A stretch of DNA of 64,000 nt from positions 4,351-68,350 of the forward strand of contig JACKFI010000003.1 in the NCBI GenBank assembly GCA_020632555.1. Reading direction: 5' to 3'. Made by a program: the position numbers and the translations under genes. The DNA is from Candidatus Omnitrophota bacterium (GTDB lineage: Bacteria; Omnitrophota; Gorgyraeia; Zapsychrales; JANLHA01). Shown here one piece after another: positions 1-64,000 of the stretch. The notes beneath the pieces were generated by a model, which saw only the letters and a list, made by a program, of their open reading frames with translations, did no database searches and was not told where the DNA came from. The stretch's first letter is position 1. The number at the start of each line of letters is the position of its first letter.

Positions 1-2
1 TA

Positions 3-1082
3 TGGTTGTTTTGTTCGGGCTGGAAGCACAATCGTGCGCAGCTGTTTAAAAATTTTATATTGATCGCTTTTTTAGTAGGCCTATTGAATATTAATCACCT
101 GTATCGGAATTTTGTGATTTGCGGCAATATTTTGGGAGAACCGCAAGTTTTTAGTATGACACGCAATACTCGGATGTCGCCGGCTTTGTTTGTTTCTAAT
201 GTGGTTCGTAATGCTGGTTTGCATTTGGCAACATCGTTAAAACCCTTGAATCGCTGGAGCGAACAAAGAATTGAAGATTTTCATCAGCTGATAAACGTTA
301 ACAGTGCTGATTCAGCGACGACCTTGGGGGCGGACCCTTTGCGGATTTCGGTTAGTACTCATGAAGATGTGGCTGGCAATTTCTTTCAATTGAGTTTGAT
401 TATTTTGGCGATGAGCATTATTTTTTGGCGGCGTGAAATTGTTCCCAGAGATCTAAAGAATTATGTCTTTGCTGTTTTAGGCATGGTGGTGTTGTTTAAC
501 ATCTTGCTCAAATGGCAACCGGCGGCCAGCCGTTTACATTTGCCGATTTTTGTTTTGTTGATGCCGGTGGTTGCGGTTGTTCTGACGAATTATTTGAATA
601 AATCGCGTGAGATTATTTTGGTTGTTGTCGTCGGTCTTTTGGTGTCGACATCAACTCCGTATGTTTTACGCAATAGTACACGTAAATTATTCTCGAGTAA
701 ATCAACGATTTTTTCGACGCCGCGTTTGCAGCAATACTTTGCGGATGATGATACACTTTTACCAGCCTATCAGTCCACTGTTGATTGGGTTGCACAAAAG
801 AATTGCCGTGAGGTGGGTTTGCGCATTGGCGATAATTCCTGGGAGTATCCTTTGGCTGTTCTTTTTCATCGTTCTTCAAGGGGACCTTTTCGGCTTGAGC
901 ATGTGGATGTCGATACACGCCATAGTAAACCGATGGATTATCCTTTGGGCGAATTTCACCCGTGTGCTATTATCGAAACAGGTCGGACAAATCCTTTGGG
1001 TAAAAATCTAAACATTGATGGAAAAGTGTTTTTTAAACAGCTGGAACAAGCGCCGTTGGGCGTTTATTTTGTGAGTGATTAA
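3..1082 (+). CDS. C-terminal part of a polytopic membrane protein (possible GT-C-type glycosyltransferase); the 5' end lies outside the window
   Basis: The frame is open from the window edge; the track's M at position 6 is a TTG inside that frame. Several hydrophobic helices (LSLIILAMSIIFW, VLGMVVLFNILL, IFVLLMPVVAVVL) are followed by a soluble C-terminal domain. No diagnostic catalytic motif was recognised. Confidence 0.45.
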   Translation, partial: WLFCSGWKHNRAQLFKNFILIAFLVGLLNINHLYRNFVICGNILGEPQVFSMTRNTRMSPALFVSNVVRNAGLHLATSLKPLNRWSEQRIEDFHQLINVNSADSATTLGADPLRISVSTHEDVAGNFFQLSLIILAMSIIFWRREIVPRDLKNYVFAVLGMVVLFNILLKWQPAASRLHLPIFVLLMPVVAVVLTNYLNKSREIILVVVVGLLVSTSTPYVLRNSTRKLFSSKSTIFSTPRLQQYFADDDTLLPAYQSTVDWVAQKNCREVGLRIGDNSWEYPLAVLFHRSSRGPFRLEHVDVDTRHSKPMDYPLGEFHPCAIIETGRTNPLGKNLNIDGKVFFKQLEQAPLGVYFVSD

Positions 1083-1088
1083 ATTGTT

Positions 1089-2303
1089 ATGCCGATGAAT
1101 TTAAAAGTCAAAAATCCTTTTGCGGTATCTGCTTTGGCGGTTGTGGCTGCGATTGGTGGGAGCATTTATTATTTGAGTGTTTGCGTTCGCCATTTTTTGA
1201 GTCAGCGTCCGTTGTGGTTGGATGAAAGCATGGTTTTTGAAAGTGTGCAGAATTTTGCGCCGACGGATTTCTTTACGCAGAGATTAGCCGCCGGGCAAAT
1301 TTTCCCCAAGTTATATCTTTTTTTAATTCAAAGAGTGGCCCAGCCTTTTGAATTAAATCTTTTAAGTGTGCGGCTTTTATCTTTCGTGGCGATGATCAGT
1401 GCCTTTGCTGTTTGGATGAAAATTGCCAGTTATGAATTAAAAGATCGCTGGGCGTATTTGACCTATGTTTTATCTTGGGCAGGTTCCAGTCTGTTGGTGT
1501 ATTATTCCGCAGAACTCAAACCCTATTCCATGGATGTTCTGGCGGCGGGATTATTCGTTTTGTTTCTTTATCACGCGGATCAATTGTTTCAAGAAAAGTC
1601 TTGGGTTTATTTTTTTAGTATAGGATTGTTGCCGTTGTTGGGTATGGTTTCATACACGGCTTTTTTGTTTTATATTTTTCTGTTTTATCATCTGTTAATT
1701 GCGAAAAAAAAAGATGGATTCTGGTGGCAATGCGTTTTATCCTTTAGCATAGCTGCCGTCGTGAGTTTGGGCTGGGTGTATTATTTTGATATTCGTTTGG
1801 CACAGGCGACAACCAATTCGCAGGGGTTTTCGGATCATATTGTTTCTTTTGCTTCAGTGGGAGAATTTTTTAAAACTTGGGGAGAGGGAACGCTGAGCCT
1901 TTTTGGCCGTTTCTTTGCTGAACGGCCGCGCGTGATTAAGAAAATGGCTGTTCCATTTGCTATTCTTGGCTTTGGGTATATGTTTTATACTTTTTTTAAA
2001 AGTTTTTTTTCCCAAGGATATCGTTTAACGACATTTCGCACCATGGCCCTAGTGCTTTATGGGGAACTCTTTATTTTGGGCGCCTTACAAAAGTATCCAT
2101 TTTCCGTTCCGCGCACATCTTTATTTTTTTGTCCGATTGTTTTTCTTCTGATTGTCGATGCAATAATGGCTTTGCGTCAAGGGCATAAGAATTCGTCGAT
2201 CATCATTCATGCGGCGTATATTGGGTATTTATTGATTGTTGCTTTTGGGATCGGACGGGAAGCGTGGTCGGGGTATTTGGGTTTTGCTCCCTTGATTTTT
2301 TGA
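1089..2303 (+). CDS. Polytopic membrane protein, possible GT-C fold (ArnT/PMT-like) glycosyltransferase
   Basis: 404 aa with about 10 hydrophobic segments. An acidic 'LWLDES' motif follows the first helix, resembling the first-loop DE motif of GT-C enzymes. The family assignment is inference only. Confidence 0.45.
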   Translation: MPMNLKVKNPFAVSALAVVAAIGGSIYYLSVCVRHFLSQRPLWLDESMVFESVQNFAPTDFFTQRLAAGQIFPKLYLFLIQRVAQPFELNLLSVRLLSFVAMISAFAVWMKIASYELKDRWAYLTYVLSWAGSSLLVYYSAELKPYSMDVLAAGLFVLFLYHADQLFQEKSWVYFFSIGLLPLLGMVSYTAFLFYIFLFYHLLIAKKKDGFWWQCVLSFSIAAVVSLGWVYYFDIRLAQATTNSQGFSDHIVSFASVGEFFKTWGEGTLSLFGRFFAERPRVIKKMAVPFAILGFGYMFYTFFKSFFSQGYRLTTFRTMALVLYGELFILGALQKYPFSVPRTSLFFCPIVFLLIVDAIMALRQGHKNSSIIIHAAYIGYLLIVAFGIGREAWSGYLGFAPLIF

Positions 2304-2343
2304 TGGCTGTTATTATTCTTTTTGGAAAAGAGGAGAGTGTTGC

Positions 2344-2712
2344 ATGAGAAAAGTAAAAATTGTTTGTCTTGTTCTTATTTTATTTTGTGGTGGTGCGTGC
2401 CCTTTGTCTGCCAGGGAACATTTGAACAATAAAACAGTCAAAGAGTTCGACGGTCAGGGAAAGATCAAAGCAATTTTGCAATATAAACATGACCGTTTGT
2501 TTCGAAAAAGAGTTTATCATGAAAGCGGGCAATTGATTTTGGATACTGTTTTTAAAGATGGGATGCCAATTGTTATTAAAACATATTATTTGAACGGGCG
2601 GCTCAAAAGCATTTGGACACAAAAGAGCAGTCAAGCCAAGTTTTATTATCCTACGGGAAATCATAAAATAACTATTCCGGTCAAAAATTCTAAAGATTTG
2701 CCAGCGCATTAA
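2344..2712 (+). CDS. Small exported MORN-variant/YwqK-like repeat protein
   Basis: N-terminal signal-like sequence MRKVKIVCLVLILFCGGACPLSA. Repeated G-x-hydrophobic beta-hairpin pattern (GQGKIKAILQYKHDRL..., YHESGQLILDTVFKDG, YYLNGRLKSIW) resembling MORN-variant repeats. Confidence 0.4.
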   Translation: MRKVKIVCLVLILFCGGACPLSAREHLNNKTVKEFDGQGKIKAILQYKHDRLFRKRVYHESGQLILDTVFKDGMPIVIKTYYLNGRLKSIWTQKSSQAKFYYPTGNHKITIPVKNSKDLPAH

Positions 2713-2715
2713 AAT

Positions 2716-4050
2716 ATGGAAATTATTGCAATTCTTCTTGGATGTTTGTTTTTTCACTTCGATAGCGCGCTTTTGAAGAAACAGGCTTTGCCGATTTTTG
2801 AAAAATTGTTTTTTGTTAAGCCATGGCAAAATATGCTGGTGGCTGCTTTGTGTTTTGCCGCTGTGTTACAGACCTCAGAAGCAAGACTTGCGCTTTTTCA
2901 GGTTGCGGGTATTGTTCTGATGGGAATTTATTTTTTGCGGCGCTATCAGTTTTTTACTTTAGTTGAAGCTTCACCGGAGTTTGCGAAAACACAAGATGAG
3001 CAGCTGCAGCTGGCTATTTCGACGTTTTCTATTTTAGCTTTTTGGGTTTTGGGGATGATGGGGGTTGCGGTTTATGCGGAATTTTGGTCAGCTTTATGGC
3101 ATTGGAAAATTGATGAATTGACGGGTCTTTTGATATTGTCTGAGATTTCGTCGGTTTTGATGATTTTTTTAATCTATCGGGCGGTGCGCGCGCGAAAGAG
3201 TTTGCAGCTTTTTCAGATCCTTGGTTTGGAAACCAAGGGTTTAGGAACAATGAAAATTTGGATTTTGCCTATTGTTATCGCGATTGTTTATGCGGGGGTA
3301 ACGTCGTGGATTCTTGAGTCTCGTCCGGTTCAACCGATGACGCCGTTGCAAAATCTTTTGGAATCGACAACATCGATGGGCGTTTTGCTTTTTTTTGTGG
3401 GGAGCGCGGTTTTTACGGCGCCGTTTTTTGAGGAAATTATTTTTCGCGGTTTTTTCTTTCATGTGATTCAACGGTTTAAAGGAGTTGTTTTTGCGGTTAT
3501 TTTTGTCGCGCTGACTTTTGGGTTTTTACATGTTGAACAATATTGGGGCGACTGGGCGGCTATTGCGGTGGTGGGGTGTTTTGGATTGATTCTCACAGTA
3601 TTGCGTGCTGGGACAGGTTCGTCGGTCCCAGGTATGATTGCCCATTATGTGTATAATGGCAGCTTGATTATTATCCCGATTGTGATGATTGTTTTTTCTA
3701 ATCCTTTGTACTTGGATTATCAATTAAATCAATATCGGTTTACAGCTGAGCAGAAAGAAGCGAAGCTGTTGGAAAGCATTGCGCAATATCCTGACTTTAG
3801 CCCGGCGTATAATGACTTGGCATGGGTTTATAGCGAGCAAGGCATTAAGTTAGAGCGTGCTTTAGAATTGATTGATTATGCTTTGAGTCTTGAACCGGAG
3901 AGTTATGCTTTTCTGGATACCAAGGCGGAAGTGTTATTTAAAATGGGGCGTGTATCGCAAGCCATTACGATGGAAGAAGATTTGCTTAAGAAATATCCCA
4001 ACGATGTTTATCTGCGTCAGCAGCTTAAGAAGTTTCAAAGCGCGAATTGA
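2716..4050 (+). CDS. CPBP-family (CAAX/Abi-type) intramembrane glutamic protease fused to a C-terminal TPR domain
   Basis: CPBP motif 1 'FFEEIIFRGFFF' (EExxxR), motif 2 'FGFLH' (FxxxH) and a later 'HYVYN' histidine motif. The C-terminal 110 aa show a TPR-like pattern (AYNDLAWVYSEQG..., ALELIDYALSLEPES). Confidence 0.75.
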   Translation: MEIIAILLGCLFFHFDSALLKKQALPIFEKLFFVKPWQNMLVAALCFAAVLQTSEARLALFQVAGIVLMGIYFLRRYQFFTLVEASPEFAKTQDEQLQLAISTFSILAFWVLGMMGVAVYAEFWSALWHWKIDELTGLLILSEISSVLMIFLIYRAVRARKSLQLFQILGLETKGLGTMKIWILPIVIAIVYAGVTSWILESRPVQPMTPLQNLLESTTSMGVLLFFVGSAVFTAPFFEEIIFRGFFFHVIQRFKGVVFAVIFVALTFGFLHVEQYWGDWAAIAVVGCFGLILTVLRAGTGSSVPGMIAHYVYNGSLIIIPIVMIVFSNPLYLDYQLNQYRFTAEQKEAKLLESIAQYPDFSPAYNDLAWVYSEQGIKLERALELIDYALSLEPESYAFLDTKAEVLFKMGRVSQAITMEEDLLKKYPNDVYLRQQLKKFQSAN

Positions 4051-4120
4051 ATTATTTTAAGACAAAAGCCAAGTTGGCAGGTGAATTTGCTATAATGTCT
4101 TCGCTTTGCGCAATATCACT

Positions 4121-5110
4121 ATGAAAAAAATATTACTGATTATGCTTGGGTGTTTTTGGCTTAGCGTGGCATCGTTTTGTGCGGCGCAGGAAGAAACTGT
4201 TGTGCCTACTGCGCAAGAAACAGAAACGATATTGCCTAAGAATGCTGTTATTGTTGATGCCGCTATTGCGCAGAATATCCCAGAATTAGAGACAGCTGTT
4301 TTTCAAATTCAGCACGCGCAGTTAGAAAGCGTTGTGAATCAAGTGCGGGAATTGATGGGTTCCGTGCAGGGTGGGGTTATTGTTAATGAGCAATCTCGTC
4401 AGATTGAAGTTTCCGCCCCGGGGCAATTGTTGACCAAAATTAAATCTTTGGTATTGAGTTTGGACAAAGAATATGATGTTATTGTTGATTTTAAAGTGGT
4501 TCAGGTTGACCTGAATGAAGAATATCTGCCCGGAATCAATTGGTCGGCGATTGTTTCTGATTATAAAAGTTTTACTGTGCCTGCTGATGATCGGACATTT
4601 AGCGTGGGGACTGTTTCTCAAGAAGATGTGACGGTCTTGTTGGAGGCTTTGGAAACGGTTGGGGAAGTTAAGATGTTTCCGGTTCAAGTGGCCAAGGTTA
4701 GCAATGGACAAGAGGCTGATTTGCGGTTGAAGGCTTTTGACAATGATGTGGTTGTGGGAATCAATCCTGTCAGGACTGCTGATTTAGATGCTCAGGAGCA
4801 GCAGGACCGTTATACGGCGCGGTTGGTGATCAATCCTTCGGTTGGTCGGGATGAGGGGGTTGATTTCCGCATTGCCGCGGCGGATGGCACGACGGTGGTT
4901 GTTAAGGTTAAGAAAGACTCTGTTGCTGTCCTGGGCGGTATTTTTACGCAAACCAAGTCTGATTCAACGCGAAAATTCCCGTTTTTGGGTGATTTGCCGC
5001 TTTTTGGTGTTGTTTTTCGTGATCAAAGCAAGGTTGTCCATCGTTTAGAAAATATTATTCTTTTGACACCCCGCGTGAGTGCGCCTTCGAATACGGTTCT
5101 GTCAAAATAA
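4121..5110 (+). CDS. Short secretin-domain outer-membrane protein
   Basis: Signal peptide MKKILLIMLGCFWLSVASFCAAQ, taking the ATG at 4121 inside the TTG-started track ORF. The C-terminal signature 'KFPFLGDLPLFGVVFRDQSKVVHRLENIILLTPRV' matches the conserved end of the secretin domain. Confidence 0.7.
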   Translation: MKKILLIMLGCFWLSVASFCAAQEETVVPTAQETETILPKNAVIVDAAIAQNIPELETAVFQIQHAQLESVVNQVRELMGSVQGGVIVNEQSRQIEVSAPGQLLTKIKSLVLSLDKEYDVIVDFKVVQVDLNEEYLPGINWSAIVSDYKSFTVPADDRTFSVGTVSQEDVTVLLEALETVGEVKMFPVQVAKVSNGQEADLRLKAFDNDVVVGINPVRTADLDAQEQQDRYTARLVINPSVGRDEGVDFRIAAADGTTVVVKVKKDSVAVLGGIFTQTKSDSTRKFPFLGDLPLFGVVFRDQSKVVHRLENIILLTPRVSAPSNTVLSK

Positions 5111-5136
5111 AATGATGTGTTGGGGGATTTTTTGAT

Positions 5137-5814
5137 ATGAAAAAGGAGTCTTCCCATAACAGTGATCATCATCAGCGTAAACATCCTGAGGATCCGGCAG
5201 CGCGGGCGTGGTTTATGATTTTTGTGTTGATCGTTTGTATTGGCATTATGATTTATATTGATTTTAATCGACGACTTTGGAATGCTCCACCACCGCAGCC
5301 GATTGCCGGTCGTTATTGGGGTGATCCGGATGCGCAATTAAAAATCACTCAGTTCTTAGATTTTCAGTCTTTGGATGTTGTGCGCGGTGAGCAGTTGATT
5401 TATCAATTCTTTCAGAAACATCCGACGGGCGTGTTTTTGCAGACTCGTTATTTTCCGCAAGATGAAAAATCATTATTGATTGCGATAGCTGTTGAGTGCG
5501 CCAATCAACAGCATAAGTTTCGAATTTATACAGCACATTTGTTTGATCGTTATTTCCAATGGTCGGGATTGCCGGGAGCAATGCCGGTTCTTAAAACCAT
5601 TGCCGGTGAACTGGGGATTGATAAAGATGAGTTTAAACGGTGCATGGCCAGTTCAGATACGCTGTCAACGATTATGGTTGACAAAGTGTATGGTGAATCT
5701 TTATTTGTTCGTTCAACCCCCAGTTATTTCCTTAATGGAAAAATAGTTGTTGGCGTTGATGCTTTAGAAAAGGCTTTGCAGGATTGGGATGAGCCTTTAA
5801 CCCAGGATGAGTAA
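5137..5814 (+). CDS. Membrane-anchored DsbA/thioredoxin-fold protein lacking the CxxC active site
   Basis: One TM helix (FMIFVLIVCIGIMIYI). 'GDPDAQLKITQFLDFQSLDV' aligns to the DsbA-family 'GxPxAxVxIxEFSDFQCPFC' block, with SLDV in place of CPFC. Confidence 0.55.
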   Translation: MKKESSHNSDHHQRKHPEDPAARAWFMIFVLIVCIGIMIYIDFNRRLWNAPPPQPIAGRYWGDPDAQLKITQFLDFQSLDVVRGEQLIYQFFQKHPTGVFLQTRYFPQDEKSLLIAIAVECANQQHKFRIYTAHLFDRYFQWSGLPGAMPVLKTIAGELGIDKDEFKRCMASSDTLSTIMVDKVYGESLFVRSTPSYFLNGKIVVGVDALEKALQDWDEPLTQDE

Positions 5815-5836
5815 TTAACACAAGCTGCCCTTTGAT

Positions 5837-7108
5837 ATGAATAATTACGAAAAAAAGTCTTTTACGGTTTATCTCATTGCCCTCGTTGTAATTTTGGCAA
5901 ACCTTATTATTCTTTCGGTTATTTATCAAGTCCCGTTTTTATCTGGTGTGCCTGCTGTTCGAAAAGTTTTGCCTTTGATTTCTTTTGCCGCCGTTTATCC
6001 TTTCGATTTTTTCCACAACTTTCTCCGGGAAGATTTGGCTATTCATTTTTTCTGGATCATGTTGGTTATCATATCTGGCTTTGGGTTGTTATTGTTCAAT
6101 AAATTTGCGCGAACTGTCTTTATTGTTTTTAATATCATTAATTTTGTTATTTGGGGGGTCATCTCGGTATTCTATTTTGGACAAATGGCTTTTTGGGGAT
6201 ATTTCTTTAAATGTTATTTTAATTTCGTTGCTTTTTTATTTTATGTTGGTTATTTGACTTTGCCGGAAGTTCGGCAACAATTTCAAACGGTAACCCGAGC
6301 GTTGCGGGTTAATGGCTGGTTTTTAAAGGCTCGTCGTCGGACATTGTTGCCCAAAGATGCCGCTGGATATTATAATTTGGCTTTAGCATATCATCGGTTA
6401 GGGCGGGCAGATGAATCATTGGATTTCTTATCGCGGGCCATTGCCATTGTTCCCAAAAAGGCGGATTATCATTTTGCTGTTGGACAGGTTCATTTTGATC
6501 GGCAGGATTATGGCAAGGCGATTGCCGCATTGAACGAAACGGTTCGTCTGGATCCGATTCATTTGCAGGGTCGGTATTTGTTAGGGATAGCTTATCAAAA
6601 GACCGGATGTGTAGAAGAGGCTGTTCAAGCTTTTCGTCGGTGCAGTTATTTGGAATTGAAGAATAATGCCGTTTTTCGGGATTTGGGAATAGCTTGTTAC
6701 CATGCTGGTTATTTGGAGGAAGCGCAGCAAGCTTTGCGTCGAGGCATGGAGTTGCAGCCGCAGGATCATGAATGTCCGTTTTATTTGGGCCTTGTTTTGA
6801 TGAAATATCCTAAGATGGTAAAGAATGCAGAAGAATTTCTAAAGAAATCCGTGCGACTTAACCCGAGTTTTTGTGACGGGTATCGGGAGCTAGGTAATTT
6901 GTATATTGGACAAGGAAATTATAAGGCAGCGGTTCGTGCCTTTCGGGATGTTTTGCGGTTAGATGCCAATTTGGTTCAAGTGCATTATCATTTGGGTTTT
7001 GCTTATGCAATGTTAAAAGATATGGAATCTGCTCGCAGAGAATACAAATTTTTAAAAGAGGTGGATCCTGATTTAGCGCAGACTTTGGGGTTACTTCTTA
7101 AGGATTAA
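5837..7108 (+). CDS. Membrane protein with a C-terminal TPR repeat array
   Basis: The N-terminal 150 aa carry about 4 hydrophobic helices. At least 7 TPR-like units follow (AAGYYNLALAYHRLGRADESL, YHFAVGQVHFDRQDYGKAI, GYRELGNLYIGQGNYKAAV, ...). Confidence 0.7.
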   Translation: MNNYEKKSFTVYLIALVVILANLIILSVIYQVPFLSGVPAVRKVLPLISFAAVYPFDFFHNFLREDLAIHFFWIMLVIISGFGLLLFNKFARTVFIVFNIINFVIWGVISVFYFGQMAFWGYFFKCYFNFVAFLFYVGYLTLPEVRQQFQTVTRALRVNGWFLKARRRTLLPKDAAGYYNLALAYHRLGRADESLDFLSRAIAIVPKKADYHFAVGQVHFDRQDYGKAIAALNETVRLDPIHLQGRYLLGIAYQKTGCVEEAVQAFRRCSYLELKNNAVFRDLGIACYHAGYLEEAQQALRRGMELQPQDHECPFYLGLVLMKYPKMVKNAEEFLKKSVRLNPSFCDGYRELGNLYIGQGNYKAAVRAFRDVLRLDANLVQVHYHLGFAYAMLKDMESARREYKFLKEVDPDLAQTLGLLLKD

Positions 7109-8023
7109 ATGAATTCTTCATTCCGTCGAAAGATATTCTGGATTTTAGGACTTTGGGTTTTGGGTGGGGTGTTTTTGTCAACGCAGCCAGCATTCGCGCA
7201 AGAGTCTTCTTTTTTTGAAAGAATTGTTCCTTTACATCAAGTCAAAAAAAATCCTGGCCCGATGGATTGGTTGGCCACACAAAAGGAAGACGGTCAAAGC
7301 TTTTCTGATTTTACTGCTTCACAGGCGATTGTCCCCAGCCGCGACAAATCATTCATTTACATTGTGTTATTGGGAGATTTTACATCCGAGCAAAAAAGAG
7401 TTGTGCAGATGGCCAGCCGGTATATTGCCGCTTATTTTCAAATGTCTGTTAAATTTGCAGAACCGATTGCTTTGAGTCGTATTCCTGAATCTGCCCGACG
7501 GATTCATCCCGTAACCGCGGATGCTCAAATATTGTCCACCTATGTGCTTGATGATGTTTTAAAGCCGCAGATGCCTTCAGACGCGTTTTGTTTGATTGCG
7601 TTTACACCTTCAGATCTTTGGCCGGGGCAAGGGTGGAATTTTGTTTTTGGTCAAGCTTCCATTGAGGACCGCGTTGGCGTGTGGTCGCTTTATCGCAATG
7701 GTGATATTTCAAAAGATTTTCATTTATTTCTGCGGCGAACGATTCAGACTGGGACCCATGAGATCGGCCACTTGTTTGGTTTGCATCATTGCATTTATTA
7801 CGAGTGCAATATGAATGGCAGCAATTCTCGTCATGAAAGTGATGTGCGTCCGCTATGGGTCTGTCCGGTGTGTTTGCGCAAATTGGCGTGGGCCAATAAA
7901 ATGGATATTAAAAAGCGGTATCGTCAGTTAGCGGACATTAGCAAAGAATTTGGTTTTGATCAGGAAGCAAAGTTTTTTGCAGATAGCTTAGCCGTTTTAG
8001 AAGAGAAACAGGGAGCAGAGTAA
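7109..8023 (+). CDS. Archaemetzincin-like zinc metalloprotease with a signal peptide
   Basis: 'HEIGHLFGLHHCIYYECNMNGSNSRHESDVRPLWVCPVCLRKL' fits the archaemetzincin signature HExxHxxGx3Cx4CxM...CxxC. N-terminal signal sequence RKIFWILGLWVLGGVFLSTQPAFAQE. Confidence 0.75.
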   Translation: MNSSFRRKIFWILGLWVLGGVFLSTQPAFAQESSFFERIVPLHQVKKNPGPMDWLATQKEDGQSFSDFTASQAIVPSRDKSFIYIVLLGDFTSEQKRVVQMASRYIAAYFQMSVKFAEPIALSRIPESARRIHPVTADAQILSTYVLDDVLKPQMPSDAFCLIAFTPSDLWPGQGWNFVFGQASIEDRVGVWSLYRNGDISKDFHLFLRRTIQTGTHEIGHLFGLHHCIYYECNMNGSNSRHESDVRPLWVCPVCLRKLAWANKMDIKKRYRQLADISKEFGFDQEAKFFADSLAVLEEKQGAE

Positions 8024-8032
8024 CCTGCTCCC
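8011..8032. terminator. Hairpin between convergent genes (possible bidirectional terminator)
   Basis: gggagcag-agtaac-ctgctccc is an 8-bp perfect stem. The amz-like stop codon sits in the loop. T-rich sequence follows on the + strand. Confidence 0.5.
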
Positions 8033-8047
8033 TTTGAAAATATTTTT

Positions 8048-8614
8048 TTATTTTTGTTGAGTTTGACGTTTTTTGCGGTGTTCTTCGCGGCGGGTTTCTC
8101 TTTTTTGTTTGTTCTCTGCATGTTGTTGTTTCATGTTTTCTTTATTAGTTTGTCTGTGTTCTTGCATTTTTTCTCGTTTTTGTTCTGGCGTGAGATTGGG
8201 ATCATTGGCAATTTGTTGCGCGAAATTCATATTGGCTTGGTGTTGTTCTTGGAATTTGGTAACTTTTTCTTGGTAGGATTGTTCTGCTTGGTTGAGGATT
8301 TCTTGTTTTTGGGCGTCTGTTAATTCGCTGTTTGCTGCCAGTTTTGCTTGCAGTTTTGTCATTTGTTCTTGGTGCATTTGCTCGTGATGGGCGACATTTT
8401 CCGCGAATTGACTGTTGCGATGTTCAATGATGGCCGCTTGTCTTTGTTCGGCAGGTAAGTCTTTTAACGTTTCTCGAAAAGCTTGGTTTTCTTGCCGCTG
8501 CTCTTGGCGGTGGGCTTTGTTTTGTTCTTTTCTGGCGCCAGGCTCTTTGGCCATAACGGTCAGAGGAATAGCCAGAGCCGTTGCTAAAATTACAGTTATG
8601 ATTCTGGTGTTCAT
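8048..8614 (-). CDS. Periplasmic Spy/CpxP-family (LTxxQ-motif) protein
   Basis: The ATG at 8614 is preceded by AAGGAG. Signal peptide MNTRIITVILATALAIPLTVMA. Repeated LTxxQ-type motifs (LPAEQRQ, LTDAQKQ, LTPEQKR) in a Q/E/K-rich helical protein. This is the only supported minus-strand gene in the window. Confidence 0.6.
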   Translation of the reverse strand: MNTRIITVILATALAIPLTVMAKEPGARKEQNKAHRQEQRQENQAFRETLKDLPAEQRQAAIIEHRNSQFAENVAHHEQMHQEQMTKLQAKLAANSELTDAQKQEILNQAEQSYQEKVTKFQEQHQANMNFAQQIANDPNLTPEQKREKMQEHRQTNKENMKQQHAENKQKRETRREEHRKKRQTQQK

Positions 8615-8731
8615 GTCACGCTCCTTTGGTTGTTTGTTATTGACTTGATTTGCGCAGTTAAACACCGCTGATCATATTTTGTTGCGTTTAAATTTAAAAA
8701 AGACGAGCTTTATTGTATATAATAAACAGCT

Positions 8732-11700
8732 ATGATCAAGGGTTCTCATCCATTTCTAGTGCTCCCGGAGGTTCGGGTTGTGGAAGCTTCGGCAGGTTCG
8801 GGAAAAACGTATTGTTTAGCGCGGCGTTATGTTCAATTGTTGCTCAATCCGCGTTTGACTGCAGACCAAATTCTTTTGCGCAATATCCTTGCTATTACCT
8901 TCACCAATAAAGCGGCCTATGCCATGAAGGGCCGTATTTTAGAATTCTTAAAGAAAATCGCTTTGGGCATGATGACGTCTCGTGAAGTTGACGAAATTCT
9001 GACACCCATTGATTTGTCCTTGAATGAAGCTGGCCCGGCAGCAGTCAGGATTATGGATGAGTTGATTCATCGGTATCATTTTTTTCAAGTCCAAACCATT
9101 GACAGTTTTATTAACACACTGTTGTCGGGGTGTGCTTTTAAAATTGGCCTGTCTGCGGCTTTCAAGATCAAACGCAATTACAATGAATATTTAGCGCATA
9201 GTTTTGATCGTTTGATTGATCAAGCGCCTGGCCATCAACCGTTGGCTGATGTTTTGGATCGGTTTTTGTATCAATATCTTTTTCTCGAGAATAAATCCGG
9301 GTGGTTTCCCAAAAAAGACATGCTGGCTTTGTTGAGTGCTTTGTATAATCAAAGCAATATCTATGGCCGCGATTTTGCGCCATTGCGTTTGCAAGGTGAT
9401 GAATTGTTTGTGCGCAAAAGAAAAATCTTAGAATTGCTCAGAGAGTTGCAAACGTCTTTGCCGGATGGGACACACAAAAGGTTTATAGATAGTTTGAAAA
9501 ATTTTCTTAAGGACTATCAGGATGGATTTGATTTTGATCGGGTTTCAGAATATTTCAGTTGGGAGAATGTTCCTGTCACCAAAGGTGTGAATGTTCCTGT
9601 TGCTTTGGATCGGTTGTGGGCAAAGATTCAGAGCCAATTGTGCCAATTAGCCCAGGCGGAAGCGTATTGCTTGTTTGATCCTTATGTCGAAGTGTTTGCT
9701 TATATTAATCGGGATTTTCATCGCCAGGCAGCTGAAGATGATGTGTTGTTTTTGCCGGAACTTAATCGACGAGCGCGCGCGCTTTTTGATGAAGGCATGG
9801 TCAGCGTTGAAGAATTGTATTATCGTTTGGCGACTCGTTTTACTCATTATTTGCTGGATGAATTTCAAGACACCAGTCGTTTGCAATGGCAGAATCTGGA
9901 ATTGATGATTGAAGAAGCTTTATCCACAGGGGGAACGTTTTTTTACGTTGGAGATAAAAAACAAGCGATTTACGGATTTCGTGGCGGGGAGGTCAAACTT
10001 TTTGATGAAGTGAAAGATCGTTTTCGCGCCTTTAATGTACGAACGGAAGCTTTGACAACAAATTACCGCAGTGAAAAAGCGATTGTTGATTTTAATAATC
10101 AGGTTTTTTCGTCAGAGAATTTGCAGCGTTTTATTGGAGAATTGCGACAAGACAAAACTCAGACCGTTGATTTGAGCTTAAATGATATTGAGCAGATCGA
10201 GAAGATCTTTCATGCTTCGACGCAGAAAACGGGCCCGGGTCATCAGGGGGGATATGTGCGCATTGAATATATCCAGCCAGTCGGTAAGCAACAGGTACAG
10301 AATGAAACACGGCTGCGGCTTCTGGCTTTGATCAAACAGCTAAAAGAACGTTTTGCGTATAGCCAAATCGCGATTTTGACGCGCAGCAATACTGAGATCG
10401 AAGAGGTGACCAGTTGGTTGATGGCCGAGGGGATTTTTGTTGAGTCGGAACGGACCTTAAACATTAAAGAGAATCCTTTGATTATGGAATTGATTGCTTT
10501 ATTGCGATTCTTAGATTCTCCGATTGACAATTTGAGTTTTGCTGGCTTTTTGAGTGGTGATCTTTTTCATAGGATTTCTGGATTAACTAAAGAAGAGATG
10601 CATGCTTTTTTATTTGCTCAGCGTCCGCGCATTGACGACAAAAAAGATTTTTATCTTTATCGGGCTTTTCGGGATCGTTATGAAATGCTTTGGAATCATT
10701 TGTTTGCTGACTTCTTTAAGAATGTGGGTTTGTATCCGTTGTATGAATTAAGTGCCAGTGTTCTGCGCCGTTTCCAGGTTTATGACAATTTTCCTGATGA
10801 GCAAGGATTCTTTCTTCGATTCTTAGAGTTGGTTAAAGAAAAAGAAGAAGAGTTTAGCGACTTAAATTCTTTTTTGGAGCATTTTGAGTCTTTTGAGAAT
10901 GATGAGCTTTTTGTCAATGTGGTTAATAGTGACGCGATTAAGATTTTAACCACGCATAAAGCCAAAGGATTGGAGTTTCCCGTCGTTATTATTCCGTTCT
11001 TAGGCATGAAGGTACATGCGGCCAGCGGCGGCGGTTTGGGCCAACAGAGCTACATTGTGGATCCCAGTGAAGAAAGCCTGAAGCTATTGCGGATTAAGAA
11101 GAAATATTTGAGTTTTTCTGAAAAGCTTGTCGAAATTGAACGTATTCAAAAAGTGCAGTCATTTATTTCGGAACTAAATAATATTTATGTGGCTTTAACG
11201 CGAGCCGGTAAAGAATTGTATGCTTTTATTCCAGCAAAAATCGGGTCGAGCCGCAATTTGATCAATGCTTTAATTCCACCAGAGTGGTTAGAAGTTGGCC
11301 GCGCGCAAGGACCGGCTGCGTCTGAAAAGCAACAAAAGAATGAAAGCCGCTTGGGTTTGCCGGTTGCCGGTCAACAGGATTGGATTGGTTTTCTAAAAGA
11401 AGAGTTTGTGGATTCGACAGCTGTTTTTCGTCGGCGAGAGATTCGCCGTGGTGTGGTTTTGCATGATTTGCTTTCTCGGATTGGTGCTATGAAAAAGACT
11501 GATCAAGATCGTCTGATCAATGAGGTTATTCGGGCAACTCAAGCCCAGTATCCGCAGATCAGTGATTGGCAGGAGTTTGTGATGGACTTGAAACGCATTT
11601 TAGATGCTGAGGTTTTGCAAAGTTTTTTTGTGGTGACGGATGGCCAAGTCTTTTTGGAAAAAGATGTGGTCAATGGTTTGGGGCAAACGCGGCGGATTGA

Positions 11701-11884
11701 CCGTTTAATTATCAAGCAAGATGAGCTATGGATTGTGGATTATAAAAGTTCACGGGAAGGCCGAGCAAAGTTTTTGGAACAGGTTAAAGAATACATGATG
11801 ATTATTGGTGACATCGAGCCCGGCAAGACTGTGCGCGGGTTTTTATTGTATTTGGATGAGGCGAGTTTTGAGGAAGTGATTTAA
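8732..11884 (+). CDS. UvrD/REP-type helicase with a C-terminal PD-(D/E)XK nuclease domain (AddA/RexA-like)
   Basis: Walker A 'ASAGSGKTY', motif II 'LLDEFQDTS', 'TTNYRS', 'LTTHKAKGLEFPVV', 'YVALTRA'. C-terminal nuclease motif 'IDRLIIKQDELWIVDYKSS...QVKEY'. Confidence 0.8.
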   Translation: MIKGSHPFLVLPEVRVVEASAGSGKTYCLARRYVQLLLNPRLTADQILLRNILAITFTNKAAYAMKGRILEFLKKIALGMMTSREVDEILTPIDLSLNEAGPAAVRIMDELIHRYHFFQVQTIDSFINTLLSGCAFKIGLSAAFKIKRNYNEYLAHSFDRLIDQAPGHQPLADVLDRFLYQYLFLENKSGWFPKKDMLALLSALYNQSNIYGRDFAPLRLQGDELFVRKRKILELLRELQTSLPDGTHKRFIDSLKNFLKDYQDGFDFDRVSEYFSWENVPVTKGVNVPVALDRLWAKIQSQLCQLAQAEAYCLFDPYVEVFAYINRDFHRQAAEDDVLFLPELNRRARALFDEGMVSVEELYYRLATRFTHYLLDEFQDTSRLQWQNLELMIEEALSTGGTFFYVGDKKQAIYGFRGGEVKLFDEVKDRFRAFNVRTEALTTNYRSEKAIVDFNNQVFSSENLQRFIGELRQDKTQTVDLSLNDIEQIEKIFHASTQKTGPGHQGGYVRIEYIQPVGKQQVQNETRLRLLALIKQLKERFAYSQIAILTRSNTEIEEVTSWLMAEGIFVESERTLNIKENPLIMELIALLRFLDSPIDNLSFAGFLSGDLFHRISGLTKEEMHAFLFAQRPRIDDKKDFYLYRAFRDRYEMLWNHLFADFFKNVGLYPLYELSASVLRRFQVYDNFPDEQGFFLRFLELVKEKEEEFSDLNSFLEHFESFENDELFVNVVNSDAIKILTTHKAKGLEFPVVIIPFLGMKVHAASGGGLGQQSYIVDPSEESLKLLRIKKKYLSFSEKLVEIERIQKVQSFISELNNIYVALTRAGKELYAFIPAKIGSSRNLINALIPPEWLEVGRAQGPAASEKQQKNESRLGLPVAGQQDWIGFLKEEFVDSTAVFRRREIRRGVVLHDLLSRIGAMKKTDQDRLINEVIRATQAQYPQISDWQEFVMDLKRILDAEVLQSFFVVTDGQVFLEKDVVNGLGQTRRIDRLIIKQDELWIVDYKSSREGRAKFLEQVKEYMMIIGDIEPGKTVRGFLLYLDEASFEEVI

Positions 11885-14683
11885 ATGGGAAAAATTGAAA
11901 CACTTAATTTTGGGCAAGACTTTATTGAACACTTGGCGGCGTATGTTCACGAGCATTATGTTTTGCCGGGTAAAGATTTGAGCCGGTTGGCTATTGTCTT
12001 CGGCGGCAAGCGGCCGAGTTTGTTTGTTAAGCGTGCTTTACACCAACAGATAAAGACCAGTTTTTATTCGCCGCGTTTCTTTGCGATGGATGAATTGATC
12101 AAATATATCGTTTATAAACAGGAAGTTTTGCAAGCCAGCGTTGATTTGGATCAATGTTATCTTTTATACCATTTGGCCCAAAAACATGCGCCACAGATTT
12201 TAGCTGGACGAGAAACTTTCGCGCAGTTTTTGCCGTGGACACGGGAAATTTTAAGCTTTATTGATCATGTGGATTTGGAAGATGTTGCGGACGATAAATT
12301 GCGAAATATTCAAGACAATGCGCAAATTGGTTATGCGGTGCCTGCCGACATTAATCGGCTTTTGGAAAGCATCGTTATTCTGCGGGGTGCTTATCACGTG
12401 CAAATGAGAAAAAACAAAAAGTTTTCCCGGGGCTTGATGTATCGCTGCGCGATGAATTGCGCGGCAGAGTGTGATTTATCAGAGTTCGACCAAATCCTTT
12501 TTTGTAATTTCTTTCATTTTAATGAGAGTGAAGCTCAATTAGCCAAGGTTTTACATGATCGCGGTTTGGCGACTTTTTTGTTTCAAGGAGATCAAGAGCG
12601 CTGGCCGACGTTAAAGCGTATTGCCAGTGTTTTAGGTCAGCCGATTCGGGAAAATAAGTTTATTGACGCGATTGATTTTGAGCTCAAATTGTATTCTGCT
12701 TTTGACGGGCAGTCACAAGTTGCGACGGTTCGTGAAATTCTCAAAAGAATTGAGCATTTGGATCGCACAGTTATTGTGCTGCCTGATTCGGATCATATTA
12801 TTCCCTTGCTGTCTGAGATCAATCCTTTGGTTGAGGAATTTAATATTTCTATGGGGTATCCTCTTAAACGCAGTTCACTGTATTCGCTATTGGATTTTAT
12901 TTTTAAAGCGCAATTGTCTCGTGCTGAGCATGGCTATTATACGCGTGATTTTTTGCGGGTTTTGCGGCATCCTTTGATTAAGAATTTGGATTTTGGTTTG
13001 GGCGCGGCGGTATCTCGAATTGTGATTCACAAAATCGAAGAAATGTTGACAGGCATGACGCCGGGAGCTTTGACTGGTCATCTGTTTATTAATTTGGGTG
13101 AGCTGGCAGCTTTGGATGATCTGTATGATCAGGCTTGTCAAACTTTGGGGGGAATGGATATTTCCATTTCGCGAGAACAATTAAAGACGATTCTGTTGAC
13201 GATATGTGAAGCTGTTTTTAGTCAATGGGAGAAAATTCATACTTTTTTTGCGTTTGCCCAATGTTTGGATGATTTATTGCAATTGATGTTGGCCAAAAGT
13301 TTTTTGCGTGCCTATCCGTTGAATTTAAAGATCGCTGAAAAAATGTTCAATCTAAAAGAAACGATTGAGCAAGTGGACTTTAGACAGGAACATTTTTCGC
13401 AGAGTGATATTTTTAAAATTTTCGCGGCGCAAATGGAGCGGGAAATTGTTGCGTTTACCGGTTCGCCCTTGAAAGGTTTACAAATACTTGGTTTGTTCGA
13501 AACGCGCGCCTTGAATTTTGAACAAGTGATTGTTTTAGATGCCAATGAAGGTGTTCTACCGCGCTTAAATGTTTATGAGCCGTTGATTCCCCGAGAAGTG
13601 ATGTTGAGCTTGCAGTTGGATCGATTAGAGCAAGAGGAAGAAATCCAACGTTATCAATTTATGCGTTTGATTTCGTCGGCCAAATGCGTGCACTTGATTT
13701 ATGAAGAAAACCCGAAAAAAGAAAAAAGCCGTTTTGTTGAAGAATTGGTTTGGGAACAACAAAAGAAAAAAGGTGACTTGGACGCTGTGCCGGTGGTGTT
13801 TCCCAGTTTTAGCGCCAAGGTTTCTGTGCGTGATACTAAGATTTATAAAACACCAGCGATGATTGATTTCTTAAAGGAGTATCGTTATTCCGCCTCCAGT
13901 ATTAATGCCTATGTGCGCAGTCCGGTTGAGTTTTATTACAACTATGTTTTAGGTTTGCGGGAAAAGGAAAACCTTGCCGATGAACCGCAAAATCGACAGG
14001 TGGGAACTTTTGTACATGGTTTGCTGGAAGAGACATATCAACAGTTTCTGGGTAAAAGGCCTGTGATTGATGAAAAGTTTAAAATTTATTTCTTAAAAGT
14101 GCTGGATACCCGTTTTGCCGCAATGTTTGGGCAAGGGCATGCGTCAGATGCTTTTCTTTTGAAAAAGGTTTTGGACGCCCGAATGAAGCGATTTCTTGAA
14201 TTTGAAGCGGCAGGCGGTCAGCAGCAAATTCAACAGGTTCTATATATAGAGAAGAAGTTCACTGATCAAATCACATTGTCTTGCGGTAAAATTAATCTGG
14301 TCTATCGGGTTGACCGGGTCGATCAGCTGATGGATGGCACCGTGATGATCATTGATTATAAAACCGGCAGTGTTGATCCTATGCCCAAAGCGATTGAAAG
14401 CATTGAGAATATGGAACTTTCGCGCGAGAATATCCGCGATCAAGTTATTTCTTTTCAAATCCCGCTGTATTTTCAATATTTACATAAAGCTTTTGCTGGG
14501 CAAAGGATCAATGCCGCCTATTATAATTTGCGCACGTTGGAAATGAACACATTCCTTGATCATAAGATGACTTTTGATAATAACCGCATCAATGCCGCAT
14601 TTTTACGTCCGCTGGACTTTATTATCACCGAAATTCTTAATCCTAATATTCCGTTTTCAGATGAAAATAGGCCCAGTTCTTAA
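11885..14683 (+). CDS. AddB-like PD-(D/E)XK nuclease subunit
   Basis: Its start abuts the addA-like stop (taaATG). The 932-aa protein ends in the nuclease motif 'VDRVDQLMDGTVMIIDYKTGS'. No Walker A motif and no C-terminal Cys cluster is visible. Confidence 0.65.
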   Translation: MGKIETLNFGQDFIEHLAAYVHEHYVLPGKDLSRLAIVFGGKRPSLFVKRALHQQIKTSFYSPRFFAMDELIKYIVYKQEVLQASVDLDQCYLLYHLAQKHAPQILAGRETFAQFLPWTREILSFIDHVDLEDVADDKLRNIQDNAQIGYAVPADINRLLESIVILRGAYHVQMRKNKKFSRGLMYRCAMNCAAECDLSEFDQILFCNFFHFNESEAQLAKVLHDRGLATFLFQGDQERWPTLKRIASVLGQPIRENKFIDAIDFELKLYSAFDGQSQVATVREILKRIEHLDRTVIVLPDSDHIIPLLSEINPLVEEFNISMGYPLKRSSLYSLLDFIFKAQLSRAEHGYYTRDFLRVLRHPLIKNLDFGLGAAVSRIVIHKIEEMLTGMTPGALTGHLFINLGELAALDDLYDQACQTLGGMDISISREQLKTILLTICEAVFSQWEKIHTFFAFAQCLDDLLQLMLAKSFLRAYPLNLKIAEKMFNLKETIEQVDFRQEHFSQSDIFKIFAAQMEREIVAFTGSPLKGLQILGLFETRALNFEQVIVLDANEGVLPRLNVYEPLIPREVMLSLQLDRLEQEEEIQRYQFMRLISSAKCVHLIYEENPKKEKSRFVEELVWEQQKKKGDLDAVPVVFPSFSAKVSVRDTKIYKTPAMIDFLKEYRYSASSINAYVRSPVEFYYNYVLGLREKENLADEPQNRQVGTFVHGLLEETYQQFLGKRPVIDEKFKIYFLKVLDTRFAAMFGQGHASDAFLLKKVLDARMKRFLEFEAAGGQQQIQQVLYIEKKFTDQITLSCGKINLVYRVDRVDQLMDGTVMIIDYKTGSVDPMPKAIESIENMELSRENIRDQVISFQIPLYFQYLHKAFAGQRINAAYYNLRTLEMNTFLDHKMTFDNNRINAAFLRPLDFIITEILNPNIPFSDENRPSS

Positions 14684-14720
14684 TTGACGCTATTATGGCT
14701 TTGTGTTAGTTTATTGCGTT

Positions 14721-15416
14721 ATGAAACAGCGTTTAGCCAAGATTTATGACCAGATTGCCCAAGCTTGTCAAAAATGCGGGCGTGACCCCAAAGAAGTTGA
14801 GTTGATTGGTGTTACGAAATATACCGATTTAGCCAAAGTTCAGCAAGCTATTGATGCGGGTTTGACGCATATTGCTGAGAATCGTGTGCAAGATGCGCAG
14901 GGGCGGTTCCCCGCCTTGAAGATGGCTTCCGGACAGGTCACCAAACATTTGATTGGTCATTTGCAAACCAATAAAGTTAAATTTGCTGTCGAGCTTTTTG
15001 ATATGATTCAATCCGTCGATAGTTTAAAAATTGCTCAGGAAATTCAAAAGCACGCGCATAAGCATCAGAAAGTGATGAATGTTTTAATTCAAGTCAATTG
15101 TTCCGACGAAGAACAGAAATCTGGTGTTTCACAAGAGCAGGCTTTGGAATTGATTGATCAAATTGCGGATTTTGAGAATATTCATGTGCAAGGATTGATG
15201 ACCATGGCCGCTTTGACCGATGATGAAACACAAGTGCGGGCGGCTTTCTCTGGATTGCGCAATTTGCGAGATCAGGCGCGAGGTGTTTTAAATAAAAAAG
15301 GGCGCGGCGAAATGAAATGGTTGTCGATGGGCATGAGCGGAGATTTTCCTATTGCTATTGAAGAAGGTGCCAATATGGTTCGCGTCGGACGAGCTTTATT
15401 CGGCAGTGATCATTGA
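14721..15416 (+). CDS. yggS: YggS-family pyridoxal-phosphate homeostasis protein
   Basis: 'LIGVTKY' (PLP lysine), 'HLIGHLQTNK' and 'LSMGMSGDF' blocks. The ATG at 14721 is preferred over the GTG at 14703. Confidence 0.85.
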   Translation: MKQRLAKIYDQIAQACQKCGRDPKEVELIGVTKYTDLAKVQQAIDAGLTHIAENRVQDAQGRFPALKMASGQVTKHLIGHLQTNKVKFAVELFDMIQSVDSLKIAQEIQKHAHKHQKVMNVLIQVNCSDEEQKSGVSQEQALELIDQIADFENIHVQGLMTMAALTDDETQVRAAFSGLRNLRDQARGVLNKKGRGEMKWLSMGMSGDFPIAIEEGANMVRVGRALFGSDH

Positions 15417-15421
15417 GGTTT

Positions 15422-15503
15422 GGTTTGATCAATGGCATCCTTGGGCTCAATTGTTTTGCGCCTTTATGGCGCGATTCGCCTGCAGGACGCCACTGATCAA
15501 ACC
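15422..15503. repeat. Hairpin element copy A (37-nt conserved core 15444-15480 between complementary arms)
   Basis: Arms ggtttgatcaatggcatcc (15422-15440) and ggacgccactgatcaaacc (15485-15503) are complementary at 17 of 19 positions. The core ggctcaattgttttgcgcctttatggcgcgattcgcc is shared with copies B and C. Confidence 0.8.
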
Positions 15504-15524
15504 AAATGAAATAAAGAGGATAAA

Positions 15525-16310
15525 ATGTTAAAACTTGGAATCATCGGCGGGGGAAATATGGGCGCGGCGATTATCAGCCGTACTTTTTCGAAATATCGTA
15601 TTGCGCTTTGCGAAAAAGATAAAGCTCGGTGCGCTGTTTTAAAACGAAAATATCGGATTGCGTTGGCAGATTTGAAAACAGTGGTTACTGCTGCTGATGT
15701 GATTATTTTGGCTGTTAAGCCGCAGGATATTGATAGCGTTTTAGCGGAATTAAAAAAATTATTAACACCCCGGCAGATGGTGATTTCGATTGCCGCAGGA
15801 CTGACCACAGCTTTTCTGGAAAAAGGTTTAGGAAAAACCACTCGCGTGATTCGCACCATGCCCAATATGCCGGCACAAATCGGACAAGGGATCACCGCTT
15901 TATGTCCAGGGCGGCAGGCCAGCGCCAAAGATTTGCAAATAGCTGTTAAGCTTTTCTCCCACATCGGTGAAACGATTATTGTCGACGAAAAGTTGATGGA
16001 TAGCGTCACTGCGGTTTCAGGCAGCGGACCGGCGTATCTTTTTTTATTTATCGAATGTTTTTTGAAAGCGGCTGAGAAAATTGGCCTTAAGCCCGAAGCT
16101 GCCCGACAATTGGTCAATGCGACTTTATTGGGCAGTGTGAATTTGTATTTAAAAAGCAAAGAACCGTCTGGTGTTTTGCGGGCTAAAGTGACTTCTAAGG
16201 GAGGGACGACGCAGGCGGCTTTAGATTATTTTTTAGATAATAATTTTGAGAAAATGTTTGCTGACGCGGTTGGTGCTGCTAAAGCGCGCGCCAGGCAATT
16301 AGCACGATAA
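15525..16310 (+). CDS. proC: Pyrroline-5-carboxylate reductase
   Basis: 'LGIIGGGNMG' Rossmann motif, 'AVSGSGPAYLF', 'VTSKGGTTQAAL'. Confidence 0.9.
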   Translation: MLKLGIIGGGNMGAAIISRTFSKYRIALCEKDKARCAVLKRKYRIALADLKTVVTAADVIILAVKPQDIDSVLAELKKLLTPRQMVISIAAGLTTAFLEKGLGKTTRVIRTMPNMPAQIGQGITALCPGRQASAKDLQIAVKLFSHIGETIIVDEKLMDSVTAVSGSGPAYLFLFIECFLKAAEKIGLKPEAARQLVNATLLGSVNLYLKSKEPSGVLRAKVTSKGGTTQAALDYFLDNNFEKMFADAVGAAKARARQLAR

Positions 16311-16317
16311 TACGAAT

Positions 16318-16460
16318 GTCATTGCGAGAAGTCCCCTAGGGACGACGAAGCAATCTTTACGAGATTGTTTTATTTTTAAAAGCAGGTTCGTCGTGACGAG
16401 GGTTATCGATAGTTTAAGATTGCTTCGGTATTTTGAATACTTCAGTGTTGTTGGGATGAC
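16318..16460. repeat. Pair of inverted copies of the GTCAT...CGAAGCAATCTT palindromic repeat family
   Basis: 16318-16358 is gtcattgcgagaagtcccctagggacgacgaagcaatcttt. 16416-16460 is aagattgcttcgg...gggatgac, which as reverse complement starts gtcatccc and ends cgaagcaatctt. Related copies lie at 55124-55157 and 58684-58730. Confidence 0.7.
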
Positions 16461-16501
16461 GTCGTGTCCCGGGTGAGTTTAGGTTAAGCGGTTTTATATT
16501 T

Positions 16502-16587
16502 TTGCTGCTGCTTGGTAACCTCTTAAGGCGAATAGCGCCATAGAGGCGCCAAACAATTGAGCCGTAGAGGTTGCCAAATAGCAGCAA
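16502..16587. repeat. Hairpin element copy B (core 16527-16563, inverted orientation)
   Basis: Arms ttgctgctgcttggtaacctct (16502-16523) and agaggttgccaaatagcagcaa (16566-16587) are complementary. The reverse complement of the core reads ggctcaattgtttggcgcctctatggcgctattcgcc. Confidence 0.8.
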
Positions 16588-16611
16588 GAACAATTTAATG
16601 GAGAATAAAAT

Positions 16612-17451
16612 ATGGCAAAGATCGGTGTGATCGGCGGCAGCGGCTTGTATAAAATTGAAGGCATCGAAAAGATTGAAGAAATGTCTTTGTTTACGCCATT
16701 TGGTAAACCGTCGGGAAATTTTATTACGGGAACATTAGCCGGGGTGGAGGTGATTTTCTTGCCGCGTCACGGCAAAGATCATGCCATTTCTCCGACCGAA
16801 ATCAATTATCGCGCTAATATCTTTGGGATGAAAAAATTGGGCGCGCAGGCCATTATTTCTGTGTCGGCGTGCGGCAGCCTCAAAGAAGAATTAAAGCCGA
16901 TGGATTTTGTTGTCCCTGATCAATTTGTGGATTTGACCAAACATCGCAAGACGTCATTCTTTGAAGACGGGGTGGTCGGCCATGTGTCGCTAGCAGATCC
17001 TTTCTCGCCGGAGCTTCGAAAGATTATTATTGAGGCGGCGCGTGAACTGAAATTGACGGTGCATGACAAGGGGACTTATGTCAACATGGAAGGACCGCAA
17101 TTTTCCACCAGAGCCGAATCCAACTTGTATCGCAGCTGGGGGATGGATATCATTGGCATGACTACGGCCACTGAGGCGAAACTCGCGCGAGAAGCTGAAC
17201 TTTCTTATGCCACTTTGGCGGCGGTGACTGATTATGATTGTTGGCGTGAAGCAACAGAAGCGGTGACGGTGGAAATGGTCATCGCCAATTTGCAAAAAAA
17301 TGTGGAGAATGCGAAGAGAGTTTTAAAAATTGTTCTGCCGCGGGCGGGAGCTTTGACCGACTTTTCAGCATCTTCGGCTCGTCAACACGCGATTATGACG
17401 GCGCCCAATGCGATTCCTGAAAATAAAAAACGAGAATTGGAATTTTTGTAA
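16612..17451 (+). CDS. mtnP: S-methyl-5'-thioadenosine phosphorylase
   Basis: 'IGVIGGSGLY', 'FLPRHG', 'GMTTATEAKLAREAE' blocks typical of MTAP/PNP-family phosphorylases. Confidence 0.85.
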   Translation: MAKIGVIGGSGLYKIEGIEKIEEMSLFTPFGKPSGNFITGTLAGVEVIFLPRHGKDHAISPTEINYRANIFGMKKLGAQAIISVSACGSLKEELKPMDFVVPDQFVDLTKHRKTSFFEDGVVGHVSLADPFSPELRKIIIEAARELKLTVHDKGTYVNMEGPQFSTRAESNLYRSWGMDIIGMTTATEAKLAREAELSYATLAAVTDYDCWREATEAVTVEMVIANLQKNVENAKRVLKIVLPRAGALTDFSASSARQHAIMTAPNAIPENKKRELEFL

Positions 17452-20276
17452 TGAGTGAAGTGAATTATCAAAAAACATTAAATCTCCCTCAGACCGGTTT
17501 TTCGATGAAAGCTAATCTGGCTGTGAAAGAGCCGGGGGTTTTGGCGCAATGGGAAAAAGAGGGGCTGTACGAACAGATTCGCGCCAAGTCGCAGGGTAAG
17601 AAAAAATTTACTTTACACGACGGGCCGCCGTATGCCAATGGCAATATTCATATCGGGCATGCTTTGAATAAAATACTTAAGGATGTGATTGTCAAAGCCA
17701 AGACGATGCAGGGTTTTGACAGCTTATATGTCCCCGGCTGGGATTGTCATGGTTTGCCCATTGAACATCAGATTTTTAAAGATTTGAAAAAACGAAAATC
17801 AGAAGTTGAAAGCAGTGTTTTTCGTAAAATGGCGCATGATTATGCGATGAAATATGTGGCTTTGCAGCGCGAACAATTCAAGCGGCTGGGGATTTTGGGA
17901 CAGTGGGACAATCCGTATTTAACATTGTCCAAAGATTATGAGTATTGGATTTTGAATTCTTTTATTCGCTTGGTCGAAAAAGAGTATGTGTATCGTGGAT
18001 TAAAACCAGTCAATTGGTGTGGGACCTGCGAAACCGCATTGGCTGAAGCCGAAGTTGAATATGAAGATCATGTCTCGCCGTCGGTATATGTCAAGTTTCA
18101 AGTGAAAGATACAAGCAAGTTTAAGTTTTTGCCGAAGGGAAAATCAGTATTTCTTTTGATTTGGACTACGACGCCGTGGACCTTGTTGGCCAATGTCGCA
18201 GTAGCTGTGCATTACAATTATCAATATTCTTTTGTGGATACTGGGAATGAAGTTCTTGTTATTGAAAGCACTCTAGCGGCGTCTGTTCTTGAAAAAGGCG
18301 GTATCACGGGAAAAGTGATTCAAGAAGTCAGCGGCAGTGAGTTAAAAGATTTAACGTATACGCATCCTTTTGGAATGGATGTTTCCTGTCGCGTGATTAC
18401 GGTTGATTATGTGACCAAGGAAGACGGGACCGGTTTAGTGCATACCGCGCCGGGTCATGGGCAGGAAGATTTTGAGGCCGGCCGCAAAAACAATTTAGAG
18501 ATTTTAATGCCGGTTAATGACCAAGGTGTTTTTACCCAACAAGCCGGCAAGTTTGCGGGACAATATGTTTTTAAAGCCAATGAAAATATTGTCGCGGATT
18601 TAAAAGAACGCGGCATTCTTTTTTTAAGCCAAAATATCACCCATTCGTATCCGCATTGCTGGCGCTGTAAAAAGCCGATTCTTTTTCGCGCGACCAAACA
18701 ATGGTTTTTAAAAATTGACCATGAGAATTTACGGGCGCGAGTGAAAGATGTTATCAAACAAGATGTGAGCTGGATTCCGCAAGCCGGACAAGAGCGGATT
18801 TTGGGCATGGTGATTACGCGGCCGGATTGGTGTTTATCTCGCCAGCGGCATTGGGGTGTTCCGATTCCCGCGCTTTGGTGCAAAAAATGCGACGAGCATA
18901 AACTTTATCCGGATGTGATGCGCCAGTTTGCCGATATTGTCAAAGAGCAAGGAACAGATGTTTGGTTTGTTAAAGATGTGTCAGAATTTTTACCGGCAGG
19001 GTTTAAATGTCCGGATTGTGGTCACAGTGATTTTGAAAAAACTTTTGATATTCTGGATGTGTGGTTTGATTCGGGAGTGAGCCATCAAGCAGTGATTGGG
19101 CCGATGCTGCAGCAAAAATTACCTGCTGACTTGTATTTGGAAGGTTCTGATCAGCATCGCGGATGGTTTCAATCATCTTTGATCCCTTCGGTGGCTTTGG
19201 ATGGTCAGGCGCCGTTTCGCGCGGTTTTAACGCATGGTTTTGTTGTCGATGGGCAGGGTCGGAAAATGTCCAAATCTTTGGGCAATGTTGTTGCTCCCGA
19301 GGATGTTTTGAAGAATTATGGCGCGGATGTTTTGCGTTTATGGGTGGCGTCCAGCAATTACAATGATGATATCCGTTTGTCGAAGGAAATTTTAGAGCGG
19401 CTGATTGATGCGTATCGCAAGATTCGCAATACGATGCGCTATCTTTTAGGAAACTTGAATGGTTTTGATCCAGACCAAGATGGTGTCGAATATCAGGGTC
19501 TTTTAGAAGTTGATCGTTGGGCGCTTTACCGTTTGGGTTGTGTTTTGACCGATGTTCGCAAGTCTTATGAGGATTATGACTTTTCGAACGTTTATCAAGT
19601 GATTTATTCGTTTTGCAATGAGGATCTCTCGGGCTTTTACCTTGACATCCTAAAAGATCGATTGTATACTTCTCAGGCTAAATCGGTAGCTCGACGTTCA
19701 GCGCAGACAGTTCTTTATCATATATTGAATCATTTGACGCGCCTGTTGGCTCCGATCTTGGTCTTCACTAGCGATGAAATTTTTGCGGCAATGCCTAAAG
19801 ATCGGGAGATGAAAGATGTGGCCAATATTCATCTTTTGCCGTGGTTGGTTGTTCCGGATGCGTGGAATGATGATGCCGCGCAAGAAATTGCAGAGAAGTA
19901 TAAACTTTTATTACAGCTTCGTCCATTTGTGATGAAGGCACTGGAAGATAAGCGTATCTTAAATGAGATTGGCAGTCCGCTGGAAGCGGTGGTTACTTTT
20001 CGCACGGCCAGTCAGCGGGATTGGAATTATTTGCAGAATTTTGAAGCTCAGTTAGCTTCCTTTTTTATTGTTTCACAGGTTGCCATTGAGAAAGTTGCTG
20101 AAATTCAGGCTGGGTTAAGTGAATTTTTCTCCAAGACCGAAATTGTGATTAATCGTGTTCAAGGCAAAAAGTGTCAACGCTGTTGGGTTTATAGTGATCA
20201 GGTGGGTTTGGATGCGCAACATCCGTCATTGTGCGAGCGTTGCAGTCCGGTTGTTCGTGAAATTCTTGCAGAATGA
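17451..20276 (+). CDS. ileS: Isoleucine--tRNA ligase
   Basis: HIGH motif 'PPYANGNIHIGHALNK', 'KMSKSLGN', a CP1 editing-domain-sized insertion and C-terminal Zn ribbons (CQRCW...CERC). Length is 941 aa. Confidence 0.97.
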   Translation: MSEVNYQKTLNLPQTGFSMKANLAVKEPGVLAQWEKEGLYEQIRAKSQGKKKFTLHDGPPYANGNIHIGHALNKILKDVIVKAKTMQGFDSLYVPGWDCHGLPIEHQIFKDLKKRKSEVESSVFRKMAHDYAMKYVALQREQFKRLGILGQWDNPYLTLSKDYEYWILNSFIRLVEKEYVYRGLKPVNWCGTCETALAEAEVEYEDHVSPSVYVKFQVKDTSKFKFLPKGKSVFLLIWTTTPWTLLANVAVAVHYNYQYSFVDTGNEVLVIESTLAASVLEKGGITGKVIQEVSGSELKDLTYTHPFGMDVSCRVITVDYVTKEDGTGLVHTAPGHGQEDFEAGRKNNLEILMPVNDQGVFTQQAGKFAGQYVFKANENIVADLKERGILFLSQNITHSYPHCWRCKKPILFRATKQWFLKIDHENLRARVKDVIKQDVSWIPQAGQERILGMVITRPDWCLSRQRHWGVPIPALWCKKCDEHKLYPDVMRQFADIVKEQGTDVWFVKDVSEFLPAGFKCPDCGHSDFEKTFDILDVWFDSGVSHQAVIGPMLQQKLPADLYLEGSDQHRGWFQSSLIPSVALDGQAPFRAVLTHGFVVDGQGRKMSKSLGNVVAPEDVLKNYGADVLRLWVASSNYNDDIRLSKEILERLIDAYRKIRNTMRYLLGNLNGFDPDQDGVEYQGLLEVDRWALYRLGCVLTDVRKSYEDYDFSNVYQVIYSFCNEDLSGFYLDILKDRLYTSQAKSVARRSAQTVLYHILNHLTRLLAPILVFTSDEIFAAMPKDREMKDVANIHLLPWLVVPDAWNDDAAQEIAEKYKLLLQLRPFVMKALEDKRILNEIGSPLEAVVTFRTASQRDWNYLQNFEAQLASFFIVSQVAIEKVAEIQAGLSEFFSKTEIVINRVQGKKCQRCWVYSDQVGLDAQHPSLCERCSPVVREILAE

Positions 20277-20328
20277 GTAAGAGCAGATACTTTTTTTAGC
20301 GTTCGTTAATTTAAAGGAGACTGTTAGG

Positions 20329-20718
20329 ATGCCTCAAAAATCCCCCGCTCATGATAAGAATGAGCAGTTTAAAAAAATTCTTCTAAAAAGCAAAGAAGAT
20401 ATCGTTCACGATATCAAAAATATGGCCGCGGTGAATTCAGCGGATAATAAAGACAAAGGCGGCGATGTTTCTGGCCACGCGATGCATATTGCGGATGTTG
20501 CGACAGATATGTATGATCGCGAATTTAGTTTGGGGCTGGCTTCCAATGAGCGAGAATTGCTTAACCGTATTGATGCTGCTCTTAAACGTATTGCTGAAAA
20601 AACGTATGGTTTATGTGTTGTTTGTAAAAAAGCGATTTTAGCCGCGCGCTTAAAAGCTTTGCCTTACGTTGAAACCTGTGTCAAGTGCCAAGAAGATATA
20701 GAAAATAAAAAAAGATAG
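20329..20718 (+). CDS. DksA/TraR-family C4 zinc-finger protein
   Basis: C-terminal 'CVVCKKAI...(17 aa)...CVKCQ' four-Cys finger after a coiled-coil region. Confidence 0.75.
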
Positions 20719-20725
20719 ACCAATA

Positions 20726-21205
20726 GTGAAAAGTGAATCAAGTGCGTATTTTGATATCTTTTTGTCTCTCACCATCGTCTCGTCGATTGTTTGTCTGGAC
20801 CGTTTAACCAAGATCTTCTTTTCTCATATCCTTTCGTTGGGGGAGTCCTGGGTTATTTTGCGCAATATTTTGCATATGACCTTGGTTCATAACACGGGCA
20901 TTGCTTTTGGTTTGTTTCGAAATCAGGGCATTGTTTTGATTATTATTCCTGTGATTATGATTGCCCTGCTACTGTACAATTTTTACCACTACAAGTACAA
21001 TAATGAAAAATTAAGCCGGCTTTATATTGTGGCTGTGTCTTTGATTATCGCCGGAGCTATTGGGAATTTGATTGATCGCATCCTGTATGGGTATGTGATT
21101 GATTTTATTGATTTGCGAATTTGGCCGGTTTTTAATATTGCGGATAGCGCTATCACTGTTGGCGCGATTCTTTTATTGTGGTGTATCAACATTAAGGAAG
21201 CTTAA
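20726..21205 (+). CDS. lspA: Lipoprotein signal peptidase II
   Basis: 'NTGIAFGLF', 'GNLIDR', 'FNIADSAI' motifs and 4 TM segments. Confidence 0.9.
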
Positions 21206-21206
21206 G

Positions 21207-21944
21207 ATGTATCCAACCATTGGGCACATTGGACCGATTACCATTTATTCATTTGGACTGATGTTGGCCATTGCGGTGATGCTGTGTTCCTTTTTGCTAA
21301 GCCGAGATGCCGGTAAGGTTGGGATTAGTCAAGAAACGATTTTTGATTTGGTTTTTTGGGTGATTTTGGGCGGGATTGTTGGCGCGAGGATTTTTTTTAT
21401 TCTGCTGAATTTCTCTGATTTTGCGGCAGATCCCAAGCAAATCATTATGATTGCCAACGGTGGTTTAGCCTGGCAGGGCGGTTTGGTTTTGGGATGTTTG
21501 GCTGGCGTGTTTTATGTTCGCAAGAAAAATTTGTCATTGTCTACAATGGTGGATTTAGCCGCGCCTTATTTAGCTTTGGGTCAGGCTGTTGGTCGAATTG
21601 GTTGTTTTTTAAATGGCTGTTGTTATGGCCGTCCGGTTGCTTGGGGAATTTATTTTCCGGTTCATGGCCAACATCTTCATCCAACTCAGTTGTATGATAC
21701 GGGAATGCTTGTGGGCATTTTCTTTATTTTGAAATATTTGCAAAAGAATTCAAGGCGTCGGGGAGAGATTTTTGCTGCGTATCTAGTGTTAGCTTCGGTT
21801 GAGAGGTTTATTAATGAATTCTTTCGTGCAGATCATATTAATGCGGTTATGGGTTTGAGCGTTTTTCAATGGGTGAGTGTTGCGGTTTTCATTTTGGGCG
21901 GATATCTGTGGTGGCGATTGTATCGTCAATCACGGGTAATTTAG
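21207..21944 (+). CDS. lgt: Prolipoprotein diacylglyceryl transferase
   Basis: The ATG at 21207 comes immediately after the lspA stop; the track start at 21099 would overlap lspA by 107 nt. 'GGLAWQGGL', 'GRIGCFLNGCCYGR', 'HPTQLY' motifs. Confidence 0.9.
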   Translation: MYPTIGHIGPITIYSFGLMLAIAVMLCSFLLSRDAGKVGISQETIFDLVFWVILGGIVGARIFFILLNFSDFAADPKQIIMIANGGLAWQGGLVLGCLAGVFYVRKKNLSLSTMVDLAAPYLALGQAVGRIGCFLNGCCYGRPVAWGIYFPVHGQHLHPTQLYDTGMLVGIFFILKYLQKNSRRRGEIFAAYLVLASVERFINEFFRADHINAVMGLSVFQWVSVAVFILGGYLWWRLYRQSRVI

Positions 21945-21950
21945 ACATTT

Positions 21951-22889
21951 ATGGCACGGCAAACGTTTAAGGTTAGTGAAGAATGTGTTCATTTGCGTTT
22001 GGATGTTTGTCTGGTCAAGAATTTTCCGCAATGTCCGTCTCGGACGTTTGCTCAGCGTTTGATAGATGCCGGCCAAGTTTTGGTTAATGGCAAGCCCCAA
22101 AAAGCTAGTTATCCGGTTAATCTCAATGATGAAATCAATTTTGAATGTGAGTTAACCAAAGCCGGCGATGCGATCCTCGCCGAGGATATTCCCCTTAATA
22201 TTTTTTATGAAGATCAGTGGCTTTTGATTGTGAACAAACCCATTGGTATGTTGGTGCATCCGGTGCATGGGTATCATGGCGGGACTTTGGTCAATGCGCT
22301 GATGCATCATTGTCAAAATTTGTCGCAAGTCAATTTGCCTGATGGCGATGACGATGTTTTTGACCCGGCCTTGATTCGACCGGGCATTGTGCATCGCTTG
22401 GATCGAGAAACATCGGGGCTTTTGGTTGTTGCCAAGGATGATTATACGCATGTTCAGTTAGCCAGGGCTTTTGAACAGCGGCAAGTTAAAAAAAAGTATT
22501 TGGCTTTGGTGCGAGGAGCTATTGAATTTGATGAGGGGATGGTTGATGCCGCTTTGGGTCGACATCCGGTGCATCGGGATAAGAAAGCGATTGTTAATGA
22601 TGACAAGGGAAAGTCTGCCGTTACGATTTACCGCGTGATCAAGCGTTTTGGTGATCGGGCGACTTTAGTGAGTTTGTTTCCCAAAAGTGGTCGCACTCAC
22701 CAATTGCGTGTGCATATGGCGCATTTGGGCCATCCGATTCTGGGTGATGAAAAATATGGAGAAGCCAAATCTTTTTTTCGCATGGCTTTGCACGCACAAT
22801 CACTGGGATTTTATCATGTGCATTTGAAAGATTTTGTAGAATTCTCGACCGCCGTTCCAGCCGAATTTCTTGATTTTTCTGCCGAGTAA
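21951..22889 (+). CDS. rluD: RluA/RluD-family 23S rRNA pseudouridine synthase
   Basis: N-terminal S4-like domain. Catalytic 'HRLDRETSGLLVVAK', plus 'GRTHQLRVH'. Confidence 0.85.
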   Translation: MARQTFKVSEECVHLRLDVCLVKNFPQCPSRTFAQRLIDAGQVLVNGKPQKASYPVNLNDEINFECELTKAGDAILAEDIPLNIFYEDQWLLIVNKPIGMLVHPVHGYHGGTLVNALMHHCQNLSQVNLPDGDDDVFDPALIRPGIVHRLDRETSGLLVVAKDDYTHVQLARAFEQRQVKKKYLALVRGAIEFDEGMVDAALGRHPVHRDKKAIVNDDKGKSAVTIYRVIKRFGDRATLVSLFPKSGRTHQLRVHMAHLGHPILGDEKYGEAKSFFRMALHAQSLGFYHVHLKDFVEFSTAVPAEFLDFSAE

Positions 22890-23045
22890 AGCAGAATAAA
22901 TTTTAATTTTTCAAGCTTGGCCTAACGCTTTTGATGCGTTAAGCTTAGGCATTGTAAAATTAAAAAAGTCTTTACTTGCGTGGTATTATTCATATAATAG
23001 ACTTCATAATTTGGGCCATTTGAATGCTAAAGAGGAGTTGATCGT

Positions 23046-23870
23046 ATGAAGCAATTAGGCAAGTCTGGGAAAGCGTTAACGTTTATTCTAATTGTTTTTG
23101 TTGTCTTGTTAGTGTCACTTTTGGGAATCGCAGGTTTTCATTTGTTAAAAGAAATTGATAAAAGTCAGGCCGCGGAGAATATGGTTGTTCAACTGCGGGC
23201 TGTTGAGGCTAAATTGAATGAAGATTTGAAAAATGCACAAGAGCAGATTGTGCTTTTAGAGGGTAAGAAAAAAGACGCGGAAGCGACGATTGAAGATTTG
23301 CAGAGAGATGTTGATTTTGAAAAAGGGGCTAAGGAAGAACTAAAAAAACAAAATCAGGTTTTTCAGGACAATTTGGAGAAAGAAGTTCAGGCCAAAGAGG
23401 ACATTCGTTCGCGATTAACTCAAGATTTGCAGGCCGCTCAAGACAAATATAATTCTATCAAATCAGAGTTAGACAAAGCTTTGGCGCGGAATAAAGAGTT
23501 AGAAAATGCTAAGCTTGCCGTTGCTGCGCAAATGGACAATGCTCCATCAATGGCTGTTGAACAGAGTGCCGCTGGTGACATGACGGCCAATGATTCAGGG
23601 ATTGATCTTGAAAAAATTATTGTTAATCCAGCTCCCAAAGGCAGAGGGAAAATCATTAGCGTTGACTCTGATACGGATTTTGTGATTGTTAGCTTGGGTG
23701 AGAAAGATGGTGTTGTCAAAGGTTCTTTGCTTTCTGTTTTTCGTGGCAATGATTATTTGGGTGATATCAAGGTTTCTCGTGTTTTGGCTGAAATGTCGGC
23801 AGCAGATTTTGTGCCGCCATTTAAAAGTCAGAGTGTCAAGAAGGACGACCAGGTTGTTCCTAAAAAATGA
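23046..23870 (+). CDS. Membrane-anchored coiled-coil protein with a small C-terminal beta domain (function unknown)
   Basis: TM helix (ALTFILIVFVVLLVSLLGIAGF), a roughly 130-aa heptad-rich E/K/Q segment, then 'GKIISVDSDTDFVIVSLGEKDGVVKGSLLSVFRGNDYLGDIKV'. Confidence 0.5.
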   Translation: MKQLGKSGKALTFILIVFVVLLVSLLGIAGFHLLKEIDKSQAAENMVVQLRAVEAKLNEDLKNAQEQIVLLEGKKKDAEATIEDLQRDVDFEKGAKEELKKQNQVFQDNLEKEVQAKEDIRSRLTQDLQAAQDKYNSIKSELDKALARNKELENAKLAVAAQMDNAPSMAVEQSAAGDMTANDSGIDLEKIIVNPAPKGRGKIISVDSDTDFVIVSLGEKDGVVKGSLLSVFRGNDYLGDIKVSRVLAEMSAADFVPPFKSQSVKKDDQVVPKK

Positions 23871-25156
23871 TTCTTAAAGTCCAGCCGTTGGAATTTCTTC
23901 GGGGGACGGTTCGGCTTCCTGCTTCAAAATCTTATTCCATTCGCGCCTTTATGGTTGCCGCTTGTGGTGGTCAGTCTACGATTCTATTCCCTTCCGATTG
24001 TGATGATGCCAAAGTTGCGATAGCGACGGCCAAAGCCTTAGGCGCGCAGATCACATCTTTTCGTGGGGAACGGTTTTCCGTAAAAGCTAATTTAAAATTA
24101 TTAAAATCAACGCGAATCAACGTTCGCGAGTCGGGGACGGTGTTGCGTTTTCTTTTGCCTTTACTGTCGCTGCGAGGCAAGAATGCTGTTGTTTTTGGCG
24201 AGGGGACATTGATTGGTCGTCCGAATGTTCATTTGTTAACGGCTTTACGTTCTTGTGGTGTACAGATTAGGGGCAGTGGTTTAAAAGAAAGTATTCCCGT
24301 TAGTCTGGGTGGTGGAACGTTTCGTGCAGGGAAAATTGTTATTGATGGCAGCTTGAGCTCACAGTTTATTTCGAGTCTTTTAATCACGTGTCCACAATTG
24401 AAACACAATTCTGATCTTTTTCTGGAAGGTAAAAAGTTGGTGTCTTCTGATTATATTGTGATGACTCTTTTAATTCTTAAGCAGGCAGGGATTCAAGTCA
24501 AGAAGGTTTCCGACCGGCATTATCACATTAAGGGAAATCAGAAATTCTTAGGTTTGCAGGATTTTTGTGTGCCTTCAGATTATGGCTTGGCGGCTTTTTT
24601 GATGGCCGCTGCTGCTTTGATTCCGTCGGATGTTGTTTTGCAAGGCAGTTTCAATGATCGCTTTATTCAAGCCGATGGGAAAATTTTGGAATTCTTAAAG
24701 AAAATGGGAGTTGTGTGGGTTCGCACCAAAGATGCGATCAAAATAAAAGGGCCCTTTGTTTTGAAAGGGGGAACATTTTCATTAAGGCATTGTCCGGATT
24801 TGGTTCCGATTATGGCGGTGTTGGGACTTTTTGCTAAAGGGGGCGTGCGCTTAACGCAGATTGGGCATGCTCGAGCCAAAGAGAGCGATCGGATCAGTGA
24901 TTTACGTCGAGAATTGCAAAAACTTGGCGCGCAGGTTAAAGAAGGTCCTGATGAATTGCAGGTTTTTCCGTGTAAAACATTTCGGCCGGATGTTGTTTTA
25001 GACCCGCATCATGATCATCGGCTGGCAATGGCTTTTGCGGTGCTGGGTTTAAAAACAGGATTAACAGTTTGTGATATCGAGTGCGTTCAAAAATCTTATC
25101 CTCAATTTGTAGCTGATATGAAAATGTTGCGGGCGCCGTTTAAAGTTCTCCAATAG
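23867..25156 (+). CDS. aroA: 3-phosphoshikimate 1-carboxyvinyltransferase (EPSP synthase)
   Basis: 'LPASKSYSIRA', 'ESGTVLRFLLP', 'AKESDRI', 'DHRLAMAFAVLGL'. Confidence 0.85.
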   Translation: MILKVQPLEFLRGTVRLPASKSYSIRAFMVAACGGQSTILFPSDCDDAKVAIATAKALGAQITSFRGERFSVKANLKLLKSTRINVRESGTVLRFLLPLLSLRGKNAVVFGEGTLIGRPNVHLLTALRSCGVQIRGSGLKESIPVSLGGGTFRAGKIVIDGSLSSQFISSLLITCPQLKHNSDLFLEGKKLVSSDYIVMTLLILKQAGIQVKKVSDRHYHIKGNQKFLGLQDFCVPSDYGLAAFLMAAAALIPSDVVLQGSFNDRFIQADGKILEFLKKMGVVWVRTKDAIKIKGPFVLKGGTFSLRHCPDLVPIMAVLGLFAKGGVRLTQIGHARAKESDRISDLRRELQKLGAQVKEGPDELQVFPCKTFRPDVVLDPHHDHRLAMAFAVLGLKTGLTVCDIECVQKSYPQFVADMKMLRAPFKVLQ

Positions 25157-25191
25157 TTTTTGTGAAGTTTGTTTTATAGTTTTAATAGTCA

Positions 25192-25220
25192 TTGACAGAT
25201 ATTTTTTTTTCCGATAATAT
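25192..25220 (+). promoter_or_regulatory. Sigma70-type promoter upstream of mreB
   Basis: TTGACA (25192-25197), 17-nt spacer, TAATAT (25215-25220). Confidence 0.5.
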
Positions 25221-25301
25221 TTTACCTGTTGAATGACAAATAGTTAGCACAATTTTTATATTTGACGGTGTCTTTTTTCGACGAGAACATTAAACATAAG
25301 G

Positions 25302-26402
25302 ATGTTAAGCATGTTTTCACGAGCCATGAAGTTTTTAAAAAAGCTTTATAATGGGACTTTGGGTTTGCTTTCCAATGATATGGGCATTGATCTTGGAACT
25401 TGCAATACGTTAGTTTATGTTAAGGGGGAAGGAGTTGTTCTTTGTGAGCCATCTGTTGTGGCCATTGAAAAGGATACAGGAATTCCGGTTGGCTTTGGTG
25501 ATGATGCCAAAAAGATGTTGGGCCGTACTCCCGGAAATATTATCGCTATTCGTCCGATGCGCAATGGTGTTATTTCTGATTTCGAAATCACTGAGAAAAT
25601 GTTGCGGCACTTTATTAATAAAGTGCACAATAGTAAAAGTAACGGGTTTTTTCATCTTCGTCCGGCTCCCGCTTTGGTTATTGCTATTCCCTCGGGAATT
25701 ACTGAAGTTGAAAAGAGGGCGGTTCGTGATTCGGCTGAACGCGCTGGAGCGAGAACTGTTGATTTGATTGAAGAGCCAAAAGCTGCGGCGGTTGGAGTCG
25801 GGCTGCCCGTTGAAGAGCCAGCTGGGAATATGATTATTGATGTTGGTGGTGGGACCACGGAATATGCGGTGATTTCTTTGGGTGGTATTGTCTATTCAAA
25901 ATCCATTAAGGTTGGCGGCGATGGTTTGGACAATGCGATTATGGAGTATTTGCGAAAGACCTATAATCTTCTCATTGGTGAGCGGACAGCTGAAGAGATT
26001 AAGATTCGCATCGGTTCGGCTTATCCGTTAGAGGAAGAATTAACCATGGATGTTCGCGGTCGTGATTTGATTGCGGGATTGCCGAAGAATATCACTATCA
26101 CTTCTGAAGAAGTGCGCGAGGCTTTGCAAGCGCCGGTTCAAGCGATTGTTGACGCGACCAAGATTGTTTTGGAGAATACACCGCCGGAATTGTCTTCGGA
26201 TTTGATCGACCGTGGTATTGTGATGGCTGGCGGGGGTTCTCTTTTGCGTGGGATTGATAAACGTATCGCGGAAGAGACTGGTCTTCCTGTCCATGTGGCT
26301 GATGATCCGATGACGGCTGTTGTTTTAGGAACGGGCGCGACATTAAGTATGCCGGCTCGGTTGCGTCGCCGGCTGGTGGTTAAAACCCGAATTGATTTCT
26401 AA
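25302..26402 (+). CDS. mreB: Rod-shape-determining actin homolog MreB
   Basis: '[12 protein letters not shown]', '[11 protein letters not shown]', '[13 protein letters not shown]'. The start is ambiguous: ATGs at 25302, 25311 and 25326. Confidence 0.95.
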
Positions 26403-26429
26403 TAAAAATCTTTTTCTTCTGTTATCTGT

Positions 26430-27230
26430 GTGTTGCGAAAAAAAACAAAGCTCTTAACTTACCTTGGTCTTGCTGCTGTTGCTTGCCTCTTTCTTTTTGC
26501 CAGGCTTCCTCTGATTACTCATATGAAATTTGCGGTGGTTGACACGCTGTCTTTGCCAATGAAGGTTATTTCATTCCCTTTTTTGGAATTCAAGAAAATG
26601 CTTTATTATCACGCGACGTTTGAACAAAATCGTCAATTGGTCAAAGAAGTTGGAATGTTAAAAGCTCGTTTAACAGCGATGGATGAAGTGGTGCGCGAGA
26701 ATACGCGGTTGGAGAAATTATTAAACTTTAAAGAGAAATCATACGCGGGGGTCGCGGCTAATGTGATTGCGCGTGATCTTGCCAATTGGAATTCCGCGAT
26801 TGTGATTGATAAAGGGCAACGGCATGGAATTCGTGTTGGTATGCCTGTTGTTGATGCTTCTGGAATTGTAGGTAAAGTTGTTGAGGTGGTTGAGGATCGC
26901 TCAAAGGTTATTTTGATTAGTGATCCGAGTTTTAGTGTAGCGGCCATGATAGAGCGTTCGCGGGAAGTCGGATTGGTTTCTGGAACATTGACAGGACAAT
27001 GTCGCATGCGTTATCTGTCGATGGATGCGGATGTGAAAATTGGTGATGAAGTGATTTCTTCAAAATTAAGTTCGTCTTTTCCGCAAGGGATGATTTTGGG
27101 GACCGTTGTGAGCGTTGAAAATCCGGCGGGCAGTCCGTTTCCGATGTATTTGATCAAGCCAGCCGCGGCATTATCACAAATAGAGGAAGTTATTGTGATT
27201 CGCTCATCGTCGACTGCCAGTAGAAATTAG
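26430..27230 (+). CDS. mreC: Rod-shape protein MreC
   Basis: N-terminal TM segment, a coiled coil ending in 'ENTRLEKLL', then double beta-barrel-type blocks 'GMPVVDASGIVGKVVEV' and 'GMILGTVVSV'. The position after mreB supports the call. Confidence 0.85.
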   Translation: MLRKKTKLLTYLGLAAVACLFLFARLPLITHMKFAVVDTLSLPMKVISFPFLEFKKMLYYHATFEQNRQLVKEVGMLKARLTAMDEVVRENTRLEKLLNFKEKSYAGVAANVIARDLANWNSAIVIDKGQRHGIRVGMPVVDASGIVGKVVEVVEDRSKVILISDPSFSVAAMIERSREVGLVSGTLTGQCRMRYLSMDADVKIGDEVISSKLSSSFPQGMILGTVVSVENPAGSPFPMYLIKPAAALSQIEEVIVIRSSSTASRN

Positions 27231-27258
27231 ATCAATATTCTTTGGTTATGGATTTTTC

Positions 27259-27747
27259 ATGAAAAAAACCATTTTTATTTTTGTGATTACTGTTTCTTGT
27301 TTGATTGTGCAATTATTGTTTGCGCGGGTTTTCGGGTCTTCATATGTGCCAAATTTTGTTTTGATTGCGGTCGTATTTTTTAATTTATATCGTGGATTGC
27401 GATACAGTTTGAGCGCGGCGTTTTTGGGAGGGTTTTTTTTAGATAGTTTTAGTGGGAGTTTGATGGGTTTGAATATGTTCTCTTTGGTGATGTGCGCGTT
27501 CTTATTGGGGACTTTAAAGAAATTTATATATCAGCCGGGAGCCGCTCAGTCGCGTTTATTGATGGTTTTTGTGGCTGTTGTGAGCAATAGTTTTTTACAA
27601 TATTTTGTTATTTTATCCTCAGGCATTCATCTTGATTTCTCAATAGCGTTTCAGTCAGCTATGATGCCGGAAATTATCCTTACATTATTAGTTGCTTTGT
27701 ATACCTTCGAAAGGTTAAAGCAGTGCGCCTTAAAGTTATTTTCATAA
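27259..27747 (+). CDS. mreD: Rod-shape protein MreD
   Basis: 162-aa protein with 5 TM segments, located between mreC and mrdA. Confidence 0.7.
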   Translation: MKKTIFIFVITVSCLIVQLLFARVFGSSYVPNFVLIAVVFFNLYRGLRYSLSAAFLGGFFLDSFSGSLMGLNMFSLVMCAFLLGTLKKFIYQPGAAQSRLLMVFVAVVSNSFLQYFVILSSGIHLDFSIAFQSAMMPEIILTLLVALYTFERLKQCALKLFS

Positions 27748-29420
27748 TCATTTTTTGTTTTATTTTTTTGGTAGCCTGCCATCTTTTTTATTTGCAGATT
27801 CTTAAAGGAGATGCGTATTACAGTTTGAGCATTAATAATAGCATTCGGGTTGTCCCGGTCGAAGCGCCGCGTGGGCGTATTTTGGATCGCAATGGAGTTG
27901 TTTTGGCTGATAATCGTCATTCATTTGATGTGACGATTGTGCCGCAGGAGTTAGACGACAAAGATGAAGTCTTCGATTTTTTGTCTCAAATTTTGCAAAT
28001 TGACAAGAACAAAATGCTTCAGCAGTTTTGGCAACGTAAAGTTGCGCCGTTTTCTCCGGTTGTTGTTGTGGAAGATGTCACCAAGGCGCAGGCGATGTCG
28101 GTGGAGGAAAATCGATATCGTTTTCCGGGTCTTTACATTGAAGAATCGTATAATCGGTATTATCCTTTCCATGAAGTTGGAGCGCATGTGTTAGGTTATG
28201 TTGGAAAGATGAATCGGGAAGAGTTAGAACAGCTCAATGATTATGGACATTCTTCCTTGAGTACCGTAGGCAAGAATGGGATTGAAGATTTTTATGATTC
28301 ATATTTGCGGGGACATGAAGGCGGCTTGCAGATGGAAATCAATAGCCGGGGGCGACAGGTTCGATTGTTGGGGATTCGGCAACCGCAGTCGGGCCAGGAT
28401 ATCACATTGACGGTAGATCAACGGGTGCAGCAAATGGCTTATGACAGCTTGGCTTCTCGTCGGGGTGCTGTGATTGTGATGAGTTTGGAAACAGGAGAAA
28501 TCTTGACAATGGTCAGTTCACCTGCGTATGACCCAAATATTTTTGTTGATAGTCAATTAAGGTCAAAAACGGGTTCGCTTTTTGTGGATCCGCAAGCGCC
28601 GTTATTAAACCGCGCGATTAAAGGACAGTATCCGCCTGGGTCGGTTTTTAAAATTGTTGTCGCGGCTGCTGGGCTGGCCACCAATCGATTGGATCCGGCA
28701 AGAACTTATAATTGTGACGGGGTTTATGAATTGGGCGCGGCGAAATTTCGTTGCATGCATACGCATGGTCCGCAAAATCTTTTTCAGGGGATTATGCATT
28801 CCTGTAATATCTATTTTTATAATGTCAGTCAGGCAATTGGCGCGGAATCGATCTATCGCTATGCGCGTTTGTTGGGACTGGGACGCTTAACAGGCATTGA
28901 TATTCCGTTTGAGGAAAAAGGAAATTTGAGCGGGCCTTCTTTGCGCAAATGGTATACGGGCGATACGTTGAATATGTCGATTGGTCAGGGAGATGTTTTG
29001 GCAACCCCTATGCAGCTTTTGCGGGTGTTGGCGACGGTTGGATTAAATGGCCGTGAGGTGCAACCGTATTTTCTAAAAGCGATCAATCATCAGGAGCTGG
29101 TGAAATTATCAACCAGCCGTCAGGTGGGAATGATTCCGCAAGTTTATGAAATTCTCAATAATGCTTTGCGCATGGTTGTCGATGAATCCGGAGGAACGGC
29201 CCATATTTTGGATATTCCCAATATGAAGGTTGCTGGCAAAACGGGGACCGCGCAGTCTGGGCGGGGAAAAGACAGTCACGCGTGGTTTGTTGGGTACACA
29301 TTGGATACTCAGCCGCGGGTTGCGATTTGTGTTTTTTTGGAATATGGAGGGTCCAGTCATAATTCTGTTGTTGTTGCTCAGGATATTCTAAATCAAATGC
29401 GTTTAGCGGATATTCTTTAA
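27723..29420 (+). CDS. mrdA: Penicillin-binding protein 2 (elongasome transpeptidase)
   Basis: SxxK 'GSVFK', SxN 'HSCN', KTG 'GKTGTA'. N-terminal 'RGRILDRNG' block. Confidence 0.9.
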   Translation: MRLKVIFIIIFCFIFLVACHLFYLQILKGDAYYSLSINNSIRVVPVEAPRGRILDRNGVVLADNRHSFDVTIVPQELDDKDEVFDFLSQILQIDKNKMLQQFWQRKVAPFSPVVVVEDVTKAQAMSVEENRYRFPGLYIEESYNRYYPFHEVGAHVLGYVGKMNREELEQLNDYGHSSLSTVGKNGIEDFYDSYLRGHEGGLQMEINSRGRQVRLLGIRQPQSGQDITLTVDQRVQQMAYDSLASRRGAVIVMSLETGEILTMVSSPAYDPNIFVDSQLRSKTGSLFVDPQAPLLNRAIKGQYPPGSVFKIVVAAAGLATNRLDPARTYNCDGVYELGAAKFRCMHTHGPQNLFQGIMHSCNIYFYNVSQAIGAESIYRYARLLGLGRLTGIDIPFEEKGNLSGPSLRKWYTGDTLNMSIGQGDVLATPMQLLRVLATVGLNGREVQPYFLKAINHQELVKLSTSRQVGMIPQVYEILNNALRMVVDESGGTAHILDIPNMKVAGKTGTAQSGRGKDSHAWFVGYTLDTQPRVAICVFLEYGGSSHNSVVVAQDILNQMRLADIL

Positions 29421-29443
29421 TCATGAGTAAAAAAGGATTTTGA

Positions 29444-30550
29444 ATGCGTCGAGAATTAGAATTAAAAATTTGGATTTTTACGGCCTGTATTGTTTTGATG
29501 GGGCTGGTTGTTTTGTATAGTGCCGCTTATCAAAATGCGCGCGTCTCAATTAAAGTTTTTTATGATCAATTGTATTGCGCTGGATTTGGTTTTACATTGA
29601 TGTATTTAATTTCCCGGGTTAATTATCGGCGATTTTATGATATCGCGTATATTGTTTACGCGATTATGATGATTTTATTATTTTTAGTTTTAATTAAAGG
29701 GCGATACGCTCTGGGGGCTCAACGCTGGTTTTCTTTTGCGGGGATTACGTTTCAACCATCGGAAATTGCAAAGTTGGGCATGATTCTAGCTCTGGGGCGG
29801 TATTTTAGTCAACGGCGGCCAACTTTTAAATTTGGTACTAAGAGCAATAGTAAGGCTTTATGGAATCATTTGCTGGCGCCTCTTTTTATAACTGCTGTTC
29901 CTATGCTTTTTATTTTTAAGCAACCGGATTTAGGGACAGCCATTTTAATTTTTGGGATTTTTTTCATTATGACTTATGCCAGCGGTATTGAAATGAAATT
30001 TTTAGGGGGATTTTCCGCTTTGTGTTTGGCTGCCGCTCCTTTTATGTGGCATATTCTAAAACCATATCAACGAGATCGTCTTTTGGTTTTTTTAAATCCC
30101 AATATTGATCCTTTGGGAGCTGGCTATACGATTATTCAATCGAAGATTGCTTTGGGTTCAGGCCAATTTTTTGGAAAAGGATGGTTGTCGGGAACTCAGA
30201 ATCAATTGAATTTCTTGCCGGAACAACACACGGATTTTATTTTTTCTGTTGTGGGGGAGGAGTGGGGATTCTTGGGTTCCATGTTGTTATTGTTAGCTTA
30301 TGGAGGGCTTATTTATACTGGTTTAAAGATTGCAGAACAAGTCAATGATAAATTTGGGACGCAAGTGGCCGTTGGTATTGTTGGGATTTTAGCCTTGCAG
30401 GTTATTATTAATATGGGAATGGTCATGGGTCTGTTTCCAGTGGTTGGAATCACATTGCCAATGATCAGTTATGGCCGAACCTCGTTTATGATTTTTATGA
30501 TTATGATGGGATTTTTATTGAGTTTAAGCAAGCGTCGAACGGTTTTTTGA
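29444..30550 (+). CDS. rodA: SEDS-family peptidoglycan polymerase RodA
   Basis: 'FQPSEIAKL', 'QPDLGTA', 'LPEQHTDFIFS' and about 10 TM segments. Confidence 0.9.
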   Translation: MRRELELKIWIFTACIVLMGLVVLYSAAYQNARVSIKVFYDQLYCAGFGFTLMYLISRVNYRRFYDIAYIVYAIMMILLFLVLIKGRYALGAQRWFSFAGITFQPSEIAKLGMILALGRYFSQRRPTFKFGTKSNSKALWNHLLAPLFITAVPMLFIFKQPDLGTAILIFGIFFIMTYASGIEMKFLGGFSALCLAAAPFMWHILKPYQRDRLLVFLNPNIDPLGAGYTIIQSKIALGSGQFFGKGWLSGTQNQLNFLPEQHTDFIFSVVGEEWGFLGSMLLLLAYGGLIYTGLKIAEQVNDKFGTQVAVGIVGILALQVIINMGMVMGLFPVVGITLPMISYGRTSFMIFMIMMGFLLSLSKRRTVF

Positions 30551-30643
30551 TAAAATTTTGCATTTCCTTATATTATTCCACGGAGAGTTAACTATAATAG
30601 GAATGTATTTTTGTTGATTTGTAAAAATTACGGAAAGGTGAGC

Positions 30644-32092
30644 ATGAGCATTTTAAAACAACGTGTGAGTCGAGCGGTCCTAAGCAATAAGTATTTACGG
30701 CAGGAAATTTTTATTGCTTTTTGTCTGATTATGCTGACCTTGTTGGTTTTTATTGGTTATCTTTTCCCCGGTGTTTCCGCCAATTCTTGGTTTGCTAATC
30801 GCGCGACATTGCCACTGGTGATCGGTATTATTATCATGATTCTAACGATTGGATTTTTGATTATTTGGCAAATTGTGGAGCCGATTATTCGTTTGAATCG
30901 CGAAGCAAAAATGATTGCTTCGGGAGATTTAACGCGTGAAATCTGTTTGACGCGTGAAGATGAGTTGGGAGAATTAGGATCATCTGTGAATGCTTTGACT
31001 CGTCGGATTCGTGAGAATGTTGAAGAATTGAATAATCTCAATAAAAAAACAGAAGTGCTCAACGATGAGATTAATAATCGCATTGTGATGTTATCGAATT
31101 TGATGGAAATCAGCAATGGCATTGCGCAGAAAGCGGCTTTGAAGGATATTTTACGGATTGCGGTTGAAAAATGTTTTCCGGAACAAGAAATGTCTTTTGG
31201 CTGTGTTATTTTAAAGGACGAACAGACCAATGAGTACCGAATTCAATACCTGCATAGTGCGCATGAAGAGCAGCTGAATCGTCGCGGGTTAAATGCTATG
31301 AAAATTGCTTTGGGGATTGGTGTTTTAGGCAAAGCGATTCTTAAACAAGAGGCCGTTGTGATTGATCAGGCAACCAAGATGACCAGAGAAATTGAAGATT
31401 TTAAGGGAATGTTTTTGGTGAATAATGCGATTATTTCGCCAATTTCGTCGACGGATAACGCGCATGGTTTGATTATCGCGGCTAATGAGCGGCCAGATTA
31501 TTATTGCACCGAGACACAGAAGGATTTGTTGCAGCTGGTTTCCAAACATATCGCGATTGCAGTTTTAAATGAAAAACTTTCAAAAGAGGTTGAAAAATTT
31601 GAGATGACCGATTCTTTGACAGGTTTGTATAACAATGCTTATGCGAGGAGTCGTTTAGGGTTTGAAGTTAAGCAGGCCGTTTATACACAAAAAACATGTT
31701 CATTTGTTTTAATGAAGATTGATCGTTTCAAGGATTATTTAACAGCATTCGGTCATATCGGTGTTGAAGACGCGCTTTTAAAGATTGCTGCTGTTTTTAA
31801 AGAGTGTTTATCTTCTGACGCCAAGGCCGCGCGATTTGCCGAGCATGAGTTTGCTTTGGTTTTGCCGTCGGTTAATAAGCGGGATGCGATTGCGCTAACT
31901 GAGGATATTGTAAAAAAGATTGCTGAAAGATTTGCTCAGGAAGAAAATCCTGCGCGTCATTTGACTGTGACAGCGGCTGTTGTTGAAAATCCTTTGGATG
32001 GTCGCACAGCTGATGATTTAATTTTAAGAAGCGGCATTATTTTAGCCGACACCATCGAACAGGGTGGGAATCGAGTGGGGTATCAAAAATAA
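30644..32092 (+). CDS. Membrane HAMP-GAF-GGDEF protein with a degenerate GGDEF active site
   Basis: The ATG at 30644 follows GGAAAGGTGAG. Two TM segments. HAMP block 'IVEPIIRLNREAKMIASGDLT...ELGELGSSVNALT', a GAF-sized middle region, and a GGDEF-domain start 'DSLTGLYNNAY'. The signature reads 'RFAEHEF' instead of RxGGDEF. Confidence 0.8.
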   Translation: MSILKQRVSRAVLSNKYLRQEIFIAFCLIMLTLLVFIGYLFPGVSANSWFANRATLPLVIGIIIMILTIGFLIIWQIVEPIIRLNREAKMIASGDLTREICLTREDELGELGSSVNALTRRIRENVEELNNLNKKTEVLNDEINNRIVMLSNLMEISNGIAQKAALKDILRIAVEKCFPEQEMSFGCVILKDEQTNEYRIQYLHSAHEEQLNRRGLNAMKIALGIGVLGKAILKQEAVVIDQATKMTREIEDFKGMFLVNNAIISPISSTDNAHGLIIAANERPDYYCTETQKDLLQLVSKHIAIAVLNEKLSKEVEKFEMTDSLTGLYNNAYARSRLGFEVKQAVYTQKTCSFVLMKIDRFKDYLTAFGHIGVEDALLKIAAVFKECLSSDAKAARFAEHEFALVLPSVNKRDAIALTEDIVKKIAERFAQEENPARHLTVTAAVVENPLDGRTADDLILRSGIILADTIEQGGNRVGYQK

Positions 32093-32178
32093 GGGGTTGG
32101 GAGTATATTCAAGCAGGCAGAGGTTTTTTGTGAGGATTATTTATTGTGTTGAGCGTTAAGGAACAGGAATAATTTTTT

Positions 32179-32631
32179 ATGCAAAATCCCAGACGTACGT
32201 CCACAAAACAACTCGGACAGGTTTTAATTGAACGTGGGGTTATCGATCACGAACAAGTGTTGATGGCCATTACTTATCAGCGTGAAAAAGGTGGACTTTT
32301 TGGAGAAGTTCTTGTCCAATTGAAGTTTGCCACCGAAGAAGATATCGCTCAGGCTTTGACGTGCCAGTATGGGTTTCCGTATTTGCCTTTGGCGAATTAT
32401 GAAATTGATCAAGAGGTGATCAGTACAATTCCAGAGAATGTGTGTTTGCAATTTTGTCTTATTCCAGTCGATAAGATTGGAAAAAGTTTAACGTTGGCAA
32501 TGGCCGATCCGTTAAACCAGAACGCCATTGATGATGTTGAGTTGATTACCGGAGCGACCGTTCAAGCCTTCGTGAGTACTTCCAGTGATATTAAGGAAGC
32601 CATCGCACGCTATTATAAACCTGCAAGTTGA
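32179..32631 (+). CDS. Stand-alone MshEN / GspE-N-terminal (T2SSE_N) domain protein
   Basis: 'QLGQVLIERGVIDHEQVLMAITYQ' + REKGG + 'LFGEVLVQLKFATEEDIAQALTCQ' fits the tandem 24-residue MshEN pattern (R)LGxxLLxxGLLxxxxLxxxLxxQ. There is no ATPase domain. Confidence 0.7.
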   Translation: MQNPRRTSTKQLGQVLIERGVIDHEQVLMAITYQREKGGLFGEVLVQLKFATEEDIAQALTCQYGFPYLPLANYEIDQEVISTIPENVCLQFCLIPVDKIGKSLTLAMADPLNQNAIDDVELITGATVQAFVSTSSDIKEAIARYYKPAS

Positions 32632-32635
32632 TCTT

Positions 32636-34357
32636 ATGTCGTCTCTTAAAGAACGCTTGGTCGAAATTCTTATTTATGACAAGATTCTCAAACAAGAGGA
32701 TCTTGATCTTGCTTTAGCCGAACAGAAAAAAAGCGGCGGTGAACTGAGTAAGATTTTAGTTCGTCTTAAATTTATAAATGAGGACGATTTGACCCATGCG
32801 TTAAGTACCGGCTTGGGTATGCCTCCGATTGATATTTCCCGCCTTAAAATTGATCCGGCTGTAGTTAAGATTATTCCGCAGGACGTTGCCGCTAAATATC
32901 AAATTATTGCCATTTCCAGAATGGGCGATAATTTGACATTGGCTATGGCTGATCCGCTGAATATCTTTGCTATCGATAATGTGAAAGCTTTAACCGGAAT
33001 GAATATTGTTCCTATTATAGCGCGGGCGGCTTTGGTTCAGCAGACGATTGAAAAGTATTATACGACGGATTCCGGCGAGGCTTTGCAAAAAATCATTCAA
33101 GATATGAAGGACGCCGATGATATTGAATTGATTCGGGACAATGAGACTAAGGGCGGGGCCGACGATTTAACCGAAGATGCTCCGATGATCAAGTTGACGG
33201 ACACGATTATTCATCAAGGAGTATTGTCCAAAGCTAGTGACGTTTTTATTGAACCCATGGAAAAGACGATGCGCATTCGCTATCGCGTTGATGGGATTAT
33301 TCGCGAGGTGGATCGAATGGCCAAGGCTTTGTTGGCGCCGATTGTTTCGCGGATTAAAGTCATCAGTTCTTTGGACATTTCAGAACAGCGTCTGCCGCAA
33401 GATGGCCGATTTAAGACGATTATGACGGGAAATCGTGAAGTGGATTTTCGTGTGAGTATTTTGCCGACGGCTTATGGGGAAAAAGTTGTTTTGCGTATTT
33501 TAGATAAAACTGCCGGTATTTTGGATTTAAGCAAATTAGGTTTGGAACCAGATTCGATGAAGAAGTTGCAGGATTGCGGTTTGCGTCCCCATGGGATGAT
33601 TTTATGTTGCGGGCCGACGGGCAGCGGGAAAACAACGACATTGTATTCGCTTTTGAAATTTGTTGATTCGGCTGAAAAGAATATTATTACTGTCGAAGAT
33701 CCTGTCGAGTATCAGATCAAGGGGATGAATCAGGTCAATGTTCGTCCGTCTGTCGGATTGACTTTTGCCGCGAGTTTGCGTTCAATTTTGCGTCAGGACC
33801 CTGATATCATCATGGTCGGGGAAATTCGCGATTCAGAAACTTTGGATATTTCGGTGAAGGCGGCTTTGACGGGGCATTTGGTCTTAAGTTCATTGCACAC
33901 GACCACAGCGGCCGGTTCCATTGTTCGTATGATGAATATGGGCATTGAACCGTTTTTATTATGTTCGTCGGTGATCGCGATTGTTGGGCAACGTTTGATT
34001 CGACGAATTTGTCAAAAATGCAAAGAACCTTTTCCTGTTACTGCCGAGATGGCGCTTAAACTGAATTTGAATAAAAAGAATTCCAGTCAGGAAGTTGTGT
34101 TATTTCGCGGTAAGGGATGCAATGCGTGCTCGAACACGGGTTATGGCGGTCGACTTGTGATTTGTGAAATTATGGTTTTAACGCCCAAGGTGAAGGAAAA
34201 GATTTTAGAGCGCGTGGGTGAATTAAAGATTAAAGAAACTGCTCGTCGTGAAGGAATGATTACGATGCGCGAAGATGGGTTGATTAAGGCGTTTGCGGGT
34301 TTGACCACTTTAGAGGAAGTTTTGCGTGTGACAGCTCCCGATGAGGATTTGAAGTAA
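32636..34357 (+). CDS. pilB: Type IV pilus / T2SS assembly ATPase, paralog 1
   Basis: The ATG at 32636 follows the upstream stop. N-terminal GspE_N repeats, Walker A 'GPTGSGKTTT', 'IMVGEIRD', 'LVLSSLHT', tetracysteine 'CQKC...CNAC'. Confidence 0.9.
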   Translation: MSSLKERLVEILIYDKILKQEDLDLALAEQKKSGGELSKILVRLKFINEDDLTHALSTGLGMPPIDISRLKIDPAVVKIIPQDVAAKYQIIAISRMGDNLTLAMADPLNIFAIDNVKALTGMNIVPIIARAALVQQTIEKYYTTDSGEALQKIIQDMKDADDIELIRDNETKGGADDLTEDAPMIKLTDTIIHQGVLSKASDVFIEPMEKTMRIRYRVDGIIREVDRMAKALLAPIVSRIKVISSLDISEQRLPQDGRFKTIMTGNREVDFRVSILPTAYGEKVVLRILDKTAGILDLSKLGLEPDSMKKLQDCGLRPHGMILCCGPTGSGKTTTLYSLLKFVDSAEKNIITVEDPVEYQIKGMNQVNVRPSVGLTFAASLRSILRQDPDIIMVGEIRDSETLDISVKAALTGHLVLSSLHTTTAAGSIVRMMNMGIEPFLLCSSVIAIVGQRLIRRICQKCKEPFPVTAEMALKLNLNKKNSSQEVVLFRGKGCNACSNTGYGGRLVICEIMVLTPKVKEKILERVGELKIKETARREGMITMREDGLIKAFAGLTTLEEVLRVTAPDEDLK

Positions 34358-34417
34358 GGTGTAGCATTTGTTGCAAAGTATTTTTGAAAATTATAACGAC
34401 TTGGGATTAGGCAGGAT

Positions 34418-36127
34418 ATGGCAGAAACTTTAAAAACCAAGATTCTTGCGCGTCTGCTGGACTCTTTGAAGTTAAAAAAAGAGGATTTGGATGCCGCTTT
34501 GAAATTGCAAAAAGAAAAAGGGATTCCGCTTGAGCGGGTTTTGATGGAGCAGGGGCTGATTAATGAGCAGGATTTATTATTGCTCTTGGTCAAGGAATTG
34601 CATATTCCTTTTATTAACTTGAAGAAGTATAAGATTGATCTGGAATTGAAAACAGTGATAACGGAAAAAGTTGCTCGTCAGTACCATATCGTTCCGCTTT
34701 CGCAAATGGAAGACACTTTGACCATTGCTCTTTCGGATCCGTTGAATATTTTTGCTTTAGATGACATCAAAAACATTACAGGCAAGAATATTGACGTGGT
34801 GATGAGTACCAATTCAGAGATTTTGCACGCAATAGATCATTATTATGGATCCAAGGCGACCGCTTCAGTTTCAGATATTAGTAAAAGTATTGAGTTTGAA
34901 CAGTTTGAAATTGTTTCTGAAAAAGAAGGGGCTCAGCAGGATGATGTGGATGCGCAAGAGGGTGAACAAGCGCCGATTATTCGTTTGGTGAATTTGATTA
35001 TACAAGAATCGCTCAAACAACGCGCATCGGATATTCATATTGAACCGATGGCTGATCTGGTGCGAGTTCGTTATCGCGTCGATGGTGTTTTGTTGGAGGC
35101 GATGAATTTTCCCAAGAGCAATCAGAATTCTGTTTTGGTTCGCTTAAAGATTATGGCGCGGCTGGATATTACCGCGACGCGCACACCGCAAGACGGCCGG
35201 TTTAAAATGAATATTGGAGCCAAGGAAGTGGATTTTCGTGTTTCGGTTTTGCCGACGATTTTTGGGCAAAAGGTTGTTATGCGTATTTTAGACCGAAAGA
35301 ATTTATCCATTGGTTTGAATGGTTTAGGTTTTTCTGAGCATTCGATTAAGATTTTGCAAGAGGGAATTCATAGTCCGTTTGGCATGATTCTGGTGACCGG
35401 CCCGACCGGTAGCGGGAAGTCAACGACGCTGTATTCCATTATTAATGAGCTGAATAGTGTTGAAAGAAATATTATCACCGTTGAAGATCCTGTGGAATAT
35501 TTGATTGAGGGATTGACTCAAATTCATGTGCGTTCTGATATTGGTTTGACTTTTGCGTCTGGCTTGCGCGCTATTTTACGGCAAAGCCCGGATATTGTTA
35601 TGGTCGGTGAGATTCGTGACGTTGAGACAGCGGATATTTCGATTAAAGCGGCTTTGACCGGCCAGATGGTTTTTTCGACCTTGCATACCAATGACGCGGC
35701 GGGGGCTTTGACACGTTTGGTCGATATGGGGGTTGAGCCATTTTTGGTGGCTTCCAGTATTGTTTTGGTTTGCGCTCAGCGTTTGTGCCGAAGAATTTGT
35801 ACGCATTGCAAACATCAGGTGGAGGCGCCTTCCTGGATTGCCAAAGGCATGCAAGAAAAGATCCCGCCGGGGACAATCTTTTACGAGGGCAAAGGGTGTG
35901 ATTATTGCCGTATGACGGGTTATCGCGGACGGATAGGTATTACCGAAGTATTTCAAGTTGACGATATGGTTCGCGAGATGTTAATTCTGGGTAAATCGTC
36001 TGACGAAATTAAAGAATATGCTCATAAAACCAAAGGGATGAGACTTTTGTGGGATGAAATTATGGATAAATTTATCAGTGGTGAAACGACAGTGCAGGAA
36101 GTTTTACGTTTAACAATGGATGAATAG
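34418..36127 (+). CDS. pilB: Type IV pilus / T2SS assembly ATPase, paralog 2
   Basis: Same architecture as paralog 1: 'GPTGSGKSTT', 'VMVGEIRD', 'MVFSTLHT', 'CTHC...CDYC'. Confidence 0.9.
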   Translation: MAETLKTKILARLLDSLKLKKEDLDAALKLQKEKGIPLERVLMEQGLINEQDLLLLLVKELHIPFINLKKYKIDLELKTVITEKVARQYHIVPLSQMEDTLTIALSDPLNIFALDDIKNITGKNIDVVMSTNSEILHAIDHYYGSKATASVSDISKSIEFEQFEIVSEKEGAQQDDVDAQEGEQAPIIRLVNLIIQESLKQRASDIHIEPMADLVRVRYRVDGVLLEAMNFPKSNQNSVLVRLKIMARLDITATRTPQDGRFKMNIGAKEVDFRVSVLPTIFGQKVVMRILDRKNLSIGLNGLGFSEHSIKILQEGIHSPFGMILVTGPTGSGKSTTLYSIINELNSVERNIITVEDPVEYLIEGLTQIHVRSDIGLTFASGLRAILRQSPDIVMVGEIRDVETADISIKAALTGQMVFSTLHTNDAAGALTRLVDMGVEPFLVASSIVLVCAQRLCRRICTHCKHQVEAPSWIAKGMQEKIPPGTIFYEGKGCDYCRMTGYRGRIGITEVFQVDDMVREMLILGKSSDEIKEYAHKTKGMRLLWDEIMDKFISGETTVQEVLRLTMDE

Positions 36128-36228
36128 GATCGGCATCCGGATGGAACATCTCTTTTTTAGAAAAGATTTTTTGATGATAGAAAATATGTTAGAATGTCCT
36201 GTGTTTTTTAGGAAAAGAAAGGAACTCT

Positions 36229-37437
36229 TTGATGCCAACGTTTAAATATGTATCGAAAGACTGGGATTCAAAAAGCGTTGTCGGAAAAATTGTTGCCGAT
36301 GATGAGGGCAAGGTCATTGAGGAATTGCGCAAACGCAATTTGACCATTATTTCGATTGATTTGGTTAAAGAGTCAGCGGCTCGTAAGGCAGCTTTTGGCG
36401 GAGCGAAAGTTAAAGAAGATGATTTGGTTATTTTTAGCCGGCAACTTTCCACTATGATTGATTCTGGAATTCCAATTTTACAGGCTTTGGATGCTTTGCA
36501 AGAACAAATCACGCATCCTGGTTTTAAAGGTGTGGTTGTTGCTGTGCGGGATGATATTCAAATGGGGGGCAGTCTTTCGGCATCCTTTGCCAAGCATCCG
36601 CGCGCTTTTGACACCTTGTTTGTTAACATGGTCAAAGTGGGGGAAACCGGCGGTGTTTTGAGCCAGATTCTGGATCGAATTGCCGGTTATTTGGAAAAAT
36701 CTTTGCGGCTTAAACGTAAAGTTCAGTCAGCGATGATTTATCCGGCCGTTGTTGTGACCATGGCCGCTTTGATTACTATTCTGCTTTTGGTTAAAGTTGT
36801 CCCGACGTTTGCGGGAATTTACACTTCATTTAATAAAGAATTACCGGGTATGACACAAGCTTTGATTAATGTGAGTAATTTGTTGCAGCATAATCTGCTG
36901 GGCTTGATTGCGGGCGTTGTGATTTTTGGGTTTTTGCTGAATCGAGCTTATCGGACAGATATGGGGCGGCTTTATATCGACAGTTTTGTTTTGAAAATGC
37001 CCATTTTTGGCGATATTATCCGCAAAGTTGCTATCGCGCGTTTTAGCCGCACCTTATCGATTCTTTTGCAAACGGGTGTTCCCATTCTTGAATCATTTGA
37101 TATTGTTGGAAAATCCAGCGGGAATCGTGTGATTGAAGGCGTTATTGAAACAGTTAAAGCCAATGTTGCTGAAGGAGAAAGCATTGCCGCTCCGCTGCTT
37201 AAAAGTGGTGTTTTTCCGCCGATGGTCACGCGCATGATTTCTATTGGCGAGAAATCCGGCCAACTTGAAAAAATGCTGACTAAGATTGCTGATTTTTATG
37301 ATGATCAGGTTGATACGGCTGTTAATGGGCTGACCAGCATTATTGAGCCTTTGATTATTGGGGTTTTGGGTATTGTGGTTGGATTCATTGTTATCGCTCT
37401 GTTTATGCCGATTATTAGCATTACGACAATTATTTAA
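36229..37437 (+). CDS. pilC: Type IV pilus platform protein PilC/GspF
   Basis: Two GspF repeats ('FSRQLSTMIDSGIPILQAL', 'FSRTLSILLQTGVPILESF') and 3 TM segments. Confidence 0.9.
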   Translation: MMPTFKYVSKDWDSKSVVGKIVADDEGKVIEELRKRNLTIISIDLVKESAARKAAFGGAKVKEDDLVIFSRQLSTMIDSGIPILQALDALQEQITHPGFKGVVVAVRDDIQMGGSLSASFAKHPRAFDTLFVNMVKVGETGGVLSQILDRIAGYLEKSLRLKRKVQSAMIYPAVVVTMAALITILLLVKVVPTFAGIYTSFNKELPGMTQALINVSNLLQHNLLGLIAGVVIFGFLLNRAYRTDMGRLYIDSFVLKMPIFGDIIRKVAIARFSRTLSILLQTGVPILESFDIVGKSSGNRVIEGVIETVKANVAEGESIAAPLLKSGVFPPMVTRMISIGEKSGQLEKMLTKIADFYDDQVDTAVNGLTSIIEPLIIGVLGIVVGFIVIALFMPIISITTII

Positions 37438-37492
37438 TCGAAAGTTACTTAAATGATGAAACATTGAGCGCAACCTGCTTGTGTTTTAGAGA

Positions 37493-39121
37493 ATGGCAAG
37501 GATTATTATGAATCAAAAACGTACGAAAAAAATTTGTTTTTCTTTTTGCTGGGCTGTTGTGTCGATGGGTCTGATTTTGAGTTTGTTCTCTGTTGCGGCT
37601 GCCAGTGAATCACAACAGTCTGTTGATGGTGATGAATTATTGGCAGCATCTTTGAGTGATTTGCGTGCGACAATGGAGAAAGCACGGCAGAGCAATGCTT
37701 CTTATAGTCAGCAAAATCGTTTGTTGCGTCAGCAGATTGATCAAATTCAAGAAGCGATAAATTATTTCGAAACACAAAAAGTTGTTGCTGGGCAAGATGG
37801 TGTTGAAAGTGTTGCTGGCCCTGATCTTGAAGGGGCATTGGCGGATCAGGAGAAAGCGTTGTATGAGGCGCGAGTTGAAAATTTTATGCTCAGACGAGAG
37901 CGTTTTAAAAACGAAGGTTTGCGTTTACAAAAGAAAATTCAATCTTACGATGAAGAGAATCAAATCGCGCAGCAGAATATGGCTCAGTTGGCAAAAGAAA
38001 TTGCCCAAATGGAATCTGGATTAAAAGATCAATCACCGAGCGCAAAGACTCAGGAACAGATTTCGGCTGATGTTTCCGGTGATATTTCTGATTATATAAC
38101 TCGCCGCGGTATTCTTGAGAAAAATCTGGCTTTGCAAAGAGAGATTTTGCAAAATAATGATCAGCAAAAGGCTGTTTTGGAAAAGCAACAAGCTTCACTT
38201 TTGGCAGAAATATCATCAAATCAAGAACAGTTAACTCTTTTGCAGGGAGAGAAAAAGCTGATCATTGGTGAAGTTGAGGCCGCTGGGTCGGATTTGAATC
38301 AGGGGCAGAATAATGACCGCCAAGCTGTTGTGCAGTTGCAGGATTACCGTAATCAATTGAACGCTTCTATAGCAAATTTAAAGAAAACGGCTCGAATGGT
38401 CAGCGAGAAAGATAATAGAAATCTAGAGTACGTTTTAAAAAATCTTAAACAGCAGCAGGTTTTTTTAAAACAAAAGTTGAGCATTTTGGAGAGTCGTGCA
38501 ATTCGGCCGGTTCAATCAGCGAAAGCTGCTAATGCCTTGGTAATCTCACGAAAGCGTTTATTAGAGATTCAAAAAGATTTGCAAACAAAAATTAAACATG
38601 CTCAAAAAGAATATGCCGCAGACAAGCAGTCGATCACTCAAGGCGGGGGTGTGAATGTTGTTGAATTGAATGATAAAATTGACAAAAGTTCCAAGCAGGT
38701 GCGTCATTTGCAACAACAGATTAATGAATTGCAAAGGACACCTTCGGCGGACAGTAAAAGCCAAGAGTTGGCAGCGCAAGTTGAGACTTTAGAAAAGAAT
38801 TTGCAGCTATTGCGTCGGCAGTCTAAAGACATTGCTGCCGCTGATGATGTGGTGACAATAAGCCAAGATGATGGTGCTCTTGAAGAAGAAATCAAGAGTT
38901 TGACTGCTCGACGGGATATTTTGAGCGAGTCGATTAGCGCGATTGATAATAAATATCAGAGGAGCAATCTTTTTCCGAAAGGATTCGGCGCGACAGAAGA
39001 GCAGTTGAAGGAATATCGGTCGACTTTGTCGTCGACTAATGCCGCTTTGCAAGAAAAACTTTTAGTCCTGCAAATGCGGCAAGATAAGCTGGAATCTGCC
39101 GGTGTAACTGGTTTGCAGTAA
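37493..39121 (+). CDS. Exported 542-aa Q/E/K-rich coiled-coil protein embedded in the pilus locus
   Basis: N-terminal signal/anchor KICFSFCWAVVSMGLILSLFSVAAASE. The rest has a heptad-like, low-complexity helical composition. No catalytic motif is present. Confidence 0.55.
   Translation: MARIIMNQKRTKKICFSFCWAVVSMGLILSLFSVAAASESQQSVDGDELLAASLSDLRATMEKARQSNASYSQQNRLLRQQIDQIQEAINYFETQKVVAGQDGVESVAGPDLEGALADQEKALYEARVENFMLRRERFKNEGLRLQKKIQSYDEENQIAQQNMAQLAKEIAQMESGLKDQSPSAKTQEQISADVSGDISDYITRRGILEKNLALQREILQNNDQQKAVLEKQQASLLAEISSNQEQLTLLQGEKKLIIGEVEAAGSDLNQGQNNDRQAVVQLQDYRNQLNASIANLKKTARMVSEKDNRNLEYVLKNLKQQQVFLKQKLSILESRAIRPVQSAKAANALVISRKRLLEIQKDLQTKIKHAQKEYAADKQSITQGGGVNVVELNDKIDKSSKQVRHLQQQINELQRTPSADSKSQELAAQVETLEKNLQLLRRQSKDIAAADDVVTISQDDGALEEEIKSLTARRDILSESISAIDNKYQRSNLFPKGFGATEEQLKEYRSTLSSTNAALQEKLLVLQMRQDKLESAGVTGLQ
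39024..39088. repeat. Direct repeat copy 1 (the 3' end of the coiled-coil gene)
   Basis: ctttgtcgtcgactaatgccgctttgcaagaaaaacttttagtcctgcaaatgcggcaagataag recurs at 40237-40301 with 2 substitutions. Confidence 0.9.
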
Positions 39122-39161
39122 ATTTCTGCAGGTGTCTTTTAGTAGTTAGCAATACGGGAGG

Positions 39162-40193
39162 ATGTTTGCTATGGGTGTGTATCTTAAGAATCTGCATATT
39201 AAAGCTTCTTCAAGCCGGTTGGTTGAAGAAATTCTCCAAGAAAATGTTAAGGACAATTATCGGGTTCTCCCTGCCAAGGGAGGATGGATTACTGTATGTC
39301 TTAACGTAGATAAGGTTGAAGAGAAAGAGTTTGTTGAAATTAACAAGATATTATCGAAAAAACTTGGGGTCGCAATTTGGGGCTTTGATATTTATGACAG
39401 CGATATTTTGGTATTTCATTTATTTGATGGAGGAAATTTAATTGCAAAGTTTAATTCGAATCCTGATTATTTTGGCGTTGCGACTAGAATAAAGCGTAAA
39501 TACTTTTCTTGTAGTGCTGATCAAATAAAAAGATATTGCCAGCGAGGTACTTTAACAAAGCAACTACAAAGAATTCTTAAACAAAAAACTATTCGGGATT
39601 TTGCGGATGAGACTGAAATTGATATTAATAATTATGTTTTTGAAGAACAAAGACTCGAGGAGTTGCTGAGCTTGATTGGGATCGATCGCAAGTGGGCTTA
39701 TACAGATTATAGGGATCGAGATGATAGGAAGAACGCAGAGAATAGTTGTGTCGACATGGATTCTTTTACGGAGCGAGCGAATCAAGAAAATAAAACCGAT
39801 AAGGGTAAATTTGCTTATGCTGTTTCATGGGGTGAAATTACAAAGGTTAAGAAATATCTTTCGCGGGGCTTGAATCCTAATTTTAAGGATATTCTTGGAC
39901 TAACACCGCTGATGATTGCAGCTGAAAATTCTCGAATTGAGACCATGAAAGTTTTGATCGAGAATGGTGCCAATGTTAATACTGTCGATGATAGTGGAAA
40001 TACGGCTTTGCATCTTGCCATTGAATGCGAAGATGAAGATGTTATTAGGTTATTGCTTGAGGTGGGTGCTGATGTTTATAAAAAAAATCGTGCTGGTGCA
40101 ACACCCGACAGTATGATTAGGAGCTCAGAATCTTTGGATGTTTTATTTTCTGATTTATTAAAGAGTTTAAAGAAAAAATCCAGAAAACGTTAG
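39162..40193 (+). CDS. Ankyrin-repeat protein with an uncharacterised N-terminal domain
   Basis: C-terminal ANK units 'GLTPLMIAAENSRIETMKVLIENGANVN', 'SGNTALHLAIECEDEDVIRLLLEVGADV', 'AGATPD'. The N-terminal roughly 220 aa carry no recognised motif and no signal peptide. Confidence 0.8.
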   Translation: MFAMGVYLKNLHIKASSSRLVEEILQENVKDNYRVLPAKGGWITVCLNVDKVEEKEFVEINKILSKKLGVAIWGFDIYDSDILVFHLFDGGNLIAKFNSNPDYFGVATRIKRKYFSCSADQIKRYCQRGTLTKQLQRILKQKTIRDFADETEIDINNYVFEEQRLEELLSLIGIDRKWAYTDYRDRDDRKNAENSCVDMDSFTERANQENKTDKGKFAYAVSWGEITKVKKYLSRGLNPNFKDILGLTPLMIAAENSRIETMKVLIENGANVNTVDDSGNTALHLAIECEDEDVIRLLLEVGADVYKKNRAGATPDSMIRSSESLDVLFSDLLKSLKKKSRKR

Positions 40194-40236
40194 CTATTGA
40201 TAAAAAGGATAGATTCTTATAAATAAATATTTTCTT

Positions 40237-40301
40237 CTTTGTCGTCGGCTAATGCAGCTTTGCAAGAAAAACTTTTAGTCCTGCAAATGCGGCAAGATAA
40301 A
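40237..40301. repeat. Direct repeat copy 2 (non-coding remnant of the coiled-coil gene 3' end)
   Basis: 63 of 65 nt are identical to 39024-39088. It keeps the same reading frame and runs to a TGA that lies inside the TTGACA -35 box at 40328. Confidence 0.9.
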
Positions 40302-40327
40302 GCGCCGGTCACTCAGGCCATGTCCCC

Positions 40328-40356
40328 TTGACATTGTCATAAACAGGTTTTATACT
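40328..40356 (+). promoter_or_regulatory. Sigma70-type promoter driving the riboswitch-pilA leader
   Basis: TTGACA (40328-40333), 17-nt spacer, TATACT (40351-40356). Confidence 0.65.
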
Positions 40357-40382
40357 TTCAGTGCAGCAAAGTTAAAAGATGA

Positions 40383-40470
40383 AAAAGGCAAACCACTCGC
40401 AAGGGTGGGACGCAAAGCTAAAGGGTCCCGTCGCCGGAAGGTGAAGTTTGAGGGACAGCCAGTTACCATC
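40383..40470 (+). promoter_or_regulatory. c-di-GMP-I (GEMM-I) riboswitch aptamer
   Basis: 'GGCAAACCACUCGCAAGGGUGGGACGCAAAGCU' aligns almost base for base with the V. cholerae Vc2 aptamer segment 'GGCAAACCAUUCGAAAGAGUGGGACGCAAAGCC' (recalled from the literature). The first hairpin has a GNRA (GCAA) tetraloop. A second hairpin GUCCC...GGGAC carries an internal GGAA loop, and the 3' 'AGUUACC' matches Vc2 'GGUUACC'. Confidence 0.8.
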
Positions 40471-40490
40471 AAAAGGTCAAAAGCTTATGT

Positions 40491-40525
40491 ATCCCATTCT
40501 TGGTTGGTCAGGAATGGGATTTTTT
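40491..40525 (+). terminator. Intrinsic terminator (riboswitch expression platform)
   Basis: atcccattc (40491-40499) pairs with gaatgggat (40512-40520), followed by TTTTT at 40521-40525. Confidence 0.75.
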
Positions 40526-40776
40526 ATTGAGATATATAAAGACAAATAATCGCAAGAATGGCGAATAAAAAAATTGCAAGTAAGATTGACAGCGAAAGGA
40601 GGTATGTTACGATTAGTACCATAAGTTAACTTAACGATAAAGGAACATCGAACAAGCGCTCTGCACGGGAAATAAATTTTGTAAACCGTTATCATTCATT
40701 ATCTTCTACGGTTTATTTTCTGGGTAAAGGGCTTGAAAAAGACGGTGCCGACCTTTATCCAGAAAGGAGGAAGAAA

Positions 40777-41175
40777 ATGAAAATGAAATTAAATCGCAAG
40801 GGGTTCACACTCGTTGAAATTATGATCGTTGTCGCGATCATTGCCCTCTTAGCAGCCATCGCAATTCCGAACTTGTTAAAAGCCAAGATTTCAGCGAACG
40901 ATGCCTTAGCAAAAAGCACGTTGCGTTCGCTCTCAACAGCTTCTGAGACGTTTGCAACGGCTAACACCGGTAACTATCCGACTGATATTACGTCGTTGAC
41001 AGGAGCCACCCCGCCGTACATTCAGGTGCCATATTGTGATCAACAAAACTCTGGTTTCAGCTTTACCTGTACCATGGGAACAGGGTCTTACACGTATGTG
41101 GCCACGCCTGTAACGGTTGGGACTTCAGGGACAACGACATGGACGATTGCTACGGGTGGTGTTTTAACTCCGTAA
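40777..41175 (+). CDS. pilA: Major type IV pilin
   Basis: AGGAGG RBS. Class III signal 'MKMKLNRKG/FTLVEIMIVVAIIALLAAIAIPN' (prepilin cleavage/methylation motif). Small T/G-rich C-terminal domain with one Cys pair. Confidence 0.9.
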   Translation: MKMKLNRKGFTLVEIMIVVAIIALLAAIAIPNLLKAKISANDALAKSTLRSLSTASETFATANTGNYPTDITSLTGATPPYIQVPYCDQQNSGFSFTCTMGTGSYTYVATPVTVGTSGTTTWTIATGGVLTP

Positions 41176-41214
41176 CTCGTTTAGTTGTTTGACGTGTTTG
41201 TCTTAACAGGAAAT

Positions 41215-41243
41215 GGGGGGCCAATCAAATGGCCCCCTTTTTT
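41215..41243 (+). terminator. Intrinsic terminator/attenuator after pilA
   Basis: gggggcc (41216-41222) pairs with ggccccc (41231-41237), followed by TTTTTT at 41238-41243. Confidence 0.75.
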
Positions 41244-41269
41244 CTGAAAAATGGAAAGAGTGTGATGGG

Positions 41270-41746
41270 ATGAAGCGACAAATTAAAAAATTTTTTGGAA
41301 CATCATTGTCGACCAGCGGGTTTACTCTAGCGGAATTGATTGTTGCCGCTGGAATTATGGGTGTTGTGGTCGGCGGAATTTTGGTTAGCTATGTTCGCTG
41401 TATGGAGCTTAATGAGGCCTCTCAGAATAAGTCTTTGGCCGTTAAGGCGGCACGTGACCGAATGGAAACCATAAAGAGTACGGCTTATGCCAATTTGGTT
41501 TCTACCTATAATAACGTACCTTTTACGGTAACTGGTTTTACAGGACAAGGCATCAGTTATGTCACAGTTTTGAATGCAAAGAATACGGAAGTTGTTGTTT
41601 CTGTCAGTTGGCGCCAGAAGAATGGACGGGTTTATGGTGAAGATAAAAACTTGAATGGCGTTATTGATAACGGGGAGGATGTCAATAGTGACGGACGGCT
41701 TAATTCGCCAGTGGATATCGTAACCCGAATTTTTAAGAGGAGTTGA
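41270..41746 (+). CDS. Minor (pseudo)pilin with prepilin-type N-terminus
   Basis: The ATG at 41270 lies downstream of the terminator; the track start at 41213 lies inside it. 'SGFTLAELIVAAGIMGVVVGG'. Confidence 0.75.
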   Translation: MKRQIKKFFGTSLSTSGFTLAELIVAAGIMGVVVGGILVSYVRCMELNEASQNKSLAVKAARDRMETIKSTAYANLVSTYNNVPFTVTGFTGQGISYVTVLNAKNTEVVVSVSWRQKNGRVYGEDKNLNGVIDNGEDVNSDGRLNSPVDIVTRIFKRS

Positions 41747-42384
41747 TGGGGATGAACTTGAATTGCAAAAAAGGCTTTAGTTTGATGGAGCTGATGGTGA
41801 CAGTTGCCATTATTTCTTTGATGGCGGCTGGGGGATTTGCAGCTTTGTCAGCCGGGGAGGCGTCGTGGTTTACGGCAGAAGCCAGTATACAGGTTCAAGA
41901 AAATTTACGTAAAGCTTTGGACCATGTCACGGCGGAATTGAGAGAAAGTCATTTGTCGCAAGTGGCTATTGCGCAGGGGACGGGTTTTAATGCGACAGAC
42001 ATGGTGACATTTAGTATTCCGGTGATTTGTCACACTGGCGATAATTTATTGAATGCTAACGGGGATGTGGCGCATTGGGGAGCGACGCTGCGCTGGGGAT
42101 GTCGTGACGCGGCGTGTATGGATTTAAATAACACGTGCTCATCGGTTGAATATAAATTTATCCGTTATGAAGTTATTACGGGTAATCAATTGGTTCGTAA
42201 AGTTTTGGATAATGCCAGCACGGTGATGCGTCAGGATGTTATCGCGCATAATATTACGGATTTTCAAGCGAGAATTGTTTCAGGTTCTTTAATTGAGTTG
42301 ACTTTGCAAGCTCGGGTGACATCCGTTTTGAATCGTCCGGTACAAGCGACGGTTCAAAATAATATTACTTTGAGAAATCAATAA
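41743..42384 (+). CDS. Minor pilin (PilW/PilV-like) with prepilin-type N-terminus
   Basis: 'KKGFSLMELMVTVAIISLMAAGG'. The true start is possibly the ATG at 41752. Confidence 0.75.
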   Translation: MMGMNLNCKKGFSLMELMVTVAIISLMAAGGFAALSAGEASWFTAEASIQVQENLRKALDHVTAELRESHLSQVAIAQGTGFNATDMVTFSIPVICHTGDNLLNANGDVAHWGATLRWGCRDAACMDLNNTCSSVEYKFIRYEVITGNQLVRKVLDNASTVMRQDVIAHNITDFQARIVSGSLIELTLQARVTSVLNRPVQATVQNNITLRNQ

Positions 42385-42391
42385 AAAGGCG

Positions 42392-44122
42392 GTGGCCGCG
42401 ATGAAAACAAAAACTTTAAAACACTGTTCTGATGAAAAAGGTATGGCGCTGGTGATTGTTTTGATGGTGGTGATGGTTTTTGCTATTTTGGGCAGTGTGT
42501 TTGTTGCGCGCACGGTTAATGAAAAGAATACCGCCGAGCGAGAGAAATTATTGAACCAAGCTTATTATGTCGCCGAGGCTGGCGCTGATGCGGGGTTAGC
42601 CAAGTTGGACTCACTGATTAACACAGATCTTTTAACAACAGTCAATACCACCAATCCTAATATTTTGGGTAATAAGGCTGAGTTATATGCGACTAATCAG
42701 GATGGTTTGGGTTTCTTGGTTATGTATGTTAAGCAGAATGGAACGGCCCAATTGGTTTTAAATGGGACTCAGGCTCAGTATTCATCGTCTAATATAACAT
42801 TGGGTTCAGGAACGTATCGTTATGATATCGTATTGCAACAAAAGTCGAATCCGGTTTTTATTGCCACTGATATTTGGGATTTTCCCTATTATTACCAAGT
42901 TCAAACGACGGCGACGGTGCAGAATGTTTCCCGGAAAATTCGCTTGGACGGAGATTTGACGGTGCGTGTTCAGCGGGATAATTTTGCAAAATTCGCTTTG
43001 TTTACCGATCATCACAGTCTACCGAGTTCAGCGACGGTGTGGTTTACCAGCCAGACCAATTTCGCGGGGCCGTTGCATACCAATGAACGGTATAGTTTTG
43101 CTTTTAATCCCAGCGGAACTTTTGATGGAGCAGTGACTCAGCAGCATAATTCAGCACGGTTTTATAATAATGGATTTAATTTCTTGGCTGATGCGGATGC
43201 CAATGGGACCACAGATCTTCCGATATTTAATGCTGGTTATACGCGTGGCGTTAGTCAAATTGTTCTTTCTTCATCTGTTCAGCAGGCGGATTTAGCTAAT
43301 CAGGCTAAGGGCGGACAAAATATTAATAGCAATGGGATTTATGTTCCTTACTCGGGTAGTAATCTTGTTGGGGGGATTTTTGTGAAAGGCAATCCCAATA
43401 TTACCCTGGGTGTGGATGGTTCCAATAATGCGAAATATACTGTGCAATTGGGAGCAACGACCAAGGTTATTACAGTTAATCGAGGGGCTAATACAACCAG
43501 TGTGGTGACTAATGGGGGGGCGCCGGTTGTTTATACAGGAATTCCTGATGGCGTTGATGATTTGGGGACGATTATTTATGTGGATGGAACCGTTAATAAT
43601 TTAAATGGAATTGTTCAAAGGGATACGGAGCTGACAGTGTCTAGCCAGTATGATATTAATATTTCCGGCAATATCAAGTATCAAAATTACACGCCGGGTG
43701 TTGGGACGCCGGGTACGGTCGGTTATATTCCACCCAATGCGACTGGAGAAACAAATTTGCTAGGTTTGGTCGCTTGGGGTGGAGATGTGAATATTACAAC
43801 CACTGCGCCGAATAATATTGAATTGCATGGGATTGTGATGGCGCGCAATGGTATTTTTCAGGTTGAAAACTATACAAATACAGGCACTGGTCCTCGAGGG
43901 GCAGCGACGCTTTTAGGGGGCGTGATCACACAGTTTTATGGAGCTTTTGGTTTGTATTCTAGCTCAACGGGAGGTTTGATTGCCGGGTATGGCCGCAATT
44001 TTGTCTATGATTCTCGAACTTTGATGGGCAAGACGCCGCCTTATTTTCCCAGCATGAAAACATTTATCGCGTTTACCAATGATTTAACGGATAAAGTTTC
44101 TTATCAAGAGGGCGGGTTTTAA
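42392..44122 (+). CDS. Large PilX-N-domain protein (candidate pilus tip/adhesin component)
   Basis: 'EKGMALVIVLMVVMVFAILGSVFVART' resembles the PilX N-terminal hydrophobic segment, which has no cleavable G/F site. A roughly 520-aa G/T/N-rich, beta-type C-terminal region follows. Confidence 0.6.
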   Translation: MAAMKTKTLKHCSDEKGMALVIVLMVVMVFAILGSVFVARTVNEKNTAEREKLLNQAYYVAEAGADAGLAKLDSLINTDLLTTVNTTNPNILGNKAELYATNQDGLGFLVMYVKQNGTAQLVLNGTQAQYSSSNITLGSGTYRYDIVLQQKSNPVFIATDIWDFPYYYQVQTTATVQNVSRKIRLDGDLTVRVQRDNFAKFALFTDHHSLPSSATVWFTSQTNFAGPLHTNERYSFAFNPSGTFDGAVTQQHNSARFYNNGFNFLADADANGTTDLPIFNAGYTRGVSQIVLSSSVQQADLANQAKGGQNINSNGIYVPYSGSNLVGGIFVKGNPNITLGVDGSNNAKYTVQLGATTKVITVNRGANTTSVVTNGGAPVVYTGIPDGVDDLGTIIYVDGTVNNLNGIVQRDTELTVSSQYDINISGNIKYQNYTPGVGTPGTVGYIPPNATGETNLLGLVAWGGDVNITTTAPNNIELHGIVMARNGIFQVENYTNTGTGPRGAATLLGGVITQFYGAFGLYSSSTGGLIAGYGRNFVYDSRTLMGKTPPYFPSMKTFIAFTNDLTDKVSYQEGGF

Positions 44123-44265
44123 GTTTTTTGAGAGTTCTCTTGTAAGAATGATTGGATGCATGGGGGTATTTTGATACCGTGTTTCTTATTGTTTTAAGAG
44201 CACGGTATTTGCGCTTCTTATTTTTTAGTTACTATCATGGCCTGCTAAATGAGCATTTTGCTTTT

Positions 44266-44583
44266 ATGAATAATTCAATGGTATGGTTTTGGGGAGGGCT
44301 TATTGGTGTTCTTTTAATTGTGAGTTTTGTTTTTAATAAATGGATTAATAAAGAACTTGTCGAAACCGTTAAGCCCGCGAGTGTGCAACAGCCTGTGGAT
44401 CAAAAACTCAAGCATGATCAACCCGCGGTTGTTGTCCAAGAATATGATATGTTTTCAGATTATCCATCATATCCGTCGGAAAAGAAGCCAGAAGATGCTC
44501 CGGTGATAGAAAAGCATGAACGTGTTTTGGATAAAAAAATAATTTATGAAATGCCCACAAGCAATATATTTCTGATACAATGA
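44266..44583 (+). CDS. Small single-pass membrane protein (hypothetical)
   Basis: The internal ATG at 44266 gives MNNSMVWFWGGLIGVLLIVSFVF... followed by a P/E/K-rich tail. Supported only by ORF and context evidence. Confidence 0.4.
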   Translation: MNNSMVWFWGGLIGVLLIVSFVFNKWINKELVETVKPASVQQPVDQKLKHDQPAVVVQEYDMFSDYPSYPSEKKPEDAPVIEKHERVLDKKIIYEMPTSNIFLIQ

Positions 44584-44665
44584 CGCGTGTTGTTGGTTAT
44601 TATATTTTGTGTAAGTTGTTTTTTGGGTTATGGACGTAATATTAAAAAACATTTGTTAGATATTT

Positions 44666-45736
44666 TTGATTATGGCGCAATCCTCTGATCCTTTTTCTTC
44701 TTTGATAAAAAAATTTAATCCCGCCAAGGTTGTCCGTTCATCTGTTGGTCTTGATATTGGTGTTGGTTCTTGCCGCATGGTAGAAGTTGTCAATCGTGCT
44801 GATGGGTTTGAGCTTGTTCGTTGGGCGATTGAGCCGATTGTTGCCGGAGATGTTGTTAAATCCATCCGTACGGTTATGTCGAAAGTGAGCCAGCCAAATC
44901 TTTCGCCTGTGACAGCTTTAACTGGAAAAGGAACATTGATTCGTTTTGTGGATATGCCCAAGATGTCTTTGGCGGACCTGAAACGTTCTTTTTCTTTTGA
45001 AGTTGATAAATATTTCCCTTTTCCCAAAGACCAAATCTTCACGGATTGCTATATTCTTGACCCGCAAGGCATTGATAATAAATTGCCTGTCTTGGTCGCT
45101 GCCGCAAAAAAAGAGCTTGTTCATGAACGAATCAAATTGATGACCAGCGCCGGTTTGCAGGCTGATTTTATAACCTTGGGTTCAATTTCTATTGCTAATG
45201 TTTTTAATGTTTTGGGAAGTCCTCCGATATCTAAAGACAGTTCTGGGCAAGGCAAGAGGGCGATTGCGGTTTTGGATATTGGCGAGTTGGTGAGTAATCT
45301 TACGATTTTGGTTGATAATCGTCCCCGCTTTAATCGGGATGTTTTCCTCGGCGGGAGGGATTTTACCAAAAGTATTAGTAATGCTTTGCGCGTGACGGTT
45401 GAAGAAGCAGAGAAAATTAAGCAGGAACCTAAAGAACGCGCGCAAGACGTCGCGGTAAGCATTGAGTCCGTGGCTTTTGATTTGGTTTCAGAGTTGCGAT
45501 TGTCTTTTGATTATTTTATGACGGAAGCGAATATTCCTATTAGTCAGCTTTTTTTAACTGGCGGCACGACGGCTATGGAGCATTTGCGGCAAAGTCTTTC
45601 CAAACAACTTGAAGTTGATGCTGTGTGTTGGAACCCGATCCGTCTTTTAAAATTAAATGCGGAAGTTGTTGAGGCAGATATCAATGCCAAGGCGGGTTAT
45701 TTGGGTTCAGCTTTGGGTTTGGCATTATATTGTTGA
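44666..45736 (+). CDS. pilM: Type IV pilus assembly protein PilM (actin-like)
   Basis: 'VGLDIGVGSCRMVEV', 'VLDIGELVSNLTIL', 'LFLTGGTTAMEHL' (ASKHA phosphate motifs). Followed by pilNOPQ. Confidence 0.85.
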   Translation: MIMAQSSDPFSSLIKKFNPAKVVRSSVGLDIGVGSCRMVEVVNRADGFELVRWAIEPIVAGDVVKSIRTVMSKVSQPNLSPVTALTGKGTLIRFVDMPKMSLADLKRSFSFEVDKYFPFPKDQIFTDCYILDPQGIDNKLPVLVAAAKKELVHERIKLMTSAGLQADFITLGSISIANVFNVLGSPPISKDSSGQGKRAIAVLDIGELVSNLTILVDNRPRFNRDVFLGGRDFTKSISNALRVTVEEAEKIKQEPKERAQDVAVSIESVAFDLVSELRLSFDYFMTEANIPISQLFLTGGTTAMEHLRQSLSKQLEVDAVCWNPIRLLKLNAEVVEADINAKAGYLGSALGLALYC

Positions 45737-45746
45737 GAGGTTTGAA

Positions 45747-46355
45747 ATGATTGATATCAATTTAGTTCCGGAAAATATGCGCAAGAATCGCCGTTCTAAA
45801 GCGGTTGCGGCTACTTCTCCTTCTTCGGCGGTTGTGACGGGTTTGCCTCAGACTGTGGTTTTTGGAATTCTGGGGGCTTTTACAGCATTATTGATTCTCG
45901 TATTATTGGGTTGTCAGGGTTATTTGGCTTTGCAAATTTCCAAGCGTAATAATTTGAAAAAGCAATTGGCAGATATTGAACAGGCGCGCAAGAATGTTGA
46001 AGTGACCATTAAGGAAATTAAGGATTTGAATGTGCGGGTTAAGACTTTGGAAAAGGTTGTTGGCGGGCGGACAATTCTTTGGGCGGAAAAATTAAATGAA
46101 ATCAGTGATAATTTACCCAGAGGTGTTTGGTTGACCAAGGTGGCGCTGGAAGCCCAATTTTTGGTGCTTGAAGGCAGCGCGGTTTCTAAAATGAAAACAG
46201 AGATCGCGGATATTCATCTGTTGACGGGTAAGCTCAAGTCGGACAAAAACTTTATGGTGAACTTGAAGAGTCTTGAGCTGGATATGATTAAGGCTCGCAA
46301 TGTTGATAATCTTTCAGTGGCTGATTTTAAAATCAAGGCTGAACTAGAGAAGTAA
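45747..46355 (+). CDS. pilN: PilN
   Basis: The ATG at 45747 gives 'MIDINLVPEN', a typical PilN start. One TM segment plus a coiled coil. The track start at 45657 would overlap pilM. Confidence 0.8.
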   Translation: MIDINLVPENMRKNRRSKAVAATSPSSAVVTGLPQTVVFGILGAFTALLILVLLGCQGYLALQISKRNNLKKQLADIEQARKNVEVTIKEIKDLNVRVKTLEKVVGGRTILWAEKLNEISDNLPRGVWLTKVALEAQFLVLEGSAVSKMKTEIADIHLLTGKLKSDKNFMVNLKSLELDMIKARNVDNLSVADFKIKAELEK

Positions 46356-46375
46356 TTTGGAATTATCAGAATATT

Positions 46376-47035
46376 ATGGCTAGAGATATACAGATTAACA
46401 TCGGGGAAGAAGTTTCAAAGTTGATTTCAAAAATCAATGAGAAAAATCCTTATCTGATTGTTGGTATTGGCGCGGGCATCATTTTGATTGCATTTTATTT
46501 CATTTTCTTTCAGGCCAAGTTTAAGGAAATAACGATTTTAAGTGCCGAGGCTGGCAATCTTCGGCAGACTTTAGAGCAAACGCGAACGAATTTGCAAAGA
46601 GTTGATCAATACAATAAAGAGCTCGCCAATTTACATCAGAAAATAGAAAATTTTAGCAAGAAAATAAAGTCCAAGGATGAAATTCCTGGCGCTTTAGAAA
46701 AATTGTCTCGTTTGGCTGTTGAGAACGGTGTCAAAATCGAGCAAATGATGCCCGATGAAGCTCACAGTGAAGTTGTTTTAAAAAATGAGGAAGGTCAGTT
46801 TGTTTCTATTCCCGTGGTGATTGGCGCGCGCTGCAGTTATCATGATTACGGCCGATTTGTTGACCAATTAGAAGATGCCGGGATTTTCCTTGGGATTTCT
46901 GATTTTGGGATAATGGTCAATCCCGCGGATAGCAATAAGCATTTAGTGAAGTTGGTTCTCCGTTTGATTATTTTTGAGAAGGTTGATAAAAACGAACAAA
47001 TTGACAAAAAAACGGGAAAGCCGATTAAAAAGTGA
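46376..47035 (+). CDS. pilO: PilO
   Basis: Single TM segment, a coiled coil and a ferredoxin-like C-terminal domain. Position is between pilN and the pilP-like gene. Confidence 0.7.
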   Translation: MARDIQINIGEEVSKLISKINEKNPYLIVGIGAGIILIAFYFIFFQAKFKEITILSAEAGNLRQTLEQTRTNLQRVDQYNKELANLHQKIENFSKKIKSKDEIPGALEKLSRLAVENGVKIEQMMPDEAHSEVVLKNEEGQFVSIPVVIGARCSYHDYGRFVDQLEDAGIFLGISDFGIMVNPADSNKHLVKLVLRLIIFEKVDKNEQIDKKTGKPIKK

Positions 47036-47415
47036 TGATGCAAAATTTTAAATGGGTGTTATTAGCGATGGTTTTGATGATTGCCTGTGGGCAGGCTGGA
47101 GCTATTGCTGCTGATGGGACTTCTGTTGAAAAGGAGTTTACATACAATGATCACGATAAACGTGATCCTTTTTGGTCATTATTGGGAAATCGCGGAACGA
47201 TTTTAAATTTTGATAAGGATATTTATGCCAGCGATATGGTTTTGGAAGGGGTTTTATTGGAGCCGACGGGCGACAGTGTGGCTATTATCAATGGAAATAT
47301 TGTCAAGATTGGTGATAAGGTCGGTTTTTTTATTGTAAAAGAAATTCAAGTCAATATGGTGATTTTGGAAAAAGGACAAGAGATTATTACGTTAAAATTA
47401 AAGAAGGAGGAGTAA
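47032..47415 (+). CDS. PilP-like small periplasmic protein
   Basis: Signal peptide and a roughly 100-aa beta domain ('AIINGNIVKIGDKVGFFIVKEI'). The position immediately upstream of pilQ supports the call. Confidence 0.5.
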   Translation: MMMQNFKWVLLAMVLMIACGQAGAIAADGTSVEKEFTYNDHDKRDPFWSLLGNRGTILNFDKDIYASDMVLEGVLLEPTGDSVAIINGNIVKIGDKVGFFIVKEIQVNMVILEKGQEIITLKLKKEE

Positions 47416-47416
47416 C

Positions 47417-48841
47417 ATGTCAAAGATCCTAATGGCGGCATTAATCGCTTTTTGGGGGTGGTCCTTACCGGTGATGGCGCAAGGTCAAGCGGACAGCGGT
47501 TTAGAAATAGAACAGGAAGCCAATATGACTGGGCAAAGCATGGGAGACAGTTCTGTCACGACCGTTTCTCCTGTTAAGGGGAGTCAAGAAGATGCTGGCG
47601 AGGTGGATGTTTCAGCCAGCGGCAATGTCAGTATTGATTTTCGGGATGCGGATATTCAGAATGTTTTGCGAATTCTTTCTTATAAAAGTGGCGTTAATAT
47701 TGTGACTGGACCGGAGGTTACGGGTTTGGTGACTATTAAACTTAAGGATGTTCCGTGGAAGCGAGCTTTGGAAGTTGTTTTGGAAACTTACGGTTATGGG
47801 TACGAATTTAAAGATAACATTATAACGGTGACCACTGTAGAGGGTTTGAAAAGACGCCGGGAAGATGCTACACTGTTGGCCGAACAAGAACCTTTGGTGA
47901 CGAAAACGTTTGTTTTGAATTATGCTAAGGCTTCAGAAGTGATTGCGTCTTTGGATAAAATGAAAACGGTTCGGGGCACAATCAATTATGATGAGCGCAC
48001 CAATACGTTGATTGTTCGTGATCTTTCTCGAAATATGGAGTTGATTGAAAACGTTGTTAAGCAATTAGACCGGACAACGCCGCAAGTTCTTATTGAAGCC
48101 AAAGTGGTTGAAACAACATTGGATAATACAGAAAAACTTGGAATTGAGTGGACCACCAAAGTTGGGGTCGGGGGAGCTCAGCGTCCGATCACGTGGCCGT
48201 TTACCGCGCATTCAGACAATAAATATATGAGGGCAGATGATCTGCCGGGCGCAGGAGATGCGGATTTTTCTTATGGGACTTTGAATTTCCAGCAAATGTC
48301 AGCTGTTTTAGAAATGTTGCGTAATCGTACGGATACAAATATTTTGTCCAATCCGCGAATTGTGACAATCAATAATAAGCCGGCGAGAATTGTTGTAGGC
48401 AAGCAGTATCCATTTCCACAATATACCTACAATGATCAGCAAGCAAAGTATCAAGTCAGTGGATGGGAGTATAAGGATATTGGAGTTATTTTTGAGGTGA
48501 CCCCGCATGTGAATAATGCCGGGTTTATCACGTTGGAGTTATGGCCGCAAGTGACAGACATTTTGGGTTTTGTAACGGTAGAGAATGCTTCCGTTCCGCA
48601 ATTAAGTCAGGAACAAGCAAAAACCAGTGTCATGATCAAGGATGGCGAGACGTTGGTTATCGCTGGATTGATTAAAGACCAAGTCACGGACACCAAGAAG
48701 AAAGTTCCTTTTTTGGGGGATATTCCTCTGGTGGGGCTTCTTTTCCAGAAAACTGAAAAGACTGTTGTTAAACAGGACCTTCTCATTTTTGTGACACCAC
48801 ACATCATTAATAACGACGATCCTGCTGCTCCCGCTAAATAA
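47417..48841 (+). CDS. pilQ: Type IV pilus secretin PilQ
   Basis: Signal peptide, N0/STN-like 'VSIDFRDADIQNVLRIL', 'TNTLIVRD', and the secretin C-terminus 'KVPFLGDIPLVGLLFQ...LLIFVTPHI'. Confidence 0.9.
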   Translation: MSKILMAALIAFWGWSLPVMAQGQADSGLEIEQEANMTGQSMGDSSVTTVSPVKGSQEDAGEVDVSASGNVSIDFRDADIQNVLRILSYKSGVNIVTGPEVTGLVTIKLKDVPWKRALEVVLETYGYGYEFKDNIITVTTVEGLKRRREDATLLAEQEPLVTKTFVLNYAKASEVIASLDKMKTVRGTINYDERTNTLIVRDLSRNMELIENVVKQLDRTTPQVLIEAKVVETTLDNTEKLGIEWTTKVGVGGAQRPITWPFTAHSDNKYMRADDLPGAGDADFSYGTLNFQQMSAVLEMLRNRTDTNILSNPRIVTINNKPARIVVGKQYPFPQYTYNDQQAKYQVSGWEYKDIGVIFEVTPHVNNAGFITLELWPQVTDILGFVTVENASVPQLSQEQAKTSVMIKDGETLVIAGLIKDQVTDTKKKVPFLGDIPLVGLLFQKTEKTVVKQDLLIFVTPHIINNDDPAAPAK

Positions 48842-48966
48842 GGTAAGGCTGCTGGGACTTAAGAAAAAATCGCTCTATCCGGATAGGTGTATTTGGGGAT
48901 AGGAATATTTTTCCTGAGGCTTGGTGTGCCTTTTAGAAAATTTAACTTTTACAAGCGAGGTGCGGA

Positions 48967-50265
48967 GTGTCGCGCGAAATTTTGGTTCACATTGGACCTG
49001 GAGAAACGCAAGCGGTCATTATTCAAGATGGCCATCTGGATGATTTTCACTTAGAAGTCGATCATCATCAATCTATTTTAGGAAACATTTATAAGGGTAA
49101 GGTTGAATCGATTTTACCGTCGATTAATGGCGCTTTTGTTAATATCGGGCAGGAAAAGAATGGGTTTTTGTATTTGACGGATGTGGTCGCCCCGCAAGTG
49201 GCTGACGAGCCTGTGGGCCCTTTGAAAATCATCAAAAAGATTTTTTCTCGTAATGAAAAAAAAGACAAGCCTGCGGAAGCCAAAGCTATTCCTCTTAAGC
49301 AAGGCCAAGAAATTTTAGTGCAAGTTGTGAAGGAACCTTTTAGTAATAAAGGGGCGAGATTGACCAGTCATATTTCTTTGGCTGGTCGTTTTGTTGTCTA
49401 TATGCCCTATGACACGCACGGAGGTGTATCTAAAAAAATTGAAAGCCACGATGAGCGTAAACGTTTACGCGGATTACTAGACGGCTTTGACTTTGTGACC
49501 ACCGGCGGTTTTATAGTGCGGACGGCTTCGCATGAAAAGGGCACACAAGAGCTGACGCGTGATGCGCGTTTTTTGTATAAAATTTGGCAGCAGATTTTAC
49601 GATTGGCCGAACAGAAACAAGCGCCGGCTTTGATTTATAAAGAATATGATTTGATTTGGAAAATTGTGCGGGATTACTTTACCAACAAAGTTGATAAATT
49701 GATTATTGATTCTAATGAAGAATATATGAAAGTTCGCAAATTCGTCGCGAATTTGATTGGTAAAGAACAGATTGAAAAAGTTCATTTGTACAGTGAGCCC
49801 ACGCCGCTTTTTGAGGCCAAGGGTGTCGCTCAGGAATTGCACAAGATTTATGATACCAAGGTAATGCTCAAATCCGGCGCGCACATTGTGATTGAGCCGA
49901 CCGAAGGTCTGATTGTGGTGGATGTTAATAGCGGTAAGTTTAAAACGCGGGCGACACCGGAAGACGCGGCTTTTATGGTGAATATGGAAGCGGCGACGGA
50001 AATTGCGCGGCAATTGCGTTTGCGGGATATGGGCGGGATTATTGTGATTGATTTTATTGATATGAGCCGTGAAGGACATAAGCGTAAAGTGATTGAAACG
50101 TTAGAGCAGGAATTGGCGCGTGATTATGCTAAAACGGAAGTGAATCGGATTTCTTCTTTAGGGTTGGTTGAAATGACGCGGGCCCGCACAGGCAAGACGT
50201 TGGAGGCGATTTCTTTTGCCGCGTGTCCGTATTGTGACGGCCGTGGGAAAATTCGGATTGAATGA
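48967..50265 (+). CDS. rng: Ribonuclease G/E-family endoribonuclease
   Basis: GTG start. S1 domain 'GNIYKGKVESILPSINGAFVNIG', catalytic-core blocks 'VVDVNSGKF' and 'GGIIVIDFIDM', and a C-terminal 'CPYCDGRG' Zn link. Confidence 0.85.
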   Translation: MSREILVHIGPGETQAVIIQDGHLDDFHLEVDHHQSILGNIYKGKVESILPSINGAFVNIGQEKNGFLYLTDVVAPQVADEPVGPLKIIKKIFSRNEKKDKPAEAKAIPLKQGQEILVQVVKEPFSNKGARLTSHISLAGRFVVYMPYDTHGGVSKKIESHDERKRLRGLLDGFDFVTTGGFIVRTASHEKGTQELTRDARFLYKIWQQILRLAEQKQAPALIYKEYDLIWKIVRDYFTNKVDKLIIDSNEEYMKVRKFVANLIGKEQIEKVHLYSEPTPLFEAKGVAQELHKIYDTKVMLKSGAHIVIEPTEGLIVVDVNSGKFKTRATPEDAAFMVNMEAATEIARQLRLRDMGGIIVIDFIDMSREGHKRKVIETLEQELARDYAKTEVNRISSLGLVEMTRARTGKTLEAISFAACPYCDGRGKIRIE

Positions 50266-50268
50266 CCG

Positions 50269-50601
50269 AGCCTGCCGACTTTGCGTGAGCAAACAAGCAG
50301 GCGAGCGACTGAACGTAGTGAAGGAGTCCCGCTTTCCCGAAGGGTAGATGCGGGAGGAATACTGCGAACTCGAGTGAAGCAGTATGATCGAATTAATAAA
50401 TATATATAAGCCTGCTGACTTTGCGTAAGCAAACAAGCAGGCGAGCGACTGAACGTAGTGAAGGAGTCCCGCTTTCCCGAAGGGTAGATGCGGGAGGAAT
50501 ACTGTGAGCGACTGAGGACGTAATGTCCGAAAGAGTGTCGTGGCCATCTGGCCAAGACCTAGAGCGAAGCAGTATGGTCGAATTAATAAATATATATAAG
50601 C
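50269..50601. repeat. GC-rich tandem repeat: a 96-nt core present twice (50269-50364 and 50409-50504) plus a shared 38-nt AT-rich tail present twice (50374-50411 and 50564-50601)
   Basis: The cores differ at 2 positions (period 140 bp). The tails read gag[t/c]gaagcagtatg[a/g]tcgaattaataaatatatataagc. Unit 2 carries an extra roughly 52-nt GC-rich insert. Confidence 0.9.
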
Positions 50602-50773
50602 TTGCGCCGTCGGCCGAGCTACGGAGAGCTCGGCGCTCCTTCGGACGTTGCGTCCTCAGTCGCGGGAGCTCCGGCATTCAACGCGTTGCAGCCATCTGGC
50701 TGCCGTGTTGATATTGGAGCATCAGCGACAATACAAGCGAAAATCAACAGTGGCTTGGTCATTGTCAAGAGGC

Positions 50774-50802
50774 TTGACAATTCTTAATATTCTGTTTAAA
50801 TA
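50774..50802 (+). promoter_or_regulatory. Sigma70-type promoter for rplU, with the -35 box inside a 9-3-9 palindrome
   Basis: TTGACA (50774-50779), 17-nt spacer, TAAATA (50797-50802). The palindrome attgtcaag-agg-cttgacaat spans 50761-50781. Confidence 0.6.
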
Positions 50803-50851
50803 CTAGCTTTCACGGGGACAGGGGTTAAATTAACAAGAGTGAGGTCATATT

Positions 50852-51163
50852 ATGTACGCGATTGTGCAAATTGGCGCAGGCCAGTACAAAGTTGAAGAAG
50901 GACAGCAAGTTGTCGTTGGAAAGTATCCGGAAGCAGAAGGCCAGACGGTGACTTTAGACAAAGTGCTTTTGGTGGCTAATGGTAATAATATTACGGTTGG
51001 CCAGCCTTTTGTCGAGGGGGCAACCATTAGTGCCAAAGTTGTTAAACAGGCTTTGGGCGAAAAAGTGGTGGCGTTTAAGTTTCGTAAACGTAAGGACTCG
51101 ATTCAAAAAATTGGTTACCGCAAGAAGATTACAGCGCTTGATATTATTAAGATTGCTGCCTAA
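50852..51163 (+). CDS. rplU: 50S ribosomal protein L21
   Basis: 'MYAIVQIGAGQYKVEEG...' is a typical L21 N-terminus. Length is 103 aa. Confidence 0.95.
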   Translation: MYAIVQIGAGQYKVEEGQQVVVGKYPEAEGQTVTLDKVLLVANGNNITVGQPFVEGATISAKVVKQALGEKVVAFKFRKRKDSIQKIGYRKKITALDIIKIAA

Positions 51164-51202
51164 GATTCTGAGGGTATTTTCCCCTAATTCAAAGGTGCGG
51201 TT

Positions 51203-52174
51203 ATGGCGTTTGTTGATGAGGTCAGGATTTTTGTTAAGGCTGGTAACGGCGGGAAAGGCTGCGAAAGTTTTTATCAAGACAAACTCAATCGATATCCTCG
51301 GCCTGACGGCGGCGACGGCGGCAAGGGCGGGGATATTACTTTTGTTGCTGACAAATCGGTGCATACATTGTTGGATTATCGTTTTAAGCAGCATTACCAA
51401 GCCGGGCGGGGCGGGCACGGCAGCAGCAAGAATTTTAAAGGCAAAAGCGGTAAGGATATTTTTTTGCGGGTCCCGATCGGGACGATCATCCGCGATTTTG
51501 ATACCAAACTTTTGATTCGTGATCTTGTTGAAGACGGCCAGTCGATTCTGGTGGCCAAAGGCGGCATCCAAGGTCGCGGGAATCACGACGGCCGACGTTC
51601 TTTGCCTCCCGGCGAGGGCGAAGCCAAAACCATTCATCTTGAGTTAAAAGTCATTGCAGATGTTGGGATTGTGGGTTTTCCCAATGCGGGCAAGTCGACG
51701 TTGATTTCTAATATTTCTAAAGTTCGTTCCAAAATTGCCAATTATCCTTTTACTACGCGCCAGCCGATTTTGGGTGTGGTGATTGGTGATGATAATTCAC
51801 ATTTTACGGTTGCGGATTTGCCCGGCTTGATTGAAGGGGCGCATTTGGGCAAAGGTTTGGGCGACCGATTTTTAAAACATGCGGAACGCACAAAGATTTT
51901 AATTCATTTATTGGATATGGCCGGCAGTGAGTGTCGGGATCCTTTGGACGATTATGACAAGATTAAGAATGAATTAGAGCTTTATAGTGATAAGTTGGCT
52001 TTAAAGATTCGTTTGGTGGTGGCCAATAAAATGGACCTGCCTGAGGCGGCCGCGAATTTGAAACGTTTTAAACGAAAATACAAAAAAGAAGAAATTCTCA
52101 GCATTTCAGCTTTAGAGGGTAAAGGTTTAGACAAGCTGGTTGCGCGCCTGCGGGAGTTATTGGATAAAAAGTAG
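51203..52174 (+). CDS. obg: GTPase Obg/CgtA
   Basis: Obg fold 'FVDEVRIFVKAGNGGKG...GGDGGKGGD'. G1 'GFPNAGKST', G3 'DLPGLIEGA', G4 'NKMD'. Confidence 0.95.
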   Translation: MAFVDEVRIFVKAGNGGKGCESFYQDKLNRYPRPDGGDGGKGGDITFVADKSVHTLLDYRFKQHYQAGRGGHGSSKNFKGKSGKDIFLRVPIGTIIRDFDTKLLIRDLVEDGQSILVAKGGIQGRGNHDGRRSLPPGEGEAKTIHLELKVIADVGIVGFPNAGKSTLISNISKVRSKIANYPFTTRQPILGVVIGDDNSHFTVADLPGLIEGAHLGKGLGDRFLKHAERTKILIHLLDMAGSECRDPLDDYDKIKNELELYSDKLALKIRLVVANKMDLPEAAANLKRFKRKYKKEEILSISALEGKGLDKLVARLRELLDKK

Positions 52175-52211
52175 CAGCTGTCCCCTTTTTTTAAGGGAAA
52201 CCCCTCGGTGC

Positions 52212-52291
52212 TTGATAAATAATTTTTGTAGGGAACGGTCGCGACCGTTCCTTGTCCGTTGCGAATTTGGGCAACGCTGCCAGAATTGGGA
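52212..52291. repeat. 80-bp direct repeat copy 1 (contains the 20-bp perfect palindrome 52232-52251)
   Basis: ttgataaataatttttgtagggaacggtcgcgaccgttccttgtccgttgcgaatttgggcaacgctgccagaattggga recurs at 52669-52748 with 78 of 80 nt identical. Confidence 0.9.
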
Positions 52292-52316
52292 CAACTGGGA
52301 ACCACATCGAGGAGTC

Positions 52317-52631
52317 ATGAAAGAGAATTCTAGAGATTTTTTGTATGGTTTTGTTATTGTTATTGTCGCGATAGCTATTGAGTTGGGTACTTTGAAACCC
52401 GTTGCAATGAACTTGGGTGATCATGGAAATATTCTGGCAGGGGTATGTTTAAGCCTTACGCCGTTGATATTGTTGGCTTTGTGTGTATTTTTTATTATTA
52501 AAAAAAGAGCGTCAATTAGTATTGGCATTATCCTTGGGATTTTGGCTATTATTGGTGTAATTGCTTTAAACTCATGGGAGCGAACGCCATTATCATCTTG
52601 GGAGAGATCGGCAATTGAAAGTAACCATTAA
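52317..52631 (+). CDS. Small (104-aa) 3-TM membrane protein, hypothetical
   Basis: The ATG at 52317 comes 5 nt after GAGGAG. Three hydrophobic helices. The upstream part of the track ORF (52140-52316) lies in the repeat and the obg 3' region. Confidence 0.55.
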   Translation: MKENSRDFLYGFVIVIVAIAIELGTLKPVAMNLGDHGNILAGVCLSLTPLILLALCVFFIIKKRASISIGIILGILAIIGVIALNSWERTPLSSWERSAIESNH

Positions 52632-52668
52632 TCTCAAAGATAAAATTTAGGAGCTGTCCCAACAATTG

Positions 52669-52748
52669 TTGATAAATAATTTTTGTAGGGAACGGTCGCG
52701 ACCGTTTCTTGTCCGTTGTGAATTTGGGCAACGCTGCCAGAATTGGGA
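52669..52748. repeat. 80-bp direct repeat copy 2
   Basis: See copy 1. The two substitutions are C to T: one breaks the palindrome and the other keeps the second hairpin paired as G.U. Confidence 0.9.
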
Positions 52749-52757
52749 ATTCAAAAA

Positions 52758-53846
52758 ATGATACGAACATTTAAACGACCAATTAAGCGTGTTGTGATTA
52801 AGGTGGGCTCTAGTGTGATTGCCGATTATACGCTCAAGGCCCGCAGTGCTCAGCTGCGCTCTTTGGTCGGGCAGATGAGTGCGCTTAATCAACAAGGCAT
52901 TGAAGTTATTCTGGTCAGTTCTGGGGCTATTGTTTTGGGCATGGGAGAGTTAGGATTAAAAACGCGTCCGTCGGATTTGGCCTCTTTGCAGGCTTTGGCC
53001 GCTGTCGGGCAGACGGTTTTAATGAAAACCTACAGCGTTTTTTTTAAAAAAACAGATACCAAATGCGCGCAAGTGCTTTTGACGTGGGAGGATTTTGATT
53101 CCCGCAATCGCTACAATAATGCCAGCCATACGCTCAAAGCGATTTTGGCACACAAAGTGATTCCGATTATTAATGAAAACGATACGATCTCGACGGACGA
53201 AATCAAGTTTGGTGACAATGATAAATTGTCGGCTTTAGTTGCCGGTTTGGTGCACGCGGATTTGTTGATTTTGCTTTCGGATGTTAAAGGGCTTTATGAA
53301 AAGCGCGACGGCAAAACACAGTATTTTACGGAGGTTAAAGAAATCAATGCCGATATTCAAGGGATGGCGACCGGTTCGGTCAATGCAAATATTTCCAAAG
53401 GCGGCATGGCGGCGAAGTTGGCAGCCATTAAGATTGCGACGCACGCTAATATTCCCTGTGTGATTGCCAGCGGCTCGACTAAAAATGTTTTGGCCGATGT
53501 GATCAATGGCCAACCGGTGGGCACGTTTTTCTTTAGCAAAGAGGACAAAACTTTGGCGCGGCGGCATTGGATTTCATTTATTGCTAAGCCCAAAGGAACC
53601 ATTACCGTCGATGATGGCGCGGTTGCGGCGTTGTTGACGCGGGGTAAGAGTTTATTGTTGCCGGGTGTGGTCAAATGCGAAGGGCATTTTAAAGCGGACG
53701 ATGTCGTGATTATTCAAGATCAGCATGCCGGCGAAATTGCGCGGGGTATTGTGCATTATTCTGTGGCGGATATTTTAAATATTTCAGAGAAAAAAGGTCA
53801 GCACGAAGTGATTCATTGCGATGATTTGGTCCTTTGTAAGAGGTAG
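52758..53846 (+). CDS. proB: Glutamate 5-kinase (with PUA domain)
   Basis: 'RVVIKVGSS', 'LVSSGA', 'IINENDT', 'GDNDKLSA' and a C-terminal PUA-like domain. The ATG at 52758 is preferred because the start at 52743 lies inside the repeat. Confidence 0.9.
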   Translation: MIRTFKRPIKRVVIKVGSSVIADYTLKARSAQLRSLVGQMSALNQQGIEVILVSSGAIVLGMGELGLKTRPSDLASLQALAAVGQTVLMKTYSVFFKKTDTKCAQVLLTWEDFDSRNRYNNASHTLKAILAHKVIPIINENDTISTDEIKFGDNDKLSALVAGLVHADLLILLSDVKGLYEKRDGKTQYFTEVKEINADIQGMATGSVNANISKGGMAAKLAAIKIATHANIPCVIASGSTKNVLADVINGQPVGTFFFSKEDKTLARRHWISFIAKPKGTITVDDGAVAALLTRGKSLLLPGVVKCEGHFKADDVVIIQDQHAGEIARGIVHYSVADILNISEKKGQHEVIHCDDLVLCKR

Positions 53847-53849
53847 AAA

Positions 53850-55112
53850 ATGAATAAAAAACGACACAGTGCAATTCGGAAAATGGCACAAAAAGCCAGA
53901 ACCGCTGCTTTGCGTTTGGCGCAAACAAACGTCGACGAGAAGAATAATGCCTTGCTGGCGATGGCGGGTGCGATTTTAGTGAATAAGGACTTGTTAATCA
54001 AAGAAAACAAAAAAGATATTCAATTTGCTTTGAAGCAGAAATATTCGGCGGCGTTGGTTGATCGTTTGCGTTTGGACGAAAAACGGATTGTCGCGATGGC
54101 GCAGTGTTTAAAAGATACCGCCGCCCTGCGAGATCCCGTCGGAGATATTTTAGAAACGATTGAGCGTCCCAATGGTTTGGTGATTAAAAAAGTTCGCGTG
54201 CCCATTGGCGTTGTGGGGATTATTTATGAATCACGCCCGAATGTGACCAGCGATTGTATCGGGTTGTGTTTGAAATCCGGCAATGCCGTGATTCTCAAAG
54301 GCGGCAAAGAAGCAGCGCATTCTAATCAAGCGATTTTTAAAATTTGCCGCAAAGCTCTCAAGCAGACGGCCATCCCATTGGATGCGATTGGGTTTGTTTC
54401 GTCGACAGATCGAAAAGCGGTTGAAGAGCTGTTAAAACTGGATGATTTGGTGGATGTGATTATTCCTCGAGGAGGAGAGGGATTGATTCGTTTTGTCGCC
54501 GAGAACTCGCGCATTCCCGTGATTAAGCATTACAAGGGCGTTTGTCACACCTATGTTAGCGATCAGGCGGATTTGGCGATGGCAGAGGAAGTTTGTTTTA
54601 ATGCCAAGGTGCAAAGGCCGGGGACGTGCAATGCGATGGAAAAAATGCTGGTGCATAAAGATATTGCGTCGGTGTTTTTAAAAGATATTTTGCATCGTTT
54701 CACTGAAGCTGGCGTTGAGCTGCGAGGGGATGCCAAAACGCGCAAGATTTCAAAACGTGTCAAGCCAGCCACCAAAGAGGATTGGACCACAGAGTATTTG
54801 GATTTGATTTTGACGGTTAAGATTGTTGATTCGCTGGATGAGGCGATTTCGCATATCAATACCTATGGCTCGCATCATTCGGATGCGATTATGACCACAA
54901 GCGACGCAGAGATTGAGAAGTTTTTTAAATCCATTGATTCAGCGTGTGTGTATGCCAATGCTTCAACGCGTTTTACCGACGGATATGAGTTTGGGTTTGG
55001 TGCGGAAGTGGGGATTAGCACCGACAAAATTCATGCCCGCGGACCGATGGGTTTGGAAGGTTTGACGACGTATAAATATATTGTGTCGGGCAACGGGCAG
55101 ATACGAATATAA
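53850..55112 (+). CDS. proA: Glutamate-5-semialdehyde dehydrogenase
   Basis: 'IYESRPNVT', 'ILKGGKEA', catalytic 'GTCNAMEKMLVH'. Confidence 0.9.
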   Translation: MNKKRHSAIRKMAQKARTAALRLAQTNVDEKNNALLAMAGAILVNKDLLIKENKKDIQFALKQKYSAALVDRLRLDEKRIVAMAQCLKDTAALRDPVGDILETIERPNGLVIKKVRVPIGVVGIIYESRPNVTSDCIGLCLKSGNAVILKGGKEAAHSNQAIFKICRKALKQTAIPLDAIGFVSSTDRKAVEELLKLDDLVDVIIPRGGEGLIRFVAENSRIPVIKHYKGVCHTYVSDQADLAMAEEVCFNAKVQRPGTCNAMEKMLVHKDIASVFLKDILHRFTEAGVELRGDAKTRKISKRVKPATKEDWTTEYLDLILTVKIVDSLDEAISHINTYGSHHSDAIMTTSDAEIEKFFKSIDSACVYANASTRFTDGYEFGFGAEVGISTDKIHARGPMGLEGLTTYKYIVSGNGQIRI

Positions 55113-55123
55113 ATTGAGTATTT

Positions 55124-55157
55124 GTCTTTGCGAGGTGCAAAGCGACGAAGCAATCTT
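55124..55157. repeat. Copy of the GTCTTTGCGAG...CGACGAAGCAATCTT repeat family
   Basis: gtctttgcgaggtgcaaagcgacgaagcaatctt, with the internal hairpin ctttgc/gcaaag. Confidence 0.7.
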
Positions 55158-55301
55158 GGTTTCGTTATGTATATAAAGGGAAATTGTTTGATCTGGCTGT
55201 GGTTTGTTCTGAGAATGACTTTGGACGCTCGCCAAACTCGCGCAGGACAACAAATCATCCTAGCAAATAAAAATATTAAGTAAGTTAAAGAAGGCAAGAT
55301 A

Positions 55302-55380
55302 CGAAGGTTTGGGTGATTTTACGGCTCAATTGTTTTGCGCGTCTATCGCGCCATTTGCCTTACAATCATCCAAACCTTCG
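55302..55380. repeat. Hairpin element copy C (core 55323-55359)
   Basis: Arms cgaaggtttgggtgatt (55302-55318) and aatcatccaaaccttcg (55364-55380) are complementary with one G.T pair. The core is ggctcaattgttttgcgcgtctatcgcgccatttgcc. Confidence 0.8.
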
Positions 55381-55401
55381 CATCAATTAAAAGAGAACAG
55401 C

Positions 55402-55992
55402 ATGAAGCGTATCGGTCTTTTTGGCGGGACATTTAATCCGATTCATATGGGCCATTTGGCCATCGCGCAAATGGCGCAGGAAGCCTTTAAACTCGACAAG
55501 GTTATCTTTATTCCGTCGCATCAGCCGCCGCATAAAAATATCGCATCGCTGGCTTTGGCCAAAGATCGGTATAAAATGGTCAAATTAGCGACGGCAGGCA
55601 ATGACCGCTTTGAGGTCTCTGATGTTGAAACTTTGCGCGATGGCAAGTCGTACACAATTGACACATTGCGTCATTTTCGCAAATTATATTCTTCGCAAGC
55701 CAAGCTTTTTTTTATTGTTGGTGGCGATAGTTTTTCGACTTTGCCAAAATGGAAGAATATCGACGAGATTCTCAAGTTGGTGACTTTCATTGTGGTCAAT
55801 CGGCCCGGCTCGTATGCTTCGAAGAAAAATATCAAACATTTAACCGTGACCAAGCCGGGGATTGATATTTCCTCTTCGTATTTGCGAGAGCGTATTGAAT
55901 CAGGAAAATCGGTTCGCTATTTGGTTCCGGAAGTGATTTTTCACTATATTGAAAAACACGAACTTTATAAAAATGAATTCAAGAAAGGGTAA
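55402..55992 (+). CDS. nadD: Nicotinate-nucleotide adenylyltransferase
   Basis: 'GLFGGTFNPIHMGH' ((H/T)xGH motif) and 'ISSSYLRERI' (ISSTxxR-type). The track's N-terminal extension (55309-55401) translates the hairpin element. Confidence 0.9.
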   Translation: MKRIGLFGGTFNPIHMGHLAIAQMAQEAFKLDKVIFIPSHQPPHKNIASLALAKDRYKMVKLATAGNDRFEVSDVETLRDGKSYTIDTLRHFRKLYSSQAKLFFIVGGDSFSTLPKWKNIDEILKLVTFIVVNRPGSYASKKNIKHLTVTKPGIDISSSYLRERIESGKSVRYLVPEVIFHYIEKHELYKNEFKKG

Positions 55993-55997
55993 TCATT

Positions 55998-57419
55998 ATG
56001 AGCGCAACTCAAGAAATCAAATTTGGTACCGACGGCTGGCGTGCCGTTATTGGGGATACGTTTACTTTTAAAAATGTCAAGATTTGCAGCCAGGGGATTG
56101 CTCAGTGGATTAACAATGATTTGAAACCCATCGATGGGCGCAAAGCGATTTGTATCGGTTTTGACACGCGTTTTATGTCCAGAGATTTTGCGCATTTGGT
56201 TGCCTGTGTGATTGTTGCCAATGGCATTGAGGTTATTTTGTCAGACAGCCCGCTGCCGACGCCGGCATTAAGTTACGCCGTGCCGAGCCACAAATGCGTG
56301 GCTGGGATTATGATTACCGCCAGCCACAATCCGCATCAGTTTAACGGCATCAAAATCAAAACATGGCAAGGCGGTGGAGCATCGCGCGACATTACCGATA
56401 AAGTTGAGGGGTATTTGTTTAAGACCGAGGTTAAGATTGTCGATTTTGACAAAGCTAAGATCGACGGGGAAATTAAGGTCATCAACCTGAAGACCAAATA
56501 TTTGCAGTTTATGAAAAACTATATTGATTTGAAAAAAATCAAACCGACCAAATTCAAGGTGATTATGGACGCGATGCACGGCAGCGGCAATGGTTTGATT
56601 GGTGAAATTCTCAAAGGCACCAATACGCGCTTGTCTTTGATGCGTTCAGAAATCAATCCGTATTTTGACGGTAAGAAGCCCGAGCCGATTGTGGAAATGT
56701 TGGATGGGATTTTGGCGCGCGTTAAAAAAGAGAAGTTTGATTTAGGGCTGGTTCTCGACGGAGACGCGGATCGCATCGCGGCGGTTGCGGCAGGCGGTGA
56801 GTTTCTTCATCCGCAAAAGATTTTAGGTCTTTTGATTTTGCATTTGGCGCGTAACCGGGGGCGCACCGGCGGTGTTGTCAAAACAATTTGCGGCACGACT
56901 TTGATTGACAATATTGCCAAGAAGTTGAACTTGAAATTGTACGAGACGCCGGTGGGATTTAAGTATATTTCTGATTTGATGGTCACCCAGCGGATTATTG
57001 CCGGCGGAGAAGAAGCTGGGGGTTTGGGTTTTCAGGATTATATTCCCGAGCGCGACGGAACTTTGGCTGGTTTGCTTTTGTTGGAAATGATGGTGTACCA
57101 GAAGAAGAATATCAAGAAAATCATCGACGAGATGGAAAAAGAATTTGGCCGCTATTATTATTTGCGCGCTGATGTTAAGTTGACTCCGGGCGTGTCGGTT
57201 GATTTAAATAAGTTTAAAGCGCTGGATACTTTGTTGGGTAAGAAGGTGGTCGGGATGAAAGATTTTGACGGCGTGAAGCTGATTTGTGCTGATGAAAGCT
57301 GGTTGATGTTTCGTCCGTCGGGCACTGAGCCTTTGGTGCGCGCTTACGCGGAGGCCAAATCTTTGACTCGTTCCAAACAGTTGATCAAATACGGCGAAGC
57401 TTTATTATTAGGAAAATAA
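55998..57419 (+). CDS. Alpha-D-phosphohexomutase (phosphoglucomutase/phosphomannomutase family)
   Basis: Active-site 'ITASHNP', metal loop 'LDGDADRI', sugar-binding 'GGEEAGG'. Confidence 0.85.
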   Translation: MSATQEIKFGTDGWRAVIGDTFTFKNVKICSQGIAQWINNDLKPIDGRKAICIGFDTRFMSRDFAHLVACVIVANGIEVILSDSPLPTPALSYAVPSHKCVAGIMITASHNPHQFNGIKIKTWQGGGASRDITDKVEGYLFKTEVKIVDFDKAKIDGEIKVINLKTKYLQFMKNYIDLKKIKPTKFKVIMDAMHGSGNGLIGEILKGTNTRLSLMRSEINPYFDGKKPEPIVEMLDGILARVKKEKFDLGLVLDGDADRIAAVAAGGEFLHPQKILGLLILHLARNRGRTGGVVKTICGTTLIDNIAKKLNLKLYETPVGFKYISDLMVTQRIIAGGEEAGGLGFQDYIPERDGTLAGLLLLEMMVYQKKNIKKIIDEMEKEFGRYYYLRADVKLTPGVSVDLNKFKALDTLLGKKVVGMKDFDGVKLICADESWLMFRPSGTEPLVRAYAEAKSLTRSKQLIKYGEALLLGK

Positions 57420-57423
57420 AAAC

Positions 57424-58011
57424 GTGATTCCTTTGTATTGGCCAGCTTATGCGGTGATTTCTGTCGCTAATCTATTTTTTTTCCCGCTGACCATAAGGGG
57501 CAGAGAGCATATTCCGCCTACGGGCGCGTTTATTGCCGCCTGCAATCATATCAGTAATTTTGACCCGCCTTTAGTCAGTTATGCCGTTGGGCGGCCGATT
57601 TATCACATTGCCAAGAAAAGTTTGTTTGCTAATAGAGTTTTTGGCTTTTTGCTTGCCAGCGTCGGGGCTTTCCCGATTAAAAGGGAAGGTTCTGACGTTA
57701 GCGCGATGCGCGAATGTTTGCGTAAGTTGAAATCTGGCCAGCCGCTGGCCCTTTTTCCTACCGGAACGCGTGTTGTAGGCGATGAGGCGATCAGTGCTAA
57801 GGCGGGCGTTGGTTTTTTGGCGGTTAAGGCAGGGGTACCTATTATTCCTATTCAAATTTCTGGGACCGATCAGGTTATGCCCAAAGGGTCCAAACGCTTA
57901 TACAAACATCCAGTCACGATTATTATTGGTGAACCGATTCATGTTGGACGAAATGTAAAATATGAAGAAATCGCCGCCGATATTCTGCAAAAAATCACTG
58001 ATTTAAAATGA
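57424..58011 (+). CDS. plsC: 1-acyl-sn-glycerol-3-phosphate acyltransferase
   Basis: HX4D motif 'CNHISNFD', 'FPTGTR' block, 'VPIIPI'. Confidence 0.85.
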   Translation: MIPLYWPAYAVISVANLFFFPLTIRGREHIPPTGAFIAACNHISNFDPPLVSYAVGRPIYHIAKKSLFANRVFGFLLASVGAFPIKREGSDVSAMRECLRKLKSGQPLALFPTGTRVVGDEAISAKAGVGFLAVKAGVPIIPIQISGTDQVMPKGSKRLYKHPVTIIIGEPIHVGRNVKYEEIAADILQKITDLK

Positions 58012-58086
58012 ACAATTTGCTTAATGAATCAAAGATTACATGATATAAAAAGGGCAGTCTTTTTAACTAGAGAAAGTGCTTTTTTT

Positions 58087-58782
58087 ATGTTGATCAACAA
58101 ATTTTTCCTACGGCTGTTTTTCTTTCTTTCCTTTCTGAGTGTGTCTTTTTTATTTCTGCCAAATTGTGCCTTGGCCAATAACTTAACAATTAGCAATGTC
58201 ACGCTCGAAGACCGCAATGCGACAGCCAACACGATGGTGGTGCAGTTTGATATCAGCTGGGATCACAGCTGGCGCAAAGACGACGGTCGCCACGACGCGG
58301 CGTGGGTGTTTGTCAAGCTTTACCAAAATTCCACCGCCCCGTGGGTGCACGGCAAACTTTACACCGCAGGAACCAATCCGGTCGGTGGGTCCTCGGGTTC
58401 GAATCCCGACTTGAAGATTGTTGTCCCCTCAGACAAAATCGGCGCGTTTATTTCCCGCACGGCCACTGGCCGTGGCACCTTTTCTTCCAAAAAAGTACGT
58501 TTGGTGGTCGACTACGGCAGCAGCGGCTTGGCCGTACCGCATCGTGGCGAGGCCGAGTCCTTTTCGGCAGAAGTTAGGAAACTTCTGCCAAAGCGTCAAC
58601 CATCAAGGTTGATGCGAGAGTGCAGAAGTCAGGAAACTTCTGCCGAAGCAATCCTTAGAGTATATGATAAAGTGGTTAGTAGTGTCTTTGCGAGGAGACA
58701 TTCAGTTGTTCACGGCGACGTGGCAATCTTGAAGGAACAGGCTTTAGGGGTTAGGTGGTGGACTGTAGATGCTGGACACTGA
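58087..58782 (+). CDS. Hypothetical exported protein; the 3' third probably reads through palindromic repeats
   Basis: The ATG at 58087 gives the signal-like sequence MLINKFFLRLFFFLSFLSVSFLFLPNCALA. 58200-58560 is visibly GC-richer than its neighbours. The last roughly 75 codons overlap hairpin repeats at 58551-58730. Confidence 0.35.
   Translation: MLINKFFLRLFFFLSFLSVSFLFLPNCALANNLTISNVTLEDRNATANTMVVQFDISWDHSWRKDDGRHDAAWVFVKLYQNSTAPWVHGKLYTAGTNPVGGSSGSNPDLKIVVPSDKIGAFISRTATGRGTFSSKKVRLVVDYGSSGLAVPHRGEAESFSAEVRKLLPKRQPSRLMRECRSQETSAEAILRVYDKVVSSVFARRHSVVHGDVAILKEQALGVRWWTVDAGH
58566..58643. repeat. Two near-identical perfect hairpins flanking a third hairpin
   Basis: ggcagaagtt-agg-aaacttctgcc (58566-58589), gtcaacc-atca-aggttgat (58595-58613) and gcagaagtc-agg-aaacttctgc (58622-58643). 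These are followed by cgaagcaatcc and by the 58684-58730 copy of the GTCTTTGCGAG family. Confidence 0.75.
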
Positions 58783-58791
58783 AATAAAATT

Positions 58792-61700
58792 ATGAAGATA
58801 GACGAATTTTTGACATTACCAGAACTTTTGGCTTTGCGTGTTGAAAGTTCAGCCAATGATGTCGGGTTTTGGGAACTCAACTCGCGTGACCAATGGGAGC
58901 CAGTAACGTGGTTGGCTTTTTCTGAGCAAGTGACCCAAACCGCTGCTCGTTTAGCCGCCCGAGGTGTGCGCCCGGGTGACCGCGTCGGCTTGCTATTTTC
59001 AAATGGATTAAATTGGGAAATTTTGCATCAAGCTATTTTGCGTTTGGGCGCGGTGGTTGTCGGTTTGGATCGTAATGATCCGGTTGATCGCTTGCACGCG
59101 ATTTTTGAAAGTGCGCGCCCGACAGCTTTATTTGTCGAGCAAGCTCAATTAGCCAGTTTTTTGACGCAAGAGGCTCAAGCTGCTTTAGTGTGTAAGGTTT
59201 CTTTTTCTGCTAAACCCGAACAAGATTGGGAATCGTGGACGGATTTTAATACCAGCGTTGTTGATCTAAAACTTTTACCAGCCCAGCCCAGCCCCAATCA
59301 ACCTGCGACTTTGATTTATACTTCCGGAACAACCGGAGCAGAGAAGGGTATTCTCTACACCCAGGCTCAAATGGCGATGGCCGCACGTTGTATTTCGCGC
59401 AATTATGGCGATTTGGGCGAAGGCAAGAAATTGATTTGCTGGCTGCCTTTGTCGGCACTTTTTCAGCGAATGGCGAATTTGTACGCGATGCTGATGGGAG
59501 CACAAACATATTTCTTAGCCGATCCAAGACGGATTATGGAAGTTTTGCCAACGGTATCTCCGGATTTCTTTATTAGTGTTCCTCGATTTTATGAAAAAGT
59601 TTTGGCTGGCATTGAAAGTAAAGTCAAACATTCGCCCTGGCCGTTGAAGATGCTTTATTATTCAGCGTTGGGTATCAGCGGGGCTCGTGCCCGTCGAATA
59701 CGTGAAGGAAAGAACGTGGGCATCTTATTAAAAATTCTTCAGCCCATGACTGATCGAATGGTATTGTCCAAAGTTCGCGCCATTATGGGCAAGCGATTGT
59801 CATATATGGTTTCGGGTTCTGCGGCGATACCGATACATCTTTTGGAATACTATCATGCTTTAGGCTGGGTTATTCTTGAAGCTTACGGGTTTTCAGAAAA
59901 TATTATTCCCATGGCGATGAATCAACCCAATTCTTTTCGTTTTGGGACAGTGGGAAAAATTCTTCCCGAGAATGATTTTCGTTTTGACACCGAGTCTGTA
60001 CTGCAAGTTCGCGGGCCGGGGCTTTTTCAGGGGTATTATGGCGACACGACGCTCAAGCCTTTCACCGACGATGGTTATTATGATACCGGGGATTTTGGTG
60101 AACTGATTGATGGCTTTTTATTGCTTAAAGGTCGTCGTTCTGAATTGATCAAAACATCCACCGGCCGCCGTGTTGCGCCAGTCAATGTTGAGACGGCTTT
60201 GAAAACCTGTTCTTTGATTGATCAAGCGGTTGTTTTTGGCAGTGGACATAAACAGTTGATTGCTTTGATCACACTCAATAGCGAGGCTTTAACGGCCTTG
60301 GGAATGTCCACGTTGCTCGATCCGCCGGCGGATAAATTGAAAGCCGTTTTGAAAGAAGGATTGCTGGCGGCAGCCCATTCTTTGCCCGCGCATGAGCGTC
60401 CGGCAGGATATATGATTTTACAGCATTCCTTGTCAATTGCCGCCGGAGAGATTACGTCGAGCTTAAAATTGCGTCGTAAAAATATCGCGGAACGATATAA
60501 ATTTTTTATGGACTCGCTTTTTGCGCAGGTGGATGTTCAAGAGACCAAAGAGGTAAATTTGGTTTTTGTTTCAGAGGCGCAAATGCAGCAAGCCCGTTTT
60601 GCGGATGTGCCGACACAAACAGAAGTGGTGAGTTCCAAATTCAAGCGCATGTTTCTTTTATTGCGCATATTTCTTCGTGTTGTTGAGATCAAGTTCTGGG
60701 ATGTGTTTCCGCATTTGGATTTGGGCGCGGCTTGGTTTGAACAGCGGCATAAGCAATCTTTGCGAAGAATTGGCAATATCATTAGTCGGGAATTATCTTA
60801 TTTGAAAGGGCCGGCCGCAAAACTTGGACAAATGGCCAGTTACTTAACCGACGCTGTTCCTCTGCTGATTCGGCATTCATTGGCGAAATTGCAATCAGGT
60901 GCTGTTCCTTTATCTTCGGATCAAATCATTAAAATTGTTGAAGAGTCTTTAGGCCACCCATTGGATGTGATGTTTGAGCAATGGGATCATTTGCCTCTGG
61001 CTGTTGCCAGTATGAGTCAGGTGCATTTAGCGCGTCTAAAAACCGGAGAGCGAGTTGTCGTTAAAGTTTTGTATCCTGACGCGCAAAAGATTGTTTCGGC
61101 AGATATTGAAATTTTAAAAGCAATTTTTCCGCTTTTAGGGCGAGCGATGGGTTTTACCAACGGCAGAGAATTGATGATTGAATTATTAGATTTATTTGAA
61201 CAGGAATGTGATTTTTCAAAGGAAGCCGTCAATCAACAAATTTTTGCCAAAATATTTAAAGATAATCCCAACGTAATTATTCCCAAAGTCTATATGAAGT
61301 TTACGTCCAAACAAGTTCTAACAATGGAGTATGTCAACGGGATTGCTTACGACCAGTTTAAAGAGGCGGCAACTCAGCAAGCTAAGGATGATGCGGCAAA
61401 GATTATATTTACTGTGACATCGCAATCAATTGCACGATACGGTATTTTTAACGCGGATCCACATCCGGGGAATTATTTGTTTGTTGGGAATAAAGTGTGT
61501 TTTTTAGATTTTGGTTTTGTTCGTCGCTGGCCAAAAGAATTCATTGATTTATGGAAACAGCAAAGTTTGGCTGGCGCCAGCAAGGATGTAGAAGCTTTTA
61601 CAAAAGCAACCGAGGCGTTGGGGTTTAAAGGTGTTAAAGATTATCAAAAGCTGATGAATCAGTTTACAGATATTTCGTATGTGCCTTGGAAGGATGATCG

Positions 61701-61935
61701 AGTTTTTGGTTTTACGCCAGATTTTATAAAAGCGGAAGTGGGTAAGATTTTTTATTATGACAATAAAGTTGGGCCATTGCATATGCCATCTGAATTTACT
61801 GCGATATCACGATTATTCGCCGGGCAATACGCGGTGTTTTCTGATTTGCAGGCTAAAGCCAATTGGCATCGTATTTTAATGCCGATGTTGTTGGGCCCCA
61901 CGTTTTCTTTAAAAGACATCGAGCTGATGTTGTAA
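58792..61935 (+). CDS. Fusion protein: N-terminal acyl-AMP/acyl-CoA ligase (ANL superfamily) and C-terminal ABC1/UbiB atypical kinase domain
   Basis: N-terminal 'TLIYTSGTTGAEKG', 'EAYGFSEN', 'YDTGDFG...KGRRSELIKTSTGRRVAP'. C-terminal 'GPAAKLGQMAS', 'AVASMSQVHLARLKTGERVVVKVLYPD', 'EQECDFSKEA', 'VLTMEYVNG', 'FNADPHPGNYLF', 'FLDFG'. Confidence 0.8.
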   Translation: MKIDEFLTLPELLALRVESSANDVGFWELNSRDQWEPVTWLAFSEQVTQTAARLAARGVRPGDRVGLLFSNGLNWEILHQAILRLGAVVVGLDRNDPVDRLHAIFESARPTALFVEQAQLASFLTQEAQAALVCKVSFSAKPEQDWESWTDFNTSVVDLKLLPAQPSPNQPATLIYTSGTTGAEKGILYTQAQMAMAARCISRNYGDLGEGKKLICWLPLSALFQRMANLYAMLMGAQTYFLADPRRIMEVLPTVSPDFFISVPRFYEKVLAGIESKVKHSPWPLKMLYYSALGISGARARRIREGKNVGILLKILQPMTDRMVLSKVRAIMGKRLSYMVSGSAAIPIHLLEYYHALGWVILEAYGFSENIIPMAMNQPNSFRFGTVGKILPENDFRFDTESVLQVRGPGLFQGYYGDTTLKPFTDDGYYDTGDFGELIDGFLLLKGRRSELIKTSTGRRVAPVNVETALKTCSLIDQAVVFGSGHKQLIALITLNSEALTALGMSTLLDPPADKLKAVLKEGLLAAAHSLPAHERPAGYMILQHSLSIAAGEITSSLKLRRKNIAERYKFFMDSLFAQVDVQETKEVNLVFVSEAQMQQARFADVPTQTEVVSSKFKRMFLLLRIFLRVVEIKFWDVFPHLDLGAAWFEQRHKQSLRRIGNIISRELSYLKGPAAKLGQMASYLTDAVPLLIRHSLAKLQSGAVPLSSDQIIKIVEESLGHPLDVMFEQWDHLPLAVASMSQVHLARLKTGERVVVKVLYPDAQKIVSADIEILKAIFPLLGRAMGFTNGRELMIELLDLFEQECDFSKEAVNQQIFAKIFKDNPNVIIPKVYMKFTSKQVLTMEYVNGIAYDQFKEAATQQAKDDAAKIIFTVTSQSIARYGIFNADPHPGNYLFVGNKVCFLDFGFVRRWPKEFIDLWKQQSLAGASKDVEAFTKATEALGFKGVKDYQKLMNQFTDISYVPWKDDRVFGFTPDFIKAEVGKIFYYDNKVGPLHMPSEFTAISRLFAGQYAVFSDLQAKANWHRILMPMLLGPTFSLKDIELML

Positions 61936-61991
61936 TTTAAGATTTAGAATAGAAAAAGCTTGGGGTATTTAAGTAGAAAGGTTATCCAGCG

Positions 61992-63146
61992 ATGTCAGAA
62001 GTTTTTTTTATAACGGGGGCGACAGGAAATATCGGCGGGCGCTTGATTCCCGAACTTTTGCGGGATTCAGACTGCCGGCTGATTCTTTTGATCACCGGTA
62101 AAAATGATGAACATGCTCGTCAAAAAAAGGATGCAGCATTGGCATTCTGGCAAGTCAATACTGACGATGAAAAAAAACGGGTTGATGTGGTGCGTGGAGA
62201 TATGACCGTTGCGGGGTTGGGTTTATCTCCTGCCGATTATCAGCGTCTTGCCGGGCAAGTCACCCAAATCATTCATTGTGCGGCTAGTCTGAAGTTGAAT
62301 TTGACTTTGGACGCCGCGCGCACATCCATTCTCGACGGAACCGAACATATGGTGGCTTTAGCACAAGCGTGTCAGCCGGCTGGACGGTTTAAGCGATTTC
62401 ATTATTTGAGCACTTTGGAAGTATCCGGCGAATTTTGCGGGCTTTTTAAAGAAGAGTTTTTCTCTCTGGCGAATCATAAGTTCCTAAATACTTATGAACA
62501 AGCTAAAGCTGAGGTCGAAGAATTCTTGCGGCAAAAACATGTTAATGAAAATATGCCTTTGACCATATATCGACCGAGCATGGTGGTGGGTGATTCAAAA
62601 ACCGGCCGGATTCGAAATTTTCAATCTTTTTATTATCTTTTGCGGGATATGGTCATTGCCCCACAAACTCCGGTTTTACCGATGAGCCCAACGTTTCGGG
62701 TGGAATTGTCGCCGGTGGATTATATTGCAGAGTTTATTGCTGCCGTTGCTAAAACCGGCCAAGAGACCAATGGTCAAATTTATCATCTGACCAATGGCGG
62801 CCCACAGCAGTTAATCAGCTTGTCGCAGTTTATCGATTTGGCGCGGGCAACAGTTCGTCAATTGACGGGACGTAAGCCAGCTAAAAGATTTTTTGTCTCG
62901 CCGAAAATTTTAATTGGATTGTTATCATTTTTTAAGTTGTTTTCGTTTGGCGCGGCACGCAAGTTGATTGAAACACAATTGATTTTTTTGCAATTTTATT
63001 TATTAGACGTGATTTTTGATAATCAGAATATGCGGCAGTTCGCTCGGGTTCATCATATTACTGTGCCCAGTGTTGAGGAGTGTTTGCCGATATTGTGTCA
63101 GTATTATTTTTCACAAAAGAAAAATGATATAAAGCAGTTAACATAA
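61992..63146 (+). CDS. Thioester/fatty-acyl reductase-type SDR (NAD_binding_4 / 'male sterility' family)
   Basis: 'FITGATGNIGGRL' (TGxxGxxG), 'YEQAK' (YxxxK), 'IYRPSMVVGDSKTG', plus a hydrophobic C-terminal tail. Confidence 0.75.
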   Translation: MSEVFFITGATGNIGGRLIPELLRDSDCRLILLITGKNDEHARQKKDAALAFWQVNTDDEKKRVDVVRGDMTVAGLGLSPADYQRLAGQVTQIIHCAASLKLNLTLDAARTSILDGTEHMVALAQACQPAGRFKRFHYLSTLEVSGEFCGLFKEEFFSLANHKFLNTYEQAKAEVEEFLRQKHVNENMPLTIYRPSMVVGDSKTGRIRNFQSFYYLLRDMVIAPQTPVLPMSPTFRVELSPVDYIAEFIAAVAKTGQETNGQIYHLTNGGPQQLISLSQFIDLARATVRQLTGRKPAKRFFVSPKILIGLLSFFKLFSFGAARKLIETQLIFLQFYLLDVIFDNQNMRQFARVHHITVPSVEECLPILCQYYFSQKKNDIKQLT

Positions 63147-63171
63147 GTTTTAAAATTGCAGAGGAGAACCA

Positions 63172-64000
63172 ATGGAGAACAATATGTCTATTGCAGGATT
63201 AGAAGAAATAAAGAATATCGTTGGTGCTGAGTTTATGGTGACCGATCCACAGCAACTTGCTTTGATGTCCAAAGATATTATTCCTTACACGCAACAGGCC
63301 AGTGCATTTGTTTGGCCCAAATCCGTTGAAGAAATTCAGGCCATATTAAAAGTAGCCAATCAACAGAAGCTTGCTATTTGGACGTGCAGTCGGGGAAAGA
63401 ATTGGGGCTACGGCGGAGCAAGTCCGTCGCAGGCTGGTGAGGTTGTTTTGATTTTGGACCGGATGAATCAGGTTTTGGAAGTGAATGAAGAATTGGCTTA
63501 TGCGGTCGTTGAACCGGGCGTGAGTTTTCGGCAATTGCATGAATATATCAAAAGCCGTAATATTCCATTGTGGTTGGATTGCACCGACGGTCCGGCTGAT
63601 GCTAGTGTGATTGGTAATTCGGTGGAACGAGGTATCGGCGAAACCAATTATGGCGATCATTTTGGTAATGTGTGTGGTTTGGAAGTGATTTTGCCCACCG
63701 GTGAATTGGTGCGTACTGGCGGCGGGCCGATGAAAAATTATGCGTCGTGGAATACGTACAAATGGGGAGTGGGGCCGTATCTGGAAGGACTATTTACACA
63801 GTCGAATTTTGGCATTGTCACCAAAATGGGCGTGTGGCTGATGCCGCAGCCAGAGTGCTGCGAAACGGTTTTCTTTGAAGCGAAAAGTGAAGACGTTTTT
63901 CCAGCGGTTATTGACGAAATTCGCAAACTGCAATTGAGTGGGACATTGATTAGTAAAATACATATGATTAATAAAACGGTTCAATTGTCTATTTTAGGGC
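63172..64000 (+). CDS. FAD-linked oxidoreductase of the VAO/PCMH (FAD_binding_4) family; the 3' end lies outside the window
   Basis: Not in the ORF track because there is no stop codon before the window end. The ATG at 63172 follows GAGGAG. My own translation gives MENNMSIAGLEEIKNIVG...WTCSRGKNWGYGGA...VVEPGVSF...GNSVERGIGETNYG...GIVTKMGVWLMP with no stop to position 64000. Confidence 0.75.
   Translation, partial: MENNMSIAGLEEIKNIVGAEFMVTDPQQLALMSKDIIPYTQQASAFVWPKSVEEIQAILKVANQQKLAIWTCSRGKNWGYGGASPSQAGEVVLILDRMNQVLEVNEELAYAVVEPGVSFRQLHEYIKSRNIPLWLDCTDGPADASVIGNSVERGIGETNYGDHFGNVCGLEVILPTGELVRTGGGPMKNYASWNTYKWGVGPYLEGLFTQSNFGIVTKMGVWLMPQPECCETVFFEAKSEDVFPAVIDEIRKLQLSGTLISKIHMINKTVQLSILG

Follow-up and report, generated by a model that had tools for sequence, protein, structure and literature searches.

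A canonical c-di-GMP-I riboswitch, probably an OFF transcription attenuator acting on the upstream of two predicted tandem pilin promoters in Candidatus Omnitrophota

The window, by which we mean the whole 64-kb (64,000-nucleotide) stretch of DNA that was analysed, carries a type IV pilus cluster of a Candidatus Omnitrophota bacterium, including minor pilins and a PilX_N/DUF4900 protein in addition to the genes listed below. An intergenic region of 583 nt (40194-40776) lies between an ankyrin-repeat gene and a prepilin gene, the latter being the presumed target of the regulatory elements described here. A motif search for GGDEF, EAL and HD-GYP genes gave no convincing match in the 64-kb window.

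34418-36127, PilB-type ATPase with an MshEN domain
36229-37437, PilC
39162-40193, ankyrin-repeat gene
40777-41175, + strand, type IV major pilin gene (132 aa) with a prepilin N-terminal methylation motif (Pfam N_methyl, 7e-9), the gene taken to be regulated
44666-45736, PilM

Within the intergenic region, the leader of the pilin gene was found to hold two promoter-like sites, an aptamer and an intrinsic terminator (T1), in the following order.

40328-40356, + strand, promoter P1, TTGACA (40328-33), a 17-nt spacer and TATACT (40351-56), from a consensus scan and ortholog conservation
40378-40471, + strand, c-di-GMP-I aptamer, from an Rfam clan CL00126 match (61.2 bits) and ortholog pairing support
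40491-40525, + strand, intrinsic terminator T1, stem 40491-40503 / 40508-40520 followed by U5 at 40521-25, from a scan and RNAfold
40586-40613, + strand, promoter-like site P2, TTGACA-16-(TG)-TACGAT, from a consensus scan and conservation in 12 orthologs

With PilB as the query, matches of 86-87% identity were found on four MAG contigs whose labels read Candidatus Omnitrophota or "uncultured Planctomycetales," and the same aptamer was present in the syntenic place on three of these four. The pilin had 3759 homologs at E <= 1e-10, named PilA or Omnitrophota prepilin in their sources. The contexts of ten pilin homologs, together with metagenome matches in which the pilin was the downstream ORF, supplied a set of 12 distinct leaders (the window, L001, L003, L101, L007, L130, L131, L132, L135, L136, L137, and L139). 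The same layout of promoter P1, aptamer, T1, promoter P2, a long untranslated region, and pilin gene recurred in all 12 of these distinct Omnitrophota loci; some pilin paralogs (L128, the second copy in L134, and L140) were without the aptamer.

An earlier sequence-only reading of this DNA had proposed a promoter of the form TTGACA-17-TATACT, and our consensus scan recovered it with 11 of 12 consensus positions matched, a match that was not significant by itself, given that 4 such sites were found against 3.6 expected. When the promoter regions of the orthologs were extracted by regular expression for comparison, both hexamers proved to be kept in 12 of 12 leaders, with a spacer of 17 or 18 nt and variable sequence. 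The -10 element ends 21 nt ahead of helix P1 of the aptamer, so that the gap of about 25 nt given previously was an overestimate, and transcription would be expected to start near 40363.

Scanning of all 4227 Rfam families (Rfam 15) with cmscan against the whole window identified a single Rfam RNA, at 40378-40471 on the + strand, which belonged to clan CL00126 (61.2 bits, E 5.4e-12) and covered the full length of the model (1-80/80); rescanning of the leader gave the same result. This significant clan-level match, above the gathering score, bore out the GEMM-I core recognized earlier by eye, GGCAAACCACUCGCAAGGGUGGGACGCAAAGCU, which occupies 40387-40419. Weak matches to other families in the leader (HPnc0260, PyrR, and others) had E values of 0.3-10, lay far under the gathering score, and were attributed to chance. 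The fold of the aptamer was resolved into the elements listed below, and the GNRA-capped first hairpin and the second hairpin of the earlier description were both present.

40378-81 / 40467-70, + strand, helix P1 (GAUG/CAUC, 4 bp)
40388-89 / 40412-13, + strand, 2-bp helix
40393-98 / 40403-08, + strand, helix P2 (CCACUC-GCAA-GGGUGG), the first hairpin, 40393-40408
40399-402, + strand, GCAA tetraloop (GNRA) on helix P2
40416-40464, + strand, helix P3, the second hairpin
40420-22, + strand, bulged AAA near the base of helix P3
40387, 40414 and 40466, + strand, ligand-contact positions G20 (G40387), A47 (A40414) and C92 (C40466), from the Rfam alignment

The fold was supported by an alignment of 10 orthologs, in which 98% of 200 cells were paired versus 23-47% in slid controls, the count being made on a gap-free synthetic concatenation with placeholders for the distal part of helix P3 and the linker and with L130 and L136 omitted. 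Six aptamer pairs in this alignment showed compensatory change on both sides: C22-G45 became U-A in five of the ten sequences, the fourth pair of helix P2 changed from C-G to U-A, and pairs of helix P1 and helix P3 were also among those changed on both sides. The GCAA loop together with the bulged AAA reproduces the pattern of the receptor-less GEMM subtype, in which a GYRA tetraloop accompanies bulged As near the base of helix P3 (PMC1950547), and docking of the tetraloop is predicted. In the c-di-GMP-I aptamer, G20 makes a Hoogsteen contact to G-alpha, C92 makes a Watson-Crick contact to G-beta, and A47 is an intercalating ligand contact (PMC5888326, PMC11218506); these three positions were unchanged in 11 of 11 parsed orthologous leaders.

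The type example of c-di-GMP-I (GEMM-I, RF01051) is Vc2 of Vibrio cholerae, with which the window aptamer shares the three-helix junction, the GGCAAACC...GGGACGCAAAGC core, the G20/A47/C92 set, and the GNRA-capped first hairpin, and it resembles RF01051 members in its 5' regulatory position ahead of a motility or surface gene. Unlike Vc2, it has the GCAA loop with bulged As in place of an 11-nt receptor, a very short helix P1 (4 bp), an Omnitrophota host, and an RF03167 label that results from clan competition. A search for the Vc2 sequence string gave no match in the searchable literature.

The top-scoring family in this competition was RF03167, named "c-di-GMP-I-GGC," with 61.2 bits (gathering score 59), and it stayed on top when cmscan was run with an E-value threshold on 40200-40900 and on the trimmed interval 40385-40467. 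In the window, one other CL00126 family also reached its gathering threshold and was masked by the clan competition, as was the window's RF01051 score; the gathering score of RF01051 is 35 bits. Taken at face value, the top match would make the window RNA a member of the GGC variant class, which is supposed to have altered specificity, and its ligand would then be altered or unknown. The two families share the same fold, and the meaning of the "GGC" label, as deduced from comparing their consensus lines, lies at position 47, where RF03167 has G (ACGCGAAgC) and RF01051 has A (ACGC-A-AAgC). The window reads ACGCAAAGC, with A at position 47, and all orthologs likewise have A; unlike the RF03167 consensus, therefore, the window lacks the defining G47, although that family gives it the best score. 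Moreover, L101, an orthologous leader, was assigned directly to RF01051, with 57.1 bits.

When metagenome contigs were scanned with a pattern of the core common to both families that accepted either A or G at position 47, 146 sequences with A and 2 with G were returned. Of these loci, 13 were scanned against Rfam: A47 aptamers received 62-70 bits on RF03167, a range that also takes in the two true G47 sequences (64.6 and 68.3). RF03167 thus does not separate A47 from G47, and the label reflects the model rather than the RNA. Judged by its nucleotide at position 47, the window RNA is a canonical c-di-GMP-I aptamer, and we consider its membership in the GGC class very improbable; the earlier assignment to the GEMM-I class therefore holds, with the amendment that the top Rfam label names the GGC variant and is overruled by position 47. 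Membership in GEMM-Ib, the 3',3'-cGAMP subclass, was also considered and rejected: that subclass is defined by A at the G20 equivalent (A14 in Gs1761; PMC5888326), and the window has G40387 there, invariant in the orthologs. With the canonical nucleotide at each of G20, A47, and C92, the window aptamer would be expected to bind c-di-GMP. The disagreement between label and nucleotide also constitutes an annotation trap, in that Rfam clan competition places many canonical A47 c-di-GMP-I aptamers into the "GGC" family, and automated pipelines may over-count this variant class.

Downstream of the aptamer, the intrinsic terminator had been located correctly in the sequence-only reading, including its U5 (40521-40525); its stem, put at 9 bp there, is in fact longer, with 13 pairs by the scan and 12 by RNAfold (dG -17.0). 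A hairpin with a U-tract stood in the same place in 12 of 12 orthologs. The aptamer and T1 do not overlap, being separated after helix P1 by a linker of 20 nt, which in the orthologs is 9-45 nt long, A-rich, and conserved in neither sequence nor length. The same earlier reading had suggested that part of the aptamer could compete for the 5' half of the terminator. This complementarity, between GGGUGGGA (40403-40410) and UCCCAUUC (40492-40499), was confirmed and extends to an 11-bp pairing between the two strands listed below, so that the segment 40400-40410 is common to the aptamer and the antiterminator.

40400-40410, + strand, antiterminator 5' strand, CAAGGGUGGGA, composed of three tetraloop bases, the 3' strand of helix P2 and two bulge bases
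40492-40502, + strand, antiterminator 3' strand, UCCCAUUCUUG, which is the 5' arm of T1

The antiterminator duplex had a predicted energy of -17.0 kcal/mol versus -9.9 +/- 2.1 kcal/mol for shuffled upstream sequence, with 0.2% of the shuffles being as good. The pairing potential was kept throughout the leader set: in 12 of 12 orthologs, the duplex was better than 95-100% of the shuffled probes, and in 10 of 12, no other part of the leader paired better with the 5' half of T1 than the 3' strand of helix P2. The motif CCYAUUYU, complementary to the helix P2 3' strand, recurred in the 5' arm of T1 in 11 of 12 orthologs, a conservation that does not amount to 12 independent observations, as these sequences are related. 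In L136, the T1 stem sequence is unrelated, yet its arm and loop, UCCAUCUUACG, are still complementary to CGUAAG(G)AUGG (-14.6 kcal/mol, p 0.003). In the same synthetic ortholog alignment, 93% of cells in the antiterminator helix were paired versus 40-66% when the strands were slid, with the caveat that the shuffle control for this helix stood at only 5/500. Two compensatory pairs fell at positions that are unpaired in the aptamer, namely the third base of the tetraloop and the middle base of the bulge.

Folding of partial transcripts pointed in the same direction. For a transcript ending before the 3' arm of T1, the antiterminator of the window was the minimum-free-energy fold by 8.1 kcal/mol, and it was also the minimum-free-energy fold of the partial transcript in L001, L003, and L101. 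Overall, it was favoured or lay within about 1 kcal/mol of the helix P2 state in 9 of 12 orthologs, with the helix P2 state favoured by 2.5-12.9 kcal/mol in the other three (L139, L132, and L007); helix P2 alone accounted for -6 to -7.9 kcal/mol. The minimum-free-energy folds of full-length leaders always contained T1 (in the window, along with both aptamer helices), and the switch must therefore be kinetic. Three other antiterminator partners were rejected: an element encoded in the linker, which would give ON logic, because the linkers are A-rich and unconserved; the 3' strand of helix P3, which was the best partner only in L007; and the J1/2 strand, which appeared only in the minimum-free-energy fold of L137.

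The direction of switching can be approached by comparison with Cd1, a validated OFF switch upstream of flgB in C. difficile, in which the aptamer and terminator coexist and an antiterminator competes with them (PMC9262584). The window leader is built similarly, with an aptamer and T1 that do not overlap and a long-range antiterminator in competition, and differs in the strand involved: the Cd1 antiterminator unfolds the 3' portion of the binding pocket (C87/G86), whereas the competitor in the window is the 3' strand of helix P2. Since the aptamer and T1 can coexist as they do in Cd1, and since the conserved sequences that compete with T1 are all aptamer strands that the ligand would sequester while the linker contains no antiterminator, we infer an OFF switch, a choice that the earlier reading had left undecided. 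By this analogy, high c-di-GMP would probably lead to termination at about 40525, and we hold with moderate confidence that the element is a canonical c-di-GMP-I riboswitch serving as an OFF transcription attenuator on the upstream of two tandem pilin promoters.

In the proposed mechanism, transcription would begin at promoter P1 near 40363, and the aptamer (40378-40471) would fold first. Without c-di-GMP, the emerging 5' arm of T1 (40492-40502) would invade helix P2 and pair with 40400-40410, forming the 11-bp antiterminator that encloses helix P3; T1 would thereby be blocked, and RNA polymerase would read through toward the pilin gene. Binding of c-di-GMP at G20/A47/C92 would lock helix P2 into the folded aptamer, leaving the 5' arm of T1 free for its 3' arm, and transcription would stop at U40521-25. 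The usual route of switching is exchange of a P1 strand; the model proposed here instead demands disruption of a pre-formed helix P2 hairpin, which is kinetically less obvious. A further caveat is that the one well-studied pilin riboswitch, that of C. difficile pilA1, is an ON switch.

The same aptamer and ligand could also form an ON switch, in which c-di-GMP would prevent T1 from forming and raise pilin transcription, in line with the common view of c-di-GMP as a signal favouring adhesion and pili. The adjacent PilB-type ATPase has an N-terminal domain of the MshEN family, a kind of domain on which c-di-GMP can act as an activator, although by eye the c-di-GMP motif of this domain is not clearly conserved in it. 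Precedents exist upstream of pilus genes: the C. difficile pilA1 riboswitch Cdi-2-4, of class II, is an ON switch (PMC6366702), as is the GEMM-Ib riboswitch of Geobacter pilM, in which the terminator overlaps the aptamer (PMC9262584). Many of the GEMM instances described in 2007 likewise have a terminator overlapping the aptamer, giving ON logic (PMC1950547). As with Cdi-2-4 and pilM, type IV pilus genes in the window are preceded by a cyclic-dinucleotide riboswitch and its intrinsic terminator; these ON switches, however, are members of class II or of the A20 cGAMP subclass, whereas the window aptamer is of class I with G20 and probably OFF. In ON-type GEMM elements, the 5' arm of the terminator overlaps the aptamer, and here T1 starts beyond the 20-nt linker, whose equivalents in the orthologs hold no conserved sequence for a ligand-released antiterminator. 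With all conserved competitors of T1 being strands that the ligand would sequester, we regard the ON reading as unlikely.

The second promoter-like site complicates the link between the riboswitch and the pilin gene. Promoter P2, lying between T1 and the pilin ATG, matched 10 of 12 consensus positions plus the TG element in the consensus scan. Its -35 and -10 elements were kept in 12 of 12 orthologs at 1-124 nt past T1, and in 6 of the 12, they followed the T1 U-tract by only 1-24 nt. The earlier placement of the riboswitch "in the pilA leader" consequently stands insofar as the unit is upstream of the pilin gene, with the qualification that a second promoter-like site separates T1 from the pilin ATG. 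If promoter P2 is active, the riboswitch would gate only the transcripts that start at promoter P1, because P2 is predicted downstream of T1. Pilin transcription from promoter P2 (40586-40613) would then be independent of the riboswitch, and the pilin locus would receive two inputs, one riboswitch-controlled and one independent.

This arrangement also raises the question of whether the unit of promoter P1, aptamer, and T1 is mainly a cis attenuator at all. It might instead release a c-di-GMP-binding RNA of about 160 nt that acts in trans or as a sponge, or T1 may serve as a ligand-controlled insulator ahead of promoter P2, with the unit setting how much read-through from promoter P1 or from upstream pilB/pilC interferes with P2. 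The conservation of the P2 elements, often immediately past the U-tract of T1, and the long conserved 5' UTR that the pilin mRNA has of its own downstream of promoter P2 are consistent with such a role. However, no trans target is in evidence, promoter P2 activity is predicted from a consensus scan only, and the unit was in every case followed directly by a pilin gene in the same orientation, the signature of cis-regulation; we therefore judge this reading improbable. A broader form of the proposal, in which an Omnitrophota-wide layout uses the riboswitch, through strand invasion of helix P2, as an insulator or auxiliary input and not as the gate of the main pilin promoter, appears doubtful. 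In that case, read-through from promoter P1 would add to or interfere with promoter P2, or the c-di-GMP-bound RNA of about 160 nt would be released. Were it true, c-di-GMP would be tied to the display of pili by bacteria that are ultra-small and possibly attached to hosts. A partial parallel to the layout is Bc1 of the Bacillus cereus group, in which the aptamer and start codon are likewise more than 200 nt apart, with a long, complex region between them that holds more than one terminator-like hairpin (PMC11218506); in Bc1, the two terminators are 28 bp apart with no internal promoter reported, whereas in the window a conserved promoter-like site separates T1 from the remaining leader.

GEMM was linked to pilus genes already in the first description of the motif (PMC1950547), in agreement with the earlier remark that riboswitches upstream of pilin genes are no novelty, and transcriptional c-di-GMP-I switches with terminators, as well as long, complex expression platforms, are already known. 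The new points are modest, comprising the Omnitrophota host, the conserved two-promoter layout, the antiterminator based on helix P2, and the wrong top label in Rfam. Neither a paper linking Omnitrophota with a c-di-GMP riboswitch nor a riboswitch study of this phylum was found in the searchable literature. The locus offers a concrete candidate for regulation of the major type IV pilin by c-di-GMP in the uncultured phylum Candidatus Omnitrophota. The two-promoter layout and the helix P2-invading antiterminator would be small additions to the range of GEMM-I expression platforms, and knowledge of the riboswitch class itself is unchanged.

Past promoter P2, the 5' UTR of the pilin mRNA, which is 115-240 nt long in the orthologs, is conserved and has hairpins of its own, for which cmscan returned no Rfam family match. 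In the window, these hairpins lead up to the Shine-Dalgarno sequence of the pilin gene, which in turn is followed by a strong terminator.

40683-40770, + strand, structured and conserved 5' UTR of the pilin mRNA, read from the sequence
40683-89 / 40708-14, + strand, UTR hairpin followed by a U-rich run
40717-30 / 40752-65, + strand, 14-bp UTR hairpin ending at the Shine-Dalgarno GGAGG (40766-70)
41215-41238, + strand, strong terminator downstream of the pilin gene, found by scan, with a 9-pair stem (7 G-C pairs) and a T-run behind it

Downstream of the riboswitch terminator, the leader of the type IV major pilin gene carries additional candidate control elements, and the segment directly 3' of the gene is also structured. 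The features considered, in window positions, are as follows:

40586-40613, second sigma-70-like promoter (TTGACA-16-TG-n-TACGAT), located after the riboswitch terminator and before the pilin gene
40683-40770, conserved 5' UTR of the pilin gene
40683-89 / 40708-14, 5' UTR hairpin, followed by a U-rich run
40717-30 / 40752-65, 14-bp 5' UTR hairpin
41215-41238, strong hairpin, rich in G+C and bearing T-runs on both strands, directly 3' of the pilin gene
34418-36127, PilB-type ATPase with a Pfam MshEN N-terminal domain (5.6e-22)

Both the -35 and -10 elements of the second promoter were retained in all 12 orthologous leaders. A Shine-Dalgarno-like AAAGGAGGT was also seen within the promoter spacer in most of these leaders. 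Within the conserved 5' UTR, which matched none of the Rfam families searched, the first hairpin and its U-rich run look like a second, weaker terminator, and the 3' strand of the 14-bp hairpin stops exactly at the Shine-Dalgarno GGAGG; the same region contains a pyrimidine-rich stretch, UUAUCAUUCAUUAUCUUC. The hairpin beyond the pilin gene, which overlaps the start given for the following ORF (41213), has the appearance of a pilin-specific attenuator between the major pilin and the minor pilins.

Close paralogs of the pilin (72-82% identical; related loci L128/L129, L134 as a second pilin copy, L139, and L140/L141) included some lacking the riboswitch and some tandem copies in which only one carried it. 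In each genome, the riboswitch thus singles out one specific pilin locus. Inspection by eye of the MshEN domain of the PilB-type ATPase, a motor that may be an additional target of c-di-GMP, indicated that the motif for c-di-GMP binding had not clearly retained its arginine and glycine residues. Among the relatives, the L001, L002, and L004 MAGs (PilB 86-87% identical, same leader) are labelled "uncultured Planctomycetales," whereas the records for L003 and for the pilin homologs give Candidatus Omnitrophota; the former label is probably a taxonomic mislabel in TPA assemblies.

Canonical aptamers with A at the ligand-contacting position 47 (loci L008, L015, L017, L049, and L126, among others) scored 62-70 bits with the Rfam model for the c-di-GMP-I-GGC variant, RF03167, which outcompeted the canonical model, RF01051, in clan competition. 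Because of these high scores and this outcome, automated annotation will over-call the GGC variant; a true G47 was present in only 2 of the 148 aptamers matching the shared core.

GEMM-I aptamers occurred as tandem pairs on many metagenome contigs (L015, L024, L030, L035, L040, L056, L057, L061, L062, L066, L072, and others), spaced ~100-210 nt apart, and as a triplet on one contig. On several of these contigs, flanking sequence lengthened helix P1 and a U-run followed, such that the whole aptamer looks like a terminator. In the L130 ortholog, within the region ~480-370 nt before the pilin start codon (ATG at 1501), an insertion of ~55 nt folding as two hairpins separated helix P2 from the A45-C46 strand. 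The insertion falls inside the element that the other leaders have as a bulge of 3 nt, and the remainder of the aptamer was intact.

Follow-up and report, generated by a model that had tools for sequence, protein, structure and literature searches.

As RNA, REP and BIME elements fold into hairpins that stop 3'-exonucleases and punctuate operon transcripts; REPs are ~35 nt long, are dispersed over the genome in hundreds of copies, and are associated with RAYT transposases. A second kind of intercistronic repeat is the minisatellite of the MIRU/VNTR type, with MIRUs occupying ~40 loci per genome, often with short overlapping ORFs. Near-identical structured RNAs are also encoded in tandem (PrrF1/PrrF2), and others are derived by RNase E from the 3' regions of mRNAs (CpxQ and SroC); RNase E/G enzymes prefer single-stranded AU-rich sites. 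In Bacilli, the L21 leader (Rfam RF00559) is a structured noncoding region directly upstream of rplU.

Two hairpin-rich units arranged in tandem between rng and rplU, in a 64-kb stretch of Candidatus Omnitrophota DNA (referred to here as the window), resemble each of these systems in part. Like the REP/BIME elements of enterobacteria, they are GC-rich imperfect palindromes in the 3' or intercistronic region of co-directional genes, and the spacer that holds them is a clustered mosaic of direct and inverted copies; unlike those elements, the unit is 140 nt long and was found at one locus only, in the window and in 450 kb of Omnitrophota loci. They share with MIRU/VNTR minisatellites the head-to-tail arrangement of repeats of tens to ~100 bp in spacers between genes of the same operon, a probable origin by slippage or unequal recombination, and variability among lineages, but they differ in occupying a single locus, with two copies and no ORF that has a homologue. 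Near-identical tandem structured units in an mRNA 3' region with AU-rich tracts recall PrrF1/PrrF2 and CpxQ/SroC, whereas the units have no promoter or intrinsic terminator of their own and no conservation beyond one lineage. The L21 leader is matched only in the position of a structured noncoding region directly upstream of rplU; cmscan gave no match to it at E values up to 10, and the inferred rplU promoter lies 3' of the units. By analogy, then, the units would be most like REP/BIME intercistronic hairpins in working and most like a MIRU/VNTR minisatellite in look, with membership in neither demonstrated, because copies dispersed over other loci were not found in the sequence searched. Assignment to an Rfam family, to MITEs, to DGR repeat pairs, or to the L21 leader is excluded. 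We consider it reasonably probable that they are a young, lineage-specific duplication in a hypervariable, hairpin-rich spacer, probably transcribed as a 3' extension of rng.

Organization of the rng-rplU spacer

The rng gene is preceded by a gene for a type IV pilus secretin, and obg lies directly downstream of rplU. All named homologues of the ribonuclease encoded in the window are from Candidatus Omnitrophota, and the rng-rplU synteny is kept across the phylum (66 loci compared); the window's own Rng had no record in the exact-protein look-up. With 586 nt, the spacer in the window is the longest noncoding one among the 66 loci. It holds an insertion of ~500 nt (~50269 to 50770) between the rng stop codon and the rplU promoter, of which the downstream third (50599 to 50781) is older. 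The features of the locus are as follows, with loci of relatives designated by L and a number.

48967 to 50265, plus strand: rng, Rne/Rng-family ribonuclease of 432 aa (NCBIfam TIGR00757, E = 1.2e-135); stop codon TGA at 50263-50265
50269 to 50367, plus strand: unit 1 core, with hairpin 1 at 50270-50302 (GUGA loop), a linker at 50303-50313, and an extended hairpin at 50314-50366 around hairpin 2 (50327-50355)
50368 to 50408, plus strand: unit 1 AT-rich tail, 27% GC, ending in AAUUAAUAAAUAUAUAUA, with no promoter-like or terminator-like site
50409 to 50507, plus strand: unit 2 core, 97% identical to that of unit 1, with a GUAA loop
50508 to 50565, plus strand: unit 2 extra segment, of which 50508-50540 is an inverted copy of 50631-50663, followed by a small hairpin at ~50538-50556
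50566 to 50601, plus strand: unit 2 AT-rich tail, from repeat comparison
50599 to 50682, plus strand: module M1 (AGCTTGCGCC ... GGGAGCTCCGGCATTCAAC), interrupted by M3 and common to L010, L011, L012, L023, and L025
50609 to 50663, plus strand: module M3, consisting of GTCGGCC, a hairpin, and then CTCCTTCGGACGTTGCGTCCTCAGTCGC; common to L025 only
50678 to 50711, plus strand: M2-like hairpin (UCAACGCG-UU-GCAGCC-AUCU-GGCUGC-CGUGUUGA), the core of a long irregular hairpin at 50659-50729
50761 to 50781, plus strand: terminator-like hairpin (AUUGUCAAG-AGG-CUUGACAAU) followed by UCUUAAUAUU, from a consensus scan; its 3' arm contains the rplU -35 box
50774 to 50801, plus strand: putative rplU promoter, TTGACA-16 nt-TTAAAT, inferred by sequence comparison, in a register not listed by the consensus scan; conserved in all close relatives
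50852 to 51163, plus strand: rplU, 50S ribosomal protein L21 (TIGR00061, E = 1.6e-31)

The core is a direct repeat of 99 nt (50269 to 50367 and 50409 to 50507; 97% identity, 140 nt from start to start) that includes 77 consecutive identical nucleotides. The two copies differ at three positions: C/T at 50276/50416, G/A at 50287/50427, and C/T at 50365/50505. An earlier reading of the sequence alone (the sequence-only reading) had described two differences within 96 nt, which is exact; the third falls just beyond. The tails form a second direct repeat of 50 nt (50366 to 50415 and 50556 to 50605; 90% identity) with a spacing of 190 nt, so that the two units stand head to tail in the manner of a minisatellite or VNTR, with a core spacing of 140 nt and a tail spacing of 190 nt. 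A shared tail of 38 nt had been proposed; both units do carry it, but the string as written matches over 36 nt (50376 to 50411 and 50566 to 50601). Likewise, the extra segment described in unit 2 is present, but as a net gain of ~50 nt rather than 52 nt (unit 2 is 190 nt long versus 140 nt for unit 1). Hairpin 1, hairpin 2, and the tail, each searched with up to three mismatches, occur only as these two copies in the 64-kb window, with 0 matches expected from shuffled controls for the core hairpins and the tail. Tandem Repeats Finder did not report the array, which we attribute to its having only ~1.7 uninterrupted periods.

Hairpin blocks are separated by tracts of 19 nt composed of A and U only (~50390 to 50408 and ~50580 to 50598). 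The top of the small hairpin in the extra segment of unit 2 is GCCAUCUGGC, as at 50691 to 50700 of the M2-like hairpin (direct repeat D4), and the motif GAGCGACTGA is present in three direct copies in the spacer, with its core GCGACTGA once more in inverted orientation. The GC content, which had been called striking, is above the window mean but only moderately so: 55 to 58% in the cores and 49.5% over the region of the two units (50269 to 50601), against a mean of 42.5% (standard deviation of 6% in 100-nt windows). Across the window as a whole, GC content peaks most sharply (69%) downstream of the units, at 50584 to 50736.

Folding and substitutions between copies

The minimum free energies of the folded cores were -39.3 kcal/mol for core 1 (z = -3.2) and -37.1 kcal/mol for core 2 (z = -3.4), and the two hairpins drawn for each core in the sequence-only reading were recovered in the minimum-free-energy fold of both copies. 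On the minus strand, the z-scores of the cores were -2.2 and -2.9. The whole 586-nt spacer folds with z ~ -8 relative to shuffles on both strands, a value to be expected because the region is full of inverted repeats.

All three differences between the copies are transitions, and all are tolerated by the fold: one exchanges a purine for a purine in the tetraloop, one turns C·A into U-A, and one turns G-C into G·U. The first two had been offered as structural support, since the GNRA loop is kept and a mismatch becomes a pair. We give them no weight: ~37% of the core positions are unpaired, about half of the transitions at paired positions are tolerated on a given strand, and by these estimates about one in three random triples would fit the structure just as well. 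There is thus no evidence for RNA-level selection on the units, and three substitutions do not test the structure. Wobble pairs in the 33-nt inverted repeat between unit 2 and M3 (four G-U versus one A-C) were considered as a pointer to the transcribed strand and rejected, as the excess is not significant (~0.19, estimate) and a bias of this kind is expected from a G+T-rich plus strand.

Searches for known families and further copies

A scan of the whole window against Rfam 15 at the gathering threshold yielded nothing on the core; the sole match was a c-di-GMP-I-GGC riboswitch at 40378 to 40471. When positions 50150 to 50900 were scanned with E values up to 10, the only match was a 16.6-bit chance match to SAM-SAH at 50686 to 50721, and ARAGORN reported no tRNA or tmRNA. 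This agrees with the earlier failure to recognize RNase P, tmRNA, SRP, 6S, or ribosomal protein leaders in the units, so a match to a known family, named beforehand as a refuting outcome, did not materialize. The absence of a credible ORF was also borne out: ORFs across the units (42 to 143 aa, both strands) had no homologue among 5.8 billion predicted proteins, and the 140-nt period is not a multiple of 3, on which grounds coding potential was rejected. The same translated frames were searched to catch spurious ORF calls on other copies, again with no match.

Further copies of the core were sought in large collections with exact patterns of 25 to 33 nt, which are blind to diverged copies. On these terms, GTDB representative genomes (exact hairpin 1 pattern), JGI metagenomes (hairpin 2 27-mer), and IMG/VR gave no core match, nor did blastn searches of phage and plasmid collections. 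A gapped hairpin 1 pattern recovered four hairpins in JGI contigs that were unrelated beyond the hairpin itself: one within a coding region, two belonging to another conserved element, and one intergenic in a different organism. A covariance model built from the two cores (R1) found no further copy in the window and 71 loci (~450 kb, nearly all Omnitrophota). A dispersed family of low copy number is possible, the search of the source genome having covered 64 kb.

Several specific candidates were rejected. Hairpin 1 is not domain V of a group II intron, given that its bulge asymmetry is reversed and that Intron_gpII was not matched. A hammerhead or other self-cleaving ribozyme in a rolling-circle-like tandem was dismissed in the absence of the core motifs on inspection and of an Rfam match. 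The differences between the copies (C/T, G/A, and C/T) are not adenine specific on either strand, as template and variable repeats of a DGR would require. As to MITEs, the unit has no terminal inverted repeats, and only a GAG microhomology flanks the whole insertion; a 12-nt inverted repeat (50261 to 50272 and 50752 to 50763) that brackets it is at chance level (~0.4 expected, estimate).

Spacers of relatives and origin of the units

Orthologous loci were gathered from exact-protein look-ups and a scan of GTDB representative genomes. The tandem units are absent from all of the more than 60 orthologous rng-rplU spacers, including every relative at 85 to 92% Rng identity, six of which have no insertion of any kind. 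In these six (L005, L007, L008, L018, L021, and L024; 89 to 92% Rng identity), the spacer is only 86 to 93 nt long: the stop codon gives way within ~10 nt to a promoter-like element, CTTGAC...TTAAAT, and a leader, both of them conserved, and this promoter and leader are found at 50774 to 50851 in the window. The absence of the units from close relatives, named beforehand as an outcome that would count against a conserved functional RNA, is largely what was found, and that proposal is not supported because the units are missing from the relatives. Presence in relatives together with covariation, as expected of a conserved spacer RNA, does not characterize the units; only M1 and M2 are common to relatives.

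M1, also written CTTGCGCCGTCG..GGAGCTCCGGCATCAA, M2, and M3 make up the older part of the insertion. M2 recurs in L010, L011, L012, L023, and L025, and its counterparts in L010, L012, L023, and L025 are hairpins of 14 to 16 bp with a 3' AA bulge. In L010 and L012, a T-run comes directly after M2, which resembles an rng terminator there. An RNAalifold consensus contained one compensatory pair each in M1 and M2 and recovered the M2-like hairpin only partly. M3 is placed differently relative to M1 in L025, where it lies on the other side of a TTGCGCC motif; it is flanked by GTCG(G/C) in both L025 and the window.

In a neighbor-joining tree of Rng, the window and L001 are sister to a group of L023 with L024 and L025; the module-less clade of L005, L007, L008, and L018 is next, and the basal positions are taken by L010 and L012, which carry modules. 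Given this distribution of modules on the tree, the older modules are probably ancestral and have been lost repeatedly, with the units a new gain. L024 and L025 are nearest neighbors, yet one is without modules and the other has 108 nt of them. The same spot holds different GC-rich inserts in L020, L023, L012, and L025, and in L028 it holds a 572-nt cassette with a 175-aa ORF between 26-nt, hairpin-containing direct repeats. The site 3' of the rng stop codon is a hot spot for insertion and rearrangement. On the evidence of these comparisons, the spacer is a hypervariable mosaic in which GC-rich hairpin modules are gained, lost, inverted, and reduplicated locally among close relatives. Of the inserted layers, the units are the most recent, and they lie outside any RNA family or dispersed repeat that the searches could find.

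Part of the material in the units is of local origin. Positions 50508 to 50540 of unit 2 align in inverted orientation with 50631 to 50663 of M3 over 33 nt (85% complementary), an alignment score that none of 500 shuffles reached, and this part of the extra segment is an inverted copy of part of the neighboring module. Similarity of the core linker and hairpin 2 to inverted M3 is marginal: 21 of 500 shuffles scored at least as high. The tail was also compared with the rng 3' end and the rplU promoter as possible sources of a decayed copy; alignment scores were at the shuffle mean, and this origin was rejected. Both the tandem copy and the inverted copy in unit 2 probably arose by slipped-strand events or unequal recombination between short direct repeats, combined with template switching at inverted repeats.

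Four independent Logan contigs from a sister lineage (L001 to L004) bear on the reality and the age of the duplication. Their rng is 93% identical to that of the window at the DNA level, with 88 of the 92 mismatches at third codon positions. All four match the window identically for 33 nt after the stop codon and then end, exactly one 31-mer after position 50268. Presuming that the contigs are unitigs of a k=31 assembly graph, these ends imply two predecessors (TATA-AGCC and CCG-AGCC) for the 31-mer that begins with the A of AGCCTGCC, as a tandem arrangement predicts; the junction in the window reads TATATATA-AGCCTGC, i.e., TATATATA-AGCCTGCTGAC. Under a k=31 graph, the duplication would then be real and common to the window and sister lineages, and the tandem junction is unlikely to be an assembly artifact. 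Units held in two lineages with 93% identical rng would not be brand new, and some constraint on them is possible. The 33 identical nucleotides were themselves considered as a sign of selection and rejected, as they are not significant against the pilQ-rng spacer, which is 93% identical in the sister lineage (0.93^33, ~0.09). Of two other contigs, L016 matches the window without a difference from 50644 on and L017 does so from 50754 on, which leaves 50299 to 50643 outside all independent contigs retrieved.

Transcription and alternative explanations

The units are co-directional with rng. A consensus scan, the sole method applied here, found no promoter-like or terminator-like site on either strand in 50266 to 50760, in line with the earlier remark that unit 1 has no recognizable promoter, and the only terminator-like site between rng and rplU is that at 50761 to 50781. 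Since the units share the strand of rng and no terminator-like site precedes 50761 to 50781, transcription probably continues from rng through them, which would make them either a 3' extension of its mRNA or an intercistronic segment between rng and rplU. A structured rng 3' UTR, one of the possibilities first raised, is on both counts the most plausible transcriptional context. By analogy with REP/BIME elements, the stable hairpins might act as barriers to 3'-exonucleases, and the two A/U tracts could serve as natural cleavage sites for RNase E/G-type enzymes. The duplication may well be selectively neutral.

A different possibility is that the units are functional small RNAs, either tandem sRNA genes or 3' UTR-derived sRNAs or decoys set free when RNase E/G cuts within the AU tracts, with a possible feedback on rng. 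The stable fold with its bias toward the plus strand, the 77 consecutive identical nucleotides between copies, the single-stranded A/U-only tracts between hairpin blocks, the position immediately downstream of an RNase E/G gene, and the presence of the units in two lineages whose rng DNA is 93% identical all speak for such a role. However, neither unit is flanked by a promoter-like or terminator-like site in the consensus scan, which counts against the tandem small RNA genes suggested in the sequence-only reading, and all other relatives are without the units. Nor do two copies at 97% identity offer covariation, and neither the substitutions nor the 4:1 ratio of G-U to A-C is significant. We therefore regard functional small RNAs as unlikely. 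A bolder version, to which we would give slightly less credence still, holds that the two units are structured RNAs of recent birth, cut from the rng 3' UTR by the rng-encoded RNase E/G at the A/U tracts, that they form a feedback or decoy loop on the main endoribonuclease of the cell in this lineage alone, and that they have been caught during tandem amplification. If it is true that the mRNA of the cleaving RNase gives rise to the units as stable RNAs, the locus would document the birth of a 3' UTR-derived RNA and RNase autoregulation in an uncultured phylum.

The mosaic might alternatively be the work of small, non-autonomous mobile hairpin elements (REP/BIME-like, MITE-like, or palindrome associated) that target the site just 3' of the rng stop codon. 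The variety of GC-rich inserts found there in four relatives, the repeat-flanked ORF cassette in L028, patchy presence in very close relatives such as L024 and L025, the shifted placement of M3 relative to M1 with its GTCG(G/C) flanks, and the mosaic organization with inverted copies are all consistent with mobility. The same observations agree with the cluster of REP-like elements envisaged earlier, as far as a mosaic, hairpin-rich spacer is concerned; copy number speaks against it, there being no second locus in 64 kb of the genome or 450 kb of relatives. Terminal inverted repeats and a convincing target-site duplication are also lacking, the bracketing 12-nt inverted repeat being at chance level; large collections searched with exact patterns held no match; and duplication and deletion between short direct repeats can explain the rearrangements. 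Mobile elements of this kind are accordingly rather improbable as the source of the units.

A cis-regulatory structure for the rplU-obg operon, whether a ribosomal protein leader or an attenuator or insulator of read-through, is suggested by the location of the units upstream of rplU, by the Shine-Dalgarno-like motifs GAAGGAG and GGGAGGA that flank hairpin 2, and by the older M2 hairpin, the 3' arm of which overlaps the rplU -35 box in several relatives. The units nevertheless lie upstream of the conserved rplU promoter and outside its leader, neither L21_leader nor any other Rfam leader was matched at E values up to 10, and relatives do without the units, all of which makes a role in rplU expression very unlikely. 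That the assembly placed two strain variants of one unit in series is scarcely credible: although all short-read assemblies of the locus break within the insertion and 50299 to 50643 lie outside the independent contigs retrieved, the junction between tail 1 and core 2 has only AGC in common with alternative junctions, so that a k-mer graph would need real reads to cross it, the sister-lineage contigs end where a second copy with a different preceding base predicts, and the copies differ by three SNPs and a 50-nt segment.

The reading that we favor, a local duplication of recent date in a hypervariable spacer, matters little as it stands. What the locus does illustrate is that, in one Omnitrophota clade, modules of the rng-rplU spacer, and in one relative a whole ORF cassette, turn over across short evolutionary distances. 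It also counsels caution in the hunt for RNA motifs, since strong structure, high GC content, and duplication of a segment do not by themselves make it a conserved RNA. Two other young duplications with 97 to 98% identity are present in the same window (52212/52669 and 39024/40237), so young local duplications are evidently common in this genome.

Conserved modules upstream of rplU and gene order downstream

Two conserved hairpin modules, M1 and M2, were found 5' of the rplU promoter in the window and in four of the related rng-rplU loci that we fetched (L010, L012, L023, and L025), at the following positions:

Window, 50599-50781: M1 and M2
L010, 3797-3870: M1/M2 modules
L012, 3806-3925: M1/M2 modules
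L023, 3800-3895: M1/M2 modules
L025, 1779-1900: M1/M2 modules

The GAGCTC core of M1 was invariant across these five loci and formed part of a longer palindrome, GGAGCTCC, in the window and all but one of the four relatives. The second module, M2, forms a 14- to 16-bp hairpin with an AA bulge on its 3' side, and its 3' arm constitutes the -35 box. Each module contained one compensatory pair, and M2 is probably the terminator of rng.

Downstream of the promoter, obg directly follows rplU after a 40-nt gap (window 51163-51203) with no rpmA (L27) between them, an adjacency common to the window and all close relatives (L005, L007, L008, L010, and L012). The Obg protein is a short form of 323 amino acids, missing the C-terminal domain that the 429-position model includes.

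Variable inserts at the rng-rplU site

Hairpin content in the rplU leader differed even between L010 and L011, two assemblies with an identical Rng protein. Compared to L010, L011 carries an extra GC hairpin pair (CCGCCTGAGGCGG and TCCGCCTTTGGCGGA; L011 ~1525-1575), inserted just 5' of the Shine-Dalgarno sequence, and this difference again points to fast turnover of hairpins within this Omnitrophota clade. In L028 (87% Rng identity; 1162-1759), a 572-nt cassette sits between rng's stop codon and the promoter of rplU and contains a 175-amino-acid open reading frame (ORF) with a product resembling a signal-peptide protein. It is bracketed by 26-nt direct repeats (AAxAAGTAGGGACAGACCCTACTTAT), each of which holds a hairpin and overlaps a stop codon. 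A different GC-rich sequence, ACGGCCGGCTTCGCGCGGAGCGCTC, lies immediately 3' of the rng stop codon in L020 (89% Rng identity; 2778-2802), and the contig terminates there, suggesting that a further repeat or variable insert occupies this position.

Two unrelated JGI metagenome contigs, L103 (~1050-1150) and L106 (~5950-6050), have in common a conserved structured stretch of ~90 nt, ordered as GGCGTATCG, a hairpin, GGACGATAGCCCGACAGGCCTGCCGTATTTGCGYGAGCAAAAGGCAGGC, and a C/A-rich tail. It was detected solely through the resemblance of its last hairpin to hairpin 1, the first hairpin of the tandem unit core, and may be an unrelated noncoding RNA.

Other repeats in the window

The obg-proB interval contains the following features:

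52212-52291: first copy of an 80-nt direct repeat (98% identity)
52318-52631: small predicted membrane-protein ORF (~104 amino acids), starting with ATG
52669-52748: second copy of the 80-nt repeat, at the end of which proB starts

The repeat copies enclose a 377-nt segment carrying the ORF, and the whole has the appearance of a small gene cassette whose insertion was accompanied by duplication of the region upstream of proB. The independent contig L016 stops 30 nt inside the first copy.

A 64-nt direct repeat (39024-39087 and 40237-40300; 97% identity) has its copies 1,213 nt apart. Beginning ~80 nt downstream of the second copy is a c-di-GMP-I-GGC riboswitch (40378-40471; 61.2 bits versus a gathering score of 59); no second riboswitch was found after the first copy. 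A whole-window scan yielded three further inverted repeats (23 to 28 nt, 81 to 91% complementary, loops of 31 to 42 nt):

15419-15506: inverted repeat
55298-55384: inverted repeat
58563-58647: inverted repeat

Those at 15419-15506 and 55298-55384 have a 38-nt direct-repeat family in common (15444 and 55323).
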